Source of the DNA: a virus | Lineage: Duplodnaviria; Heunggongvirae; Uroviricota; Caudoviricetes | Virus record (IMG/VR): IMGVR_UViG_3300012352_000310 | Location: 64,001 to 114,375 of that record | Length of the DNA: 50,375 bases | Strand: one strand, 5' to 3' | In this document: piece after piece, positions 1 to 50,375 of the stretch | How positions within the stretch are numbered: position 1 is the first letter of the stretch | Layout: each line of letters starts with the position of its first letter | Position numbers and translations under genes: made by a program | Notes under the pieces: model-generated | Databases searched by the model: none | Seen by the model: the letters and a program-made list of their open reading frames with translations, nothing else | Told to the model about the DNA's origin: nothing

Positions 1-833
1 TTTTTGATTGCATTGCATGCGACTGAAGTCATGATTCTATAGATCATTGAGTATCTACCAGAACCATCAGTCTTAGAGATAGTCTTATAGTCTCGAATTA
101 GACTTTGATTCACGAATGGACAATCTTTGTAAGAAGACCACGTGAACTCTTTCTTCATCTCTTCAAGCTTATGTTGACGATGTTGAATGACTTCTTTCTG
201 AAGTTCTAGTGGAAGACGATCAATAAAGTTATCCGAAGACGATGGTGCTGTCCACGGATGCTTACTCATTAACGAAGTAGGATCAATAGGTAGACCACGG
301 TTGCTAAAGATAAAGTTGTGAGCGCCAGGGTATTGCGCAGGGACGTAATACATTCGAGAGAGGTCTTTAGTTTGAGTATCTCCCATGCATCCAAATTCAG
401 TGTTGAGTGCGTACCAGAAATGTTTGATTTCGTCCGCTCCAACAGGTCGTGTAAGTGGGAATACGAGACGGAACTTCGGCTGTGTAGGAGTGCTGCTTGC
501 AGTACTATAACAAACATAATCCCACATGCCAAACCTAGAATGAAGCTCATCTTTCAAGTCCCCTTCAAATAAATGATTATCAACGTCAATAGCTGCCCAC
601 TTAGCCCATTCAATTACATTCGCATTGGCGCGGGTTGCACCAGGTTTGTAAACTGCTGGAGAAATGAGAGGTGATACTTTCTTACCTTTTGTGTATTCGC
701 CACGCTTAGCTTTGTAACCCGGCAAAGTTGCGAGGTGATATAGAGACTTTTCTAGTTGTTCGAAAGTCTCAAAGTCTACTCGGGTGTCTGTCTTATTATC
801 AAAGATAGATCCAAAGACTGTCAGTGAATACAT
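1..833 (-). CDS. AEP-superfamily (primase-polymerase-like) DNA primase, partial (runs off the left window edge; not in the ORF track)
   Basis: Hand translation from ATG at 833 (GGAG SD upstream) stays open to position 1: MYSLTVFGSIFDNKTDTRVDF...LISPAVY...RANANVIEWAKWAAIDVDNH...YSTASST...PKFRLVFPLTRPV...DLSRMYYVP. The DxD, S/T-x-S, KFRLVFPL and D-x-S-R-x-Y-Y-x-P motifs are typical of AEP/prim-pol proteins. Lies just downstream of the gp41 helicase. Confidence 0.72.
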   Translation of the reverse strand, partial: MYSLTVFGSIFDNKTDTRVDFETFEQLEKSLYHLATLPGYKAKRGEYTKGKKVSPLISPAVYKPGATRANANVIEWAKWAAIDVDNHLFEGDLKDELHSRFGMWDYVCYSTASSTPTQPKFRLVFPLTRPVGADEIKHFWYALNTEFGCMGDTQTKDLSRMYYVPAQYPGAHNFIFSNRGLPIDPTSLMSKHPWTAPSSSDNFIDRLPLELQKEVIQHRQHKLEEMKKEFTWSSYKDCPFVNQSLIRDYKTISKTDGSGRYSMIYRIMTSVACNAIK

Positions 834-845
834 TTTGGCTCCAAA

Positions 846-977
846 TTAAGACGCTTTAGGTACTTTCTGTACCACATACGTCTTTCCATTATAAGTGAAT
901 AAAGCTCCATTAGAAAGCGGGATTCGAATTCCCGCCTTCAAGATGTCTTTAGCAAGTTTAGACTTCAGAGCTTTCAT
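846..977 (-). CDS. small basic hypothetical protein (43 aa, MKALKSKLAKDILKAGIRIPLSNGALFTYNGKTYVVQKVPKAS)
   Basis: Hand-translated ORF that fills the gap between the NTP-PPase gene and the primase-like gene; below the length cut-off of the ORF track. Confidence 0.5.
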   Translation of the reverse strand: MKALKSKLAKDILKAGIRIPLSNGALFTYNGKTYVVQKVPKAS

Positions 978-1371
978 TGAACACCTTAGATAGCAAACCA
1001 ATATTGTCTGCATGAGTTGGTGGTGTCCAGCCTTCAGGCTTGATAAGATCTGGTAGTCCTAGAGGATTAGGACGGCTGGGTTTAACACCAACTTCTTTTT
1101 GCATGTTCTTTTCATGAACACGATTCCATGCTTCATAAGCATCTACGTCATAAGCATCTAAAGTGCCGATTGCAACAACACACAAGTCGATCAAAGCATC
1201 AACAACGTCGTCGCCATTATCAGCATCTTTCATTTCATCTAATTCTTCTTGCAAGAAGTCAATTCGGAACTGCAAGAACTTTTGCAACTTTTCTTTATCA
1301 AACTCTCGCATCTTAGTATTCACACCGAACTTAGTGTGCATATTAGAGATATCTTGTACCCAGTTAGTCAT
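958..1371 (-). CDS. MazG/dimeric dUTPase-like all-alpha NTP pyrophosphohydrolase
   Basis: Acidic metal-binding pattern FLQEELDE...DDVVDALIDLCVVAIGTL followed by AWNRVHEKNMQK and LIKPEGWTPP. Confidence 0.75.
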   Translation of the reverse strand: MTNWVQDISNMHTKFGVNTKMREFDKEKLQKFLQFRIDFLQEELDEMKDADNGDDVVDALIDLCVVAIGTLDAYDVDAYEAWNRVHEKNMQKEVGVKPSRPNPLGLPDLIKPEGWTPPTHADNIGLLSKVFNESSEV

Positions 1372-1428
1372 ATAGTTTCTCCAGTAAAATAATATTGTAA
1401 CACACGTGTCAATTGAAAGACACTGTGA

Positions 1429-2820
1429 TTAGAAGTTAAAGCCATCACCAGCTTGTTTCATTCGCTTTCCAAAGCCAGATTTGTCGAAAGCAGGAGTGTC
1501 ATCAGGTTGCTGTCCGGAATCAGAAATATCTTTCTGTGCAGACTCTTCAACGTCATAAAGTTTCATCCTAGCACGGTCAACACCAATAACGAAACGCTTA
1601 TAATAGCTAGGATCATTATAGCGATTCTTAAGCTGTTTGACCATGATCTGGTTGAGATTTTCCAGTTCCTCTGTTGATATAAGAGCGAACATAAAGTCCA
1701 CAGTTGCTGGAAGACCAAAAGATTCAGAAGTATCAGTAAGATCAACGTCAGTGTTGTCATAACCACCTCGGGTCGTTTGTGTCGCAGATAAGATTGGCAC
1801 GTTGTATTCTACACCAAGACCACGAAGTTCTTCAGCAATCGATTTAATGTAGGTGTATGAGTTTACACCTGAGCCGTGCTTCATACGAGAAGAAGAACAG
1901 ATGTTCAAGTAATCAATCACTACAAGGTCAGGAGAAAAGTTACGTTTGACGCGTAGTTCTTCCAACAGAGCTTTGAAGTGACCTGCATGTGCTGATGCTG
2001 TAGGGTATTCTTTAACGATTAGCTTACCAGCAGTCTTCTTAATTAGCTTGTTGATTCGTGTTTCATAGATATCTCGTTCAACACGACCGAGTTCATCCAT
2101 AGTCATGTTCAACAAGTTTGCATCGATACGCTCAGCAATACGTTCTTCAGCCATTTCCAATGTGATATACAGAACATTCTTGCCTTGAAGCAATGCCGCT
2201 GCTGCAACGTGACACATAAACAACGACTTACCAACACCAGTACCAGCAAGAATAACGTTCAACGTTTTCTTGGATAGACCACCTTTAGTAATCTTATTGA
2301 ACAGATCAAGGTCAAACTCGAGCTTTTCTTCTTTTCGATGATAGAAGTCATATCGATCTTGGAAGTCTTCGAGGAAGTCATGACCAACACTAGAATCGAA
2401 GCACACGGACAGAGCTTCGCTTAGCATAGTTGGAATAGCATCTTCAGTGCGAACTTTATCCTTGCCTTCAATAATGTCAAAGGCATCTAGAATAGCATTC
2501 GTGACAGCACGCTGTTTGCAGAACTTCTCAGTGTGAGTAAGAAGCCAATCAGAGTTGTCAGTCTTGAAAGTAAGATTGTTGATATACTTTTCAAGGCCGT
2601 CAATCTGATCTTGAGATAGATTCTTGCGATTGCTTAGTTGAATAGCAAGAATCTCTAGTGATGCAGGCTTGTTGTAAGTATTGAAGAAAGTCAGAAGTTC
2701 ATCTGCGACCACTCGCTCGAAGTGGTCTTGGAAATATTCTGCTTTTACAAATGGGACTACCTTTCTGCAGTAGTCGTCATTATTTAGAAGGTTGCTTAGA
2801 ATCGTCGTTTCTAGTTTCAT
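1429..2820 (-). CDS. 41: T4 gp41-like replicative DNA helicase (DnaB family)
   Basis: Walker A LAGTGVGKS, YITLEMAE, VVIDYLNI, KQLKNRYNDP. Start trimmed to MKLETT at 2820. Confidence 0.97.
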   Translation of the reverse strand: MKLETTILSNLLNNDDYCRKVVPFVKAEYFQDHFERVVADELLTFFNTYNKPASLEILAIQLSNRKNLSQDQIDGLEKYINNLTFKTDNSDWLLTHTEKFCKQRAVTNAILDAFDIIEGKDKVRTEDAIPTMLSEALSVCFDSSVGHDFLEDFQDRYDFYHRKEEKLEFDLDLFNKITKGGLSKKTLNVILAGTGVGKSLFMCHVAAAALLQGKNVLYITLEMAEERIAERIDANLLNMTMDELGRVERDIYETRINKLIKKTAGKLIVKEYPTASAHAGHFKALLEELRVKRNFSPDLVVIDYLNICSSSRMKHGSGVNSYTYIKSIAEELRGLGVEYNVPILSATQTTRGGYDNTDVDLTDTSESFGLPATVDFMFALISTEELENLNQIMVKQLKNRYNDPSYYKRFVIGVDRARMKLYDVEESAQKDISDSGQQPDDTPAFDKSGFGKRMKQAGDGFNF

Positions 2821-3130
2821 CAGTTCCGCCAGTGAAGATAAGATTGTTACGTCCCATCTCAAACATAATCATTTCTTGTAGTAATTCGCCAATATAGTTT
2901 TGAAACTCTTTAGTGTCATACTCCTGATCGTTGTCCTCAAGTAGGTCGTACTCGAAGGAGATAGACAGTCGGTCGTTCTCCTCATCTTCATTGAAGGAAA
3001 CACGACCGTATGAATAGATTATATCACGGAACGGGTCTTCTTGTAAACGGATTGCATACACTTTTTGTCCGTCAATTTCTTGCTCTAAGACTTTGTGTGG
3101 AATCTTAAATTCAAACTGATGTTCACTCAT
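2780..3130 (-). CDS. gp40-like head vertex assembly chaperone / conserved hypothetical
   Basis: Sits between uvsX and 41, as T4 gene 40 does; YSYGRVSFNE...LSISFEY motif; acidic ~116 aa. Confidence 0.55.
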   Translation of the reverse strand: MSEHQFEFKIPHKVLEQEIDGQKVYAIRLQEDPFRDIIYSYGRVSFNEDEENDRLSISFEYDLLEDNDQEYDTKEFQNYIGELLQEMIMFEMGRNNLIFTGGTDETRNDDSKQPSK

Positions 3131-4202
3131 CGTCGTCACCATCTAGAACTTCAGCCATTTCACGTTCGATGTCTTCGTCTCTGACTAGTTCACCATGCGA
3201 AACTTGATAGTTTTCTTTTACCCAAGATTGGAATGTTGGATCGCTTAGAATAGACATCCAGAATTCTTTAGAATCAGTTTCTTTGATTCTCCACTTCTTA
3301 GCTTCGACTTCACCAGTTGAAGAATCAACTTTAGAATACCAACCATTGCTTGGCTTTACAACATGCTTAGATTCAAGAGCCATTTCCAGCAAACCTGACC
3401 ATTTGCTTAGACCGCCTTCGTACTTAACACAGACAGGAATCTTAGACTTTTCACGAACATAACGAGATTTCTCAACGTTGATGATGAAGTTGTAACCAAT
3501 GACTTCAGTGCCATCTTTTTCTTGTTGACGACCCAAGATAAAGATGTTGTCAGCAGACAGATAAACACCTGTACCACCAGAAACGATTGCCTTTGGATAT
3601 AGACCTTGCTCCATGTAGATATGGTTGACTGCAACCATTGGAATATCTAAGCGGTTTAGATATGGAGTGATCATGCGGAAGATAGACTTCATCTGCTTTG
3701 CACGACTCATGTCTTGAACTGATTTGCCTTCGATGGCATCATCCATTTCTTTCTTAGAAGACATGTTACCAAGTGAGTCAACAACGAAGATGACACGATC
3801 ACCACGATCTAAGTTTTCAAGCTGCTTGATTACGTCAAACTTGAATTCTTCCATGTTCATCACTGGGACGTGAAGAATACGGTTCGTGTCGATGTTGAGT
3901 GAGCTGAAGTAAGCTGTTGGCGTACCGAATTCACAGTCATAGAATACCATGACCGCATCTGGGTATTTGTCCATGTAAGACTTAGCCATGATCAAAGAGA
4001 ACATTGACTTGAAGTGCTTTGATGGACCACACCAGAGAGTTAAGCCAGGAACGAAACCACCGTCTAGTTCTCCCGATAGAGCAACGTTCATTGCTGGGAT
4101 TGCGGTTTGAATCATGTCCTTCTTAGTGAAGTACTTTGACTGTGATAACACAGCAGAATCTTTGATTGTAGAATTCTTTTTAATTTTGTCTAGTAGACTC
4201 AT
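3123..4202 (-). CDS. uvsX: UvsX RecA-like recombinase
   Basis: GPSKHFKS P-loop, YDCEFG, VVDSLGN, VNHIY, SGGTG. Start trimmed to MSLLDK (AAGGA SD). Confidence 0.97.
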   Translation of the reverse strand: MSLLDKIKKNSTIKDSAVLSQSKYFTKKDMIQTAIPAMNVALSGELDGGFVPGLTLWCGPSKHFKSMFSLIMAKSYMDKYPDAVMVFYDCEFGTPTAYFSSLNIDTNRILHVPVMNMEEFKFDVIKQLENLDRGDRVIFVVDSLGNMSSKKEMDDAIEGKSVQDMSRAKQMKSIFRMITPYLNRLDIPMVAVNHIYMEQGLYPKAIVSGGTGVYLSADNIFILGRQQEKDGTEVIGYNFIINVEKSRYVREKSKIPVCVKYEGGLSKWSGLLEMALESKHVVKPSNGWYSKVDSSTGEVEAKKWRIKETDSKEFWMSILSDPTFQSWVKENYQVSHGELVRDEDIEREMAEVLDGDDDE

Positions 4203-4242
4203 TTTATTTTCCTTTGTATGTGCGTAGTATGAGATCGTATGT

Positions 4243-4260
4243 GTAGGCATTGCTGCCTAC
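4243..4260 (-). other. GNRA-tetraloop hairpin in the uvsX leader (GUAGGCA-GCAA-UGCCUAC)
   Basis: Perfect 7-bp inverted repeat with a GCAA loop and no U-tract, so it is more likely a stabiliser or processing hairpin than a terminator. Confidence 0.55.
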
Positions 4261-4266
4261 TATAAT

Positions 4267-4512
4267 TTATACACTTACGAAATTCTTAAATTGAGCTTCG
4301 TTCATCATGCCAGTATGACGCTTGATTTCAGTACCAGCGTCATCGACGATAACACAAGTTGGAACTCCACGAATACCGTACTTGATTGCAACATCTTGGC
4401 TAGTGTCGATATTGACGTCTTCAATTGGAAGAGGAGATGCGATATTTTCAACGACGCGGCTTAGCATCTTGCATGGCTGACACCAATCAGCGTAAAATTT
4501 TAGAACTTTCAT
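4267..4512 (-). CDS. thioredoxin
   Basis: WCQPC active site, cis-Pro motif GVPT, 81 aa. Confidence 0.92.
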   Translation of the reverse strand: MKVLKFYADWCQPCKMLSRVVENIASPLPIEDVNIDTSQDVAIKYGIRGVPTCVIVDDAGTEIKRHTGMMNEAQFKNFVSV

Positions 4513-4521
4513 TTTATTTCC

Positions 4522-5094
4522 TTACACGTAATGTAGATATGTGGAGACGATATATTTTGAACCACTGATTGGTTGCATACCTTTATGAGGGTACATCCAC
4601 ATCGGCGGAAACATTACCATTCTACCACGTTTTGGCTGAACTTTTAATTCTTTTTGACTTCCAAAGTTATCTTTGAAGACTGTCTCTCCACCCTCAATGA
4701 CGTCATTCAAATAGTAAAACATCACTAAGAATCTTCTTGCTGAAGGATAGTCGCCAACGTCAGTGTGCCAGCCGAACTGATCTTTCTGATTAGCATCATA
4801 TCTCTTCATTCTAACTTCTTCCATGCCAATCTGCTCTGGAAAGAATTCCACAGATGTTTTCTCTGCATAGAACTCTAGCATCCTTTTAGTGATACTATAG
4901 AACATGGCTTGCTCATCTGCAAATTCGGCATGTGTGGTTAAGTTTAACTCTTTAAACGACTTGTAGTCTTGTTTCCAAGAAGAATCTCTTAGTACCAAGT
5001 CTTTTGTAGAGTCAAACTTGTTTATTAGGTCATCACACAATTCTTGTGGAAGAACATCGTCAACGACCATAATGTAATCTGCTAAGTTTTTCAT
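4522..5094 (-). CDS. 2OG-Fe(II) oxygenase (prolyl-4-hydroxylase-like family)
   Basis: HxD (WHTD), YLNDVIEGGET, distal His (YPHKG) and a terminal KY motif. Confidence 0.9.
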   Translation of the reverse strand: MKNLADYIMVVDDVLPQELCDDLINKFDSTKDLVLRDSSWKQDYKSFKELNLTTHAEFADEQAMFYSITKRMLEFYAEKTSVEFFPEQIGMEEVRMKRYDANQKDQFGWHTDVGDYPSARRFLVMFYYLNDVIEGGETVFKDNFGSQKELKVQPKRGRMVMFPPMWMYPHKGMQPISGSKYIVSTYLHYV

Positions 5095-7613
5095 GAGAAA
5101 AAATCTTCCAAAGATGCAGTCTCTTCAGCTCTCCAACCGATAGCATCTAGAATACTTTTTGCTGGATCTAAGAAAGCTTTCTCAAACTGAGTATCGTTGT
5201 CAATGTACTGGTGCAATCCAAACTCTGGAGGTAGAATGTTATAGAAACCAATCACGTCTTCACGAAGTGGATTGCGAGGATTCAAGTGGATGTACTTGAT
5301 CTTTTCACCATCCTTAATCACCTCATACTTGTTCTGAGTACCAGATTGTTGAAGCATGTAGTTGTACAAGATTGCAGCACGAGAGTTAATCGGTGTTCCC
5401 TTCTTGTAAATTAGCTTCTTGTCCATGTAATCTCTTACCGACGATACACCACGAGGGAAGGCCTTATCTTCAGCAGGAAGTGCTGCAAACTTATTCCTGA
5501 ACTCAGCAATAAATTTCTGAGTTTCCGCTTCAGTCCCGTTAATGAGGATGTTGAATAGATCCTTGAAAGCCGCGCGGCATGGAGCCGGCGTGGACGACTT
5601 GATCGCTTCAATGCCCATGATCTTGAGCTTAGGCTTGGCATAACGAACTCCTTCATTGTCCCACACGTTTAAGATGTAACGTTTCTTAGCAGTCCAGATA
5701 CCGCGATTAGCGATACCTTCTCGTTTCATTGAGATTCGGTGCTTATATGCGTTGCAGTTTTCTTTAAGTTGTTTGAAGGCAACATCAAGAACATCCGTCT
5801 CGATCTTGGAGCAAACTTTGTCGAGGAAGTCGACTTTCTTAGATGTTTCGGCGTCTGGCATGACAGAGTTAACAAGATCAGCCAAACCGGCGTAAACAGA
5901 ATCAGTGTCAATAGCAATAACATAATCTTTTTCAGTCTTAAGTGCTTTGTTTAGAAAACCATTCACATGTTTTTCAGCCCACTTAATAATGAACTGACCA
6001 GTGATAGTAATACCTTCTGCGATCTCCATAGTGAAGTAGCGGAAGTAGCGGTTACCCATCGCACCATAAAGAGAGTTCAGAAGAATCTTAATGGCTGTCT
6101 GCTGGTTTTCAAAGTGAGCGATATCACGTTCGATTCGATACATTTCTTGCTTGTTAGACTTGTCAGCCTTTTCAAGCTCTTTCTTCGAATCCAACATCTT
6201 CTTCTTAATCGTAACACGTTCATCGTACATTTGTTCAATGATCTTAGGCATGAAGCCCTGTTTGTGATTAGAGAAGTATTGACCAGTTGCAGCCATAGAA
6301 GCATTTTCACGAGTGTTTGTGTAACCCGCAAGCATTTTATCTACAGTGATTCCTGGCTCGACTTGGCCTTTCATGATTGTTTCAGGAGACATATTCCATT
6401 GAACAATGATGTTAGGATAGAGTGAGTTAACGTCGAATGAACAAACCCAGTCATGAACTCCACACTGTGGATCCTTAACGTAACCGCCGTCGTAATCACC
6501 TTTGAACTTGTTTACGTTCGGTGGAACGATGATGTTGTCAGCTAGCAATGTGCGGTGAATCAGTTGATCCCAGATAGCAGTTGTGCCAAAAGTGTCAGAG
6601 TAATTCACACCAGCTTTGTAGGCCATAGTCATACAAAGCGTAATCATAGCGATCTTGTCTTCCATACGATCGACAAGCCACACGTCACGGATGTTGTAGT
6701 CAATATACTTTTGGTGGTTTTCTTCATACAACTCAGCCAAGCTAGCGTGTTCTTCATAGCTCAACTTACGTTCACCAAGCACAACTTCAGCGATCGTATC
6801 TAGACGATAGTTTTCTTGTGGACCGAATGAATAGCCGAACTTTTGGAATAGATCCATATAGTCCAACTGCGCGATGCCGATCAGGTCGTACATCTGCACT
6901 TGACCCTTACGCATAGTGACCATCTTTTCGTCAACCTGACCCCAAGGTGAAAGCTTCTTCACCCAGTCTTCACCCATGATGCGGTTGATTCTATTAACGA
7001 GATATGGAATATCGAAGCCACGAATGTTCCAACCAGTGACAGCATCTGGGCAAGTGAATTCGTCATGCCAGAAGTTTACAAAGAACTTAAGCAGATGATA
7101 TTCATCTACACACTTAGTATAGACGATTCTAGTATCTTTTAGTAGAGCATTCTCAACGTCATAGTCACGAAGACCCCAGACGTAGTAGGTATCTATGATG
7201 TTGTCATAGATTGTAATCGCGGTGATTGGATGTTCTGCTTTTGATGGCTCTGGGAAGCCTTGGTCGGACTTAACTTCGATATCGATGTTGTGAACACGAA
7301 TCTTGTTTCGGTCGAATTGAATATCGCCAGGAAATTGCTCAGCGATAAATTGCGCAATGTAGTTTGTGTTGCCATACACAGTGAAGTTTTCGATCGAGTC
7401 ATACTTCTCGATAAACTCCTTAGCCTCGCGCATACTGTCAAACTTTACAGCATCGACATTAGTGCCGTCCAGTGCTGTGAACTTTGAGCCGCCTTTACCT
7501 TTAACGTAAAGAGTCGGCTTGAACGGGATCTTACGCTTTACGCGTTGACCGTCTTCATAACCGCGGTACAGCAAGTTGTTGCCATAGCGATTGATTGAGG
7601 TATAAAAACGCAT
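5091..7613 (-). CDS. 43: T4 gp43-like family B DNA polymerase
   Basis: Exonuclease DIEV, GWNIRGFDIPY and YNIRD; polymerase SFDVNSLYP, KILLNSLYG, IDTDS and KKRY. No intein or intron seen. Confidence 0.98.
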   Translation of the reverse strand: MRFYTSINRYGNNLLYRGYEDGQRVKRKIPFKPTLYVKGKGGSKFTALDGTNVDAVKFDSMREAKEFIEKYDSIENFTVYGNTNYIAQFIAEQFPGDIQFDRNKIRVHNIDIEVKSDQGFPEPSKAEHPITAITIYDNIIDTYYVWGLRDYDVENALLKDTRIVYTKCVDEYHLLKFFVNFWHDEFTCPDAVTGWNIRGFDIPYLVNRINRIMGEDWVKKLSPWGQVDEKMVTMRKGQVQMYDLIGIAQLDYMDLFQKFGYSFGPQENYRLDTIAEVVLGERKLSYEEHASLAELYEENHQKYIDYNIRDVWLVDRMEDKIAMITLCMTMAYKAGVNYSDTFGTTAIWDQLIHRTLLADNIIVPPNVNKFKGDYDGGYVKDPQCGVHDWVCSFDVNSLYPNIIVQWNMSPETIMKGQVEPGITVDKMLAGYTNTRENASMAATGQYFSNHKQGFMPKIIEQMYDERVTIKKKMLDSKKELEKADKSNKQEMYRIERDIAHFENQQTAIKILLNSLYGAMGNRYFRYFTMEIAEGITITGQFIIKWAEKHVNGFLNKALKTEKDYVIAIDTDSVYAGLADLVNSVMPDAETSKKVDFLDKVCSKIETDVLDVAFKQLKENCNAYKHRISMKREGIANRGIWTAKKRYILNVWDNEGVRYAKPKLKIMGIEAIKSSTPAPCRAAFKDLFNILINGTEAETQKFIAEFRNKFAALPAEDKAFPRGVSSVRDYMDKKLIYKKGTPINSRAAILYNYMLQQSGTQNKYEVIKDGEKIKYIHLNPRNPLREDVIGFYNILPPEFGLHQYIDNDTQFEKAFLDPAKSILDAIGWRAEETASLEDFFS

Positions 7614-7628
7614 GTATCTCCATGAAAT

Positions 7629-7662
7629 AAAAAAGCCGAGTATAAGGTATTATACTCGGCTT
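7629..7662 (-). terminator. Rho-independent terminator upstream of gene 43
   Basis: 12-bp stem AAGCCGAGUAUA/UAUACUCGGCUU followed by UUUUAUUU on the minus strand. Confidence 0.8.
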
Positions 7663-7677
7663 CTGCTTAAAAGTAAA
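7649..7677 (-). promoter_or_regulatory. sigma70-like promoter for gene 43 (TTTACT-N17-TATAAT), overlapping the terminator hairpin
   Basis: Perfect -10 box, 17-bp spacer, and a -35 like the T4 early consensus. Confidence 0.65.
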
Positions 7678-7678
7678 A

Positions 7679-7981
7679 TTACTTTTGAAGACCTTGAAGA
7701 GCGCCTGCTCCTGCGATAACGATACCGGCACCGAAGATTCGGTTGTATTCATTTTCGACTTGTTGATTCAAATCAAATTCTGCTGTGATATTTGATTCGT
7801 ATAAAGAAATATTGTCACCAAACGGGATGAATTCTTGAAGTGCAACACCTGCTCTGCCTGGTTCAATTTCTTGCATAACCATTTGTGCTGGGTTCTTTAA
7901 CACAACCTTTCCGTCTTGACGAGACTTAACTTCAGTCAGAACGATTTCACCAGTGCTAAGTCTAAAACCACGAATTGTCAT
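7679..7981 (-). CDS. hypothetical protein, possible Sm-like beta-barrel
   Basis: 100-aa ORF coupled to the GNAT gene by an ATGA overlap; N-terminal RLSTGEIVLTEV pattern. The fold is an inference. Confidence 0.6.
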   Translation of the reverse strand: MTIRGFRLSTGEIVLTEVKSRQDGKVVLKNPAQMVMQEIEPGRAGVALQEFIPFGDNISLYESNITAEFDLNQQVENEYNRIFGAGIVIAGAGALQGLQK

Positions 7982-8547
7982 TGTGTAATCCTAAAAATGT
8001 TTGCTAAAAACTTCTGTTGATTTATCAGAAGCATATCATATAACGCTATGCGATCAAGCGCAGCGTCAGCCATAGGTGCTAGCATATCTTTTTTCAATAC
8101 TAGATCTGCTCTAGCTTCACTACCTTGTATAGTTATAACGTGTACTTCGTTCTTTTTGGCGATGCTTCTAACTGCTTTATTTTCAGTTAAGCAATGCATA
8201 AAAAGTTTATCGATATTGTGAGCTGTCGCCCATGTAATGGCACGATCGAATAACTGTGTACCTAGTCCACGATTACGAAAGTTCTTATGAACTGTAAAAC
8301 CGATTTCAGCAGTATTGTCACTCATTACAGAGATATGCATAGTTGCTATAACACCATCAACTGATTTATCGTAGATACCAAACCATTGGTTGTTGTCTCT
8401 ATTCCAACTGTCTTGAACATACTTAGTGATGATTTCTTCAGTAGGCATGTATCCAAAACGAAGTCTTAGATCTTCGCGTTCTAGAGAAAGAAGGTGCCGA
8501 AGCACCTCCTCTCTTTGAAGCTCATGAGTAAGCTTAATCGGTGTCAT
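7978..8547 (-). CDS. GNAT-family N-acetyltransferase
   Basis: AEIGFTVHKNFRNRGLGTQL (acetyl-CoA-binding R/QxxGxG motif), N-terminal DLRLRFG, and CLTENKAV. Confidence 0.88.
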   Translation of the reverse strand: MTPIKLTHELQREEVLRHLLSLEREDLRLRFGYMPTEEIITKYVQDSWNRDNNQWFGIYDKSVDGVIATMHISVMSDNTAEIGFTVHKNFRNRGLGTQLFDRAITWATAHNIDKLFMHCLTENKAVRSIAKKNEVHVITIQGSEARADLVLKKDMLAPMADAALDRIALYDMLLINQQKFLANIFRITQ

Positions 8548-8654
8548 TTTGCTTTAGAGCTTTCTTTGACATACTTATCAGGGTCTGTCTTAAAAGCTTT
8601 GTAGGCTCTGATACCGTCAGCTATTTTTCTCAGTAGTGAAAGAGTGTAATTCAC
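8544..8654 (-). CDS. small hypothetical peptide (36 aa; probable GTG start at 8654)
   Basis: Fills the hsp20-GNAT gap with an ATGA overlap at its 3' end. The track's longer 66-aa version overlaps hsp20. Confidence 0.45.
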   Translation of the reverse strand: MNYTLSLLRKIADGIRAYKAFKTDPDKYVKESSKAK

Positions 8655-8655
8655 T

Positions 8656-9126
8656 TTATTCGCCTTCGCGAAGGAATTGTTTTTCGCTCTTTGACTTAAC
8701 TTCAATTTTCTTTGGCTTCTTTTCTTCAGGGATAACACGTTCAAGGAATACCTTTAGCATGCCATTGAAGATTTCAGCGTCTTTCACTTCAACTTGGTCG
8801 TTGAGTGCGAATGTACGAGTGAACGCTCGGTTTGCGATACCTTTGAATAGGTAATCTGCACTGGAATCTTCTCCAGTGTTTCCACGAACTACTAGCTTGC
8901 CACCGTCGATTTCAATCTCGACTTCTGACTTGCTAAAACCAGCAACAGCAAGCTCAATGACGTAAGTGTTTTCACCAGTCTTCTTGATGTTGTATGGAGG
9001 ATAGTTGGGAATGTTTTTGGTCATGTCGTCATGCAGTTTTTGCATGCGATTGAATTGATCATCGAATCCGACGAAGAATTTGTCGAAGTCTTTGATTTGA
9101 CCAAAGATAGATGGTAGTGATGTCAT
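8656..9126 (-). CDS. hsp20: small heat-shock protein (Hsp20/IbpA family)
   Basis: NYPPYNI, IELAVAGF, YLFKGIANRAFTRTF, NGMLKVFL and the C-terminal IEV motif. Confidence 0.96.
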   Translation of the reverse strand: MTSLPSIFGQIKDFDKFFVGFDDQFNRMQKLHDDMTKNIPNYPPYNIKKTGENTYVIELAVAGFSKSEVEIEIDGGKLVVRGNTGEDSSADYLFKGIANRAFTRTFALNDQVEVKDAEIFNGMLKVFLERVIPEEKKPKKIEVKSKSEKQFLREGE

Positions 9127-9132
9127 AGTTTT

Positions 9133-9147
9133 CTCCTATTAAGCGAG
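9133..9147 (-). promoter_or_regulatory. ROSE-like RNA thermometer hairpin over the hsp20 Shine-Dalgarno
   Basis: CUCGCU-UAAU-AGGAG: the U(U/C)GCU motif with a bulged G pairing to the SD, as in ROSE elements of ibpA-type genes. Confidence 0.6.
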
Positions 9148-9160
9148 TTAAGTTGATATT

Positions 9161-9364
9161 CTCTACCCCGAAGGCGTAGAGGTTGCCGGTTACTTAATCC
9201 GGCGCTGACTTACGGCGCAGCAGTGTAATTACGCCTGTAGCTTACGGCTACTACTCGGACGCCTGAAACTATCCTAAGACAGTTTCTAACCGGTAACGCC
9301 TAACGGGCCCTAAGGTGGGTTTAGTGGCACATTTAACGACGTGCCAAGTCATCCAGTTATGGAT
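9161..9364 (-). ncRNA. putative structured non-coding RNA / long structured leader (7-8 hairpins, multiway junction)
   Basis: Dense inverted repeats at 9351-9364, 9326-9345, 9308-9319, 9265-9286, 9237-9251, 9202-9218 and 9161-9181 (cUUCGg loop); long-range helix CCGGUUA/UAACCGG; three AGGCGU motifs; no ORF. Confidence 0.65.
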
Positions 9365-9555
9365 TATTCTGCAGCGCCTTCAGCTTGCTTTGCAGCAGCT
9401 TCGGCTTGTGCTAGCGCGGCCGCCTGTGGCGCACCTTGCTCTTGAATCTTGTTAATCACAGAAGCAACTGCTTCAAATGGTTGTTTACCCAAGGAACCAA
9501 GAATAATGTTAACTTCATTCACAGTCAGTTCAAGCTTGATCATGTATTTCTCCAA
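9364..9555 (-). CDS. small hypothetical protein (63 aa)
   Basis: GGAG SD; helical Ala/Gln-rich tail; directly follows regA. Confidence 0.7.
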   Translation of the reverse strand: MEKYMIKLELTVNEVNIILGSLGKQPFEAVASVINKIQEQGAPQAAALAQAEAAAKQAEGAAE

Positions 9556-9558
9556 TAG

Positions 9559-9984
9559 TTAAGATGCGGCTTTCTTAGAGCCAATGTTATATTTGGCAAC
9601 GAGTTGCCATTCAGTTTTCTCTTTGAAAGAGACCACTTTAATCTGCGACAGAGCTGTTTGTGCTTCAGCTGCCGACGGATTATTTATCTTCAGAAGACCC
9701 CAGTCTTGCAGAAGTTTTGCAATAGTGTTACGACGCTCGATATCTCCAGTAGAGATATTTGCTTCTTTTCCGTCTAATGCAAACAATTCTTTAAAATGCA
9801 CGATGAAGTATCTACCTTGCTTATGCAAGATATGGCAAGATTGATACAAGGTTTTGTCTTTACGAGATGCTACTCCAATACGCGTGAGTGTTTCTCGTAC
9901 TTTTAAGAAATTGTCTGGTTCTGGAAGGATAATTTCCAGCATGGACTCTGGTGTCCAATCAAAGTAAATCAATTCAGTGTTCAT
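9559..9984 (-). CDS. regA: RegA translational repressor
   Basis: FLKVRETLTRIG...LYQSCHILHKQGRYFIVHFKELFALDG signature; follows gene 62. Confidence 0.97.
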   Translation of the reverse strand: MNTELIYFDWTPESMLEIILPEPDNFLKVRETLTRIGVASRKDKTLYQSCHILHKQGRYFIVHFKELFALDGKEANISTGDIERRNTIAKLLQDWGLLKINNPSAAEAQTALSQIKVVSFKEKTEWQLVAKYNIGSKKAAS

Positions 9985-10019
9985 GTCACTTCCTAGTTAT
10001 TATAAAGGGTAACTGAATT

Positions 10020-10027
10020 TATTTATA
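10020..10027 (-). promoter_or_regulatory. T4-type late promoter TATAAATA upstream of regA
   Basis: Exact consensus in the 62-regA intergenic gap. Confidence 0.7.
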
Positions 10028-10035
10028 CATCTAAA

Positions 10036-10416
10036 TTACTTGCCGCCTGTATTGTACGCTGCGCGGAGTTCACTTATCTGCGTTTCACTAAGCAATTCTA
10101 GTGCTTCTGCAGCACGTGATGCTGAGTACTCATACGCTTGCATAATAATCTTCAAGTCATCAGAATTTTGATCTTTCTTATGCCACTTTGAGAAACGCTT
10201 CTTCGGTTTAACTGATTTCATATAGAACGCAAACTGCCAGTCTTTTGGGATGCTTGCATACTTATTCATTTCGTTGGCATAGAAAATCGTATCAGGAAAA
10301 TACGATAGACCACGGTTAATCATGAAAGGAACGTAGTCCTTTTCGGATTGAGGATCTTCTTTTAGTAGATCCTTCTTAGTAGTATTGATGGCATTAAGGA
10401 AGTCGAAGAAGCTCAT
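10036..10416 (-). CDS. 62: clamp loader small subunit gp62
   Basis: FDFLNAIN...YVPFMINRGLSYFPDT...KKRFSKWHK; located between 44 and regA. Confidence 0.92.
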   Translation of the reverse strand: MSFFDFLNAINTTKKDLLKEDPQSEKDYVPFMINRGLSYFPDTIFYANEMNKYASIPKDWQFAFYMKSVKPKKRFSKWHKKDQNSDDLKIIMQAYEYSASRAAEALELLSETQISELRAAYNTGGK

Positions 10417-10727
10417 AGTGTATCAAACAATGCAAAGTGTTCTTTCTTGATCATCACAGTCTTTTCAGAGAAGTGGGTTTCAAGATACTTAAGAAGCTCT
10501 TCTTTACTCTTTACTTGAGTGATGAATGCTCCTGTAAGAGTATTATACACATAGTAGCTATCTTTTTCCTTCATAATTTCGACGTTTATAATGTCGTCTT
10601 TAGAAGCAGCATTATCAGATTGTTTGAAATACTTTTCGATCACAAACCTAGCGTATCTTTCGCGAGATCTCCAACCGATAACAATTCCAAGTGCTACACA
10701 TACTACAGCAATTACAAATTCAGTCAT
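10413..10727 (-). CDS. hypothetical membrane-anchored protein
   Basis: Start MTEFVIAVVCVALGIVIGW (single N-terminal TM helix); overlaps both neighbouring genes. Confidence 0.65.
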   Translation of the reverse strand: MTEFVIAVVCVALGIVIGWRSRERYARFVIEKYFKQSDNAASKDDIINVEIMKEKDSYYVYNTLTGAFITQVKSKEELLKYLETHFSEKTVMIKKEHFALFDTL

Positions 10728-11115
10728 GTTTGCCTTCAGTGTAATATTGATCTGTAACGTCTTTAACGTCTTCTTCAGTAAGACCATTCATAGACATCCA
10801 ACGTCCCCAAACATACATAGCATCACCGTTGTAGCCAGGATGACCTAACAATTCGTAGATTCTGCCTGAGCGAGTGACACCTCGCTTAGTTTCTGGGTCG
10901 TATGTTTGTACAGCAGAGCATACTCGACCTTCCCAGTCAGCACGACCAACAAAGTGAATATCTTTATCTTGTACTAACATAACTCGCCACTGAAGCAGAC
11001 GAGTCTGAGGCTCTTGTTCTACAGATTTGGGACGCCAAATTGAAGTCGCTTCAATCAATTCAGCAAGCTTAGCAAGGTCTACTGGGTTACCAGCTTGATC
11101 TCTAAATTCACTCAT
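10720..11115 (-). CDS. conserved hypothetical protein
   Basis: 131-aa ORF with HFVG...GRVCS...RGVTRSGRIYELLG; inserted between 44 and 62. Confidence 0.7.
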   Translation of the reverse strand: MSEFRDQAGNPVDLAKLAELIEATSIWRPKSVEQEPQTRLLQWRVMLVQDKDIHFVGRADWEGRVCSAVQTYDPETKRGVTRSGRIYELLGHPGYNGDAMYVWGRWMSMNGLTEEDVKDVTDQYYTEGKHD

Positions 11116-11122
11116 AATATTC

Positions 11123-12061
11123 TCACTTAAACTTAAGTTGGCCCATGATTTCAGTTAGGGCAGCCATAGTATTGATTTCACGGTCAGCGACGAAAGCTGC
11201 TCGGTACTGGTACTCAGCAAGAATTAGAACTAGCTGAGGAATACTGCCAGTCTCAATATAGTCTACAGCTTTGTCATACAACTTGCGAAACAGTTCAGTA
11301 GATTCAGTGTCAGAATTCTTGCCAACCCATTTGCGAACTTCAGTAAAGTTCTTACCTTTCAGGTCTTTTACCAACTGAACATAGGACTCTTCACCAAGGT
11401 TTACAAGAAGTCCGGCATCGATCTTGCCAGACACTGAGTATCGCTGAAGTTCATTTAGGATACGACGATAGTCTGGAAAATGCTTTGCAACTAGCTCTGC
11501 AACTACTTGCTGATCATACTCAATCTTCTCAGTCTTCAGAATACTAATGACACGCTTAAAGAATTGAGCCATGATCTTAGGCTTATCGCTGTTCTCAATC
11601 TTAAACTCTACAACAGCACAACGTGAGTGCAGAGGTTCAATGATTCGATTCTTAAAGTTGCAAGTGAAGATGAATCGGCAGTTGTTAGAAAATTCCTCGA
11701 TGAAGCCGCGAAGCGCAGGTTGAGTGGAATTGGGATTAAGATAATCCGCCTCATCGAGGATAACAACCTTTTTAGAATCTGTCAGAGAAACAGAAGATGC
11801 GAAGTTTTTGATCTTGCTACGTAGAACATCGATACCGGATTCTTCGGAACCGTTAATGAAAAGATATTCTGCACCAACTTCGTTACACAAAGCTTTTGCA
11901 ACGGTAGTCTTACCAACTCCAGCTCCACCTGCGAACAGGAAGTTCGGCAGTTCACCGGAGTCAATAAACTGCTTGAAAGTCTTCTTCATAGACTCAGGCA
12001 GAATACAATCATCGATAGTTTGAGGGCGGTACTTTTCAACAAACAAATATTGGTCACTCAT
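11123..12061 (-). CDS. 44: clamp loader large subunit gp44 (RFC-like AAA+)
   Basis: EKYRP, GGAGVGKTT, ILDEAD and the SRC motif (LHSRC). Confidence 0.97.
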   Translation of the reverse strand: MSDQYLFVEKYRPQTIDDCILPESMKKTFKQFIDSGELPNFLFAGGAGVGKTTVAKALCNEVGAEYLFINGSEESGIDVLRSKIKNFASSVSLTDSKKVVILDEADYLNPNSTQPALRGFIEEFSNNCRFIFTCNFKNRIIEPLHSRCAVVEFKIENSDKPKIMAQFFKRVISILKTEKIEYDQQVVAELVAKHFPDYRRILNELQRYSVSGKIDAGLLVNLGEESYVQLVKDLKGKNFTEVRKWVGKNSDTESTELFRKLYDKAVDYIETGSIPQLVLILAEYQYRAAFVADREINTMAALTEIMGQLKFK

Positions 12062-12085
12062 TACTTAACTCCATCACAAAGATAT

Positions 12086-12114
12086 ATTATACCACAAACT
12101 CAGATGAGTGTACA
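12086..12114 (-). promoter_or_regulatory. sigma70-like early/middle promoter TGTACA-N17-TATAAT upstream of 44
   Basis: Same motif and spacing as the other intergenic copies listed here. Confidence 0.75.
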
Positions 12115-12116
12115 CA

Positions 12117-12776
12117 TTAAAATTCAGAATCTGCTTCAATAGCTACGTAGTAAGTCAGATCACCTGTAGGACTCTTGAATCGGCTGATCTTCTTGCTAGA
12201 GATCGCAACTTCATAATCACCAGGTAGCATCTTCAGGTTTTCAATCTTAAGATTAGCTTTGAATGTTTCTTCGGTAGCGCCAATTTCAACTTCATAGGCG
12301 TTGGAGGTCGCATTCTTCTTATCAGAAACAATAACTTTTAGAACACCATCTGCACCAGCAATAGTAACGTCACCAGCTTTCAGAGCAGAAGAAGTCTTGC
12401 GGATCATTTCCAATGCAGCCGAATCAAGCGAAAACTCGACGTCAGGGCTTGGGAACTTGATAGTCGTTGGAGCAGCTTTTACGATACCTTCACCTGCAGC
12501 AAAATACTTGATCTTTGCTTTACCACCATCACTAATGGTAACATACTTATCATGGAAGTCCAGAACAGTGTTTTGGAAGATACCAACTGCACCAAGGAAT
12601 TCGTTCAGATCGTAGATGCCGAAGTCTGAAGTAAAGTTTTCAGTGATGGTTGCTTGTGCCATAACGTTCTTGCCTTCACTGATAGTTGCAAGAATGTTAC
12701 CCTCTTTGAGCATGATAGAACCGTTGATACCGGCAAAATTGCGAATGAGTGTGAGTGTTTCTTTCGATAGATTCAT
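12117..12776 (-). CDS. 45: sliding clamp gp45
   Basis: MNLSKETLTLIRNFAGINGSIML...FGIYDLNEFL...YYVAIEADS; directly upstream of 44. Confidence 0.96.
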   Translation of the reverse strand: MNLSKETLTLIRNFAGINGSIMLKEGNILATISEGKNVMAQATITENFTSDFGIYDLNEFLGAVGIFQNTVLDFHDKYVTISDGGKAKIKYFAAGEGIVKAAPTTIKFPSPDVEFSLDSAALEMIRKTSSALKAGDVTIAGADGVLKVIVSDKKNATSNAYEVEIGATEETFKANLKIENLKMLPGDYEVAISSKKISRFKSPTGDLTYYVAIEADSEF

Positions 12777-12785
12777 AATATTTCC

Positions 12786-13181
12786 TTAGACTAGTTTTCC
12801 AACTGTTTCAATCAGTGTAATATCTGACTGTTTAATTGGTGCGATGCGGTTGAGTTGTAGAGTTGCGTTACGTGTGTATGGAAATTCACGCAATTCAAGG
12901 TTATCTTTTTGTGCAGAGAAACTACCGTCTTTCCACGACCATTTCTTTTCAGTACCTTTATAGTACCACTCACGGCCAATTTCTTGTACCTCAAGTTTTA
13001 CTTTCTTCTGCTTTGTGCCATTCCAGCTGTCGTCACTCTCGATATAACCAAGATATTTGGCTTTGTATACGCTGACGTTATGAGAATAACCAGTAGTCAC
13101 AGCCATGACTAAGTCACCAACATTGACCGTACCGAAGTCGTTGGTGAAAGGTGCTTGAATGATTTGCTTTTTAACTGTCAT
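12786..13181 (-). CDS. hypothetical protein
   Basis: 131-aa ORF in operon context with an ATGA-type overlap. Confidence 0.7.
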   Translation of the reverse strand: MTVKKQIIQAPFTNDFGTVNVGDLVMAVTTGYSHNVSVYKAKYLGYIESDDSWNGTKQKKVKLEVQEIGREWYYKGTEKKWSWKDGSFSAQKDNLELREFPYTRNATLQLNRIAPIKQSDITLIETVGKLV

Positions 13182-13558
13182 TTCTTATCCTTGACATAAG
13201 ATTGAAATTCTTTGCAAAGCTTTTCATGCTGAGCTTCGCTGCAATATAAAGTCCACTCTTTTACTAGACTCTGCTTCTTATCATCTTCGTAATCATTGTT
13301 TAGAAGATATCCGATGACAGTCGACACTTCGGCATTTCGATAGATACGCTCAATAGAAAATGCATTCATCGTTTTCCAATCGATTGCAACAGTGCTGTCT
13401 CGAGTAGCGTGATGAATGGATTCTAGTTGAGAAGTCTTTACTTGAAGTTGAGTCTCGTTTTGGCTAAGCTTAAGCTTTAAAGAGTCTACTTCAGCTTGAA
13501 GTTCATTGATTCGCTGATTGTCTTCAACTTTCTCAATGATAGTCTTGAATGGCCACAT
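13178..13558 (-). CDS. hypothetical protein with N-terminal coiled coil
   Basis: 126-aa ORF with AAGGA SD; heptad-like stretch INELQAEVDSLKLKL. Confidence 0.7.
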   Translation of the reverse strand: MWPFKTIIEKVEDNQRINELQAEVDSLKLKLSQNETQLQVKTSQLESIHHATRDSTVAIDWKTMNAFSIERIYRNAEVSTVIGYLLNNDYEDDKKQSLVKEWTLYCSEAQHEKLCKEFQSYVKDKK

Positions 13559-13573
13559 AATATAGTCCTTGAT

Positions 13574-13867
13574 TTAGGTTGGATTGTAAGGCTTCAATCT
13601 ATTCATCTGCATTCTGTAGATAACTAGATAGCCCAACAGATCATGGATAACATCTTCACCAGCAGCTTGGCCGCGTGCTAGTCGAGATAGTTTATCATCG
13701 ATTCGAACCTTGAGTTGTTCAAGGGGATCTGCCTTCGAAAAGATTCGCACTGGGTTGAGTGCTGCATCACCATAAGCAGCATTCTTTTGGATGAGCATGT
13801 CACCCACTTCTTTAAGAACTGTTTCTAGTTCTGTCTTAAAACGTTCTTGTTCTGTTAAGATCTTCAT
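13574..13867 (-). CDS. DUF1599 / nucleotide-modification-associated domain 1-like protein
   Basis: KNAAYGDA...RIDDKLSRL...DLLGYLVI pattern. Confidence 0.7.
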   Translation of the reverse strand: MKILTEQERFKTELETVLKEVGDMLIQKNAAYGDAALNPVRIFSKADPLEQLKVRIDDKLSRLARGQAAGEDVIHDLLGYLVIYRMQMNRLKPYNPT

Positions 13868-13879
13868 TGCTTCTCCATG

Positions 13880-13914
13880 AAAAAAGTCCGGGTACTTATA
13901 TTATACCCGGACTT
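13880..13914 (-). terminator. Rho-independent terminator
   Basis: 11-bp stem AAGUCCGGGUA/UACCCGGACUU followed by UUUU. Confidence 0.8.
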
Positions 13915-13928
13915 CTTCCAAGTGTACA
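13900..13928 (-). promoter_or_regulatory. sigma70-like promoter TGTACA-N17-TATAAT embedded in the terminator
   Basis: Exact motif and 17-bp spacer. Confidence 0.75.
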
Positions 13929-13934
13929 ATCAAA

Positions 13935-14180
13935 TTAAGCGAATGCGCCCAATGCATGAAGTGCCGCTACCATAGCTTTGGTAGGTTGGCCAACACGGTA
14001 CTTAGTTGTAGTGGTGCCGTCAGACAAAGTTGCCTTATTAGCATAGATACACACACCAGCAGAACGCAGGTTGTGAATTGCTGCAGTTGGATTCTGCAAA
14101 CCAAACATACGTTGGATTTGCTTAGGGGTTGCAGTGTTGCCAGATGCCAGATACTTTTCTAGCTTGCTCAGTTTATTCAT
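13935..14180 (-). CDS. small winged-HTH DNA-binding protein
   Basis: ATPKQIQRMFGLQNPTAAIHNLRSAG helix-turn-helix pattern. Start MNKLSK after a GGAG SD. Confidence 0.7.
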   Translation of the reverse strand: MNKLSKLEKYLASGNTATPKQIQRMFGLQNPTAAIHNLRSAGVCIYANKATLSDGTTTTKYRVGQPTKAMVAALHALGAFA

Positions 14181-14196
14181 ATGATCTCCATAATAT

Positions 14197-14242
14197 GCCA
14201 TCGCGAAAAGCCGACTAGAGCGATGGCGTTACTCTAGTCAGC
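14197..14242 (-). promoter_or_regulatory. overlapping stems (terminator-like hairpin plus loop-downstream pairing; possible pseudoknot or switch)
   Basis: Stem 1 GCUGACUAGAG/CUCUAGUCGGC followed by UUUU; its loop sequence GCCAUCG is complementary to the downstream CGAUGGC. Confidence 0.55.
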
Positions 14243-14251
14243 GAATTTGTA

Positions 14252-14587
14252 TTAAGCTTCGATGCCAGCTTCACGCAACTCGGCGAGAAACTCTTCATCT
14301 TCAACTGTAGTTTGAGCGGTACGCTTTGCAATAGCGTCAATCACGCTGTCGTTGGTAACGTTTGGCGCAGGGAATACATAGACTCCACGTGCGACTTTAG
14401 GACCTTTCACCAGCCACATAGGGTAACCCATCTTCTCTCCGCCGCTATCACGCTTTTCATACAGCTTGAAGAACAATTCTTCTACTTCTGGTCGTGTGAT
14501 GGAAGTTGCGTTTGCAAGTTCAGGACGGATCTCGATGAATGCATCAATGATACGCTTTTGAGTTTTGTTGAGGTCTTTGTAGTTCAT
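14252..14587 (-). CDS. hypothetical protein (possible DNA-binding)
   Basis: 111-aa ORF with AAGGA SD, downstream of the AAA gene. Confidence 0.7.
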   Translation of the reverse strand: MNYKDLNKTQKRIIDAFIEIRPELANATSITRPEVEELFFKLYEKRDSGGEKMGYPMWLVKGPKVARGVYVFPAPNVTNDSVIDAIAKRTAQTTVEDEEFLAELREAGIEA

Positions 14588-14607
14588 AATGTAATTTCCT
14601 TTGTTAA

Positions 14608-15783
14608 TTAAAACGGGATTTCGTCAGTGAATTCCGAAGTATGGTTAGATTTTACCACAGCTTCCGGCTTTTGTACAGGTTCATTTGAAATTTTATCGAA
14701 CAGATCAATGAACGCGGTACGAGTGATGTCGTCAAAACGGTTGCAGCAGAGTTCGACAGCTTTCTTTTGATCTTTGAAGATCGAGAATGCTCGAACAACG
14801 TGTGTCAGACGACGAGTAGTGATGAGCTCATCAACACCGCCGTCTTCAAAAGTACGACGGATAGCATCAGCCCATTTGACAAGAGTCTCAGCGTACTCTG
14901 CATCAGCACAGCCATAGGACTCCATTAGATTCAAAACAATTTTCTTCTCAACACTTGCAGACGGATAGTCTTGGTTGAGTGTAACAGCGAAGCGTTCGAG
15001 GAAAGCTTCGTTCAGGATGTTCGTACCGATATAGCGGCCGTCATCAGAACCCTTACCTTTTGTGTTGGCAGTAGCAAACACGTTGAAACCCGGTGCAGGA
15101 ACGATCAACTCGTTCTTAAGCTTGAAGTAGAATGGTTTGCCTTCAAGGATGGGCTGCAGACATAGCAAAGTGTTAGCGCCGCCAGCATCGATTTCGTCAA
15201 GCAGTAGGGTAGAACCAGTACGCATAGCGATCAGCACAGGACCTTCGACGATCTGCACGTCACCATCGACTAGAGTTTTAGAACCAACGAGCTGTTCTTC
15301 GTCGGTCATCATGTTCAAGTTAACACGAATTAGAGGCTTTTTATTGTGAGCACATACTTGCTCTACCATAGTAGACTTACCGTTACCAGTCGGACCAGTA
15401 ATGTAAGCAGGGTAGAACATACCAGACTTCACAATCTGTTCTACGTCTTTATGGTTACCAAACGCAACATAGTTCTTGTCTTTAGCTGGGATCAGAGAAC
15501 GAACGTCGTCTTGTCCAGCAATGAACGTAGACTTTGGAGCGTTGTGAGAAGGCATAACAACCACGTTTTCTTTAGGAAGTGCAGCTAGAGCTGTGTTGCC
15601 AGAGATTGCGTAAAGACCGCGACCAATCTGGTTTTTAACTATGTGTGTTGGCCACTTATTAGTGCCAAGCTTTTCTCGAATCTCGACGATCTGCTTACGA
15701 GTCACTTGGCCAGTGGTTTTCGTATCAGGGAAAGTTTCAAACAACGCTTGGTCAAAAGCGTCTTGGAAGTCAATGTTGCTCAT
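14608..15783 (-). CDS. MoxR/CobS-like AAA+ ATPase
   Basis: Walker A GPTGNGKS, Walker B LLLDEID, ATANTKG and AFLERF. Start trimmed to MSNIDF. Confidence 0.92.
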   Translation of the reverse strand: MSNIDFQDAFDQALFETFPDTKTTGQVTRKQIVEIREKLGTNKWPTHIVKNQIGRGLYAISGNTALAALPKENVVVMPSHNAPKSTFIAGQDDVRSLIPAKDKNYVAFGNHKDVEQIVKSGMFYPAYITGPTGNGKSTMVEQVCAHNKKPLIRVNLNMMTDEEQLVGSKTLVDGDVQIVEGPVLIAMRTGSTLLLDEIDAGGANTLLCLQPILEGKPFYFKLKNELIVPAPGFNVFATANTKGKGSDDGRYIGTNILNEAFLERFAVTLNQDYPSASVEKKIVLNLMESYGCADAEYAETLVKWADAIRRTFEDGGVDELITTRRLTHVVRAFSIFKDQKKAVELCCNRFDDITRTAFIDLFDKISNEPVQKPEAVVKSNHTSEFTDEIPF

Positions 15784-15818
15784 AATGTAGAAGTTCCTTT
15801 TCAACAGTCTATGATAGT

Positions 15819-15847
15819 ATTATACCACGAAATTGATTTATTGTACA
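15819..15847 (-). promoter_or_regulatory. sigma70-like early promoter TGTACA-N17-TATAAT (copy 1 of the repeated cassette)
   Basis: Shares GATTTATTGTACAC with the copies at 18146 and 18367. Confidence 0.85.
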
Positions 15848-15958
15848 CAGTTAGTCAAAAATCTTTTAAGATGTATCAAAAAGTGTACAGTTTTGAAGTT
15901 TAAGTGCACTCAGATGGATTCTCTGGCTCTAGATGGGGATCTACCCATCTAAAACCAC

Positions 15959-18115
15959 TCAAGCCACGTAGCCGATGAAACGATCCAAAAGAACTCGACT
16001 ATGCTTCTTAGTGTTGAACTGCTTGGTGAACTTACGTGCAATAGCAGCTGCTGACAGGTCAGAATCAACTTCCAGTTCAGAGTCTACGATCTTTGTAGAG
16101 GTATCAGGAATCACAAACAATTCATCTCGACCAGTACCCATCATCGAATAGAAACCATTCTCACGGAATTGCGAGCGCATAGTTTCAATTTCGTTTTCTC
16201 CGGCGCTTTCTCCGAGGTTATCGCGAAAAACATCAGAAAGAACTCGACGACGATTCTGACAGATATAGAAACCAAGTGAAGCTACATCGTATCGGTCTTT
16301 AATAAACTTCAGCAACGTTTCAGTTTGGCTTTGAGAATCTGGGCGAATATGGTACGTCTTTTGAGTCTTAGGATCACGAATAAAGTTTTTGATCTTCATT
16401 CTCTTAGCCAAGGCTTCGTTGTACCCAAACTCTTTCATGTAATTTCCGCTGTACGCCAAAGTTCCACCTTGACCATCGGTGAGCGTAATCATAGTCATCT
16501 TTTCGATGTTATTACGACGAGTGAACTCAGGAATAAAGTCAACCATGTACAGAAGAGCTTCATTCAAAGGAGTGTCACCTAGGTTGTAACCTAGACAGCG
16601 CTGAGCTTGAAAGCTAGAGAATCGACGTGCGACAGTCATGAACTCATTATTAGTCATCTTAGATGAAAACAGATTCAGCAAACTGAAGCGGCCATCAGAG
16701 AAAATCAAGTCTTTATCAGCATTTGTAGAAACTTCACGAATATAATTGTTGTTAGTGTAAGTCTTCTCATGAGTCCAAGTGCCGTTGTACTGACCGCTGA
16801 AAGCGTATACTTCAAATGGGATATTGATTCGACGGCAGAACATCACGAGGTTGATAACTTGACGCACAGTCTGCAGAATCACATCTTGCATAGAACCAGA
16901 CCAATCGAGCAAGAAAACCATACCGTGATTCTTACCTTCAGGCACAGTCATTACTCGGCGAAAGATGTCGTCGGTAAGCTTATAAGCGTGAATCTTGTTC
17001 ATATTCAACGAACCAGACTTAGAGATTTGAGCTCGACGATAAGCCTGAGCAGACTTACGCATCTCAAATTCTTTGACAAGATAGTTCACCACACGCTCAG
17101 AGTCGAGCATGAACTTTTCAAAGTCTTTCTTATGATTGTGGTAACCATTGAGTGCTTCATCAGCTATCCACTGGTCTGCTTCTGCAGTCTCAGCAATAAC
17201 TTTCTTGAATGGAACTACTGGGTCATGCGAAAGACCAGTGAAGAATTCATAGTATTGGTAGCTGATACTATCATCAGCAAGTTCTTCAAGAGACTTATTC
17301 AAGTTCTTGTCAGTTTGAGACTCAAGGTCTTCATCTGTTACGTCAACGTCGCCTTTAACAGACTTGTTGTTCTTAAGTTCGTCTTCGATTTTCTCAGCAT
17401 CTTCATCAGCTTCGTATTCGTCGAACTGGTGAGCCAATTCATCTTCGTCGTCTTCAAGACCCATGTCGAAATCGTCTTCACCGCTTTCTTCGTCTTCGTC
17501 GTCAGAACCACCAAAAGCGATATCTTCATGAGCAGTCTCAGCTTTACGCTTTTGCATCTCTTCTTTAGAGAACTCATAGATTTCTTTAGCAACTTCGATT
17601 GCTTCTTCAATAGTCTCAGCACGATCAACTTTGTTCACAAGCACTTTCTCAGCTTCAGTGAACTTAACACCGATGGTGATACCAGCTTTGAAATAGAGAT
17701 TGATTCGATCGATGAAAAGCATTTCGTTGACGTCACGGCCTTTCAACTTAAAGAAGTCACGATCAACTAGTTGTTTGTAAGCAGCAAAGAAAGTCTTACG
17801 AACGCCAGGAAAGCGTCGCTTCATTAGCTTCTCAATACGAGCGTCTTCAACGACGTTCATGTAACCATGCATTGAACGCTGCATGTTGCCTTTGTAAGAC
17901 TCGATAGCTTTAACCCATGCATCAGCATCAGTAAAAAGCGCATGGCCAACTTCATGACATTGCATCATGTCTTCAATTTCACGAGTCATGTCTTTCCACA
18001 GAGGAAGAGTAAGAACTCGACTGCCAACGTCAAAGCTTGCAGTCTTTGCGTTTGCACGAACAACCGTAATGTTTTCTTGAGCTAGTAGCTTTGCGCCAAG
18101 ATCTGATGCTTGCAT
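15959..18115 (-). CDS. CobT-like protein: N-terminal HExxH metallopeptidase-like domain, acidic linker, C-terminal vWA domain
   Basis: HEVGH plus NVVEDARIE; D/E-rich linker; MIDAS motif DWSGS with GDTPLNEAL and LTDGQG; adjacent to a MoxR-type AAA+. Confidence 0.88.
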   Translation of the reverse strand: MQASDLGAKLLAQENITVVRANAKTASFDVGSRVLTLPLWKDMTREIEDMMQCHEVGHALFTDADAWVKAIESYKGNMQRSMHGYMNVVEDARIEKLMKRRFPGVRKTFFAAYKQLVDRDFFKLKGRDVNEMLFIDRINLYFKAGITIGVKFTEAEKVLVNKVDRAETIEEAIEVAKEIYEFSKEEMQKRKAETAHEDIAFGGSDDEDEESGEDDFDMGLEDDEDELAHQFDEYEADEDAEKIEDELKNNKSVKGDVDVTDEDLESQTDKNLNKSLEELADDSISYQYYEFFTGLSHDPVVPFKKVIAETAEADQWIADEALNGYHNHKKDFEKFMLDSERVVNYLVKEFEMRKSAQAYRRAQISKSGSLNMNKIHAYKLTDDIFRRVMTVPEGKNHGMVFLLDWSGSMQDVILQTVRQVINLVMFCRRINIPFEVYAFSGQYNGTWTHEKTYTNNNYIREVSTNADKDLIFSDGRFSLLNLFSSKMTNNEFMTVARRFSSFQAQRCLGYNLGDTPLNEALLYMVDFIPEFTRRNNIEKMTMITLTDGQGGTLAYSGNYMKEFGYNEALAKRMKIKNFIRDPKTQKTYHIRPDSQSQTETLLKFIKDRYDVASLGFYICQNRRRVLSDVFRDNLGESAGENEIETMRSQFRENGFYSMMGTGRDELFVIPDTSTKIVDSELEVDSDLSAAAIARKFTKQFNTKKHSRVLLDRFIGYVA

Positions 18116-18145
18116 AATGTAGATTCCTTGTCAATCAATAGAGGT

Positions 18146-18174
18146 ATTATACAACAGATTTGATTTATTGTACA
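18146..18174 (-). promoter_or_regulatory. sigma70-like early promoter (copy 2)
   Basis: TGTACA-N17-TATAAT; 29/30 nt identical to 18367-18396. Confidence 0.85.
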
Positions 18175-18344
18175 CCGTCAAGCCGAAAGCATCGATTTGG
18201 AGAGACGTAGCAGTTCCAAGCTTTGTTAGGTCCAGACATGACTTTGTGAGTGACACTATTTGTCTGAATAGGCACTTGTCCATAAGGCGTGTAGACAGCG
18301 CAGCCAGACAGACTTAGAATTGCTAGGATGAGTATTGTTTTCAT
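18165..18344 (-). CDS. small lipoprotein (59 aa; not in the ORF track)
   Basis: MKTILILAILSLSG-C: basic N-terminus, hydrophobic core and lipobox LSGC; has its own promoter directly upstream. Confidence 0.75.
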   Translation of the reverse strand: MKTILILAILSLSGCAVYTPYGQVPIQTNSVTHKVMSGPNKAWNCYVSPNRCFRLDGVQ

Positions 18345-18366
18345 GTGTTTACCAATCTATGGAGTA

Positions 18367-18395
18367 ATTATACACCAGATTTGATTTATTGTACA
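18367..18395 (-). promoter_or_regulatory. sigma70-like early promoter (copy 3)
   Basis: TGTACA-N17-TATAAT; near-identical to copy 2. Confidence 0.85.
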
Positions 18396-18406
18396 CATGC
18401 TCAGTG

Positions 18407-18435
18407 AAAAAACTGTAACCAAAAGGTTACAGTTT
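18407..18435 (-). terminator. Rho-independent terminator after gene 46
   Basis: AAACUGUAACC-UUUU-GGUUACAGUUU followed by a U-run. Confidence 0.8.
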
Positions 18436-18442
18436 GATGGAC

Positions 18443-20155
18443 TTAGGCAATTACAGAAAAGTCGTTCTTCTTTTCTATCTTTATCACTGAATGGAATTTA
18501 TCGAAGAGAAGGTCTCCTTTGTGGCTGATAACAAAGATGTTCGTGTCTTCTCCAAACTGGTCCAGCAGTGCCATAAAGCTTTCAGTTCCAGCCGAATCTA
18601 AAGATGAGTCCATGATTTCATCAAAGATGAGAAGGTTAGTGTTCACAGAATTCTTCATCTTAGCGATTTGGCGCCAAGTAAACAATATTGCAAGGTCGAT
18701 ACGTTGTTTCTCGCCTTCAGAGAATGAAGCATACGTAAATTCATCTCGGAATCTAGACTTAATAACTTCATTGAAGCCTTCATCCAATTCGAAGTGGATA
18801 TAAGAATCCATGATGTTCAGATACTTGTTGATGAGTTTATTCATCACTGGAAGATATTCTCTGATGATGGCAGTCTTGATACCGTTATCGCGTAGAAGAA
18901 GAGAAGCAATTTCTTGAAGATTCTTCTGTTCACTCAGTTGAGTCTTTGCTTCGAGCATTAGCATTGCGTCTTCAGCAAGTTTCTTCAGCTTATTCTTTTC
19001 TTCATCGATGTTGGTAGTATCTTTCTTATGATCTTTGATTTCAGTTTGAAGAGCAGCTATCTGTTTGTTTAGAATAGAGATAGTGTTATTGCAAGTAGAA
19101 AGCTCAATGTTCTTCTGTGTTAAAGACTTATTGAGTTCTGCAATCTTCTCTAGCTTAGAGTTAAGTTTTTCTAAGCATGACTCTAAAATATCTTTCTCGC
19201 CTTCATACTTATCAAGATCACTTTTAGCAGCAGTGATAGTAGATTCTTTATGACTATGCGGAATCTTCTGCTGGCATGACGGGCAGTCTTCACTGTCATG
19301 CATGAACTGAATCTGTTCTTGTATAGAATCAAGTCTAGCTTCAAGTTTGTTCTTAGCAGTTGTGACTTTCTTAAGATCTGCTTTTACCGTTTGTTCTTCG
19401 GATGCTGTCTGAACAAGTTTTTCAACCTCAGCCTGAAGGATGCTTGATTTTGCTGTCGCCGTTTCGATTTCGAGCAAACATTCACGAATCTTCGTGTCCA
19501 GTTTTTCAACAGTAGAATCTCTCGCCTCGTTAATCGTCGCGATAAGTTTTTTCTGCGCACTTACTTTCTCCTTAGCTAGTGTCACCGCATCTTCAATACG
19601 AGTAACTTCTTCTTTAGTACCTTGAACTTTTTCACGTAGAAGCTGATTCATGATAGAGAAGATTCTGATATCTAGAATGTCTTCAATAACTTCACGGCGT
19701 TGGCCAGTTGGTAGTTGCATGAATGGTACAAAGGACGCAGCACCAAGAATAACGACTTGTGTAAACGTCTTATAGTTCAAACGAAGAATCTGTTGTTCAA
19801 GAACTTTCTGATAATCCTTGACAGCAGCATCTTGATTTAGCATGATGCCATTACACCAGATCTCAAAAATTCCTGGCTTCATACCTCGTTTGATGAGATA
19901 CTCTTTATCACCAATAGAAAATTCAACTTCAACAAGACAATTCTTACCGTTGATAGAGTTGATCAACTGAGGCTTGTTGATTGAACGAAACGGTTTACCG
20001 AATAAAGCATACGTCAATGCGTCGAGCATAGTAGACTTGCCTTCACCGTTCTTACCAATAACAAGAGTGCTGTGAGCTTTGTTAAGAAGAATAGTGTTGG
20101 CAGAGTTACCTGTCGACAAAAAGTTTTTGTAGGTTACAGACTTAAATACAATCAT
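18443..20155 (-). CDS. 46: gp46 recombination endonuclease ATPase subunit (SbcC/Rad50-like)
   Basis: GKNGEGKST, coiled coil with CPSCQQ zinc hook, FSEGEKQRIDL, LIFDE and VISH. Confidence 0.97.
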   Translation of the reverse strand: MIVFKSVTYKNFLSTGNSANTILLNKAHSTLVIGKNGEGKSTMLDALTYALFGKPFRSINKPQLINSINGKNCLVEVEFSIGDKEYLIKRGMKPGIFEIWCNGIMLNQDAAVKDYQKVLEQQILRLNYKTFTQVVILGAASFVPFMQLPTGQRREVIEDILDIRIFSIMNQLLREKVQGTKEEVTRIEDAVTLAKEKVSAQKKLIATINEARDSTVEKLDTKIRECLLEIETATAKSSILQAEVEKLVQTASEEQTVKADLKKVTTAKNKLEARLDSIQEQIQFMHDSEDCPSCQQKIPHSHKESTITAAKSDLDKYEGEKDILESCLEKLNSKLEKIAELNKSLTQKNIELSTCNNTISILNKQIAALQTEIKDHKKDTTNIDEEKNKLKKLAEDAMLMLEAKTQLSEQKNLQEIASLLLRDNGIKTAIIREYLPVMNKLINKYLNIMDSYIHFELDEGFNEVIKSRFRDEFTYASFSEGEKQRIDLAILFTWRQIAKMKNSVNTNLLIFDEIMDSSLDSAGTESFMALLDQFGEDTNIFVISHKGDLLFDKFHSVIKIEKKNDFSVIA

Positions 20156-20283
20156 TTACTCAACACTCTCATACAATACCAAAATGAGTTTGTCTGACGG
20201 CATTCATCCCAAACCTGCATTTCTAACCACATAGCAGTTACTATCACTGCAAGGAGACAAGCGTATATTAGAACAGTCTTCAT
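20152..20283 (-). CDS. small membrane protein (43 aa; not in the ORF track)
   Basis: MKTVLIYACLLAVIVTAMWLEMQVWDECRQTNSFWYCMRVLSK; ATGA overlaps at both ends couple it to genes 47 and 46. Confidence 0.75.
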   Translation of the reverse strand: MKTVLIYACLLAVIVTAMWLEMQVWDECRQTNSFWYCMRVLSK

Positions 20284-21335
20284 ACAACCTCGACGTTAAT
20301 AGCTTCTGTGTATAGTGATTTCATATAATTTTTGATCTTTTCTTTATCAACGTCGGTTTGTACCGAGTCAATGTAGTTGGACAAGATGCTTAGAGTGTCT
20401 TCAAGGTCGATGTTTTCATCAACTTCACCCTGTTGAAACTCTGACATGTCTTCCACTATTTTAATATCGTGAGCACCTTTTGTATACAGCTTATTGATGA
20501 ATTGGTCAAACTTATAGTAGTCTGTCTTATTCACAACAACTAACTTCACGTATGTCTCTTTTAGATCAAGAGAATCTAGGTTGATTGGTTCCATGTTCTT
20601 GTCGTTGTATTCTAAACGAACAAACATGGTGTATGGATTCTGATAAAAATCTAGCTGCCTAGTGGATGTGTCGAAGATGTGGAATCCTTTTGGGTCTCCG
20701 TAGTCTTGCCAAGTGAGTTCGTACGGCGTTCCAAGATACGTAATATTACCTTTAGTCGAGCGATGGTGATAGTGTCCAGAAAATACGGTGTCAAATCTCT
20801 TGAACGAATCAGGTGAAATGCCGCCTTCACTAGCATGGCCACGATACATTTCGAAGCCAGCAATTTCCAAGTGTCCCATGCAGACTTCAGCTTCAGTATT
20901 TTTGATCTCATTAAAACTCTCTGTGTAGTTGTCAGCACAGATCCAAGGAATCATAACGATCTTAGTGCCGTCTAGTTCTATAGTGGTTGGCTTTGAAATT
21001 GAAACGATGTTTTCATACTCTAGAAGCATTAGATCGATCGTGTTTACTTCATTAGTGTTCTTATAGAAAGTATCGTGATTGCCGATGATGATGTAAGCAG
21101 TCATTCCCTTTTTCTGCATTACATCAAAGAAAATATCTTTTGCTGCTTTGACAGTTGCGTGGTTTGAGTACTTACGTCTATCAAACGTGTCGCCAAGCAT
21201 AAGCACTGTAGTAATACCTTGAGCTTCTAGCTGTGGGAAGAAGTAGTTCTCATAGAACTTTCTATAGAATTCTACGAATGCTTGAGAGTCATTACGAGCT
21301 CCCCAGTGTGTGTCAGTGATGATAGCTACTTTCAA
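20280..21335 (-). CDS. 47: gp47 recombination nuclease subunit (SbcD/Mre11-like)
   Basis: ITDTHWG, LGDTFD, GNHD and SGHYH metallophosphoesterase motifs; TTG start. Confidence 0.96.
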   Translation of the reverse strand: MKVAIITDTHWGARNDSQAFVEFYRKFYENYFFPQLEAQGITTVLMLGDTFDRRKYSNHATVKAAKDIFFDVMQKKGMTAYIIIGNHDTFYKNTNEVNTIDLMLLEYENIVSISKPTTIELDGTKIVMIPWICADNYTESFNEIKNTEAEVCMGHLEIAGFEMYRGHASEGGISPDSFKRFDTVFSGHYHHRSTKGNITYLGTPYELTWQDYGDPKGFHIFDTSTRQLDFYQNPYTMFVRLEYNDKNMEPINLDSLDLKETYVKLVVVNKTDYYKFDQFINKLYTKGAHDIKIVEDMSEFQQGEVDENIDLEDTLSILSNYIDSVQTDVDKEKIKNYMKSLYTEAINVEVV

Positions 21336-21532
21336 TCTTTATTCTCCCATGCCCAATGAATAACTTTCCAATCTTCAATGCAGTTTTCTCTAGAAAGATC
21401 TGGGTCTTTTACATTCTGAATCATCTTAGTAGACCAGTATGTGTAATAAGATGCTATGATCTGATCTTCAGTCCACGTCTCAACTACGTCTTGACCAAAC
21501 TCACCAGGAAATGCTATAGACCACTTTTTCAT
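21332..21532 (-). CDS. hypothetical protein (Trp-rich, 66 aa)
   Basis: Overlap-coupled ORF within the operon. Confidence 0.65.
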   Translation of the reverse strand: MKKWSIAFPGEFGQDVVETWTEDQIIASYYTYWSTKMIQNVKDPDLSRENCIEDWKVIHWAWENKD

Positions 21533-21945
21533 TTTGTCTTCTTAAGTTGCTGCGCTTCTTCAACACGTTTACGCAATTCAGTAGTACTAAAACTATGGCG
21601 TCGCTTATTGAAGTAAGCAGCGATTGGAAGATCGTAACCAGTGAATTGCTTATCGCGGTACTCTTCGCCAAGAATGCGAACATCGATAGGATAACTTTGT
21701 AGAATATCTAGTAAGTCTTTTTCAGTAGCGTAAGGAACAATCTCATCGACATACTTGCATGCATCTAATTGAACGAATCGTTCGAACACAGATTGAATAG
21801 GCTTATTCTTTTCAGGACGATCGATCGTAGGATCAGTTTGTAGACCTACAATAAGATAATCACATTGCGCTTTTGCTTCTTTAAGCATCATAATGTGACC
21901 TGCATGAAACAAATCAAAGCAGGAACAAGTAAAACCAATTTTCAT
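21529..21945 (-). CDS. cytidylyltransferase (TagD / glycerol-3-phosphate cytidylyltransferase-like)
   Basis: HxGH motif FDLFHAGH, LIVGLQTD and a C-terminal HSFSTTELR. Confidence 0.9.
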   Translation of the reverse strand: MKIGFTCSCFDLFHAGHIMMLKEAKAQCDYLIVGLQTDPTIDRPEKNKPIQSVFERFVQLDACKYVDEIVPYATEKDLLDILQSYPIDVRILGEEYRDKQFTGYDLPIAAYFNKRRHSFSTTELRKRVEEAQQLKKTK

Positions 21946-22109
21946 AAAGGACCTTTCTCAACACCAAACTCACTTAAGATTTGTTTGGCAACATTACCAT
22001 ACCATTGGATGGCATCTTCTTCATAATCAAAGTGTGGACTTAAGCATTCATCACTTTCATCATCAACCCAGTAGTAGACTTGATTTCTATCGTCAATCTC
22101 TAGTCTCAT
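21942..22109 (-). CDS. small acidic hypothetical protein (55 aa; not in the ORF track)
   Basis: MRLEIDDRNQVYYWVDDESDECLSPHFDYEEDAIQW...; ATGA overlap with the cytidylyltransferase gene. Confidence 0.7.
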   Translation of the reverse strand: MRLEIDDRNQVYYWVDDESDECLSPHFDYEEDAIQWYGNVAKQILSEFGVEKGPL

Positions 22110-22230
22110 ACACTACACCGTACTGTTTATAAAGCCATTGAACGAACTTGCGAACTTCTTCGGTTTGAAATTCTTTGTTATAGACTTGTTCAGCTAACTT
22201 GACTCTGTCTAACCATTCTTTATCAGTCAT
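22093..22230 (-). CDS. small hypothetical protein (45 aa; not in the ORF track)
   Basis: MTDKEWLDRVKLAEQVYNKEFQTEEVRKFVQWLYKQYGVVYETRD; overlaps the end of gene 55. Confidence 0.7.
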   Translation of the reverse strand: MTDKEWLDRVKLAEQVYNKEFQTEEVRKFVQWLYKQYGVVYETRD

Positions 22231-22822
22231 TGTCTTCACCTTCGATATCTTCTATGATGTCATCAATCATCTTAGGAGTGTCATCTTGCCCTTCGCCTTC
22301 AAAGAAATTTTCAAGCGATTGCTTCTTCTTTTCTTTAGCCTTTTCTTTCTTCTTAATGAATGAATCATCAAAGTTCTGATTAGCTTGAATGAAAGACATG
22401 TATGCGTTTTTAAAGTCAGCGTCGTCATCATGGCCTTGAACTTCAAAAGAATCAAACGCCATCTCTTGGATTAGCTTACCTCGAATGTATGACTGCTTCT
22501 TCTCCTTAGCAATTCTGCGAAGGAAAGCGAAATAGATGACTTGGGTGAAGTATGAGAATGGATTAGACGATTTTGCTGGATCGAACGAATGCATACACAT
22601 CATGCAGTTTTCGATGCCGTCTAAGATCATATCATCGCGATATGAGTAATTGATGAAGTTAGCTTTGCGGGATAAATTTGTTGCGATCTTTAGGATGCAC
22701 TCACCAAGGTATTCTGGAATACGAGGTGCTTCTTTTCCGGTGGCTTTGGCTTCTTCTATGTCTGCTCTATATTGCGTGACTGCTGCCAGCATCTGAGCAT
22801 TATTTACGTAATGGGTTGCCAT
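22223..22822 (-). CDS. 55: gp55 late-transcription sigma factor
   Basis: HYVNN...YLGECILKIA...NFINYSYRDDMILDGIENC...NPFSYFTQVIYFAFLRRI. Confidence 0.97.
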   Translation of the reverse strand: MATHYVNNAQMLAAVTQYRADIEEAKATGKEAPRIPEYLGECILKIATNLSRKANFINYSYRDDMILDGIENCMMCMHSFDPAKSSNPFSYFTQVIYFAFLRRIAKEKKQSYIRGKLIQEMAFDSFEVQGHDDDADFKNAYMSFIQANQNFDDSFIKKKEKAKEKKKQSLENFFEGEGQDDTPKMIDDIIEDIEGEDND

Positions 22823-22851
22823 TGGACCTCTTTCTGTTATAGTATGCTACC

Positions 22852-22880
22852 ATTATACACTATAGAAAGATTGCATGTAA
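22852..22880 (-). promoter_or_regulatory. sigma70-like promoter for gene 55 (TTACAT-N17-TATAAT)
   Basis: Perfect -10 with TG extension; weaker -35. Confidence 0.6.
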
Positions 22881-22893
22881 TATCAATTTGACC

Positions 22894-22922
22894 TGTACAG
22901 AATTCTCGGTACGGTGTATAAT
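22894..22922 (+). promoter_or_regulatory. antisense-oriented sigma70-like promoter TGTACA-N17-TATAAT
   Basis: Exact match to the phage early motif but on the plus strand; back-to-back with the gene 55 promoter. Confidence 0.6.
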
Positions 22923-22939
22923 GTATCTCTAGGAAAACA

Positions 22940-23344
22940 CTAATGGACGTTATGATTAGTAGGTATAATCAAAAATCCTTCATCAAGATTAGGTTCTTCC
23001 TCTTGATCTTCTTCTTGCTGTTCATCATTGAACTGTACATTATCAAGATCACCATCTTGTTCGTTTAGGAACGATTCCAACAAACTGCCATAGTACTTAG
23101 CAATCTTAGGATTGAGTGGCTTAACGAACAAAACAAATCTTCTATCAAACGAGTACTCACGCTCCAGCGTCAAAGCGCAAAACGGCTGTGTGATAGTCTT
23201 CTCAACAGTGCCACCGTCTGTGCTCACCTGCACTAATCTAATAGCAATAGGATCAGCCACCATCAATGTATCTTCAACATCATTGATGACTGTAGCCATG
23301 AACATGTCGCCGTTGATCAGCTTAACAATGACTGGATCACTCAA
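22940..23344 (-). CDS. conserved hypothetical protein downstream of uvsW (possible Sm-like fold, acidic tail)
   Basis: VKLINGDMFMATV N-terminus; position between uvsW and 55. Confidence 0.7.
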   Translation of the reverse strand: MSDPVIVKLINGDMFMATVINDVEDTLMVADPIAIRLVQVSTDGGTVEKTITQPFCALTLEREYSFDRRFVLFVKPLNPKIAKYYGSLLESFLNEQDGDLDNVQFNDEQQEEDQEEEPNLDEGFLIIPTNHNVH

Positions 23345-24818
23345 GGTCTATCTCCAAGATCTTAAATGAGAATTTTTCTTCTGCATAAACTTGTACGCGG
23401 TCCTGAAGATGTCTCAATGTGTGGTTTTTCCAAGACTTCCAGTGTAGATCATCTGCGATATCGAACAGATTGCAGTGTGTCTTACCTTCTTTAAGTCTTA
23501 GTCCTCTACCGATTGATTGCAAGTTACGAATCTTTGACTTACTTGGTGAAGCGAAGATAACGTTCTCAATCGATGGAATATTTATGCCTGTACTGAATAC
23601 ACCATAGGAAGCAACGATGATAGCGTCAGTTTCCTTTTCAGTCAATGCTCTAGCCGATTCACGAACTTCAACATCAGTTCCACCATAGATTAGAAACACT
23701 TTACGGCCTTCAGCAACCTTGCGCTGAATCATTTCATAAAGAGGCTTTCCATGTTTTTCAACAAATTGGAATAGCACTAGAGTGTTACCTTCACAACTAA
23801 CTGCAAGATTACGAATGAACTTGTTTCGTTTGTCATGTGTTACGATGAAGTCCATCTCATCTTGGTAAGCGTTCTTGTTACGAATCTTTCTAGTGATCTC
23901 GTCGTACTTCATCACTAAGCACTTAATCTTCAGATTAGCAACAGAACCTTTTTCCATTAGTTCTTTAGTTGAGATGACTTTGTACACTGGCCCAAACATA
24001 CCTTCCAGTACTAGCTTATGCACTTTCTTGTTATCCAATGTGCCTGTAGTTCCTATACGGTATCTAGCAGTAGACATCTTTTCCATAACAGTTGAAAGAG
24101 ATTTTGCTTTGAATTGGTGAGCTTCATCTCCAAAGATAACATCAAACTGACTGAACCAACTAGCTGGCTGTTTGTAGATTGATTGCCAAGTCGTGATCAG
24201 CACGTCAGCATTGAATTCTTTAGGAAAACCTGAGTACAGCTTTTGGCAATGACGATCAACACGCCATCCGTTTTCAGAAGAATAATCTTTAAAGTCTGCA
24301 TACATCTGCTCAACTAGAGATGTAGTCGGAACAATAAGAATACATTTACGACCTTCTTCAAGGTGGTGTCTCATTGTCGTGTAGATTATTAGACTCTTAC
24401 CAGATGCAGTTGGAGATAGAAGCATCACACGTTCATCTGTAATAGCTTTCTGAATAGCATCCACTTGGTAATCACGAATTTCAATTGGCTGACCACGACC
24501 GTGCAGGTTCAACCAAGCAGCGTAGTCTTCTACTTCTTTGTGTGTTATTGGTGTGGAGTTCTTAACGTCGTTTAGAAATTTAACGTCGTATTCGTTGCGC
24601 TGAGCAAACTCTAAGACATAATTGAGAAGACCTACGTATAATGTCTTGCGATGTAGATCGTACATTCGAATCTTACCATCCCAGATTCTAGCTTTGTATG
24701 CTGGGGTGAATTTAGCTCCTGGCACTTCGAACGTAAAATATTCTGATAGCTCTTGAGCTATTCCAGGTTCACAGTAGATTCGTAGATGTACTTCGTTAAT
24801 CTTCTCAATTGTAATCAT
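23337..24818 (-). CDS. uvsW: UvsW SF2 DNA helicase
   Basis: SPTASGKS, GDEAH, GTTGT, STGINI and QSIGRGLR. Confidence 0.97.
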   Translation of the reverse strand: MITIEKINEVHLRIYCEPGIAQELSEYFTFEVPGAKFTPAYKARIWDGKIRMYDLHRKTLYVGLLNYVLEFAQRNEYDVKFLNDVKNSTPITHKEVEDYAAWLNLHGRGQPIEIRDYQVDAIQKAITDERVMLLSPTASGKSLIIYTTMRHHLEEGRKCILIVPTTSLVEQMYADFKDYSSENGWRVDRHCQKLYSGFPKEFNADVLITTWQSIYKQPASWFSQFDVIFGDEAHQFKAKSLSTVMEKMSTARYRIGTTGTLDNKKVHKLVLEGMFGPVYKVISTKELMEKGSVANLKIKCLVMKYDEITRKIRNKNAYQDEMDFIVTHDKRNKFIRNLAVSCEGNTLVLFQFVEKHGKPLYEMIQRKVAEGRKVFLIYGGTDVEVRESARALTEKETDAIIVASYGVFSTGINIPSIENVIFASPSKSKIRNLQSIGRGLRLKEGKTHCNLFDIADDLHWKSWKNHTLRHLQDRVQVYAEEKFSFKILEIDLE

Positions 24819-25255
24819 TATGCGCCAGCTACAAACTTCTTATATTCGACAGCGTTACGTATCTGCCAATCACGAGACTTAATCTGTCCTAAGATGGACT
24901 CTAAAGCCTCAACCATTACTTTTATATATGCGATTTTAAGATCGATCTTGTTTAGATCGACATCGCCTCCAAGGAATTCTTCCATCTCGTTCTTGAGAGG
25001 TTTTACACCTTGCCACTGTTCCCATGTACGTTCTTTAAGTTCTTCACGAGGCATTTCACCTCTGTAGTATCTGAACTTTGCTTGACGCAGATTGTTATAT
25101 TCTGCTTGGTACGCTGCGATCTTCATCTTATGCTGGATAAGAATGCGCAGGTATTTTGAATGGAGTTTAGCCGTTTGAATAGAAGCTCGATCTAGATGAT
25201 TGTCATCTATGCTGCAATCGACTTCCCACATGTCATGTAATTCTTCAATGTTCAT
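24818..25255 (-). CDS. uvsY: UvsY recombination mediator
   Basis: LHSKYL...YYRG...RDWQIRNAVEY; directly upstream of uvsW. Confidence 0.92.
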   Translation of the reverse strand: MNIEELHDMWEVDCSIDDNHLDRASIQTAKLHSKYLRILIQHKMKIAAYQAEYNNLRQAKFRYYRGEMPREELKERTWEQWQGVKPLKNEMEEFLGGDVDLNKIDLKIAYIKVMVEALESILGQIKSRDWQIRNAVEYKKFVAGA

Positions 25256-25286
25256 AATGAATCCAGTAAATTTGATGTTAGTTTCT

Positions 25287-25315
25287 ATAATACATCAAAC
25301 ATAATAATTTGTACA
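25287..25315 (-). promoter_or_regulatory. sigma70-like promoter for uvsY (TGTACA-N17-TATTAT)
   Basis: Same -35 and spacing; one mismatch in the -10. Confidence 0.65.
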
Positions 25316-25316
25316 C

Positions 25317-25799
25317 TCAAATAAATTTGTAGTTCGTATATCTAAATGTTACGCTGCCAACTAAGTATTGTACATCTGCAGAGGTTGTTTCAAATGTGAT
25401 TCCTTCCAGAGAAACTGGAGTCATGCTAGAAAACTGAATAGTCTGAATTGTTTGGTTGTTAGTATCTAGTACATGTATAAAGCCGTCAGAAAAATAATCT
25501 TCTGCTTTGCTTAGTTCTGGAGTATCAACCATCCAAGAATTTATAGCTTTATAGTTTTCCATTTTAGCATCAATTAGAAACTCGACTGTTAGATCTGAGT
25601 ACTCTAAAATATCGCCTCTTTGATTGATGTTACCGAATGGAGTAGCTTGTAGGCTAGACGAAGCTGTCAACGCTGGAAGATTTACACGTTGACAAAAATA
25701 CGTAAGACCAGGAAGCTTTTGGATCTGAAACATAAATCCACTTGCGTTCAATGGGTTTACATTTTCAGGTACATTTGATGAAAAGTTAAGGACACTCAT
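25317..25799 (-). CDS. 3: gp3-like tail tube terminator / tail completion protein
   Basis: NPLNASGFMFQIQKLP...YFCQRVNLP...FLIDAKMENY...SLEGITF; located after 23. Start trimmed to MSVLNF. Confidence 0.8.
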   Translation of the reverse strand: MSVLNFSSNVPENVNPLNASGFMFQIQKLPGLTYFCQRVNLPALTASSSLQATPFGNINQRGDILEYSDLTVEFLIDAKMENYKAINSWMVDTPELSKAEDYFSDGFIHVLDTNNQTIQTIQFSSMTPVSLEGITFETTSADVQYLVGSVTFRYTNYKFI

Positions 25800-25822
25800 A
25801 GTATACTCCGATTTGTATCTAC

Positions 25823-25830
25823 TATTTATA
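25823..25830 (-). promoter_or_regulatory. late promoter TATAAATA
   Basis: Exact consensus upstream of the gp3-like gene. Confidence 0.8.
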
Positions 25831-25835
25831 GGCGT

Positions 25836-25860
25836 AAAAAAGGACCCCGAAGGGTCCTTT
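25836..25860 (-). terminator. terminator after the major capsid gene (cUUCGg loop)
   Basis: AAAGGACCC-UUCG-GGGUCCUUU plus a U-run. Confidence 0.9.
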
Positions 25861-25888
25861 TGCATCTCAATCACTGAGACCTAATGGA

Positions 25889-27160
25889 TTACATTAGGTT
25901 TGTGACCTTAACCTTACGGTAGTAGATGTTTGCGCCGCTGTTGATAGCAGTGAATGGGTTAGAAACCATGCCGTAGCGAGTCTTGAAACCAATCTTTGGT
26001 TGGAATGTCGCTGGGTCGATAGCACGAACCTTTTCTAGTGGAACGTATGGGCAGTAGAACATACCTGCATCGAATGCAGATGTACCCTTGTAGCCAACAA
26101 CGAAGAACTGGCTTGTAGACTGGTTTGCGCTGTATGGATCAACATAAACCTTGTACTTGCCGTTTAGAACACCAGCGAATGTGGTGCTTGCTTCGTCAAC
26201 GTTTAGACCAGTGCTTAGAGCTGGAGCGTAGTCTAGAACACCTGCCATAGCTAGTGCGGATGCAACATCGCTAGAACAGATGATGAAGTTACCACGGCCA
26301 CGACGTGTTGTCTGAGCGATGGCGTTAGCTTCACGTTCGATTTGGAACAGAAGACCCTTGAACTTCTCAACAGACCAACGGCCGTTAGAGTCAACGTCCA
26401 AGTCGAAAGTACCAGCAGTAGCTGTACCGTATTCAGCACCAGTCTTTGCAGACTTGTAAACTGTACGAACAACTTCGCGGTTGATTTCGTTCAAGATTTC
26501 TTGAGTTAGGATGTTGCTTAGTTCGCCTTCAGCGTTTAGACCATGAACAGATTGCAAGTCTTGTGCAAGTTCAGTGGTGTACTCTGCCTTCAATGCACGT
26601 GTTTGTGCAGTGACGGTAGTCTTTTCAATGCTGAATGCCATTTGACCGAACGCAACACCAGCACCTAGGTCTTCTGCATCAGCAGTAGACATACCAGTAC
26701 CGTTTGTGTAAGTGCCGTCAACTGGGTTAGAACCAGCGTGTGTGCCTGTACCAGCGAAGTCAGTGTCTGCTTCGTTGAATAGAGCTTCAGTACCAGCTTG
26801 AGTAGCGTACTTGCTCTTCATAGCGAAGATCAAACCTGTTGGTTGTGTCATTGGCTGAACACCGCAGATGTCATAAGCGATCATCTGTGGAGCTGCACGG
26901 CGAACTAGGGAGATTAGAACTGGGTCGTAACCGGCCATGTTTGCGTTTGTACCAGCGCCACCAAGTGCTAGACCTGTGCCACCAGCGTTAGCAATTGGAG
27001 TTGCTTCAGCTAGGAACTGATCAGCCTTGATCATTTCGCGTTCTTGGTTTTCTAGTAGAACTGCGGTAACTTCCTTACGGTAGTTATCCTTGATTTCTGG
27101 AGCGCCTGCGGCTTCCAGAATTGGTTGCCACTTCTTTAGTAGATCTTGACGAGTAGTCAT
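25889..27160 (-). CDS. 23: major capsid protein gp23
   Basis: LLENQE, YDPVLISLVRR, GVQPMTQPTGLIFAM, RALKAEYT and YCPYVPL. Confidence 0.98.
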   Translation of the reverse strand: MTTRQDLLKKWQPILEAAGAPEIKDNYRKEVTAVLLENQEREMIKADQFLAEATPIANAGGTGLALGGAGTNANMAGYDPVLISLVRRAAPQMIAYDICGVQPMTQPTGLIFAMKSKYATQAGTEALFNEADTDFAGTGTHAGSNPVDGTYTNGTGMSTADAEDLGAGVAFGQMAFSIEKTTVTAQTRALKAEYTTELAQDLQSVHGLNAEGELSNILTQEILNEINREVVRTVYKSAKTGAEYGTATAGTFDLDVDSNGRWSVEKFKGLLFQIEREANAIAQTTRRGRGNFIICSSDVASALAMAGVLDYAPALSTGLNVDEASTTFAGVLNGKYKVYVDPYSANQSTSQFFVVGYKGTSAFDAGMFYCPYVPLEKVRAIDPATFQPKIGFKTRYGMVSNPFTAINSGANIYYRKVKVTNLM

Positions 27161-27187
27161 TTTATTTCCTTTTTGTCGTTAAATGGA

Positions 27188-28069
27188 TTATTTCACACCG
27201 TTGAAAGCGCGAAGATAACGTGCCATAGTTGGGTTTACGGTAGCTTCTTCTGTTAGTTGAACTGGTTCATCAGTTACAACTGGCTTAACAGATTCAACAA
27301 CGGTTTGTTGCTTCTTACCAAAATAATTTTCTTTGATAGTCTGAAGTTTCTCTTTGAATGATGCGACATCTTCGAATGCTAGTTCTTCTGCAAGAGCATT
27401 GAACTTATCAGCGTCAGTGTCGACCATACCAGCTGCAAACTCACCGATCGCAGCAGTACGCTTCATTTCATTGATTTCCTTAGTCAAGGCAACGTTAGCT
27501 TCTAATTGCTCGTTAAGCTTAGACTCAGTGGTCTCAACTTGTTCTTGCAATTCGCCTAGAACGTCAAACTTTTCTTCTGGAACATCGATGTAATGTTGCT
27601 CAAACAATCCCTTCATGCCTTTTACAAAGCTTTCTAGGATTTCATTCTTCATACCATTTTCAAGGGCAAGCTCATTATCACTCATCCACTGCTCAACTAC
27701 GTAGTTGAGGTATCCATCAACTTTTTCAACCAGACCCTCTTTGATTGTTTCAACTTCTTCTTGAAGTCGATTATCAAACTCTTCTTCGAGCTTAGCTACT
27801 TCAGCCTTTACTCGAGTAACTACAGCTGCTTCAAAGATTGTAGCAGCTTTAGTCTTAAATTCTTCGCTTAGTTCTTCGCCATTGACTAGAGCAGCAACGT
27901 CGTCTGTTACGTCGACAGTTAGCTCTTCTTTGACTTCTTTAGAAACTTCTTCAGAAACTTGTTCTTCTGTAATTTCTTCTTCTGTGACGACAACTTGTTC
28001 GTCAGTCTGTTCTTCTTGAAGCTTCTTAGATTCTTCTAGAAGTTCAGCAATCTTTTTATCGATAGACAT
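27188..28069 (-). CDS. 22: prohead core scaffold gp22
   Basis: Glu-rich coiled coil, LSEEFKTKAATIFEAAV and VDGYLNYVVEQW. Confidence 0.93.
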   Translation of the reverse strand: MSIDKKIAELLEESKKLQEEQTDEQVVVTEEEITEEQVSEEVSKEVKEELTVDVTDDVAALVNGEELSEEFKTKAATIFEAAVVTRVKAEVAKLEEEFDNRLQEEVETIKEGLVEKVDGYLNYVVEQWMSDNELALENGMKNEILESFVKGMKGLFEQHYIDVPEEKFDVLGELQEQVETTESKLNEQLEANVALTKEINEMKRTAAIGEFAAGMVDTDADKFNALAEELAFEDVASFKEKLQTIKENYFGKKQQTVVESVKPVVTDEPVQLTEEATVNPTMARYLRAFNGVK

Positions 28070-28094
28070 CGTTAATCTCCTATAACTGATAAGT

Positions 28095-28109
28095 TATTTA
28101 TTATTTATT
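28095..28109 (-). promoter_or_regulatory. tandem late-promoter-like AATAAATA boxes upstream of 22
   Basis: Two overlapping copies, each one mismatch from TATAAATA. Confidence 0.45.
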
Positions 28110-28761
28110 ACTTGATGGAATTCAGAAAATTCTGAAATGCGTGAATAGAAGCTTCGGTCAATCTCTTTGTAGGAGCTGCCTGAATAATCTTCTTAGTTTG
28201 CTCAATCTGTCTCTGTTCAAAACGCCCATCAACAAAAATCCATTCTGCAGATTCCATAATGCCTCTTACGAAAGCGTCTGGTGCTGAAGGATCCGCAACG
28301 ATATCTGCCGCGGTAGAAAGCATAAAGTCATCTTGGACAACTTGAACGCCTTCTTTGTTCATTTTTAGAGAACCTAGTGCTCGAGAAGATACGCCAAGTT
28401 GAGCGCCGCCGTCAAGTAGACCTTTGGCGATCTTACCCATAGGTGTATCCATAATCTTTGCTTTGCCGACATAGTTAGTGCCTTCTTTACGAAGATCAGT
28501 GATTAGGTGAGATACACGGTCTAAGTTAATAGATGGAGTATCTGGGTGACCTAGTTCACCGTAAGCACGATTTTTGGCGACATAGTTTTCCATATAGCGC
28601 TTTACTTCTTTGTCCATTACAGACTCAGTGTACATACGGCCATTACGGTTAACACATTCTGATTGAAGAAAAATTCCTTCAATGAAATATTCTTTACCCT
28701 TGCCGAGTTTTTCCTCAACAATGTAACTAGTCTGTTCGAAGACTTCTTTGATCAGCTTCAT
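28108..28761 (-). CDS. 21: prohead protease gp21
   Basis: NRNGRMY, GELGHP, LGVSSRALGS and DIVADPSAPDAFV. Confidence 0.96.
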   Translation of the reverse strand: MKLIKEVFEQTSYIVEEKLGKGKEYFIEGIFLQSECVNRNGRMYTESVMDKEVKRYMENYVAKNRAYGELGHPDTPSINLDRVSHLITDLRKEGTNYVGKAKIMDTPMGKIAKGLLDGGAQLGVSSRALGSLKMNKEGVQVVQDDFMLSTAADIVADPSAPDAFVRGIMESAEWIFVDGRFEQRQIEQTKKIIQAAPTKRLTEASIHAFQNFLNSIK

Positions 28762-28774
28762 TTCTTATTCCTTA

Positions 28775-29203
28775 TTATGAGCCAACTACGGCAGGGTTAT
28801 CGTACTGGCCATAGATTGAAGGTTCTGATCCAGATGTATAACCTGAATTCTTCTTCAGACGGATGTACAATTCTGCAGCAGTTCCTGTTATTGTAACTAC
28901 AATATCTTGATCATCTTGAATGCTGTCAGGAATCATAGTCTGACCATTCATTTCTAAAGCTCCAGCAGCGCCACAGTTTAGAGTCAAGATAGTTACAGCA
29001 TTACGAGCAATAGTAACTACAGCATCTGCTGTGCCAGTCCATTGAACGCCAGCAATAGAAACTCGCTGTGTCGCACCAGCAACTACTTCATTTGTCTTCT
29101 TTAGATCTGTTTGCAGATCAATTGTTGCAGAACCTGCGTCGCCAGCCACTTTGACTACGGCGTCTCTTTCTGCAAGTTTTAGTACGGTCTTTGTGACGGC
29201 CAT
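28775..29203 (-). CDS. hypothetical head-cluster protein
   Basis: 142-aa beta-rich ORF between the core genes and 21. Confidence 0.7.
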   Translation of the reverse strand: MAVTKTVLKLAERDAVVKVAGDAGSATIDLQTDLKKTNEVVAGATQRVSIAGVQWTGTADAVVTIARNAVTILTLNCGAAGALEMNGQTMIPDSIQDDQDIVVTITGTAAELYIRLKKNSGYTSGSEPSIYGQYDNPAVVGS

Positions 29204-29212
29204 ATTGGTTCC

Positions 29213-29755
29213 TTAACTTAATTCTCTGAGTACATGCATGAAGTTATCTTTCGATTCTCTCATGTACTCTACTAATTGATATTTATCTTCTAGAATAGTG
29301 TTCAACTCTTGTTGTGTCTCTTCAGAGATTGCTACAATTGAACCATCGTCTAACATGTAATCAATCTTATTTTCAACTGTAGAGTTGAAGGAATTGAATG
29401 CTCTGATACCAGATACTACAGGGTCGATACTAAAAGTTTTAGATGAAGCTAATTCTATATATGATTCGATTAGACTGTTTGTAACTTTAACGTCATGGTG
29501 TTCTCTAATTAGAGCTGCAACTTTGACGTCTGGGATATCTTCGTATAGTTCTTTAGCGATTTCTTCTTCAAATTTAATCTGATGAATATATTGCTTAGCT
29601 TCTTCAATACTAGTCAATTGTGTTTCTTTGCCATTCACCAATACTCTGCCATCTTCAGTTTGTACAAGAGACTCTCCAAGGAATATTTCTTCAGCAACAA
29701 CTGAAGATCCATAGAGATCTTTCTTAAGGCGTTTAGTGAACTGTGAAAATCTCAT
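29213..29755 (-). CDS. putative prohead core protein (gp68 position)
   Basis: Synteny 20-67-68-21; acidic and helical. Confidence 0.5.
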   Translation of the reverse strand: MRFSQFTKRLKKDLYGSSVVAEEIFLGESLVQTEDGRVLVNGKETQLTSIEEAKQYIHQIKFEEEIAKELYEDIPDVKVAALIREHHDVKVTNSLIESYIELASSKTFSIDPVVSGIRAFNSFNSTVENKIDYMLDDGSIVAISEETQQELNTILEDKYQLVEYMRESKDNFMHVLRELS

Positions 29756-29760
29756 AACTG

Positions 29761-30000
29761 TTACGCTGCGTCTTCTCCAAGATCGGAGACCTTCTTCGTG
29801 TCTTTGCGTGGTTTCTTGGAATCCGAGTCACAAGACTCTTCAATCTCTTCTGTAGCATTAGCAAACATGCTCTGTGCTACTTCTTGACGCTTGGCGTCAA
29901 CCTGAATAGAAATTTTCTCTGCCATAGTGTCATTAAAAGCTGTTTCAATTTCAACAGCATCACCGGCAATAATTGCGTTCAATAGATCTTTAGTGCTCAT
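29761..30000 (-). CDS. gp67-like prohead core protein, paralog B
   Basis: MSTKDLLNAIIAGDAVEIETAFNDTMAEKI...VAQSMF aligns by eye with paralog A. Start at 30000 after a GGAG SD. Confidence 0.6.
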   Translation of the reverse strand: MSTKDLLNAIIAGDAVEIETAFNDTMAEKISIQVDAKRQEVAQSMFANATEEIEESCDSDSKKPRKDTKKVSDLGEDAA

Positions 30001-30001
30001 A

Positions 30002-30307
30002 TTATTCTCCGCGCTTGTTTGCATAGTAGGCAGCTAGTGCCATCTGCTTGCGCTTTTCTTTAGACTTTCCCGCAAATTTAGGATTGTCAGAGTTGATAAA
30101 ATCAGAGATCCAGTCGCCTGCAGTAGCGTCTTTAGACAATACTTCTTGAATCTGTTCATCAATAGATTTGAACATATTCTGAGCTACGGACTCTTTCATA
30201 GTAGATAGTTTTTCAGCAATCTTTGCTGACATAACATCGTTAAACTTTTCTTGGATACCTTTGGCATCACCAGAGATAATTGCATCAATTAGTTGGTTTG
30301 TGGCCAT
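30002..30307 (-). CDS. gp67-like prohead core protein, paralog A
   Basis: MATNQLIDAIISGDAKGIQEKFNDVMSAKI...VAQNMF, with a C-terminal WISDFINSDNPKFAGKSKEKRKQMALAAYY segment; follows the portal gene. Confidence 0.6.
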   Translation of the reverse strand: MATNQLIDAIISGDAKGIQEKFNDVMSAKIAEKLSTMKESVAQNMFKSIDEQIQEVLSKDATAGDWISDFINSDNPKFAGKSKEKRKQMALAAYYANKRGE

Positions 30308-31881
30308 TGTGGTTCTCCTTGTTCATTATCAGTTTGATCTTGAGCACCAGTCTGATCTACACTTTGATCTTGCAACTGGGCTTGCTGAGTGGCTTGTACT
30401 CTGCCTTGGTGTTCAGCTATCTCTATTTCTTTTTCACGATCTAGAAGTTTTTGTTTTTCAATGTTTTCAATGTCTTCATCGCTCATCTTCAAAACGTTTC
30501 GTTTTACCCATTCAATAGAGTAATACTTACCTACAAACTGATCAATCATTTGTAGTTGATTCAAACGTCCTTGAAGAATTTCGCTTTCTTTTAGTTCTGC
30601 AAAATAGTTATCGCGCAGAAAATCGAAGCGGATATCATCTTTCATATCATCCCAGTCGTCTGGGTTGATAATGCCTTTAGCAATCAGTTGTATTCTTAGA
30701 GCATCAATGAATAGAACTGTGAATTTTTTACGTAGACGACTAACAAACTTAGAGAACTTAACCTCGTCACGTGTAATTTCTGAAGATCTGCCAAGGTTAA
30801 AACCTTGATCTGACTTCAAACGAGACAACGGAACGTTAAGTGATTGATATAACTTATTTTGAAAGTATTGGATGTCTTCAATCTGACCTAGGTTTGCACC
30901 ACCTGGTAGAGTTGTGATTTCTGTACCTTTACCGCCTTCACGACGTGGCATCCAAAAATCTTCAAGCATAGACATATGCTTGCGATCATCACGAACTTCG
31001 CCTGTTGTTGCGTCATATACAACTTTATTGCGGAAGCGGTTCATGATGTCGTTGACGTATTGTTCTGCCTTTATCTTTGGCAGGTTACCAACGTCAACAT
31101 AGAATATTCTGCGCTCTGGGGCGCGACTGATACGATAGATGACAACAGCATCTTCGATCATCTTTAATTGGTTCACAGGCTTGATAGCCTTGTGTAAGTG
31201 CGATAGCATCATTCCAGTATTAGAATCAACTAAACCGGATGGGACATAGATCACCGAATCTACTGAGAGTTTAATACCCTGAGCAGTTTGCTCGGTGATA
31301 CCTTTATCGTTGAACAGATAGTATTCTTCGATTCCCTTAACTACTTCAGCACCATTCTTTGTCTTTTCCTTGATAAGATTCTTGATCTTACGAATCTTTC
31401 TAGGGTCAATAGCACGAAGTTCTACAATACCTTGACTGACGTTATTCTCATCAATCATGATATGATAGTACAAACGACCATCAACATACCAAGTTCTGAA
31501 GATGTCATGTCCTCTATCAGAGAACTGTAACTTCTTCAGAACGGTATTAAATTCATCACGAATTTTCTTCTTAGTAGACTCAGATAATTTCAAATCATCT
31601 AAAATGATTTCAACTGATTTCTTATCGTCTTCAGAGACAAGCACTTCGTTGACAATATCTTCAACTGCGCTATCGCAATCGGAGTATCGAGAGATTTCAC
31701 GATAACGACGAATAAGATCGTTCTCGTTCTTAATAGTTCCCTCAATGTCAAGAACTTGACCATAATAAGCACCAGCATTAACTGACGATACAATTGTACT
31801 GCCGTCGTCTGGCGATGGCGAAACCACAGACTGCACTTCTGCAGTCTGTTTACGCTTAATTTCAATACCGAAGATTTGCAT
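30289..31881 (-). CDS. 20: portal protein gp20
   Basis: WYVDGRLYYH, IYRISRAPERRIFYVDVGNLP and EDFWMPRREGGKGTEITTLPGG. Confidence 0.98.
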   Translation of the reverse strand: MQIFGIEIKRKQTAEVQSVVSPSPDDGSTIVSSVNAGAYYGQVLDIEGTIKNENDLIRRYREISRYSDCDSAVEDIVNEVLVSEDDKKSVEIILDDLKLSESTKKKIRDEFNTVLKKLQFSDRGHDIFRTWYVDGRLYYHIMIDENNVSQGIVELRAIDPRKIRKIKNLIKEKTKNGAEVVKGIEEYYLFNDKGITEQTAQGIKLSVDSVIYVPSGLVDSNTGMMLSHLHKAIKPVNQLKMIEDAVVIYRISRAPERRIFYVDVGNLPKIKAEQYVNDIMNRFRNKVVYDATTGEVRDDRKHMSMLEDFWMPRREGGKGTEITTLPGGANLGQIEDIQYFQNKLYQSLNVPLSRLKSDQGFNLGRSSEITRDEVKFSKFVSRLRKKFTVLFIDALRIQLIAKGIINPDDWDDMKDDIRFDFLRDNYFAELKESEILQGRLNQLQMIDQFVGKYYSIEWVKRNVLKMSDEDIENIEKQKLLDREKEIEIAEHQGRVQATQQAQLQDQSVDQTGAQDQTDNEQGEPQWPQTN

Positions 31882-31897
31882 TATCTATAGATCCCTA

Positions 31898-32482
31898 TTA
31901 TAGAGAGATGTTACCAAGTGGGGTAGAAATACCGAAACCAGAACCAGAGCCTGATGTAACACCAGACGATTCCCAATAGTTATACTGGAATGTTACGTCG
32001 AAAGTTTCGATTTGGTTACCTGCTTCGTAGTCAAGTGCAATTGGACCGACTTCGATTGGATAAGCGTCGATGAACTTGTATGACTTAACAACACCACCAT
32101 TGCGATCAAGTTGGTTGACATTTAGGTCAGCTTGATAGTCAAGTGGGTTTGTAATACCATTAGTAGTAGACAAGTTTTGGATACCGTTGGACCATGTCTC
32201 TAGAGCGTTACGAACTGCAAAGTCCACGTCGTTATAGATTGTGATTGTCCAAGGTTGGAATGAGCGCTCGCCAGCAAAATTTACTGGACGACCACGATAT
32301 TGTACTGCGATGTTTTCAACGGTAGATGCTGGTAGCTGAGCTGCTTTGCACAAGAACATAGTCTTGAGACCAACGATTGCACCGGTGCTAACAAACGATG
32401 GGAAACCTAATTCAACTCTGAACTGGTTAGGGCGAGCACCGCCACCAGTCATCATTGCCTTAAATTCGGAAATGTTTGCCAT
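31898..32482 (-). CDS. 19: tail tube protein gp19
   Basis: GGARPNQF, LCKAAQLP, AGERSFQPWTITIYND and FDVTFQYNYW. Confidence 0.95.
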   Translation of the reverse strand: MANISEFKAMMTGGGARPNQFRVELGFPSFVSTGAIVGLKTMFLCKAAQLPASTVENIAVQYRGRPVNFAGERSFQPWTITIYNDVDFAVRNALETWSNGIQNLSTTNGITNPLDYQADLNVNQLDRNGGVVKSYKFIDAYPIEVGPIALDYEAGNQIETFDVTFQYNYWESSGVTSGSGSGFGISTPLGNISL

Positions 32483-32504
32483 TTAATGTTCTCCTCTTTG
32501 GAAA

Positions 32505-32512
32505 TATTTATG
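32505..32512 (-). promoter_or_regulatory. late-promoter-like CATAAATA upstream of 19
   Basis: One mismatch to consensus; lies directly after a terminator. Confidence 0.55.
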
Positions 32513-32516
32513 TAAC

Positions 32517-32543
32517 AAAAAAGTAGAGGTTTCCCTCTACTTT
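32517..32543 (-). terminator. terminator after gene 18 (GAAA loop)
   Basis: AAAGUAGAGG-GAAA-CCUCUACUUU plus a U-run. Confidence 0.88.
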
Positions 32544-32546
32544 CTG

Positions 32547-35500
32547 TTAGCCGCCGATCTCTTCGAAGCTCACGCCAGTCTTAGTAGCGATGAAGTTCAG
32601 AGTGATGAAGTTGATAGAACGATTTGGCTTGATATAGATATCAGCGATAAATTCGTTACGATCAATTACTTCGGCGGTGTTGTTTGTAGTGTCGCACTTG
32701 ACCTTGAAGTCAAGGATACCACGACGGCCTTGTACATCGCGTAGGTATGGTTCAACCAAGCTACGGAATTGAGCACGAGTAAAGTCGTCGTTAAACTCGA
32801 ACAACTGATACTTCGAAGCGGTAGACACAGCCTTCTCAAGGACAATAAACAGACGACGTACGTTAATACGATCGAATGCGCTTGCCTTAGTTTGAAGAGT
32901 CTTATCACCGTATAGGATAGTACCTTCAGCTGGGAATGTTACGATTGGGTTAACACCATTTGCATACAAGATATCGCGTTGAGCAGCAGTTGGGTTGAAA
33001 GCTAGCTTAGTAACGTTCTTGATCTGACCACGGTTGAAACCACCTGGAGAGAACCAAGGATCAGCGATAGAGTCTGTGTAAGCACATAGACCAGCGACGT
33101 CACCTGCCATTGGCATCCAACGGAACTTATCAGAGTACTTATCGTACTGGTATTTCCATCCAGAATCCATTACAGCATATGAAGACGAACCGATTTGGTT
33201 ACGGTAAGTAACAATGCTTTGTGCAATAGAGTTAGCTGTACCGATGTACAGTGGTGGGCTTACGAATGCAACACAGTCTTTACGCTTCTCAGCAACACCA
33301 GTAATGATCGACTTAGCAGTAGATGCTGGCAAGTGACCAAGTGGAATTAGAGAGATGTCATAGCTTGCTGGATCATCGTATAGTTGGTATGCGCTAATGT
33401 AGTTGCCTGCGCTAGCTTCAGTAGTATCAACACCACCACTTAGTGTGCGGATAACAGCTGTTGTCATATCTTTGAATCTACCAGCGCTGGCGTTAGAACC
33501 CCAGTTAGCTTTAACAGTGCTAGACTCGACGTCGGAAGTGTGGTCAAGAACCCAGATCCACTTAGAACCGCTGTTTAGAACGTCCTTGTAGTAGATAGAC
33601 TTGCCAGTTGTTACGTTGCGTGCATCAGCAGCTTTAGATAGATCAGACCAACGCTCTAGAACGTTTCCAGCAGTGCCAGTCAAACGACCGTCGTTGTCGA
33701 TAACAACAACATGAAGTTCATCATAGGAACCACCGTTACGCAATGCGTAAGGAGATGTAGATGGAGCGTTGTTATTGAACAAGCTCTTGTACTTCCATTC
33801 AGCAACAACTGAATCATTGTAGACATCTTCGTAAGAAACTGTCTTTAGAATGATTGTTTGAACTTGCTCAACAGACTTGATAGCACCGATTCTTTCGCCT
33901 CTTACGTCGACTAGAATTCTGCCAACAGCAAAGTCGTTACCAGCTGAGTCATTAGCAACTGTAACATACAGTTCTTTCTTTGACAACTCATATTCGTCAG
34001 TCTTGTCGTTCCAAACTTTAACGAAGCCGTCAATAACACCTTGAGATTCGGACTTGATAGTACCGCTGTCTACACGGCTGCTGATTGCGATGTAACGTTC
34101 AGTTTGATATGTAAATGTTGTGCTTGTTACAGACAGAATCTTAGCGTTTGTTACGTTAACACTCTTTTGAATGTTTGCAGCAACTGTAACGTATTGACCT
34201 TCAACTAAGCCGTGAGCAGCAGTAGTTGTAATAGTTACGATACCAGCTGTTGTGCGGGCAACTCTGCTGATATTCTTAACTGAACCATAGTTGCTGTGAC
34301 GAACGTGTTGGCCAACTGCGAATGCATATTTGCTGTCTGCTGTAAGAGTAATCTTACGGTATTCAACTGTATCGATAATACTATCGATTTCACCAATTAG
34401 TTTGCCGCTAGTTGTGCGAAGTACTTTGCCAGCGTCTAGAGCATCATTACTGAATGCTTCTTCGTTGTCAAGAATACGACGGACATAAGCTAGTTCGCGT
34501 TCATCTTCTTTGTCTTCAACTGTTTCGCGTGCAGAGAAGATACCATTAACTGGAGTAGACCAGTTAGCGTTATCGCACATAGAAACCGTTAGAGAGTTAC
34601 CCATGTCGCCTGGATACTTAGCGGCAAATTCACCATAAGCACCCTGACCATCTGCCCAAGAGCTTAGATAGTGTGTGAAGTTCTTGATCTTGTTACCAGC
34701 TGCTGTGATCTGAGCAAACGCTGTAGCTGGAGTACCAGTGTAGTTAGATTGCAAGTCTGGATCAACAACAAACGTAACGTTGATTGGTAGTTGCGCAGTT
34801 GTATAACCAGAACCACCTGTAACCACATCAACGCGCTTAATACCACTTGTTGCGACAGCAAAAGTAATGTTAGCGCCTACGCCAGCTGATGGCGCCGATT
34901 GAGTGCTGTTTAGAACGTCATAAGAAATGTTGGTTGGATCGATGTAACCCATACCGTCTTCTAGACCTGTACCAACAAAGGTAATTGTAACGATAGAACC
35001 ATTACCATCGATAGTTGCCACAGATGCTTTAGCAACGATGTATTCGCTGCTTACTAGTTCGCCTGTCTCAACATCGTATGTGTCTACAGTTTCTTCAGGT
35101 TGACTTAAAACGATGATATCGCCGACAGCGTAACCAGATCCACCACTTACAACAGCATAAGAAGCAATAGCACCACCAGTTAGAACAGCTGTAGCTGTAG
35201 CTGGAGTACCATCACCAACAGCTGGAGCTTCGGCGAATACTACGTTTGGAACTGCACGATATCCAGTACCTGGAGTTGTCAGAACTACGCTTGTAACTGG
35301 GCCGCTTTGAAGAGCAACGGCGTTACGACCCGAACCAGAATCTACGCGAGTAACGTACATCTGTTTAGAGTATTCAAGGAAGTTCTTTACAGTAAAGAAA
35401 GATTGATAGTTAGAATCGTTTGGACGGCCATATACCGCCAACATGTCAGATTCTGTTGATACCAGTGTTGGTTGTTCTACTGGGCCCCACTTAAAAACGC

Positions 35501-35594
35501 CTGCAAAAGCGCCTGTGGAAGTAGATACAGTCGGGACGATCTGGGTGTAGTCCTTCTCTACTACCTGTACGCCTGGACTTAATTGAGTTGCCAT
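32547..35594 (-). CDS. 18: contractile tail sheath protein gp18, enlarged (1015 aa)
   Basis: LSPGVQVVEKD, FKWGPVE, PWFSPGGFNRG and FDRINVRRLF; large internal insertion. Confidence 0.95.
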   Translation of the reverse strand: MATQLSPGVQVVEKDYTQIVPTVSTSTGAFAGVFKWGPVEQPTLVSTESDMLAVYGRPNDSNYQSFFTVKNFLEYSKQMYVTRVDSGSGRNAVALQSGPVTSVVLTTPGTGYRAVPNVVFAEAPAVGDGTPATATAVLTGGAIASYAVVSGGSGYAVGDIIVLSQPEETVDTYDVETGELVSSEYIVAKASVATIDGNGSIVTITFVGTGLEDGMGYIDPTNISYDVLNSTQSAPSAGVGANITFAVATSGIKRVDVVTGGSGYTTAQLPINVTFVVDPDLQSNYTGTPATAFAQITAAGNKIKNFTHYLSSWADGQGAYGEFAAKYPGDMGNSLTVSMCDNANWSTPVNGIFSARETVEDKEDERELAYVRRILDNEEAFSNDALDAGKVLRTTSGKLIGEIDSIIDTVEYRKITLTADSKYAFAVGQHVRHSNYGSVKNISRVARTTAGIVTITTTAAHGLVEGQYVTVAANIQKSVNVTNAKILSVTSTTFTYQTERYIAISSRVDSGTIKSESQGVIDGFVKVWNDKTDEYELSKKELYVTVANDSAGNDFAVGRILVDVRGERIGAIKSVEQVQTIILKTVSYEDVYNDSVVAEWKYKSLFNNNAPSTSPYALRNGGSYDELHVVVIDNDGRLTGTAGNVLERWSDLSKAADARNVTTGKSIYYKDVLNSGSKWIWVLDHTSDVESSTVKANWGSNASAGRFKDMTTAVIRTLSGGVDTTEASAGNYISAYQLYDDPASYDISLIPLGHLPASTAKSIITGVAEKRKDCVAFVSPPLYIGTANSIAQSIVTYRNQIGSSSYAVMDSGWKYQYDKYSDKFRWMPMAGDVAGLCAYTDSIADPWFSPGGFNRGQIKNVTKLAFNPTAAQRDILYANGVNPIVTFPAEGTILYGDKTLQTKASAFDRINVRRLFIVLEKAVSTASKYQLFEFNDDFTRAQFRSLVEPYLRDVQGRRGILDFKVKCDTTNNTAEVIDRNEFIADIYIKPNRSINFITLNFIATKTGVSFEEIGG

Positions 35595-35653
35595 TTAATT
35601 CTCCTCGTTGCTAATTATGTGAGTATGCCTTCATGCCCTAAGCACCACATAAG

Positions 35654-35661
35654 TATTTATA
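35654..35661 (-). promoter_or_regulatory. late promoter TATAAATA upstream of 18
   Basis: Exact consensus, intergenic. Confidence 0.8.
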
Positions 35662-35673
35662 GTTTCATGGTTT

Positions 35674-37287
35674 TCAAAAGTTTAGAGGCTGATCATTTCC
35701 AGCATTTCCATCATTGAACCATCCGATTGGTGTCATTTCTTGTTCTATCTGCATGATACGTTGTTCATACATGATTTGTCGAAGGTTTACATTATTTATG
35801 TCTTTAAAATATGGGTTTGTCGTCAGCCATGAGAATAGAACTAGTGGCATAACTAGATCATCATGGTATCCATCATCAGCCTGATACGATCCTTTACGTT
35901 CAATGAACGTGGATATCTCAGAAATAACATCCATATCTTGGATTATGAGTTTATTTTCTTCTACTAGAGTCTTGAAAGTAGTACAACCAATGCGTTTTAC
36001 TTTTTTATCAGTAATGACACCAAGTTGAGATCTACCTCCACCAAAACCACCAGAAACTACCTGGCCCTTCGATCCTCTTGAAACAAACAAGATATTTTCG
36101 TATTCCAATTCTTCATGCATAATCATAGCGACCTGTTCTGAAGAATTGATCTCAATTAGTACATATGCCTCGTTGTATTCTTTCGCCACTTTATGAATGA
36201 CGTTTGGATACAACATCGGACTAATTTTGTTGTCTCTATATTTAGCTACTAATTTATATGGAGATTCTGTGACGTCTAAAATTGTGAATGCAGAATAATC
36301 TCCACCTACACCTTTAGCAGTATCTGCAACCAACACATATACGTGTGCCCGTTCAACTAGTTTGCCTTCTTCATCTAGCTTTTCACCAACTGGCAACTCT
36401 AAGATATCCAACCCATCTTTAGAATAGATGAACGGTTTTGGAACCATCTTAGAAAATACGTCAGCTCCAATTAGTGTTAAAGATGAACCTAAGAAGTTAC
36501 ACATAACTTCTTGGTTAAATTTCAGTTCACCCAGAAGTTCTTTTTGCTTTAGACCCCAAGCCTCATCTCTATCTGGGTGCTCCCAGTAATGAACTCTAAC
36601 TGGTACAAATCCGTTTGTCTTCTGCTCAGCTCCTTGCCAAAAATGCCAGAAGTGATTATAACCAAGTGGAGTAGACGTTAAGATAATCTTAGTTGTCTTA
36701 CCAGAGGAGATCGTAGGATATGTTGATGTAAAGAAGTCTTCAGCAACAGTGTTTGGAATGATAGCAGTTTCGTCAACGTATAACAAGTTAACCGACTTAC
36801 CACGAATACCAGAACCTGATGTTGCTGCTGTAAAAACTTTTGCACCATTCTCTAATTCAATGTCACCTTTGTTCCATGTTGTAACACCTTGCTGCAGCCA
36901 TGTAGGCAACTGCTCGTACATTAACTGATATCTAGATAGAATTTCACGGGCTGCAGTAGCTTTGTTAGCTAGAATAGCTACAGTCTTATGCTCATTGAAA
37001 AGGGTGTAATGCAGAATGTATGCAGCAACTACTTGGGATTTACCCATCTGTCTAGGCTGCATAGAAACAACTCGGTTTTCTCTATGAATTGTCTCAATGA
37101 AGCGAACTTGATATTCAAACAGTTCAAACGGAACTAGACCTTTATCAAGGGAGATAATCTTACAGTAGTTTTTGATGAAATATACAGGATCGTTGGCACA
37201 GCGAATGTACTCTTTGATTTGATCTTCTGTAAAATGTACAGAGACATTCGCTGCTTTTAACGACGTATTTGCATTGTAGAATTTCAT
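35674..37287 (-). CDS. 17: terminase large subunit gp17
   Basis: RQMGKS Walker A, LYVDETA Walker B, STPLGYNHF, DTAKGVGGDYS and HDDLVM. Confidence 0.97.
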   Translation of the reverse strand: MKFYNANTSLKAANVSVHFTEDQIKEYIRCANDPVYFIKNYCKIISLDKGLVPFELFEYQVRFIETIHRENRVVSMQPRQMGKSQVVAAYILHYTLFNEHKTVAILANKATAAREILSRYQLMYEQLPTWLQQGVTTWNKGDIELENGAKVFTAATSGSGIRGKSVNLLYVDETAIIPNTVAEDFFTSTYPTISSGKTTKIILTSTPLGYNHFWHFWQGAEQKTNGFVPVRVHYWEHPDRDEAWGLKQKELLGELKFNQEVMCNFLGSSLTLIGADVFSKMVPKPFIYSKDGLDILELPVGEKLDEEGKLVERAHVYVLVADTAKGVGGDYSAFTILDVTESPYKLVAKYRDNKISPMLYPNVIHKVAKEYNEAYVLIEINSSEQVAMIMHEELEYENILFVSRGSKGQVVSGGFGGGRSQLGVITDKKVKRIGCTTFKTLVEENKLIIQDMDVISEISTFIERKGSYQADDGYHDDLVMPLVLFSWLTTNPYFKDINNVNLRQIMYEQRIMQIEQEMTPIGWFNDGNAGNDQPLNF

Positions 37288-37311
37288 AGTATTAACAAAG
37301 TGTGGTATAAT
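37283..37311 (+). promoter_or_regulatory. antisense-oriented sigma70-like promoter (TTCATA-N17-TATAAT with TG extension)
   Basis: The -10 and downstream TATAATGTATCTCTA are identical to the plus-strand promoter at 22917; the -35 overlaps the gene 17 start codon. Confidence 0.45.
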
Positions 37312-37332
37312 GTATCTCTAAGATACAAACCA

Positions 37333-38094
37333 CTAGATGGTTCCATTAGGTGGACCATAATTATATACTGTAGTTGTAACACTAGATCCATCTGTGGGGT
37401 CACCAACAGTGTCAAATGTAACAGCTTGCAACGGATCGATACTACTATTATCTATATCGCCGATATCTACGATAGTTCTAGTGATAATCTTACCTTCGTT
37501 TGTTGGACCAAACATATTCAACTTCAATGTGAACGTTAGGGTGTACGTCACAAATCTTCTAGTCTGAAAATCACCGTCATAATCATCTTGTTGCTGCACC
37601 GAGTTTAGAATGATTGGCATATCGGTAACAAGCTCTAGATTATCTACCGACTTTACTCCAAGCGTAAATTCTGGAGTAAAGAATGGCAGTATTTGCTCTA
37701 CGATCTGAAACGCATCTTCCTGCGTCTTAGTTAGAATATACAAGCTAATGTCTAAGTTGTATGGTACTGGAGCAAAAACATAATCTCTAGTAGTGGTTCC
37801 AGGAGCTGATATTTTATTCATACGTCCTACTTTACGAGTAGAATCATATGAAATGCCTGTGATCTCAAACGACATTCTAGGCAGTGTAGTATATGTATGG
37901 TTATCTAAAGCAGGGTCTGAATCTACTCTAACAATCCACTTCTCTTTTGGAGCTTGTGCGATTGGCACTGCTATAGTCTGCACCAAGTTGCCTTCGTTAT
38001 CATGACGATGTACTTTAATATCTGAGAACATAGTTCCAAACGCGACAATAGCGCGTCTGAAAACTTTATGATAGAAGGCTGTGTTATTTAACAT
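37333..38094 (-). CDS. 15: tail sheath stabiliser / completion protein gp15
   Basis: FYHKVFRRAIVAFGTMF, VPIAQAPKEK, LPRMSFE and QIVEQILPFFTP. Confidence 0.93.
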   Translation of the reverse strand: MLNNTAFYHKVFRRAIVAFGTMFSDIKVHRHDNEGNLVQTIAVPIAQAPKEKWIVRVDSDPALDNHTYTTLPRMSFEITGISYDSTRKVGRMNKISAPGTTTRDYVFAPVPYNLDISLYILTKTQEDAFQIVEQILPFFTPEFTLGVKSVDNLELVTDMPIILNSVQQQDDYDGDFQTRRFVTYTLTFTLKLNMFGPTNEGKIITRTIVDIGDIDNSSIDPLQAVTFDTVGDPTDGSSVTTTVYNYGPPNGTI

Positions 38095-38097
38095 GTC

Positions 38098-39507
38098 TTA
38101 CCAAGTCCAAACTCTAACTATTCCAGGAGCTCCAGATCCACCAGAGCCGGCGCCATAGCCAGAATCTGCTGAAGACCCACCACCACCACCACCACCTGGA
38201 AATGCTCCAGATCCGCCAGACTTACCGTTAGAACTTGTTAGATATCCGCCACCAGCTCCGCCACTTCCTGGTTGAGCTGCTGATGCTCCATCGCCACCGT
38301 TACTTGGTTCTGCTGGAGTATCAGTAGTAGCGTACGATCTAGCTAAACCACCGTGAGCTCCTGATGAAGATGTTACTACGTTTGCTGCTGCACCACCTCC
38401 GCCACCACCACCCGCTGCACCATAAGCGCTAGAGCCACCTGGAACAGTTGGAGTTGTTTGTGAACCACCAGATCCGTTCGATGCACTGATAGGACTAACT
38501 GCTTTAAACGATATAGCTCCAAACACGCCTGATGTTGTTGTCCCGCCTGACCCATGACCTGCTTGCCCAGTAAATAGATAATTTCCAAAGCGAGTATCTC
38601 CACCAGACGTACCATCATTACCAGCACCGTCGACGGCACCAATTCCGCCTTGACCGCCTAGACCCACGGTTATTGCTACACTGGACGTAATATCAGATGC
38701 TCTAAAACGTTCAATTAGTTTTGCGCCACCAGCTCCGCCACCGCCGCCATATCTATTTACTGTGGTTGCAGCAACAGCACCAGCTCCGCCGCCACCGCCG
38801 CCACCAACTACTTCTACCATTATTATAGTAGCTCCAGGTGGTTTAAACCAAGTGCCGCTATTAGTAAATTCTTGATATGTTGGAGAGTAAGTAGATTCTA
38901 CAGTCAAGCTTTGATTTACTGGATTAGTAGATATAGAAATATTCTCGCCTGCAACAAAAGTCAATGTCGAATTTTGAGTTGTGGCTTCTATGTTTTCTTG
39001 GCCTGCTACAGCTATAGTGTTGTAGATGAATGGCTTATCTCCAAGATCTAGGAAAGATCCAGAGAACAATGTTGGCTTACCAGTTAGATCTGCATATGCA
39101 CCAGAGAACAATGTTGGCTTACCAGTTAGATCTGCATATGCACCAGAGAACAGTGTTGGTAGACCTGCAAGATCAGCATAATTGCCTGTTGCAGCAACAG
39201 TGGATAGCGTTGGCTTACCAGTTAAGTCTGCATATGATCCAGAAAATAAGTTTGGCTTACCAGTTAAATCTGCATATGATCCAGAGAACAACTGCGTCTG
39301 TAATGCATAGACAGTTAGGTCTGGTTTATTAGTTAGATCATTATAGTTGCCAGTCTTTGCAACCGGCGCGACAGTCAAAACTGTGCCATTGCCGATACTA
39401 GCAAAGATTTCAGTAAAGTTGCTATTGATTTTTTGAGACGCAGCTCTCAGTGAATCACCACTTTTATCGTTCGGTGCTGCGCCAATGTTAATTAGTTGCT
39501 TTCCCAT
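38098..39507 (-). CDS. fibre/baseplate-like structural protein: gp9/gp10-type N-terminus, 14-aa repeats, Gly-rich C-terminus
   Basis: INIGAAPNDKSGDSLRAASQKINSNF N-terminus; LFSGxYADLTGKPT repeats; GGGGGG-rich tail ending VRVWTW. Confidence 0.7.
   Translation of the reverse strand: MGKQLINIGAAPNDKSGDSLRAASQKINSNFTEIFASIGNGTVLTVAPVAKTGNYNDLTNKPDLTVYALQTQLFSGSYADLTGKPNLFSGSYADLTGKPTLSTVAATGNYADLAGLPTLFSGAYADLTGKPTLFSGAYADLTGKPTLFSGSFLDLGDKPFIYNTIAVAGQENIEATTQNSTLTFVAGENISISTNPVNQSLTVESTYSPTYQEFTNSGTWFKPPGATIIMVEVVGGGGGGGAGAVAATTVNRYGGGGGAGGAKLIERFRASDITSSVAITVGLGGQGGIGAVDGAGNDGTSGGDTRFGNYLFTGQAGHGSGGTTTSGVFGAISFKAVSPISASNGSGGSQTTPTVPGGSSAYGAAGGGGGGGAAANVVTSSSGAHGGLARSYATTDTPAEPSNGGDGASAAQPGSGGAGGGYLTSSNGKSGGSGAFPGGGGGGGSSADSGYGAGSGGSGAPGIVRVWTW
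39040..39345. repeat. imperfect 42-bp (14-aa) tandem coding repeat, about 7 units
   Basis: Unit ccagagaacaatgttggcttaccagttagatctgcatatgca recurs at 42-bp spacing, with interruptions. Confidence 0.9.
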
Positions 39508-40238
39508 TATACTGAGTCCATTGTTACTGTTGAGGAATCCATACGCAGAACTGTAGAGTCTGCAGTGTAGATGATGATGACTGCCACTGAACCAAGTGGA
39601 TTGTTACCGGCGATAACAAGAGCTTGACTTTCTTCTCTAAACTTGAAGTTATCTCCAAAAGAATCCACAGTGTCAACGATAGATGATTGCGCGACTTCAT
39701 CGAAAGATTTAAGATCTTCAAAGACGTCAATTTCTTCGATACCAGTGTCCATTTGTTCAGAGCTATACTGAAACAGTTCAACCTGAAGCTTGTAAACATA
39801 AAGCTTTCCAAGTTGATAGAACGGATCTTGGTGATCTACAAACTTAATTTCAAACAGTCCTCCAGTTAGAGGAAAGTATAATAGATCACCTTCACATGGT
39901 CTGTTTGGAAGTTGTGTCTGTCCATATCTTCCAACGAATTGATCCCAACGACGGCGAGCAACTGTTAGAGTCGCTGATTGCTCCATCATCAAACCAAATT
40001 TTTGAATGAATGCACCTTGACCTTCAAATCCGTCTACCGTTTCAAGATACATTTCAATTGGGTAAGCGGTCTTAAACTTACTAAGACGATCTTCTCCAAG
40101 AATTTCATCTTTAGCTACAAGTGTTCTAGGAATATAGAAAAAGTCTTGCCCCCAGATCGTGATCGATTCACAGATCAGATCTTCAAGCAAGAACTGTTCG
40201 TTCTTAGTACCTTGAGAAAAGTATACGTTACGTGCCAT
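39507..40238 (-). CDS. 14: neck protein gp14
   Basis: LICESITIWG, DEILGED, AYPIEMY, GDLLYFP, FEIKFV and FYQLGK. Confidence 0.94.
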   Translation of the reverse strand: MARNVYFSQGTKNEQFLLEDLICESITIWGQDFFYIPRTLVAKDEILGEDRLSKFKTAYPIEMYLETVDGFEGQGAFIQKFGLMMEQSATLTVARRRWDQFVGRYGQTQLPNRPCEGDLLYFPLTGGLFEIKFVDHQDPFYQLGKLYVYKLQVELFQYSSEQMDTGIEEIDVFEDLKSFDEVAQSSIVDTVDSFGDNFKFREESQALVIAGNNPLGSVAVIIIYTADSTVLRMDSSTVTMDSV

Positions 40239-40239
40239 G

Positions 40240-40980
40240 TTAGCCTAAGAAAAAGTCCAATGGTGCTGACTTATTCATCATATCATCTTCTAACTCTTTC
40301 AATTCACCGACAGCTTCATCATATAATTTATCGCCATCGATTGTCACACCTCCCGGCAATTGCATACCAGAGAATTTCTTCAAGTTTGTAGCCCAAGCTT
40401 TCTTGAACAATGCTGAAGTGTAGTGTTTCAACCACATATCGTTGTACATCTTAGTAGCTTCATTTGGATCTAAAGCTCTATAACATTCAACTAGAATATA
40501 TCCACCGACAGCCATCTCTGTTTCCCAAGATGCTTCAATATGTAATTGACCACGAAGACGGTTAAATCTATACAGTGGGTGACCATTCAATGACAAATCT
40601 AGTAAAGCTAGATGAGACATTGCTTGAGTGTAGTAGATAATAGAAGTACTTGTTAAATCATACAGATCGTTCAATCGCAATTGGTACTGCAAATCGAAAA
40701 CAGACTTAGAAGTCGAAGTGCCAGAAGCAATAGGGAATACTCTATTCACCCCGTAGATATGATCTGGTAGCGTGATATATTTATTGTCGATGTCTATCTG
40801 CGTAATCTGATGCTTTAGATATACTTTTTCGACGCCATCGTAATGGTATTGTCTGAAGTATTCGATAGCTTCATCTAAACGATCTTCTAACTGATCGTCG
40901 TCTACGTTAATCTCAACGACTGGAGCGCCGAGATTACGTAGGCAGTATTGTTTTAGTGATTCTCTTGAGTTGACTGCCAT
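40240..40980 (-). CDS. 13: neck protein gp13
   Basis: LKQYCLRNLGAPVVEINV...QLEDRLDEA, WLKHY and LPGGVTIDG. Confidence 0.95.
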   Translation of the reverse strand: MAVNSRESLKQYCLRNLGAPVVEINVDDDQLEDRLDEAIEYFRQYHYDGVEKVYLKHQITQIDIDNKYITLPDHIYGVNRVFPIASGTSTSKSVFDLQYQLRLNDLYDLTSTSIIYYTQAMSHLALLDLSLNGHPLYRFNRLRGQLHIEASWETEMAVGGYILVECYRALDPNEATKMYNDMWLKHYTSALFKKAWATNLKKFSGMQLPGGVTIDGDKLYDEAVGELKELEDDMMNKSAPLDFFLG

Positions 40981-40990
40981 TTGTTTACCT

Positions 40991-43900
40991 TTAAGCTTGA
41001 GCTTCTGACCAGTTTAGACGAGCCAAAATAGTGTTTGTTGCGTTAGTCAATGGAATAGCAATAACAGTAATAATATCAGGACCGTCTGGATATTTGTTCA
41101 AGTTAGTTGTCGGGAAGGCCGCAGTTGTTCCCCCACCAAGAATAGAGTTACCTAAGTCTCGTACTTGATCTAAATCCATAGAATTAGTGTCGTTAGCAGT
41201 TGCATAGAACGCGAACATTGATTCACCACCTGTCACGGTTTCAGTACCAGCATGATAACAAATCTGCGACAAACTAGAACCACCAACTTGAACAAATTGT
41301 CCAGCTGAAACTCTTGGGTTTAGTAAGATTTCAATACGGTATGCTGATCCACTTGTGTAAGTACCGATAGAACGTAGAGTCAACTGCATTCTATTGATGA
41401 TTTCACGTGCACCAAGCAAGCCAGTTAAGCCATTATCAACTGTTGGAGCTAAACGCAAACTTAACAATGGAACTCTTGTGTTAATGGCTTTGTTTGTAAT
41501 TGCTGTAGTCATACCAGCATTAAACACTAGAGACTTATCATCATCATAGCGACCATCCATAATAACGCTTGAACCCCAGTGACTTAATGTCTGAGCTGCT
41601 TGTGGAACATATGCTTCAACATAAATTGGAGCTGTTGCAGAATATGTGAATGTCTGAGCAGTAGCAATACCTAAAGATTGTACTCGAGCACCAATTGTAA
41701 ACGTTGTAGCAGTCTTAGCTGTGTAAGTTATATACTCAATAGCTCCACCTTGATGTTGTGGCTGATATATTGCAATAGTGCCTGTAGGTGGGAACAGTGA
41801 AGTATCTGCTACTGTGATAGTACCGCCTGTAGTGGTTGCAGCAGCTAGAGTAACAGTCAGATGTGTCCTTGGAGCAAGAGTATTTGTCTCGTATCTAGCT
41901 GGCAAGTTACCAGAACGCATATACGCTTCGTAGTTAATGTTACTGTTTGTAATGCGATGTGCAACAATAATTTCACCGTTTTGATCTTTAAATCCAAAGC
42001 GAACTGCGCCAGCACCATACCAACTATAATCCATGTAGAACATTTGCATTCTAGTAAGATCTAAGTTGAAACCAGATGGGTTTGTAGTGCCTCCAGCACC
42101 GTTGCATCGATCAATGTTCCAAGAAGATTGAGCAATACGCGTTTCTACAGTCTTTGTAACAACGCAGTTAGAAGACGTAACACCTCTGTACTCTGGATAG
42201 ATGTACATTGTAGTGTCGTTGGTGATGATCTGTACACGATAAGTCATACCACGAATAACGATGTTATCACCAGGTTTTAGCTGCGACGAATAGAACGTTC
42301 CAGTACCAGTTACTAATTGACTGTTAGCAGTTACAACAGATCTACCTGAGATTTGATCTACTGACTTACGCAGAACTGCATACATTGTCTGGCCATCATG
42401 CTCATAGAAGAAACCGTTTTGATTGTCAAACATACCAATGCGGTTAGAGCCACCATACCAAGTTCCAGGGCTTACTGTAATTGGGAAGCCAGTAGCTGGT
42501 GTTGTACCCGGAGCAGAAAGTGCTGTGTATGTAATTGTTAGAGTTGTAGTACCAGTTACAGTGAACGTACCGTTATATGGTGCAGGAGAAGCTCCAGAAA
42601 CAACAACAGTAGATCCTGTCAGTAGACCGTGAGGATACTTAGTAGTCACTGTAACTGTAGTGCCAGAAGAAGTTACTTGATCAACATAAAACGGTGGCTT
42701 TAGAATAGTACCAGTTGAGAACTGGATACCTTTACCAGACTGATAACGGAAATATCTACGTGTTTGTCTAATGTCTTGGTATCCATGATATGCAGTTTCA
42801 TTAGAGAACTGCACACCACCGTCATAAGGTCTATGATCTACATAACCAGGTTGGGCTGGATATAGAGTTGTAGTTGGAGTGTAAGTAATAGCTCCAGTTG
42901 CTGTAGCGTTAGTAGTGTATCTAAATATATTGTTTGTTGGCACCGAAGCAATTTGCCAAGTTCCATTTACAGGACCACCAGTCACACCAGTAGTTCCAGT
43001 CATATAAATTTTATTTCCTGGACGTAAACCGTGATCATTTGAAGTTCTAACTGTGACTGTCGTACCACTTACTGCAATAGAAGTGTTTACTACTGTTATA
43101 CCAGTTGGTGTACCAGCAACAGTTGTCACGGCCGCACCGCCAGGAGTAGCAGAAAGAGTAAAAGATGTTGTTCCGTTAGTCGTAATAATGTAGTAAATTG
43201 TAGGATCTACATATCCAGTAATAGAGCCAGTTCCACCAAACGTACCACTAATTCTAATCATGTCACCTACTGCTAGAGTTGCTGCAGCACATGTAAAAGT
43301 ACCAGCAGTACCACTAATTACGACACTCGTTAGTGTTTGTGCTGAGTCTAATACAATATTAGATCCAGTGAAGAATGTTCCGCCGTAAATATATGTTTTT
43401 GTTGCGTCAAATAATGAAGCTGCTGGAGCAGTGTTTACTAAGAATGTGAAAGACGTAGTGCTAGTTACAGTATCTACAATCCACCAACCATCAACGTTAG
43501 AAGTATCAAGAGTACCAGTAATAAAGATTGGTTGACCTACTACTAGAGAGAAACCAGTTCCAGTTACAGTAACAACTTTAGCAGATGCTGTGATGTTCGT
43601 TATGCCAGTTACTGGAATTGTTACGTCTACGAATGCAGTAGCTCTGTTATTCAATAAGCTTACGCTCTCCCACTTTGTTGGTTGAATACCGTATTCAAAG
43701 TCAGTATCAATCAGAGATTGTGGTGTTGAAACTCTTAGTTTATCAACTGCATCACGCATCACTTCTGATGGACGAATTCTTACTTCATTCTGTGGCGCAA
43801 TTTGAACAACTAGTGATGGGTCTGAAGTTGTTGGTCTAATGCCGGCAGCTTTAACTGCAACAGGGCCGTTTGTGCCGTCACTTAGCTTCATGTACCATGA

Positions 43901-46075
43901 GTTAGCAACTACAGCTGCAGTGCCTTGGTTAACTGCGCCAATAGTATTAGTGCCAGTAGCAAGAGCTGGTAGTGCCGCGATACTAACTGGTTGAGTTGCT
44001 TGCCAGAAAGTTCCAGTAACGGCCGTTGTTGGAGCAGATGTTACTTGAACTGCAAAAGTACCAGCATTAGTTACTGCGTGCGATGGCACAGATGCAATAG
44101 AAACTGGAACAGTGTTATTTGGAGATATTGCAACTACTAATGCTGGATCAGCCGCTGCTGCCGCAGTACTTGCAGCTTTAATCGCTACAGAGTTAGTGCC
44201 ATCACTTAGTCTAGTTAACCAAGGTGTTGTGTTAGCAGTGTTACCTGGTTGAACTGTCCATGTGCCAGATTGCGCAGCGCTAATAGTTTCAAGTGCAGCT
44301 AGAGAAGTAGCACCAATTTCAACAGTACCAATAGCCGCAGAACCAGCAGATAGACCAACAGTCCATGTACCAGATTGAGTAGAAGCGAATGTCGTGTTAG
44401 TGATTGAACCAATAGCATTTGTACCAGCTGGTAGTGCTGCATCGATAGTTGCCGAGGTCCATAGTCTACCCTGAGATGTAACTCTTAGTTGGGTATAATC
44501 ACCATCTACTGGTGTTAATGTAGCTAATGCATCGTCTCTTACTGCAAGAGCCATAACACCAGTGTCTGTAGCACCAGCTACGCTGTCAACGGCTTTACCT
44601 AAGTTGGTTGCTGCAGTTCCAGGGACAATTGATAGTACATCAACGTCACCAATATCTACACCAGAGTTAGCAGCCAATTTACCAATCGCATTGGTACCAG
44701 CTGGAAGAGCATTAGTAATACCTGTTAGTGTAGTAACAGTGCCGATGTTCCAAGTACCAGATTGAGTAGCTGCAACTGTGCCATCGACAGTAATTGAGTT
44801 TCCACCGTCTTGAATAGCTAGGTGACCAGAAGCGTTTGTGGAAAGCGCTCTTAAGTTTGTTCCATCCCATCCACCGACTTGTGCAGTAGCTGGAGGACGA
44901 TTGGCTGTATTATTTGATGCAGCAAAGAATACTGAACTGTCTGCAGTATTAGTAGCAGATAAGTTAATTGTTACAGATCCAGAAGTCCAAGAAGTTGCTT
45001 GTACTTTGACATGAGTAGCACCACCTGCTAACATCACTGTTCGCATTGCACCTGCGACCAATTCAGCATTGGTCATAGTAGACGTTTTATCACCGGCAGG
45101 ATTGTCAAAAGTAACTGCTATGTAGTTTGTGCCACCATCAAAAGATACGTATGGTGTAAGAACCATGCCAACTGGTGTTGATATAGCAGTTACAGTTAAA
45201 CCTACCGATGTTGCTCCGCCAAGTGCAATAACCATGTTAGCATTAAGAGCACCTAGTGCAGTAGCAGTACCAATTTTAGCGTAACTGTCTGTGATCAGTG
45301 CACCTGATCTATTAACCCATAGTCGTGCAGCATCGCCATCTGCAGAAACTGCAGTAGGAGTAGCAGAACTGGCATAACCAGAAAGCATTACTGCAGTAGT
45401 ACCAGCAGCGCCGTCATGTACATCATCAGCTGCTAAATTGATAACATCATCGGTTGCAATAGTCACGCGCTGAGTACCACCAGCGCGTACGCCACTACCC
45501 ATAGAGATAGCTTGACCACCAAGTTGCGCTAAGTTAGTTACGGTGCTAACAGTTGTTACAGTGCCAAGAGTTTGAGATGCAGCAATTTCAACTGCACCAA
45601 TTGTAACACCAGTATTAGCTGTCAATTTACCGATTGCATTGGTACCAGCAGGAAGTGGACTGTTTGGTGATAGACCAACGACTAGTGATGGGTCAGCAGC
45701 TAGAGCTGCAGTAGAAGCAGCCTTGATAGATGGACTATTTGTACCGTCTGATAGTTGAGTGTACCAACGAGTTGCAGCAGTGCCTAAAGACTGTACAACG
45801 GTGATTGTTTCGAGTGCAGTTAGAGAAACTGTGCCAAGATCTACTGTACCAGGAACTGTAACGCTAATGTTTTCTAGAGCAGCTAGAGAAGTAGCTCCAA
45901 GTTCTACTGTACCGATTGCAGCAGAACCAGTCACTAATTGTACTGGAACTGTAGGCTGGTTAGAAGCTAAAACTACACGCTGCGTGCCAGCAGAAGCGTT
46001 GCCTGTATTGGTGTCTACTGCTGTGCCACCAACCTTTTTTAAGTCTGTTGTTGGATTAGATGAACCCTGTGCCAT
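40991..46075 (-). CDS. very large Thr/Ala/Gly-rich virion structural protein (fibre/whisker-like, 1694 aa)
   Basis: Repeat-rich N-terminal ~770 aa; several T(V)T..HGL..G beta modules; directly upstream of 13, where T4 has wac. Confidence 0.7.
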   Translation of the reverse strand: MAQGSSNPTTDLKKVGGTAVDTNTGNASAGTQRVVLASNQPTVPVQLVTGSAAIGTVELGATSLAALENISVTVPGTVDLGTVSLTALETITVVQSLGTAATRWYTQLSDGTNSPSIKAASTAALAADPSLVVGLSPNSPLPAGTNAIGKLTANTGVTIGAVEIAASQTLGTVTTVSTVTNLAQLGGQAISMGSGVRAGGTQRVTIATDDVINLAADDVHDGAAGTTAVMLSGYASSATPTAVSADGDAARLWVNRSGALITDSYAKIGTATALGALNANMVIALGGATSVGLTVTAISTPVGMVLTPYVSFDGGTNYIAVTFDNPAGDKTSTMTNAELVAGAMRTVMLAGGATHVKVQATSWTSGSVTINLSATNTADSSVFFAASNNTANRPPATAQVGGWDGTNLRALSTNASGHLAIQDGGNSITVDGTVAATQSGTWNIGTVTTLTGITNALPAGTNAIGKLAANSGVDIGDVDVLSIVPGTAATNLGKAVDSVAGATDTGVMALAVRDDALATLTPVDGDYTQLRVTSQGRLWTSATIDAALPAGTNAIGSITNTTFASTQSGTWTVGLSAGSAAIGTVEIGATSLAALETISAAQSGTWTVQPGNTANTTPWLTRLSDGTNSVAIKAASTAAAAADPALVVAISPNNTVPVSIASVPSHAVTNAGTFAVQVTSAPTTAVTGTFWQATQPVSIAALPALATGTNTIGAVNQGTAAVVANSWYMKLSDGTNGPVAVKAAGIRPTTSDPSLVVQIAPQNEVRIRPSEVMRDAVDKLRVSTPQSLIDTDFEYGIQPTKWESVSLLNNRATAFVDVTIPVTGITNITASAKVVTVTGTGFSLVVGQPIFITGTLDTSNVDGWWIVDTVTSTTSFTFLVNTAPAASLFDATKTYIYGGTFFTGSNIVLDSAQTLTSVVISGTAGTFTCAAATLAVGDMIRISGTFGGTGSITGYVDPTIYYIITTNGTTSFTLSATPGGAAVTTVAGTPTGITVVNTSIAVSGTTVTVRTSNDHGLRPGNKIYMTGTTGVTGGPVNGTWQIASVPTNNIFRYTTNATATGAITYTPTTTLYPAQPGYVDHRPYDGGVQFSNETAYHGYQDIRQTRRYFRYQSGKGIQFSTGTILKPPFYVDQVTSSGTTVTVTTKYPHGLLTGSTVVVSGASPAPYNGTFTVTGTTTLTITYTALSAPGTTPATGFPITVSPGTWYGGSNRIGMFDNQNGFFYEHDGQTMYAVLRKSVDQISGRSVVTANSQLVTGTGTFYSSQLKPGDNIVIRGMTYRVQIITNDTTMYIYPEYRGVTSSNCVVTKTVETRIAQSSWNIDRCNGAGGTTNPSGFNLDLTRMQMFYMDYSWYGAGAVRFGFKDQNGEIIVAHRITNSNINYEAYMRSGNLPARYETNTLAPRTHLTVTLAAATTTGGTITVADTSLFPPTGTIAIYQPQHQGGAIEYITYTAKTATTFTIGARVQSLGIATAQTFTYSATAPIYVEAYVPQAAQTLSHWGSSVIMDGRYDDDKSLVFNAGMTTAITNKAINTRVPLLSLRLAPTVDNGLTGLLGAREIINRMQLTLRSIGTYTSGSAYRIEILLNPRVSAGQFVQVGGSSLSQICYHAGTETVTGGESMFAFYATANDTNSMDLDQVRDLGNSILGGGTTAAFPTTNLNKYPDGPDIITVIAIPLTNATNTILARLNWSEAQA

Positions 46076-46076
46076 A

Positions 46077-46406
46077 TTAGCTTACCTCAATTCCGAATAC
46101 GTTTATGCTTAAGTTTGCGTTGCTAGCATATGCTCTGATCCTATCAGCAGCAGCTAGTGTCATGCCTATAGTCGCTGAATATGTCGAATATGCATCTAAT
46201 GACTGATCATAGAAAATGTACTGCGCAGCAGTATCTGCTGCTCCATTAACAGCAACTGAAATTCTAAATGTTGCCGCAGTTGCTCCTCTATTACACACAG
46301 TCAATGTGCTAACAGTAGTAGAAGTTAGTGACGGTGTTGTGTATACATCAGTCAGAGTTGTTGCTGCAGGAGCGCTTTGCGCTAATACTTTTAATGTTTC
46401 TGCCAT
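46077..46406 (-). CDS. small beta-rich virion/fibre-associated protein
   Basis: KVLAQSAPAATTLTDVYT...VCNRG...INVFGIEV. Confidence 0.65.
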   Translation of the reverse strand: MAETLKVLAQSAPAATTLTDVYTTPSLTSTTVSTLTVCNRGATAATFRISVAVNGAADTAAQYIFYDQSLDAYSTYSATIGMTLAAADRIRAYASNANLSINVFGIEVS

Positions 46407-46410
46407 ATAA

Positions 46411-46836
46411 TTAAGCTCCCATCATTAAGAATGGTTTTACAAATGTAGTTATCGATGATCCACCAATCTTAAATCCAGATGCATCTACAGTTCCATTTAC
46501 TTGAAGTTTGTCTACACCGTTATCTACAGATTTTCCAAGTAGAACATTGCCACCATACTGAGCTAACTTAATCAATCCAGAGTCTTGAATTTCTAAACTT
46601 GGTAGACCTGAAACGTCGTTGACTGAGAAAAGAGTTCCAGTAAGACTATTTGAGATTGAGAATAGTTGGCCAACAGAACCTTCAAATGAGAGCATACCGT
46701 TGTTAGTCGGATATACTCTCAATGTGATATTCTGAGCTGCGGTACTAGCGTCTGCACCAGAGAATATGATCTTTGGATCGTCTCCTGCAGCGCCAATATT
46801 TGGCGTAATTACAATGTTCTTATCTGAATGTGCCAT
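46411..46836 (-). CDS. fibre-associated protein
   Basis: DKNIVITPN...LSFEGSVGQLFSI...LFSVNDVSGLPSLE; fibre-like KLQVNG motif. Confidence 0.65.
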   Translation of the reverse strand: MAHSDKNIVITPNIGAAGDDPKIIFSGADASTAAQNITLRVYPTNNGMLSFEGSVGQLFSISNSLTGTLFSVNDVSGLPSLEIQDSGLIKLAQYGGNVLLGKSVDNGVDKLQVNGTVDASGFKIGGSSITTFVKPFLMMGA

Positions 46837-46838
46837 TG

Positions 46839-47075
46839 TTAGATTTTATTGTAGTTTGTGAAATACTCGTGTTGAGACAACTTGTCATACACATTTCTTT
46901 CTGTGACAGGAGATGATAATTCAAATTCCTTGTCCCATAGCATATTTATGCTGCTTTGATCTGAATAGAATGTTACTTTAACAAATACATCTTCTATAGA
47001 GCTTACTACAGCAAACACTTCAGCAGCTTGTACTGCTGAGTTTGGAATGTTAAAATCTGCTTTCCAGTATAACAT
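46839..47075 (-). CDS. hypothetical protein (78 aa)
   Basis: Clean ORF with an AGGA SD in the structural operon. Confidence 0.65.
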   Translation of the reverse strand: MLYWKADFNIPNSAVQAAEVFAVVSSIEDVFVKVTFYSDQSSINMLWDKEFELSSPVTERNVYDKLSQHEYFTNYNKI

Positions 47076-47084
47076 AGTTTCCTC

Positions 47085-48422
47085 TTAAGTAGTTCTAGCA
47101 GCAAAAGCAATCGCGGCGTTGTATGATGGAGCGTTCTTGTTATTTCCGTACTGCAACACTTTATAGACTTCGCCAGCGCTGATTGTGATAGTATCTTGAT
47201 ACGAAATATTGTTTGAGCCTGGAAGTTCTACTATAGCAAAATCACTTGGAATATAGTATGGAACTGGAGACATTACCGAACAAATTGGAATACTCTTGAT
47301 AACTGGAACGTATCTTAAAGAATCATGCGCGCCGTCATAAGCTGTTCTGTTGTAGATAGCTCCGTACTGATGAGTTGTGCCAGTGCCGTTAAATCTTTTG
47401 CCGAATGTAGATTCGTAGTAGCCAATAATTGGACGGTTGTTAGCGTAAGTAGTGCCTGGACTTCCAGAGTAAGCCCATTCTCCTTGGCGTTTGCCAATTG
47501 GTGCTATAGCTATAGAAGTGAATATAATAGAATCATACGTGTTGGTAATATCAAGCTTACCAATTTCGTATATACCTCCAGTATAGCAATCTTCAAGACT
47601 CCAAGGTTGTGTTGCAGATTCGTACTTGGATAAGAAGAATGGTGGACGATAGATAATGCCGTGAGCAGTTTCTTCTTGAAACTGGAATACTACAAAGTTA
47701 GCATCAACACCGGACTGATATGTCTTTAGAGTTAAAGCATTTGCGTTAGTAGTTGCAATTACTTGAGAATAATGCTGTTGAGATGTAGTGTTTGGTGCGC
47801 CAGTAGAGAACCAATCTAAACCTGCAACTCCATTCGCAGAGTTTGTTGAAGGATTGAAACTTCTACAAGACCTAATGTAGAGTGTAGCTTGGAAATATGA
47901 AGTAGAAGGAATATGGAACGAATAATACGTTTGTCCCATCTTCTTTGCTGTGTTTTGATTAACACAAGCTACGCCCCATGTATATGGTGTTGCAGTATCT
48001 TGTGTGTAGTACGCAGAAGCAGAGCCTCTAGATGTCGAGTCAACTGTACTTACTGTAATCACAACGTTGTCGGTTGTCACGACACCACCAATATCAGCAC
48101 CAGAAATAGTAATTGTGTTTGATGCAGCGTAACCTGTTCCACCATGAACTAGTGTAACTGTAGATATTGTGCCTGCGCTATTTCGCAAAATATCAAACAC
48201 TGCACCAGTTCCAGTGCCGCTAGTTGATGTCTGCTTGACTAGGTATCTCTTACCTTTTTGTGCTGCAAGCGTAGTGCCTGCTGCGTTAGTAAAAGTTAAT
48301 ACTGTGCCTGTCTGAGCTGCTGCCATATAGCTAACTTGACTCAAAGCTGTTTCTATAGTATCAAGGACGTCTGCTGACGTCCAATACGCTGCAATATTGT
48401 ATGTTCTTACTGTAACTGCCAC
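47085..48422 (-). CDS. putative virion structural protein (445 aa)
   Basis: Thr-rich; contains a GGTGY beta module; late promoter upstream. Confidence 0.7.
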   Translation of the reverse strand: MAVTVRTYNIAAYWTSADVLDTIETALSQVSYMAAAQTGTVLTFTNAAGTTLAAQKGKRYLVKQTSTSGTGTGAVFDILRNSAGTISTVTLVHGGTGYAASNTITISGADIGGVVTTDNVVITVSTVDSTSRGSASAYYTQDTATPYTWGVACVNQNTAKKMGQTYYSFHIPSTSYFQATLYIRSCRSFNPSTNSANGVAGLDWFSTGAPNTTSQQHYSQVIATTNANALTLKTYQSGVDANFVVFQFQEETAHGIIYRPPFFLSKYESATQPWSLEDCYTGGIYEIGKLDITNTYDSIIFTSIAIAPIGKRQGEWAYSGSPGTTYANNRPIIGYYESTFGKRFNGTGTTHQYGAIYNRTAYDGAHDSLRYVPVIKSIPICSVMSPVPYYIPSDFAIVELPGSNNISYQDTITISAGEVYKVLQYGNNKNAPSYNAAIAFAARTT

Positions 48423-48446
48423 GTTATGATCTCCTTAATTATCTCT

Positions 48447-48454
48447 TATTTATA
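48447..48454 (-). promoter_or_regulatory. late promoter TATAAATA
   Basis: Exact consensus overlapping the upstream stop codon. Confidence 0.7.
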
Positions 48455-49535
48455 AAGAGTACTTGCCTCTAATAGAATGGAACAAGTCTTGAACTTCGTC
48501 TCTATTTAGAGCTCTATCAAATATTGCTATCATTCTGAATGCTGTTGTTGGACCTCCAGATACACCGTTACCAAATTTGAGTGATGTACCTGGAAAGAAT
48601 AAAATCGAGTCTGGTTCTTGACTATAGAAATTTCTAGAATAGTCGATACGTCCATTCAAGTTATTTACGTATGAATCTATATACCATAGATTGCCGGATG
48701 AAGTTCTGTCTAGAGTTAGACAATAGAACTGAGTTGAAGTTGTGTTTGCTGGCATGTCAACAGAAGATTTAGCTCTAGATATGTCTAGATCAAAGTTGAC
48801 GAAGTTAGGTAGATCTCTATTGATAGTAGAGTTAAGCGTTATGGAAATTCCATTCTTATAGTATCTACCGTGATCATATGAATAACTGCAGGTGTAGTTA
48901 TTGGCAGTAACGTTCTTAGTTACACCAGTTGTCGCAGTCATATTTGTAGTTTCTTCAGTAACCGATATACCTAAAGAATAATTATTTGCGGTGACGTTCT
49001 TAGTTACACCAGTTGTCGCAGTCATGTTTGTAGTTTCTTCAACTACTGATACTGTCAATGTGTAGTTATTAGCAGTAACGTTCTTGGTTACATCAGATGT
49101 TGCAGTCATGTTTGTAGTTTCTTCAACTACTGATACGGTTGAAACATAATCGTTCTGGCTTATCTCTTTTGTTAGAAAAGAGTCTACTGCTGGAGCATCA
49201 ATCTCGCCTCTCATCTGAGTATACGGTGCATCGCTTAAAGAAAACAGATCACCAGTTTTGTTATCAGTCGCATTTGCTACTGCTACAACGGTAAGTTTTC
49301 CACTTTCAATAATATCTAACAATGCGCCACTTGAATTAAACGTAGAAGTGCCTGCTAAATTTATAGCACCATTAGAATACGTTAAGCCAGAAACGTCTGC
49401 TGCTACTAAGTCGTTATTCTTAGCACTAAGATCGTTCCATGTAGAACCTGATCCAGAATAACTTCTAGTATCGTTAGATATGTAATATCCAACTAAATTT
49501 TTCCATACGGAACGTGGGCCGACTACTGCTGTCAT
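48450..49535 (-). CDS. LamG/ConA-like lectin-fold structural protein with an internal triple repeat
   Basis: SYSGSGSTWNDLS N-terminus and AIFDRALNRDEVQDLFHSIRGKYSL C-terminus resemble the adjacent LamG-like ORF. Confidence 0.7.
   Translation of the reverse strand: MTAVVGPRSVWKNLVGYYISNDTRSYSGSGSTWNDLSAKNNDLVAADVSGLTYSNGAINLAGTSTFNSSGALLDIIESGKLTVVAVANATDNKTGDLFSLSDAPYTQMRGEIDAPAVDSFLTKEISQNDYVSTVSVVEETTNMTATSDVTKNVTANNYTLTVSVVEETTNMTATTGVTKNVTANNYSLGISVTEETTNMTATTGVTKNVTANNYTCSYSYDHGRYYKNGISITLNSTINRDLPNFVNFDLDISRAKSSVDMPANTTSTQFYCLTLDRTSSGNLWYIDSYVNNLNGRIDYSRNFYSQEPDSILFFPGTSLKFGNGVSGGPTTAFRMIAIFDRALNRDEVQDLFHSIRGKYSL
48893..49144. repeat. 84-bp (28-aa) tandem coding repeat x3
   Basis: gttctt(a/g)gttaca at 48912, 48996 and 49080; unit TVSVVEETTNMTATTGVTKNVTANNYTL. 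Confidence 0.92.
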
Positions 49536-50239
49536 ATTCCGAATCTCCCTCTTAATGCATTGAAGTTCTGAACTATTTCATTATCAGTCATTGCAGAATT
49601 GTAGAATTTGACATTATAATATTTTCCTCTCCAGCATTGTGCTGCGCTGAATAAAGGATTTGCAGCTGAGTTAGCGTCTGGTTCCTGTCCACATATAATT
49701 CCAAGTTCGTTGGTGACACTTATTGTCGGTGATGCTGAGAAACTGTTAACTTGAACGCCGTTTTTATAAATCTTAGTTGAACTGGCTTGACATGTGATCA
49801 CTAATTGAAATGGTTCACCATCAGTTATAGTGAAGGGGCTAAGAACTTGTATATCTGGATAGTTGTTATATTCGAGCTGATTACTTACATTCGTATATGT
49901 AGTCATGAAATTATTTGATGGAATAGCGCCACCCGAAAATATTGTGTCAATACTTCCTGTGTTTGCTGCATAACGCTCTATCCAGAATTCAACAGACCAA
50001 GTTGTTCTCAAATGCATCGATGCTGCTGGTATTGTGAAATAATTTGTTATCTGCTGAGTAGTTCCTAAGTCAACAGCTGACCCAGAAAACGTAGCATTAC
50101 CATACAAGGTCGCATGATGACCATTGCCACTAATGTCATACCAAGTAGTTCCAGTAGATGGATTTGATTTAATGTTTGCAGCATCTAAACATAGCACTAA
50201 ACCGTCAGTTATAATCGAAGGAGAATGTGTAAGACTCAT
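49532..50239 (-). CDS. LamG/ConA-like lectin-domain virion protein
   Basis: DGLVLCLDAAN...TWYDISGNG, TWSVEFWI, KIYKNG and FYNSAMTDNEIVQNFNALRGRFGI. Confidence 0.85.
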   Translation of the reverse strand: MSLTHSPSIITDGLVLCLDAANIKSNPSTGTTWYDISGNGHHATLYGNATFSGSAVDLGTTQQITNYFTIPAASMHLRTTWSVEFWIERYAANTGSIDTIFSGGAIPSNNFMTTYTNVSNQLEYNNYPDIQVLSPFTITDGEPFQLVITCQASSTKIYKNGVQVNSFSASPTISVTNELGIICGQEPDANSAANPLFSAAQCWRGKYYNVKFYNSAMTDNEIVQNFNALRGRFGI

Positions 50240-50375
50240 ACGTATCTACCTCTAGTTGCAACATAGTTTTGCATAACTTCAGCTTCTGTCAATTCACGGT
50301 CGTAGACTGAAAGTAGTCCAATGTTTCCGTTATAGAAGAAACTAAGGTTTGCTCTACAACCAATAATCCAAGAAC
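50236..50375 (-). CDS. C-terminal fragment of another LamG-like protein (truncated by the right window edge)
   Basis: ...FYNGNIGLLSVYDRELTEAEVMQNYVATRGRYV*; ATGA overlap with the next gene. Confidence 0.75.
   Translation of the reverse strand, partial: SWIIGCRANLSFFYNGNIGLLSVYDRELTEAEVMQNYVATRGRYV

Follow-up and report, generated by a model that had tools for sequence, protein, structure and literature searches.

Genomic setting of the gap

The window, i.e., the whole stretch of 50,375 nucleotides that was analysed, is part of an IMG/VR record, 114 kb long, from an uncultured phage of the T4-like kind, and the genes near the gap studied here are all located on the minus strand. In the direction of transcription, the locus contains the following features:

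11123-12061, minus strand: clamp loader gp44
10036-10416, minus strand: clamp-loader subunit (Pfam Phage_clamp_A)
9559-9984, minus strand: regA (Pfam Translat_reg, 7e-49)
9364-9555, minus strand: 63-aa ORF without family, whose stop codon is the start of the 5'-proximal hairpin of the gap
9127-9364, minus strand: gap of 238 nt between the 63-aa ORF and hsp20, i.e., the leader
9124-9126, minus strand: AUG of hsp20, predicted unpaired, 6 nt after the Shine-Dalgarno sequence (SD)
8656-9126, minus strand: hsp20, 156 aa (Pfam HSP20, 3e-17)
7978-8547, minus strand: GNAT acetyltransferase
5091-7613, minus strand: DNA polymerase gp43

The late-promoter consensus TATAAATA was found nearby only at 10020-10027, upstream of regA. 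It is absent from the 238 nt of the gap, where scanning also revealed no sigma-70-like site and no minus-strand terminator; as an earlier note on this DNA had remarked, none of the hairpins carries a terminator U-tract. Even the hairpin that precedes the hsp20 ribosome-binding site (hairpin I, see below) is followed by AAUAUCAAC, which does not make an intrinsic terminator in the sense of a GC-rich hairpin plus U-tract. Because the nearest TATAAATA lies upstream of regA and the gap has neither this consensus nor a sigma-70-like site or terminator, the gap in this phage is probably an intercistronic leader. Its G+C content is 47-52%, compared with about 38-40% in the flanks, and a tRNA search of the gap found none.

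When the minus strand was folded as RNA, an energy of -80.4 kcal/mol was obtained versus -64.7 +/- 4.6 kcal/mol for dinucleotide shuffles (z -3.42), and none of 200 shuffles was as stable; the plus strand gave a z of -1.88. The structure on the minus strand that had been proposed from the letters alone is therefore beyond chance. The hairpins and motifs listed at that time are all present on this strand where they had been placed, including three copies of AGGCGU, one of ACGCCU and the cUUCGg hairpin at 9161-9181.

Conservation and synteny among T4-like phages

Searches with the Hsp20 protein and with the 63-aa ORF retrieved 80 and 9 viral contigs, respectively. By comparing the gap with those contigs (BLASTN and nhmmer), its 3' third was found to be kept almost everywhere and longer parts in a subset. 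Alignment on the gap end revealed a near-invariant 15-mer, CUCGCUUAAUAGGAG (CUCGCU-UAAU-AGGAG), located 5-9 nt before the ATG and preceded by an A/U-rich spacer and, further upstream, by a hairpin with compensating stem substitutions. An exact-pattern scan of IMG/VR for the 15-mer yielded at least 119 contigs. The 15-mer followed by ATG occurs once in the 114-kb genome and the element is present in one copy per genome, and this uniqueness in the 114-kb genome excludes a general promoter or regulatory box.

Conservation and covariation, which the earlier note had proposed to seek in relatives, are both present: the element lies at the same place in more than 180 contigs (185 fetched) of uncultured T4-like phages, and its helices covary, as described below. 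Among 188 oriented loci, the neighbourhood is the same in all but three chance matches (GC-rich contexts), wherever the contig reaches far enough. The shared order is gp44, gp62, regA, sometimes the 63-aa ORF, the element, hsp20 (or a 61-78-aa ORF and then hsp20) and gp43. The 3' module of the element also precedes annotated hsp20 genes in the cultured cyanophages Syn1 and S-CRM01 (with TATAAATA in S-CRM01), in pelagiphage HTVC008M and in the single-cell virus AG-345-F15. Bacterial genomes gave four exact matches, three of them in chance contexts and one on a phage-like contig binned in an Aquiluna MAG.

Two other readings of the conserved motif were considered and set aside. A leader peptide or small ORF is not consistent with the data, as an ATG ORF crosses the motif in only 18 of 101 leaders and in inconsistent frames. 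A shared UAACUCG heptamer and the regA-43 position had suggested the translational operator of T4 gene 43; however, hsp20 or a small ORF, and never gp43, follows the motif, and a ROSE reading accounts for it.

A ROSE-like module next to the hsp20 start codon

ROSE-like elements lie upstream of small heat-shock genes, where a U(U/C)GCU sequence pairs imperfectly with the SD around a bulged G; the Pseudomonas ibpA form contains two hairpins in 61-62 nt, a GC-rich non-melting hairpin I and a free AUG, and deletion of the bulged G abolishes or reduces heat induction in such thermometers (PMC3669281, PMC11342760). The same arrangement can be recognised in the 3' module of the phage leader (9124-9190):

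9161-9181, minus strand: ROSE-like, stable hairpin I, CUCUAC(G)CC-UUCG-GGGUAGAG; its bulged G is conserved, and its core is AYGCC...GGGU
9148-9160, minus strand: A/U-rich single-stranded spacer, U-rich in many relatives and not in the window
9133-9147, minus strand: ROSE-like hairpin II, CUC(G)CU-UAAU-AGGAG, in which UCGCU pairs with the SD AGGAG around a bulged G at 9144

Hairpin II is built from C-G, U-A and C-G pairs, the bulged G, a C-G and a U-A pair, and the tetraloop UAAU. With the Pseudomonas ibpA element ROSE_3 (RF02523; Krajewski et al. 2013, PMC3669281), the phage module shares the small heat-shock gene, two hairpins in about 65 nt, a stable hairpin I with the AYGCC...GGGU core and bulged G, the pairing of U(U/C)GCU with the SD around a bulged G in hairpin II, and an unpaired AUG. 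The phage hairpin II is two bp shorter on each side, with 5 bp and a tetraloop.

ROSE_3 was also the best match when positions 9105-9215 were compared with Rfam (12.1 bits, E = 2; gathering score 43), with an alignment that spans both hairpins and includes the bulged G of hairpin I; cyanophage Syn1 reaches 21.6 bits. Scores of only 12-22 bits versus 43 result from the two bp that hairpin II lacks on each side. At the gathering score, nothing relevant was found in the window or in 19 relatives, and at E values up to 10 the matches were limited to ROSE_3, freshwater-2 (12.1 bits, E 8.8), on which a literature search found nothing, and a chance miRNA. ROSE had been among the families named for comparison in the earlier note, and this comparison proved the decisive one. 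As the score is below the 43-bit gathering threshold, the module is filed as ROSE-like, a divergent variant rather than an Rfam member.

The support for the two hairpins is of different kinds. In an alignment of 128 non-redundant modules chosen by the 15-mer motif (A1), hairpin I is 94% paired, six of its seven pairs show double-sided changes, and its covariation is 0.369, compared with 0.123 in shuffles (0 of 500 as high) and at most 0.123 when the partners were slid; across the module alignments it is 94-99% paired. Since the A1 set was chosen by motif, hairpin II cannot covary in it. In a covariance-model-fitted alignment of 77 modules chosen by Hsp20 homology, C-G to U-G changes occur in hairpin II, which is 99% paired; true covariation is almost nil, being limited to these changes and to one or two double changes among weak matches. 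The predicted stem of hairpin II draws its support from the way it varies and from the ROSE signature rather than from classical covariation, and its near-invariance could instead reflect contact with a protein or the ribosome.

The natural variants of hairpin II all keep the stem and the bulged G, and the apex alone changes. Within the exact-motif family, changes are confined to the loop (GAAA, AAAU and UAAA beside UAAU). Freshwater relatives have CUCGCUU-AAUU-AAGGAG, where two inserted nucleotides extend the stem by a U-A pair, and marine cyanophage contigs have CUCGCUU-(AUAC, AUCU, AUUU, AAAUA and others)-AAGGAG, some of them with CUUGCUU, the other ROSE variant. Pelagiphage HTVC008M carries UUUGCUUU-AACA-AAAGGAGG. 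One clade has ACU(G)UCU...GGAGGUU, in which the letters differ and the bulged G is kept.

According to RNAfold, hairpin II is the minimum-energy fold from 4 to 50 C, and the AUG is unpaired in the predicted folds. The predicted stability falls from -6.2 kcal/mol at 4 C to -4.4 at 20 C, -2.5 at 37 C and -1.9 kcal/mol at 42 C. The predicted probability that the SD is unpaired is 0.09 at 4 C and 0.16 at 37 C, with a shallow overall rise from 0.09 to 0.25. Predicted SD masking is not a significant outlier of hsp20, which ranks only sixth among 25 genes of the window.

The conserved core of hairpin I could offer another partner for the AGGCGU copies. The alternative pairing of AGGCGU with ACGCCU in the cUUCGg hairpin, suggested earlier, is permitted by the sequence, and AUGCCU can be paired as well through one G-U pair. 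It fails to explain the conservation of AYGCC, because AYGCC is equally conserved in minimal leaders that lack AGGCGU.

In the relatives with such minimal leaders, hairpin I directly follows a promoter, either a late promoter TATAAATA (-64 to -66) or a sigma-70-like one, so that the two-hairpin module is the whole 5' UTR. Many relatives have a U-run after hairpin I, and some weak termination there is conceivable in those phages. Such features might be taken to mean that the leader is structural punctuation only, which stabilises or processes the polycistronic message (it protects the 5' end after cleavage, forms RNase barriers or weakly terminates transcription of the regA operon) and senses nothing. 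The hairpin with which the leader of relatives opens directly after a late promoter, the U-runs after hairpin I, and the apparently intercistronic position of the window element, with TATAAATA only upstream of regA, would fit this explanation. We consider it very unlikely, since it leaves unexplained both the invariant anti-SD/SD hairpin with its bulged G and the restriction of this hairpin to hsp20, in one copy per genome, and since hairpin I of the window has no U-tract.

A pseudoknotted domain in the extended leaders

Upstream of the ROSE-like module, the leader of the window contains a second structured part (9185-9364), in which the following features were identified:

9351-9364, minus strand: 5'-proximal hairpin AUCCA-UAAC-UGGAU, in the place of a UCCC-tetraloop-GGGA hairpin that follows TATAAATA in some relatives
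9326-9345, minus strand: hairpin GGCACG-UCGUUAAA-UGUGCC, where relatives have a different, variable hairpin or a pseudoknot
9308-9319, minus strand: P0, CCC-ACCUUA-GGG, 88.9% paired, with C-G to U-A in 3 sequences
9309-9317, minus strand: motif YACCUURGG within P0, invariant in all extended leaders
9290-9306, minus strand: P1 hairpin CCG...CGG, 60% paired by columns (poor alignment), with the variants CCGU/ACGG, CUGU/ACAG and ACGU/ACGU seen directly
9296-9300, minus strand: PK1 5' strand GGCGU, the loop of P1, GAYGY in relatives
9258-9262, minus strand: PK1 3' strand GCGUC (second AGGCGU copy); PK1 is 85-93% paired
9225-9235, minus strand: P3 5' strand GGCG (third AGGCGU copy), then a covarying mini-palindrome G-U-AAUU-A-C
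9204-9221, minus strand: hairpin a, GCUG-CGCCGUAAGU-CAGC, 100% paired, 4 of 4 pairs covarying; its loop CGCC (9214-9217) pairs with GGCG to form P3
9185-9203, minus strand: hairpin b, GCCGG-AUUAAGUAA-CCGGC, 100% paired, 4 of 5 pairs covarying, with a conserved loop AGUAA

This structure was evaluated in an alignment (A2) of 27 leaders of the structural subtype of the window, in which the whole domain is 92% paired, versus 38-48% after sliding, with a covariation of 0.454 versus 0.155. PK1 is fully compensated in lineage L124 (GAUGU with AUAUC). P3, in which CGW upstream pairs with WCG in the loop of hairpin a, is 97.5% paired, and its middle pair is U-A in 16 sequences and A-U in 10; in the window the pairing reads GGCG/CGCC and is offset by one column. 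The pair closing the AAUU tetraloop (105/110) also covaries (CG 16, UA 6, AU 5).

The comparison redraws several of the hairpins first listed. What had been read as GCGC-CGUAAGUCA-GCGC is a real hairpin in the wrong register, as the covarying register is that of hairpin a, and 'CC-UUAG-GG' exists with the larger extent of P0, as seen from the relatives. For the 7-bp helix CCGGUUA/UAACCGG, which, as had been suggested, could close a multiway junction, the complementarity is there; conservation and junction closure did not hold up, as four of the seven columns (the UUA/UAA half) exist in just 4 of the 27 related leaders, and the helix uses the 3' strand and loop of hairpin b and so competes with this covarying hairpin.

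An extended leader, starting with the invariant YACCUURGG, is present in 127 of the 188 loci (about two thirds) and absent from the rest. A covariance model of the leader (R2) matches all of the 100 extended loci searched, with lower scores for subtypes other than that of the window; at least four structural subtypes could be distinguished. In subtype A, a pairing similar to P3 covaries as well (CGU/ACG, GUGC/GCAU and GUGU/ACAU, read directly). No conserved ORF runs across the domain, and no Rfam family matches it at E values up to 10 in the window and 19 relatives. Because TATAAATA and a 5' hairpin precede the domain in several relatives, the domain is transcribed within the hsp20 leader.

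YACCUURGG is invariant though its local partner differs between subtypes. RNAalifold proposed a competitor to its local hairpin, in which CCUUAGG pairs over a long distance with CUUAAUAGG in the SD hairpin; both sides of this pairing are invariant. This pairing is less favoured, as L032 and L042/L082 break one pair uncompensated, and all variants fit the local hairpin.

A compact fold with two covarying pseudoknots and the invariant unpaired ACCUUA and AGUAA is typical of aptamers. The upstream domain might accordingly be a ligand-sensing aptamer (riboswitch) in tandem with the ROSE-like hairpin, which would make hsp20 responsive to a metabolite as well as to temperature; its location 5' of an expression platform and the U-run after hairpin I in many relatives would suit such a role. 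However, no Rfam family matches even at E values up to 10, the existence of at least four structurally different subtypes would be unusual for a single aptamer, the domain accommodates variable hairpin insertions, and the downstream genes hint at no ligand. These observations make an aptamer quite improbable.

Binding of a protein deserves somewhat more weight. The leader could be a translational operator in which a phage protein (Hsp20 or RegA) binds the 15-mer, the pseudoknotted domain or both, with repression relieved when the protein is titrated, e.g., by aggregates, and it might act alongside a thermometer. The near-invariance of CUCGCUUAAUAGGAG and YACCUURGG, while other leader parts diverge, exceeds the need of a 5-bp hairpin, and in E. 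coli, the IbpA protein binds the ROSE-containing 5' UTR of its own mRNA and thereby represses translation (PMC10474464). The position adjoining regA is conserved, too. The T4 gene 32 autogenous translational operator consists of a 5' pseudoknot, an unstructured A/U-rich region and the ribosome-binding site, and the phage leader resembles it in being a T4-like phage leader with a pseudoknot, an A/U-rich stretch and an SD. It differs in the gene, in the pseudoknots and in its structured SD hairpin, and nothing points to a cooperative single-strand-binding repressor. Moreover, minimal leaders lack the upstream domain, and nothing specific points to RegA, because RegA acts at A/U-rich initiation regions that have no defined fold. 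An operator worked by a protein is thus an unlikely explanation on the whole, within which feedback by phage Hsp20, by analogy with IbpA, would be a reasonable rival of, or addition to, thermosensing.

Features peculiar to the window

The leader of the window is the longest but one among its relatives, and two hairpins were found in the window only:

9265-9286, minus strand: inserted hairpin GAAACUGUC-UUAG-GAUAGUUUC, 9 bp, between P1 and the PK1 3' strand
9237-9251, minus strand: inserted hairpin GUAGC-CGUAA-GCUAC, which comes with a second copy of AGGCGU

At the insertion site of the former, lineages L210, L193 and L032 carry unrelated hairpins. Short direct repeats (GCCGUAAG twice and AGyUwCAGGCGU twice, with spacings of 28-32 nt) suggest local duplication, by which the hairpin at 9237-9251 probably arose. 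Of the three AGGCGU copies, two supply the 5' and 3' strands of PK1 and one supplies the 5' strand of P3; the word recurs because it is nearly self-complementary.

These features bear on one proposal of the earlier note, namely a stand-alone phage ncRNA that sponges an RNA-binding protein via repeated loops, as CsrB/RsmZ do. With those RNAs, the leader shares several hairpins in a row, and the window does contain shared loops (UUAG twice, CGUAA twice) and three AGGCGU copies. However, the repeated hairpins are insertions or duplications in the window only, and relatives have a single GCGUC, which is paired in the pseudoknot. As the AGGCGU copies are pseudoknot strands and the extra hairpins are found only in the window, the repeated loops, when compared across relatives, do not appear as conserved display sites. 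Unlike CsrB/RsmZ, the phage element lacks both conserved repeated GGA loops and a gene of its own; the gap is without its own promoter or terminator, and in every phage the element is contiguous with, and linked in cis to, the hsp20 ribosome-binding site. A sponge RNA can hardly be upheld in view of this evidence.

An 11-nt antisense match between the loop at 9330-9340 and the gene 23 leader is attributable to chance, as shuffled gaps average 2.95 such matches and 88% have at least one; the GGCACG hairpin that holds this loop is not conserved.

A probable thermosensing leader with an accessory domain

The conservation and synteny of the element, the covariation of its helices and the ROSE sequence signature led us to favour, with fair though not full confidence, the explanation that the gap is a cis-acting leader of the hsp20 mRNA, which combines a short ROSE-like, SD-masking thermometer with a conserved pseudoknotted accessory domain. 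The second reading offered in the earlier note, a regulatory leader, finds its counterpart here, as the element lies directly 5' of hsp20, shows compensatory changes and ends in a hairpin predicted to mask the SD. From the features above we infer masking of the ribosome-binding site in vivo, a response to temperature and any role of the upstream domain, with thermosensing as the best-supported mechanism for the 3' module.

In this mechanism, the 3' 65 nt would act as a two-hairpin ROSE-like element composed of a stable hairpin I and, beyond an A/U-rich spacer, a weak hairpin II of 5 bp. In the cold, the latter would hide the ribosome-binding site and leave the AUG free, and warming, or any other melting condition, would release the site and lead to more Hsp20 synthesis. 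The 5' 170 nt would form a compact accessory domain of P0, P1 with PK1, P3 with hairpin a, and hairpin b, enlarged in the window by the two inserted hairpins. Most likely this domain tunes the switch, or stabilises and processes the message; phages with a minimal leader do without it.

A bolder version, which we put forward only tentatively, is that the double-pseudoknot domain gates the thermometer as a sensor or protein-binding RNA of a new class. In abundant freshwater T4-like phages, chaperone output would then be set by temperature together with a phage or host factor, e.g., free Hsp20 or a metabolite, and YACCUURGG would alternate between two states, its local hairpin and a pairing with the SD region.

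The proposed thermometer with its accessory domain differs from ROSE systems in several respects. Compared with Pseudomonas ROSE_3, the phage element lies behind late or early phage promoters or in an operon, not behind a sigma-32 promoter, and the phage lineage adds a 100-170-nt pseudoknotted domain upstream; the temperature response is here a predicted one. Classical ROSE elements (rhizobia and E. coli ibpA; three to four hairpins) have in common with it a multi-hairpin 5' UTR in which the last hairpin masks the SD via U(U/C)GCU. Their upstream hairpins are thought to aid folding. In the phages, by contrast, the upstream part, with its two covarying pseudoknots and invariant loops, is not a series of simple hairpins, and it shares no sequence similarity with the classical elements, with no match to Rfam ROSE or ROSE_2 at E values up to 10.

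Implications for aquatic phages

A search of the full-text literature found no paper that links hsp20 of phages or cyanophages to an RNA thermometer, and none that describes a ROSE-like leader or such a pseudoknotted domain in phages. The upstream domain shows good covariation and represents a structured RNA that has not been catalogued, and the leader provides a simple testable system of 65 nt with one bulged G. Aquatic T4-like phages, i.e., cyanophages, pelagiphages and the freshwater relatives described here, have small heat-shock genes among their most common host-like genes. If gating of the ROSE type is true, these phages would regulate a chaperone post-transcriptionally, without the host heat-shock sigma factor, and temperature would be an input to the physiology of infection in lakes and oceans.

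Sequence signals in and around the leader

Three features of the window in and around the regA-hsp20 interval are considered here:
10020-10027, minus strand: T4-type late-promoter consensus TATAAATA, with 36 nt between it and the start of regA downstream
9364-9555, minus strand: 63-aa ORF between regA and the hsp20 leader, with a tail rich in alanine and glutamine
9225-9232: mini-palindrome G-N-AAUU-N'-C, at columns 104-111 of A2, the alignment of 27 leaders of the window's subtype

Only four copies of the late-promoter consensus are present in the 50-kb window, every one of them on the minus strand, and this number does not exceed chance (at least four copies in 20 of 100 shuffles). In the mini-palindrome, the N and N' positions covary strictly across A2 (CG in 16 leaders, UA in 6, and AU in 5), and the element could be a tetraloop capped by 2 bp, a site of RNA-RNA dimerisation, or a site acting at the DNA level.

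A possible contact of the leader with a distant gene was rejected. The loop of the second hairpin (GGCACG...UGUGCC; loop at 9330-9340) and positions 27175-27185, which belong to the leader of a gene spanning 25889-27160, form an exact antisense match of 11 nt. This match was placed at chance level because shuffled gaps contain a mean of 2.95 such 11-mer antisense matches and the hairpin shows no conservation among relatives.

Distribution and variation of the locus in other records

In the unannotated record of Marine virus AG-345-F15 (MH319749; L217, 1991-2266), a strong manA RNA motif (173 bits) is located between regA and hsp20 and is directly followed by a tRNA gene. The full extended leader is also present on a 48-kb contig (CAZKLA010000004.1; L214, 3273-3337) whose hsp20 (beginning MTQLPSMFG...) is close to that of the window. 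This contig was assigned to an actinobacterial MAG that bears the name uncultured Aquiluna sp., so that either a phage contig has been mis-binned or the bin hints at the host.

The leaders of subtype D (L002, L005, L054, L075, L079, and similar loci) carry a different downstream fold in place of hairpins a and b of the upstream domain, namely CCAG...CCUUGG...CUGG...CCAAGG, judged by eye to be an H-type pseudoknot. This replacement indicates that the accessory domain has been rebuilt several times while the ROSE-like core stayed the same.

Small ORFs adjacent to the leader

The 63-aa ORF, which belongs to no Pfam family, is kept beside regA in many extended-leader phages, though not in every one. 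In many relatives (such as L040:2245-2472, L012, L019, and L050), the ROSE-like leader is separated from hsp20 by a second small ORF, of 61-78 aa, which is absent from the window. Its product begins with MLQAINTSIDT... or MLNNINTSIDT..., and a Pfam search returned no match. Judging from this gene order, the ROSE-like leader in many relatives would govern a two-gene unit consisting of the small ORF and hsp20.
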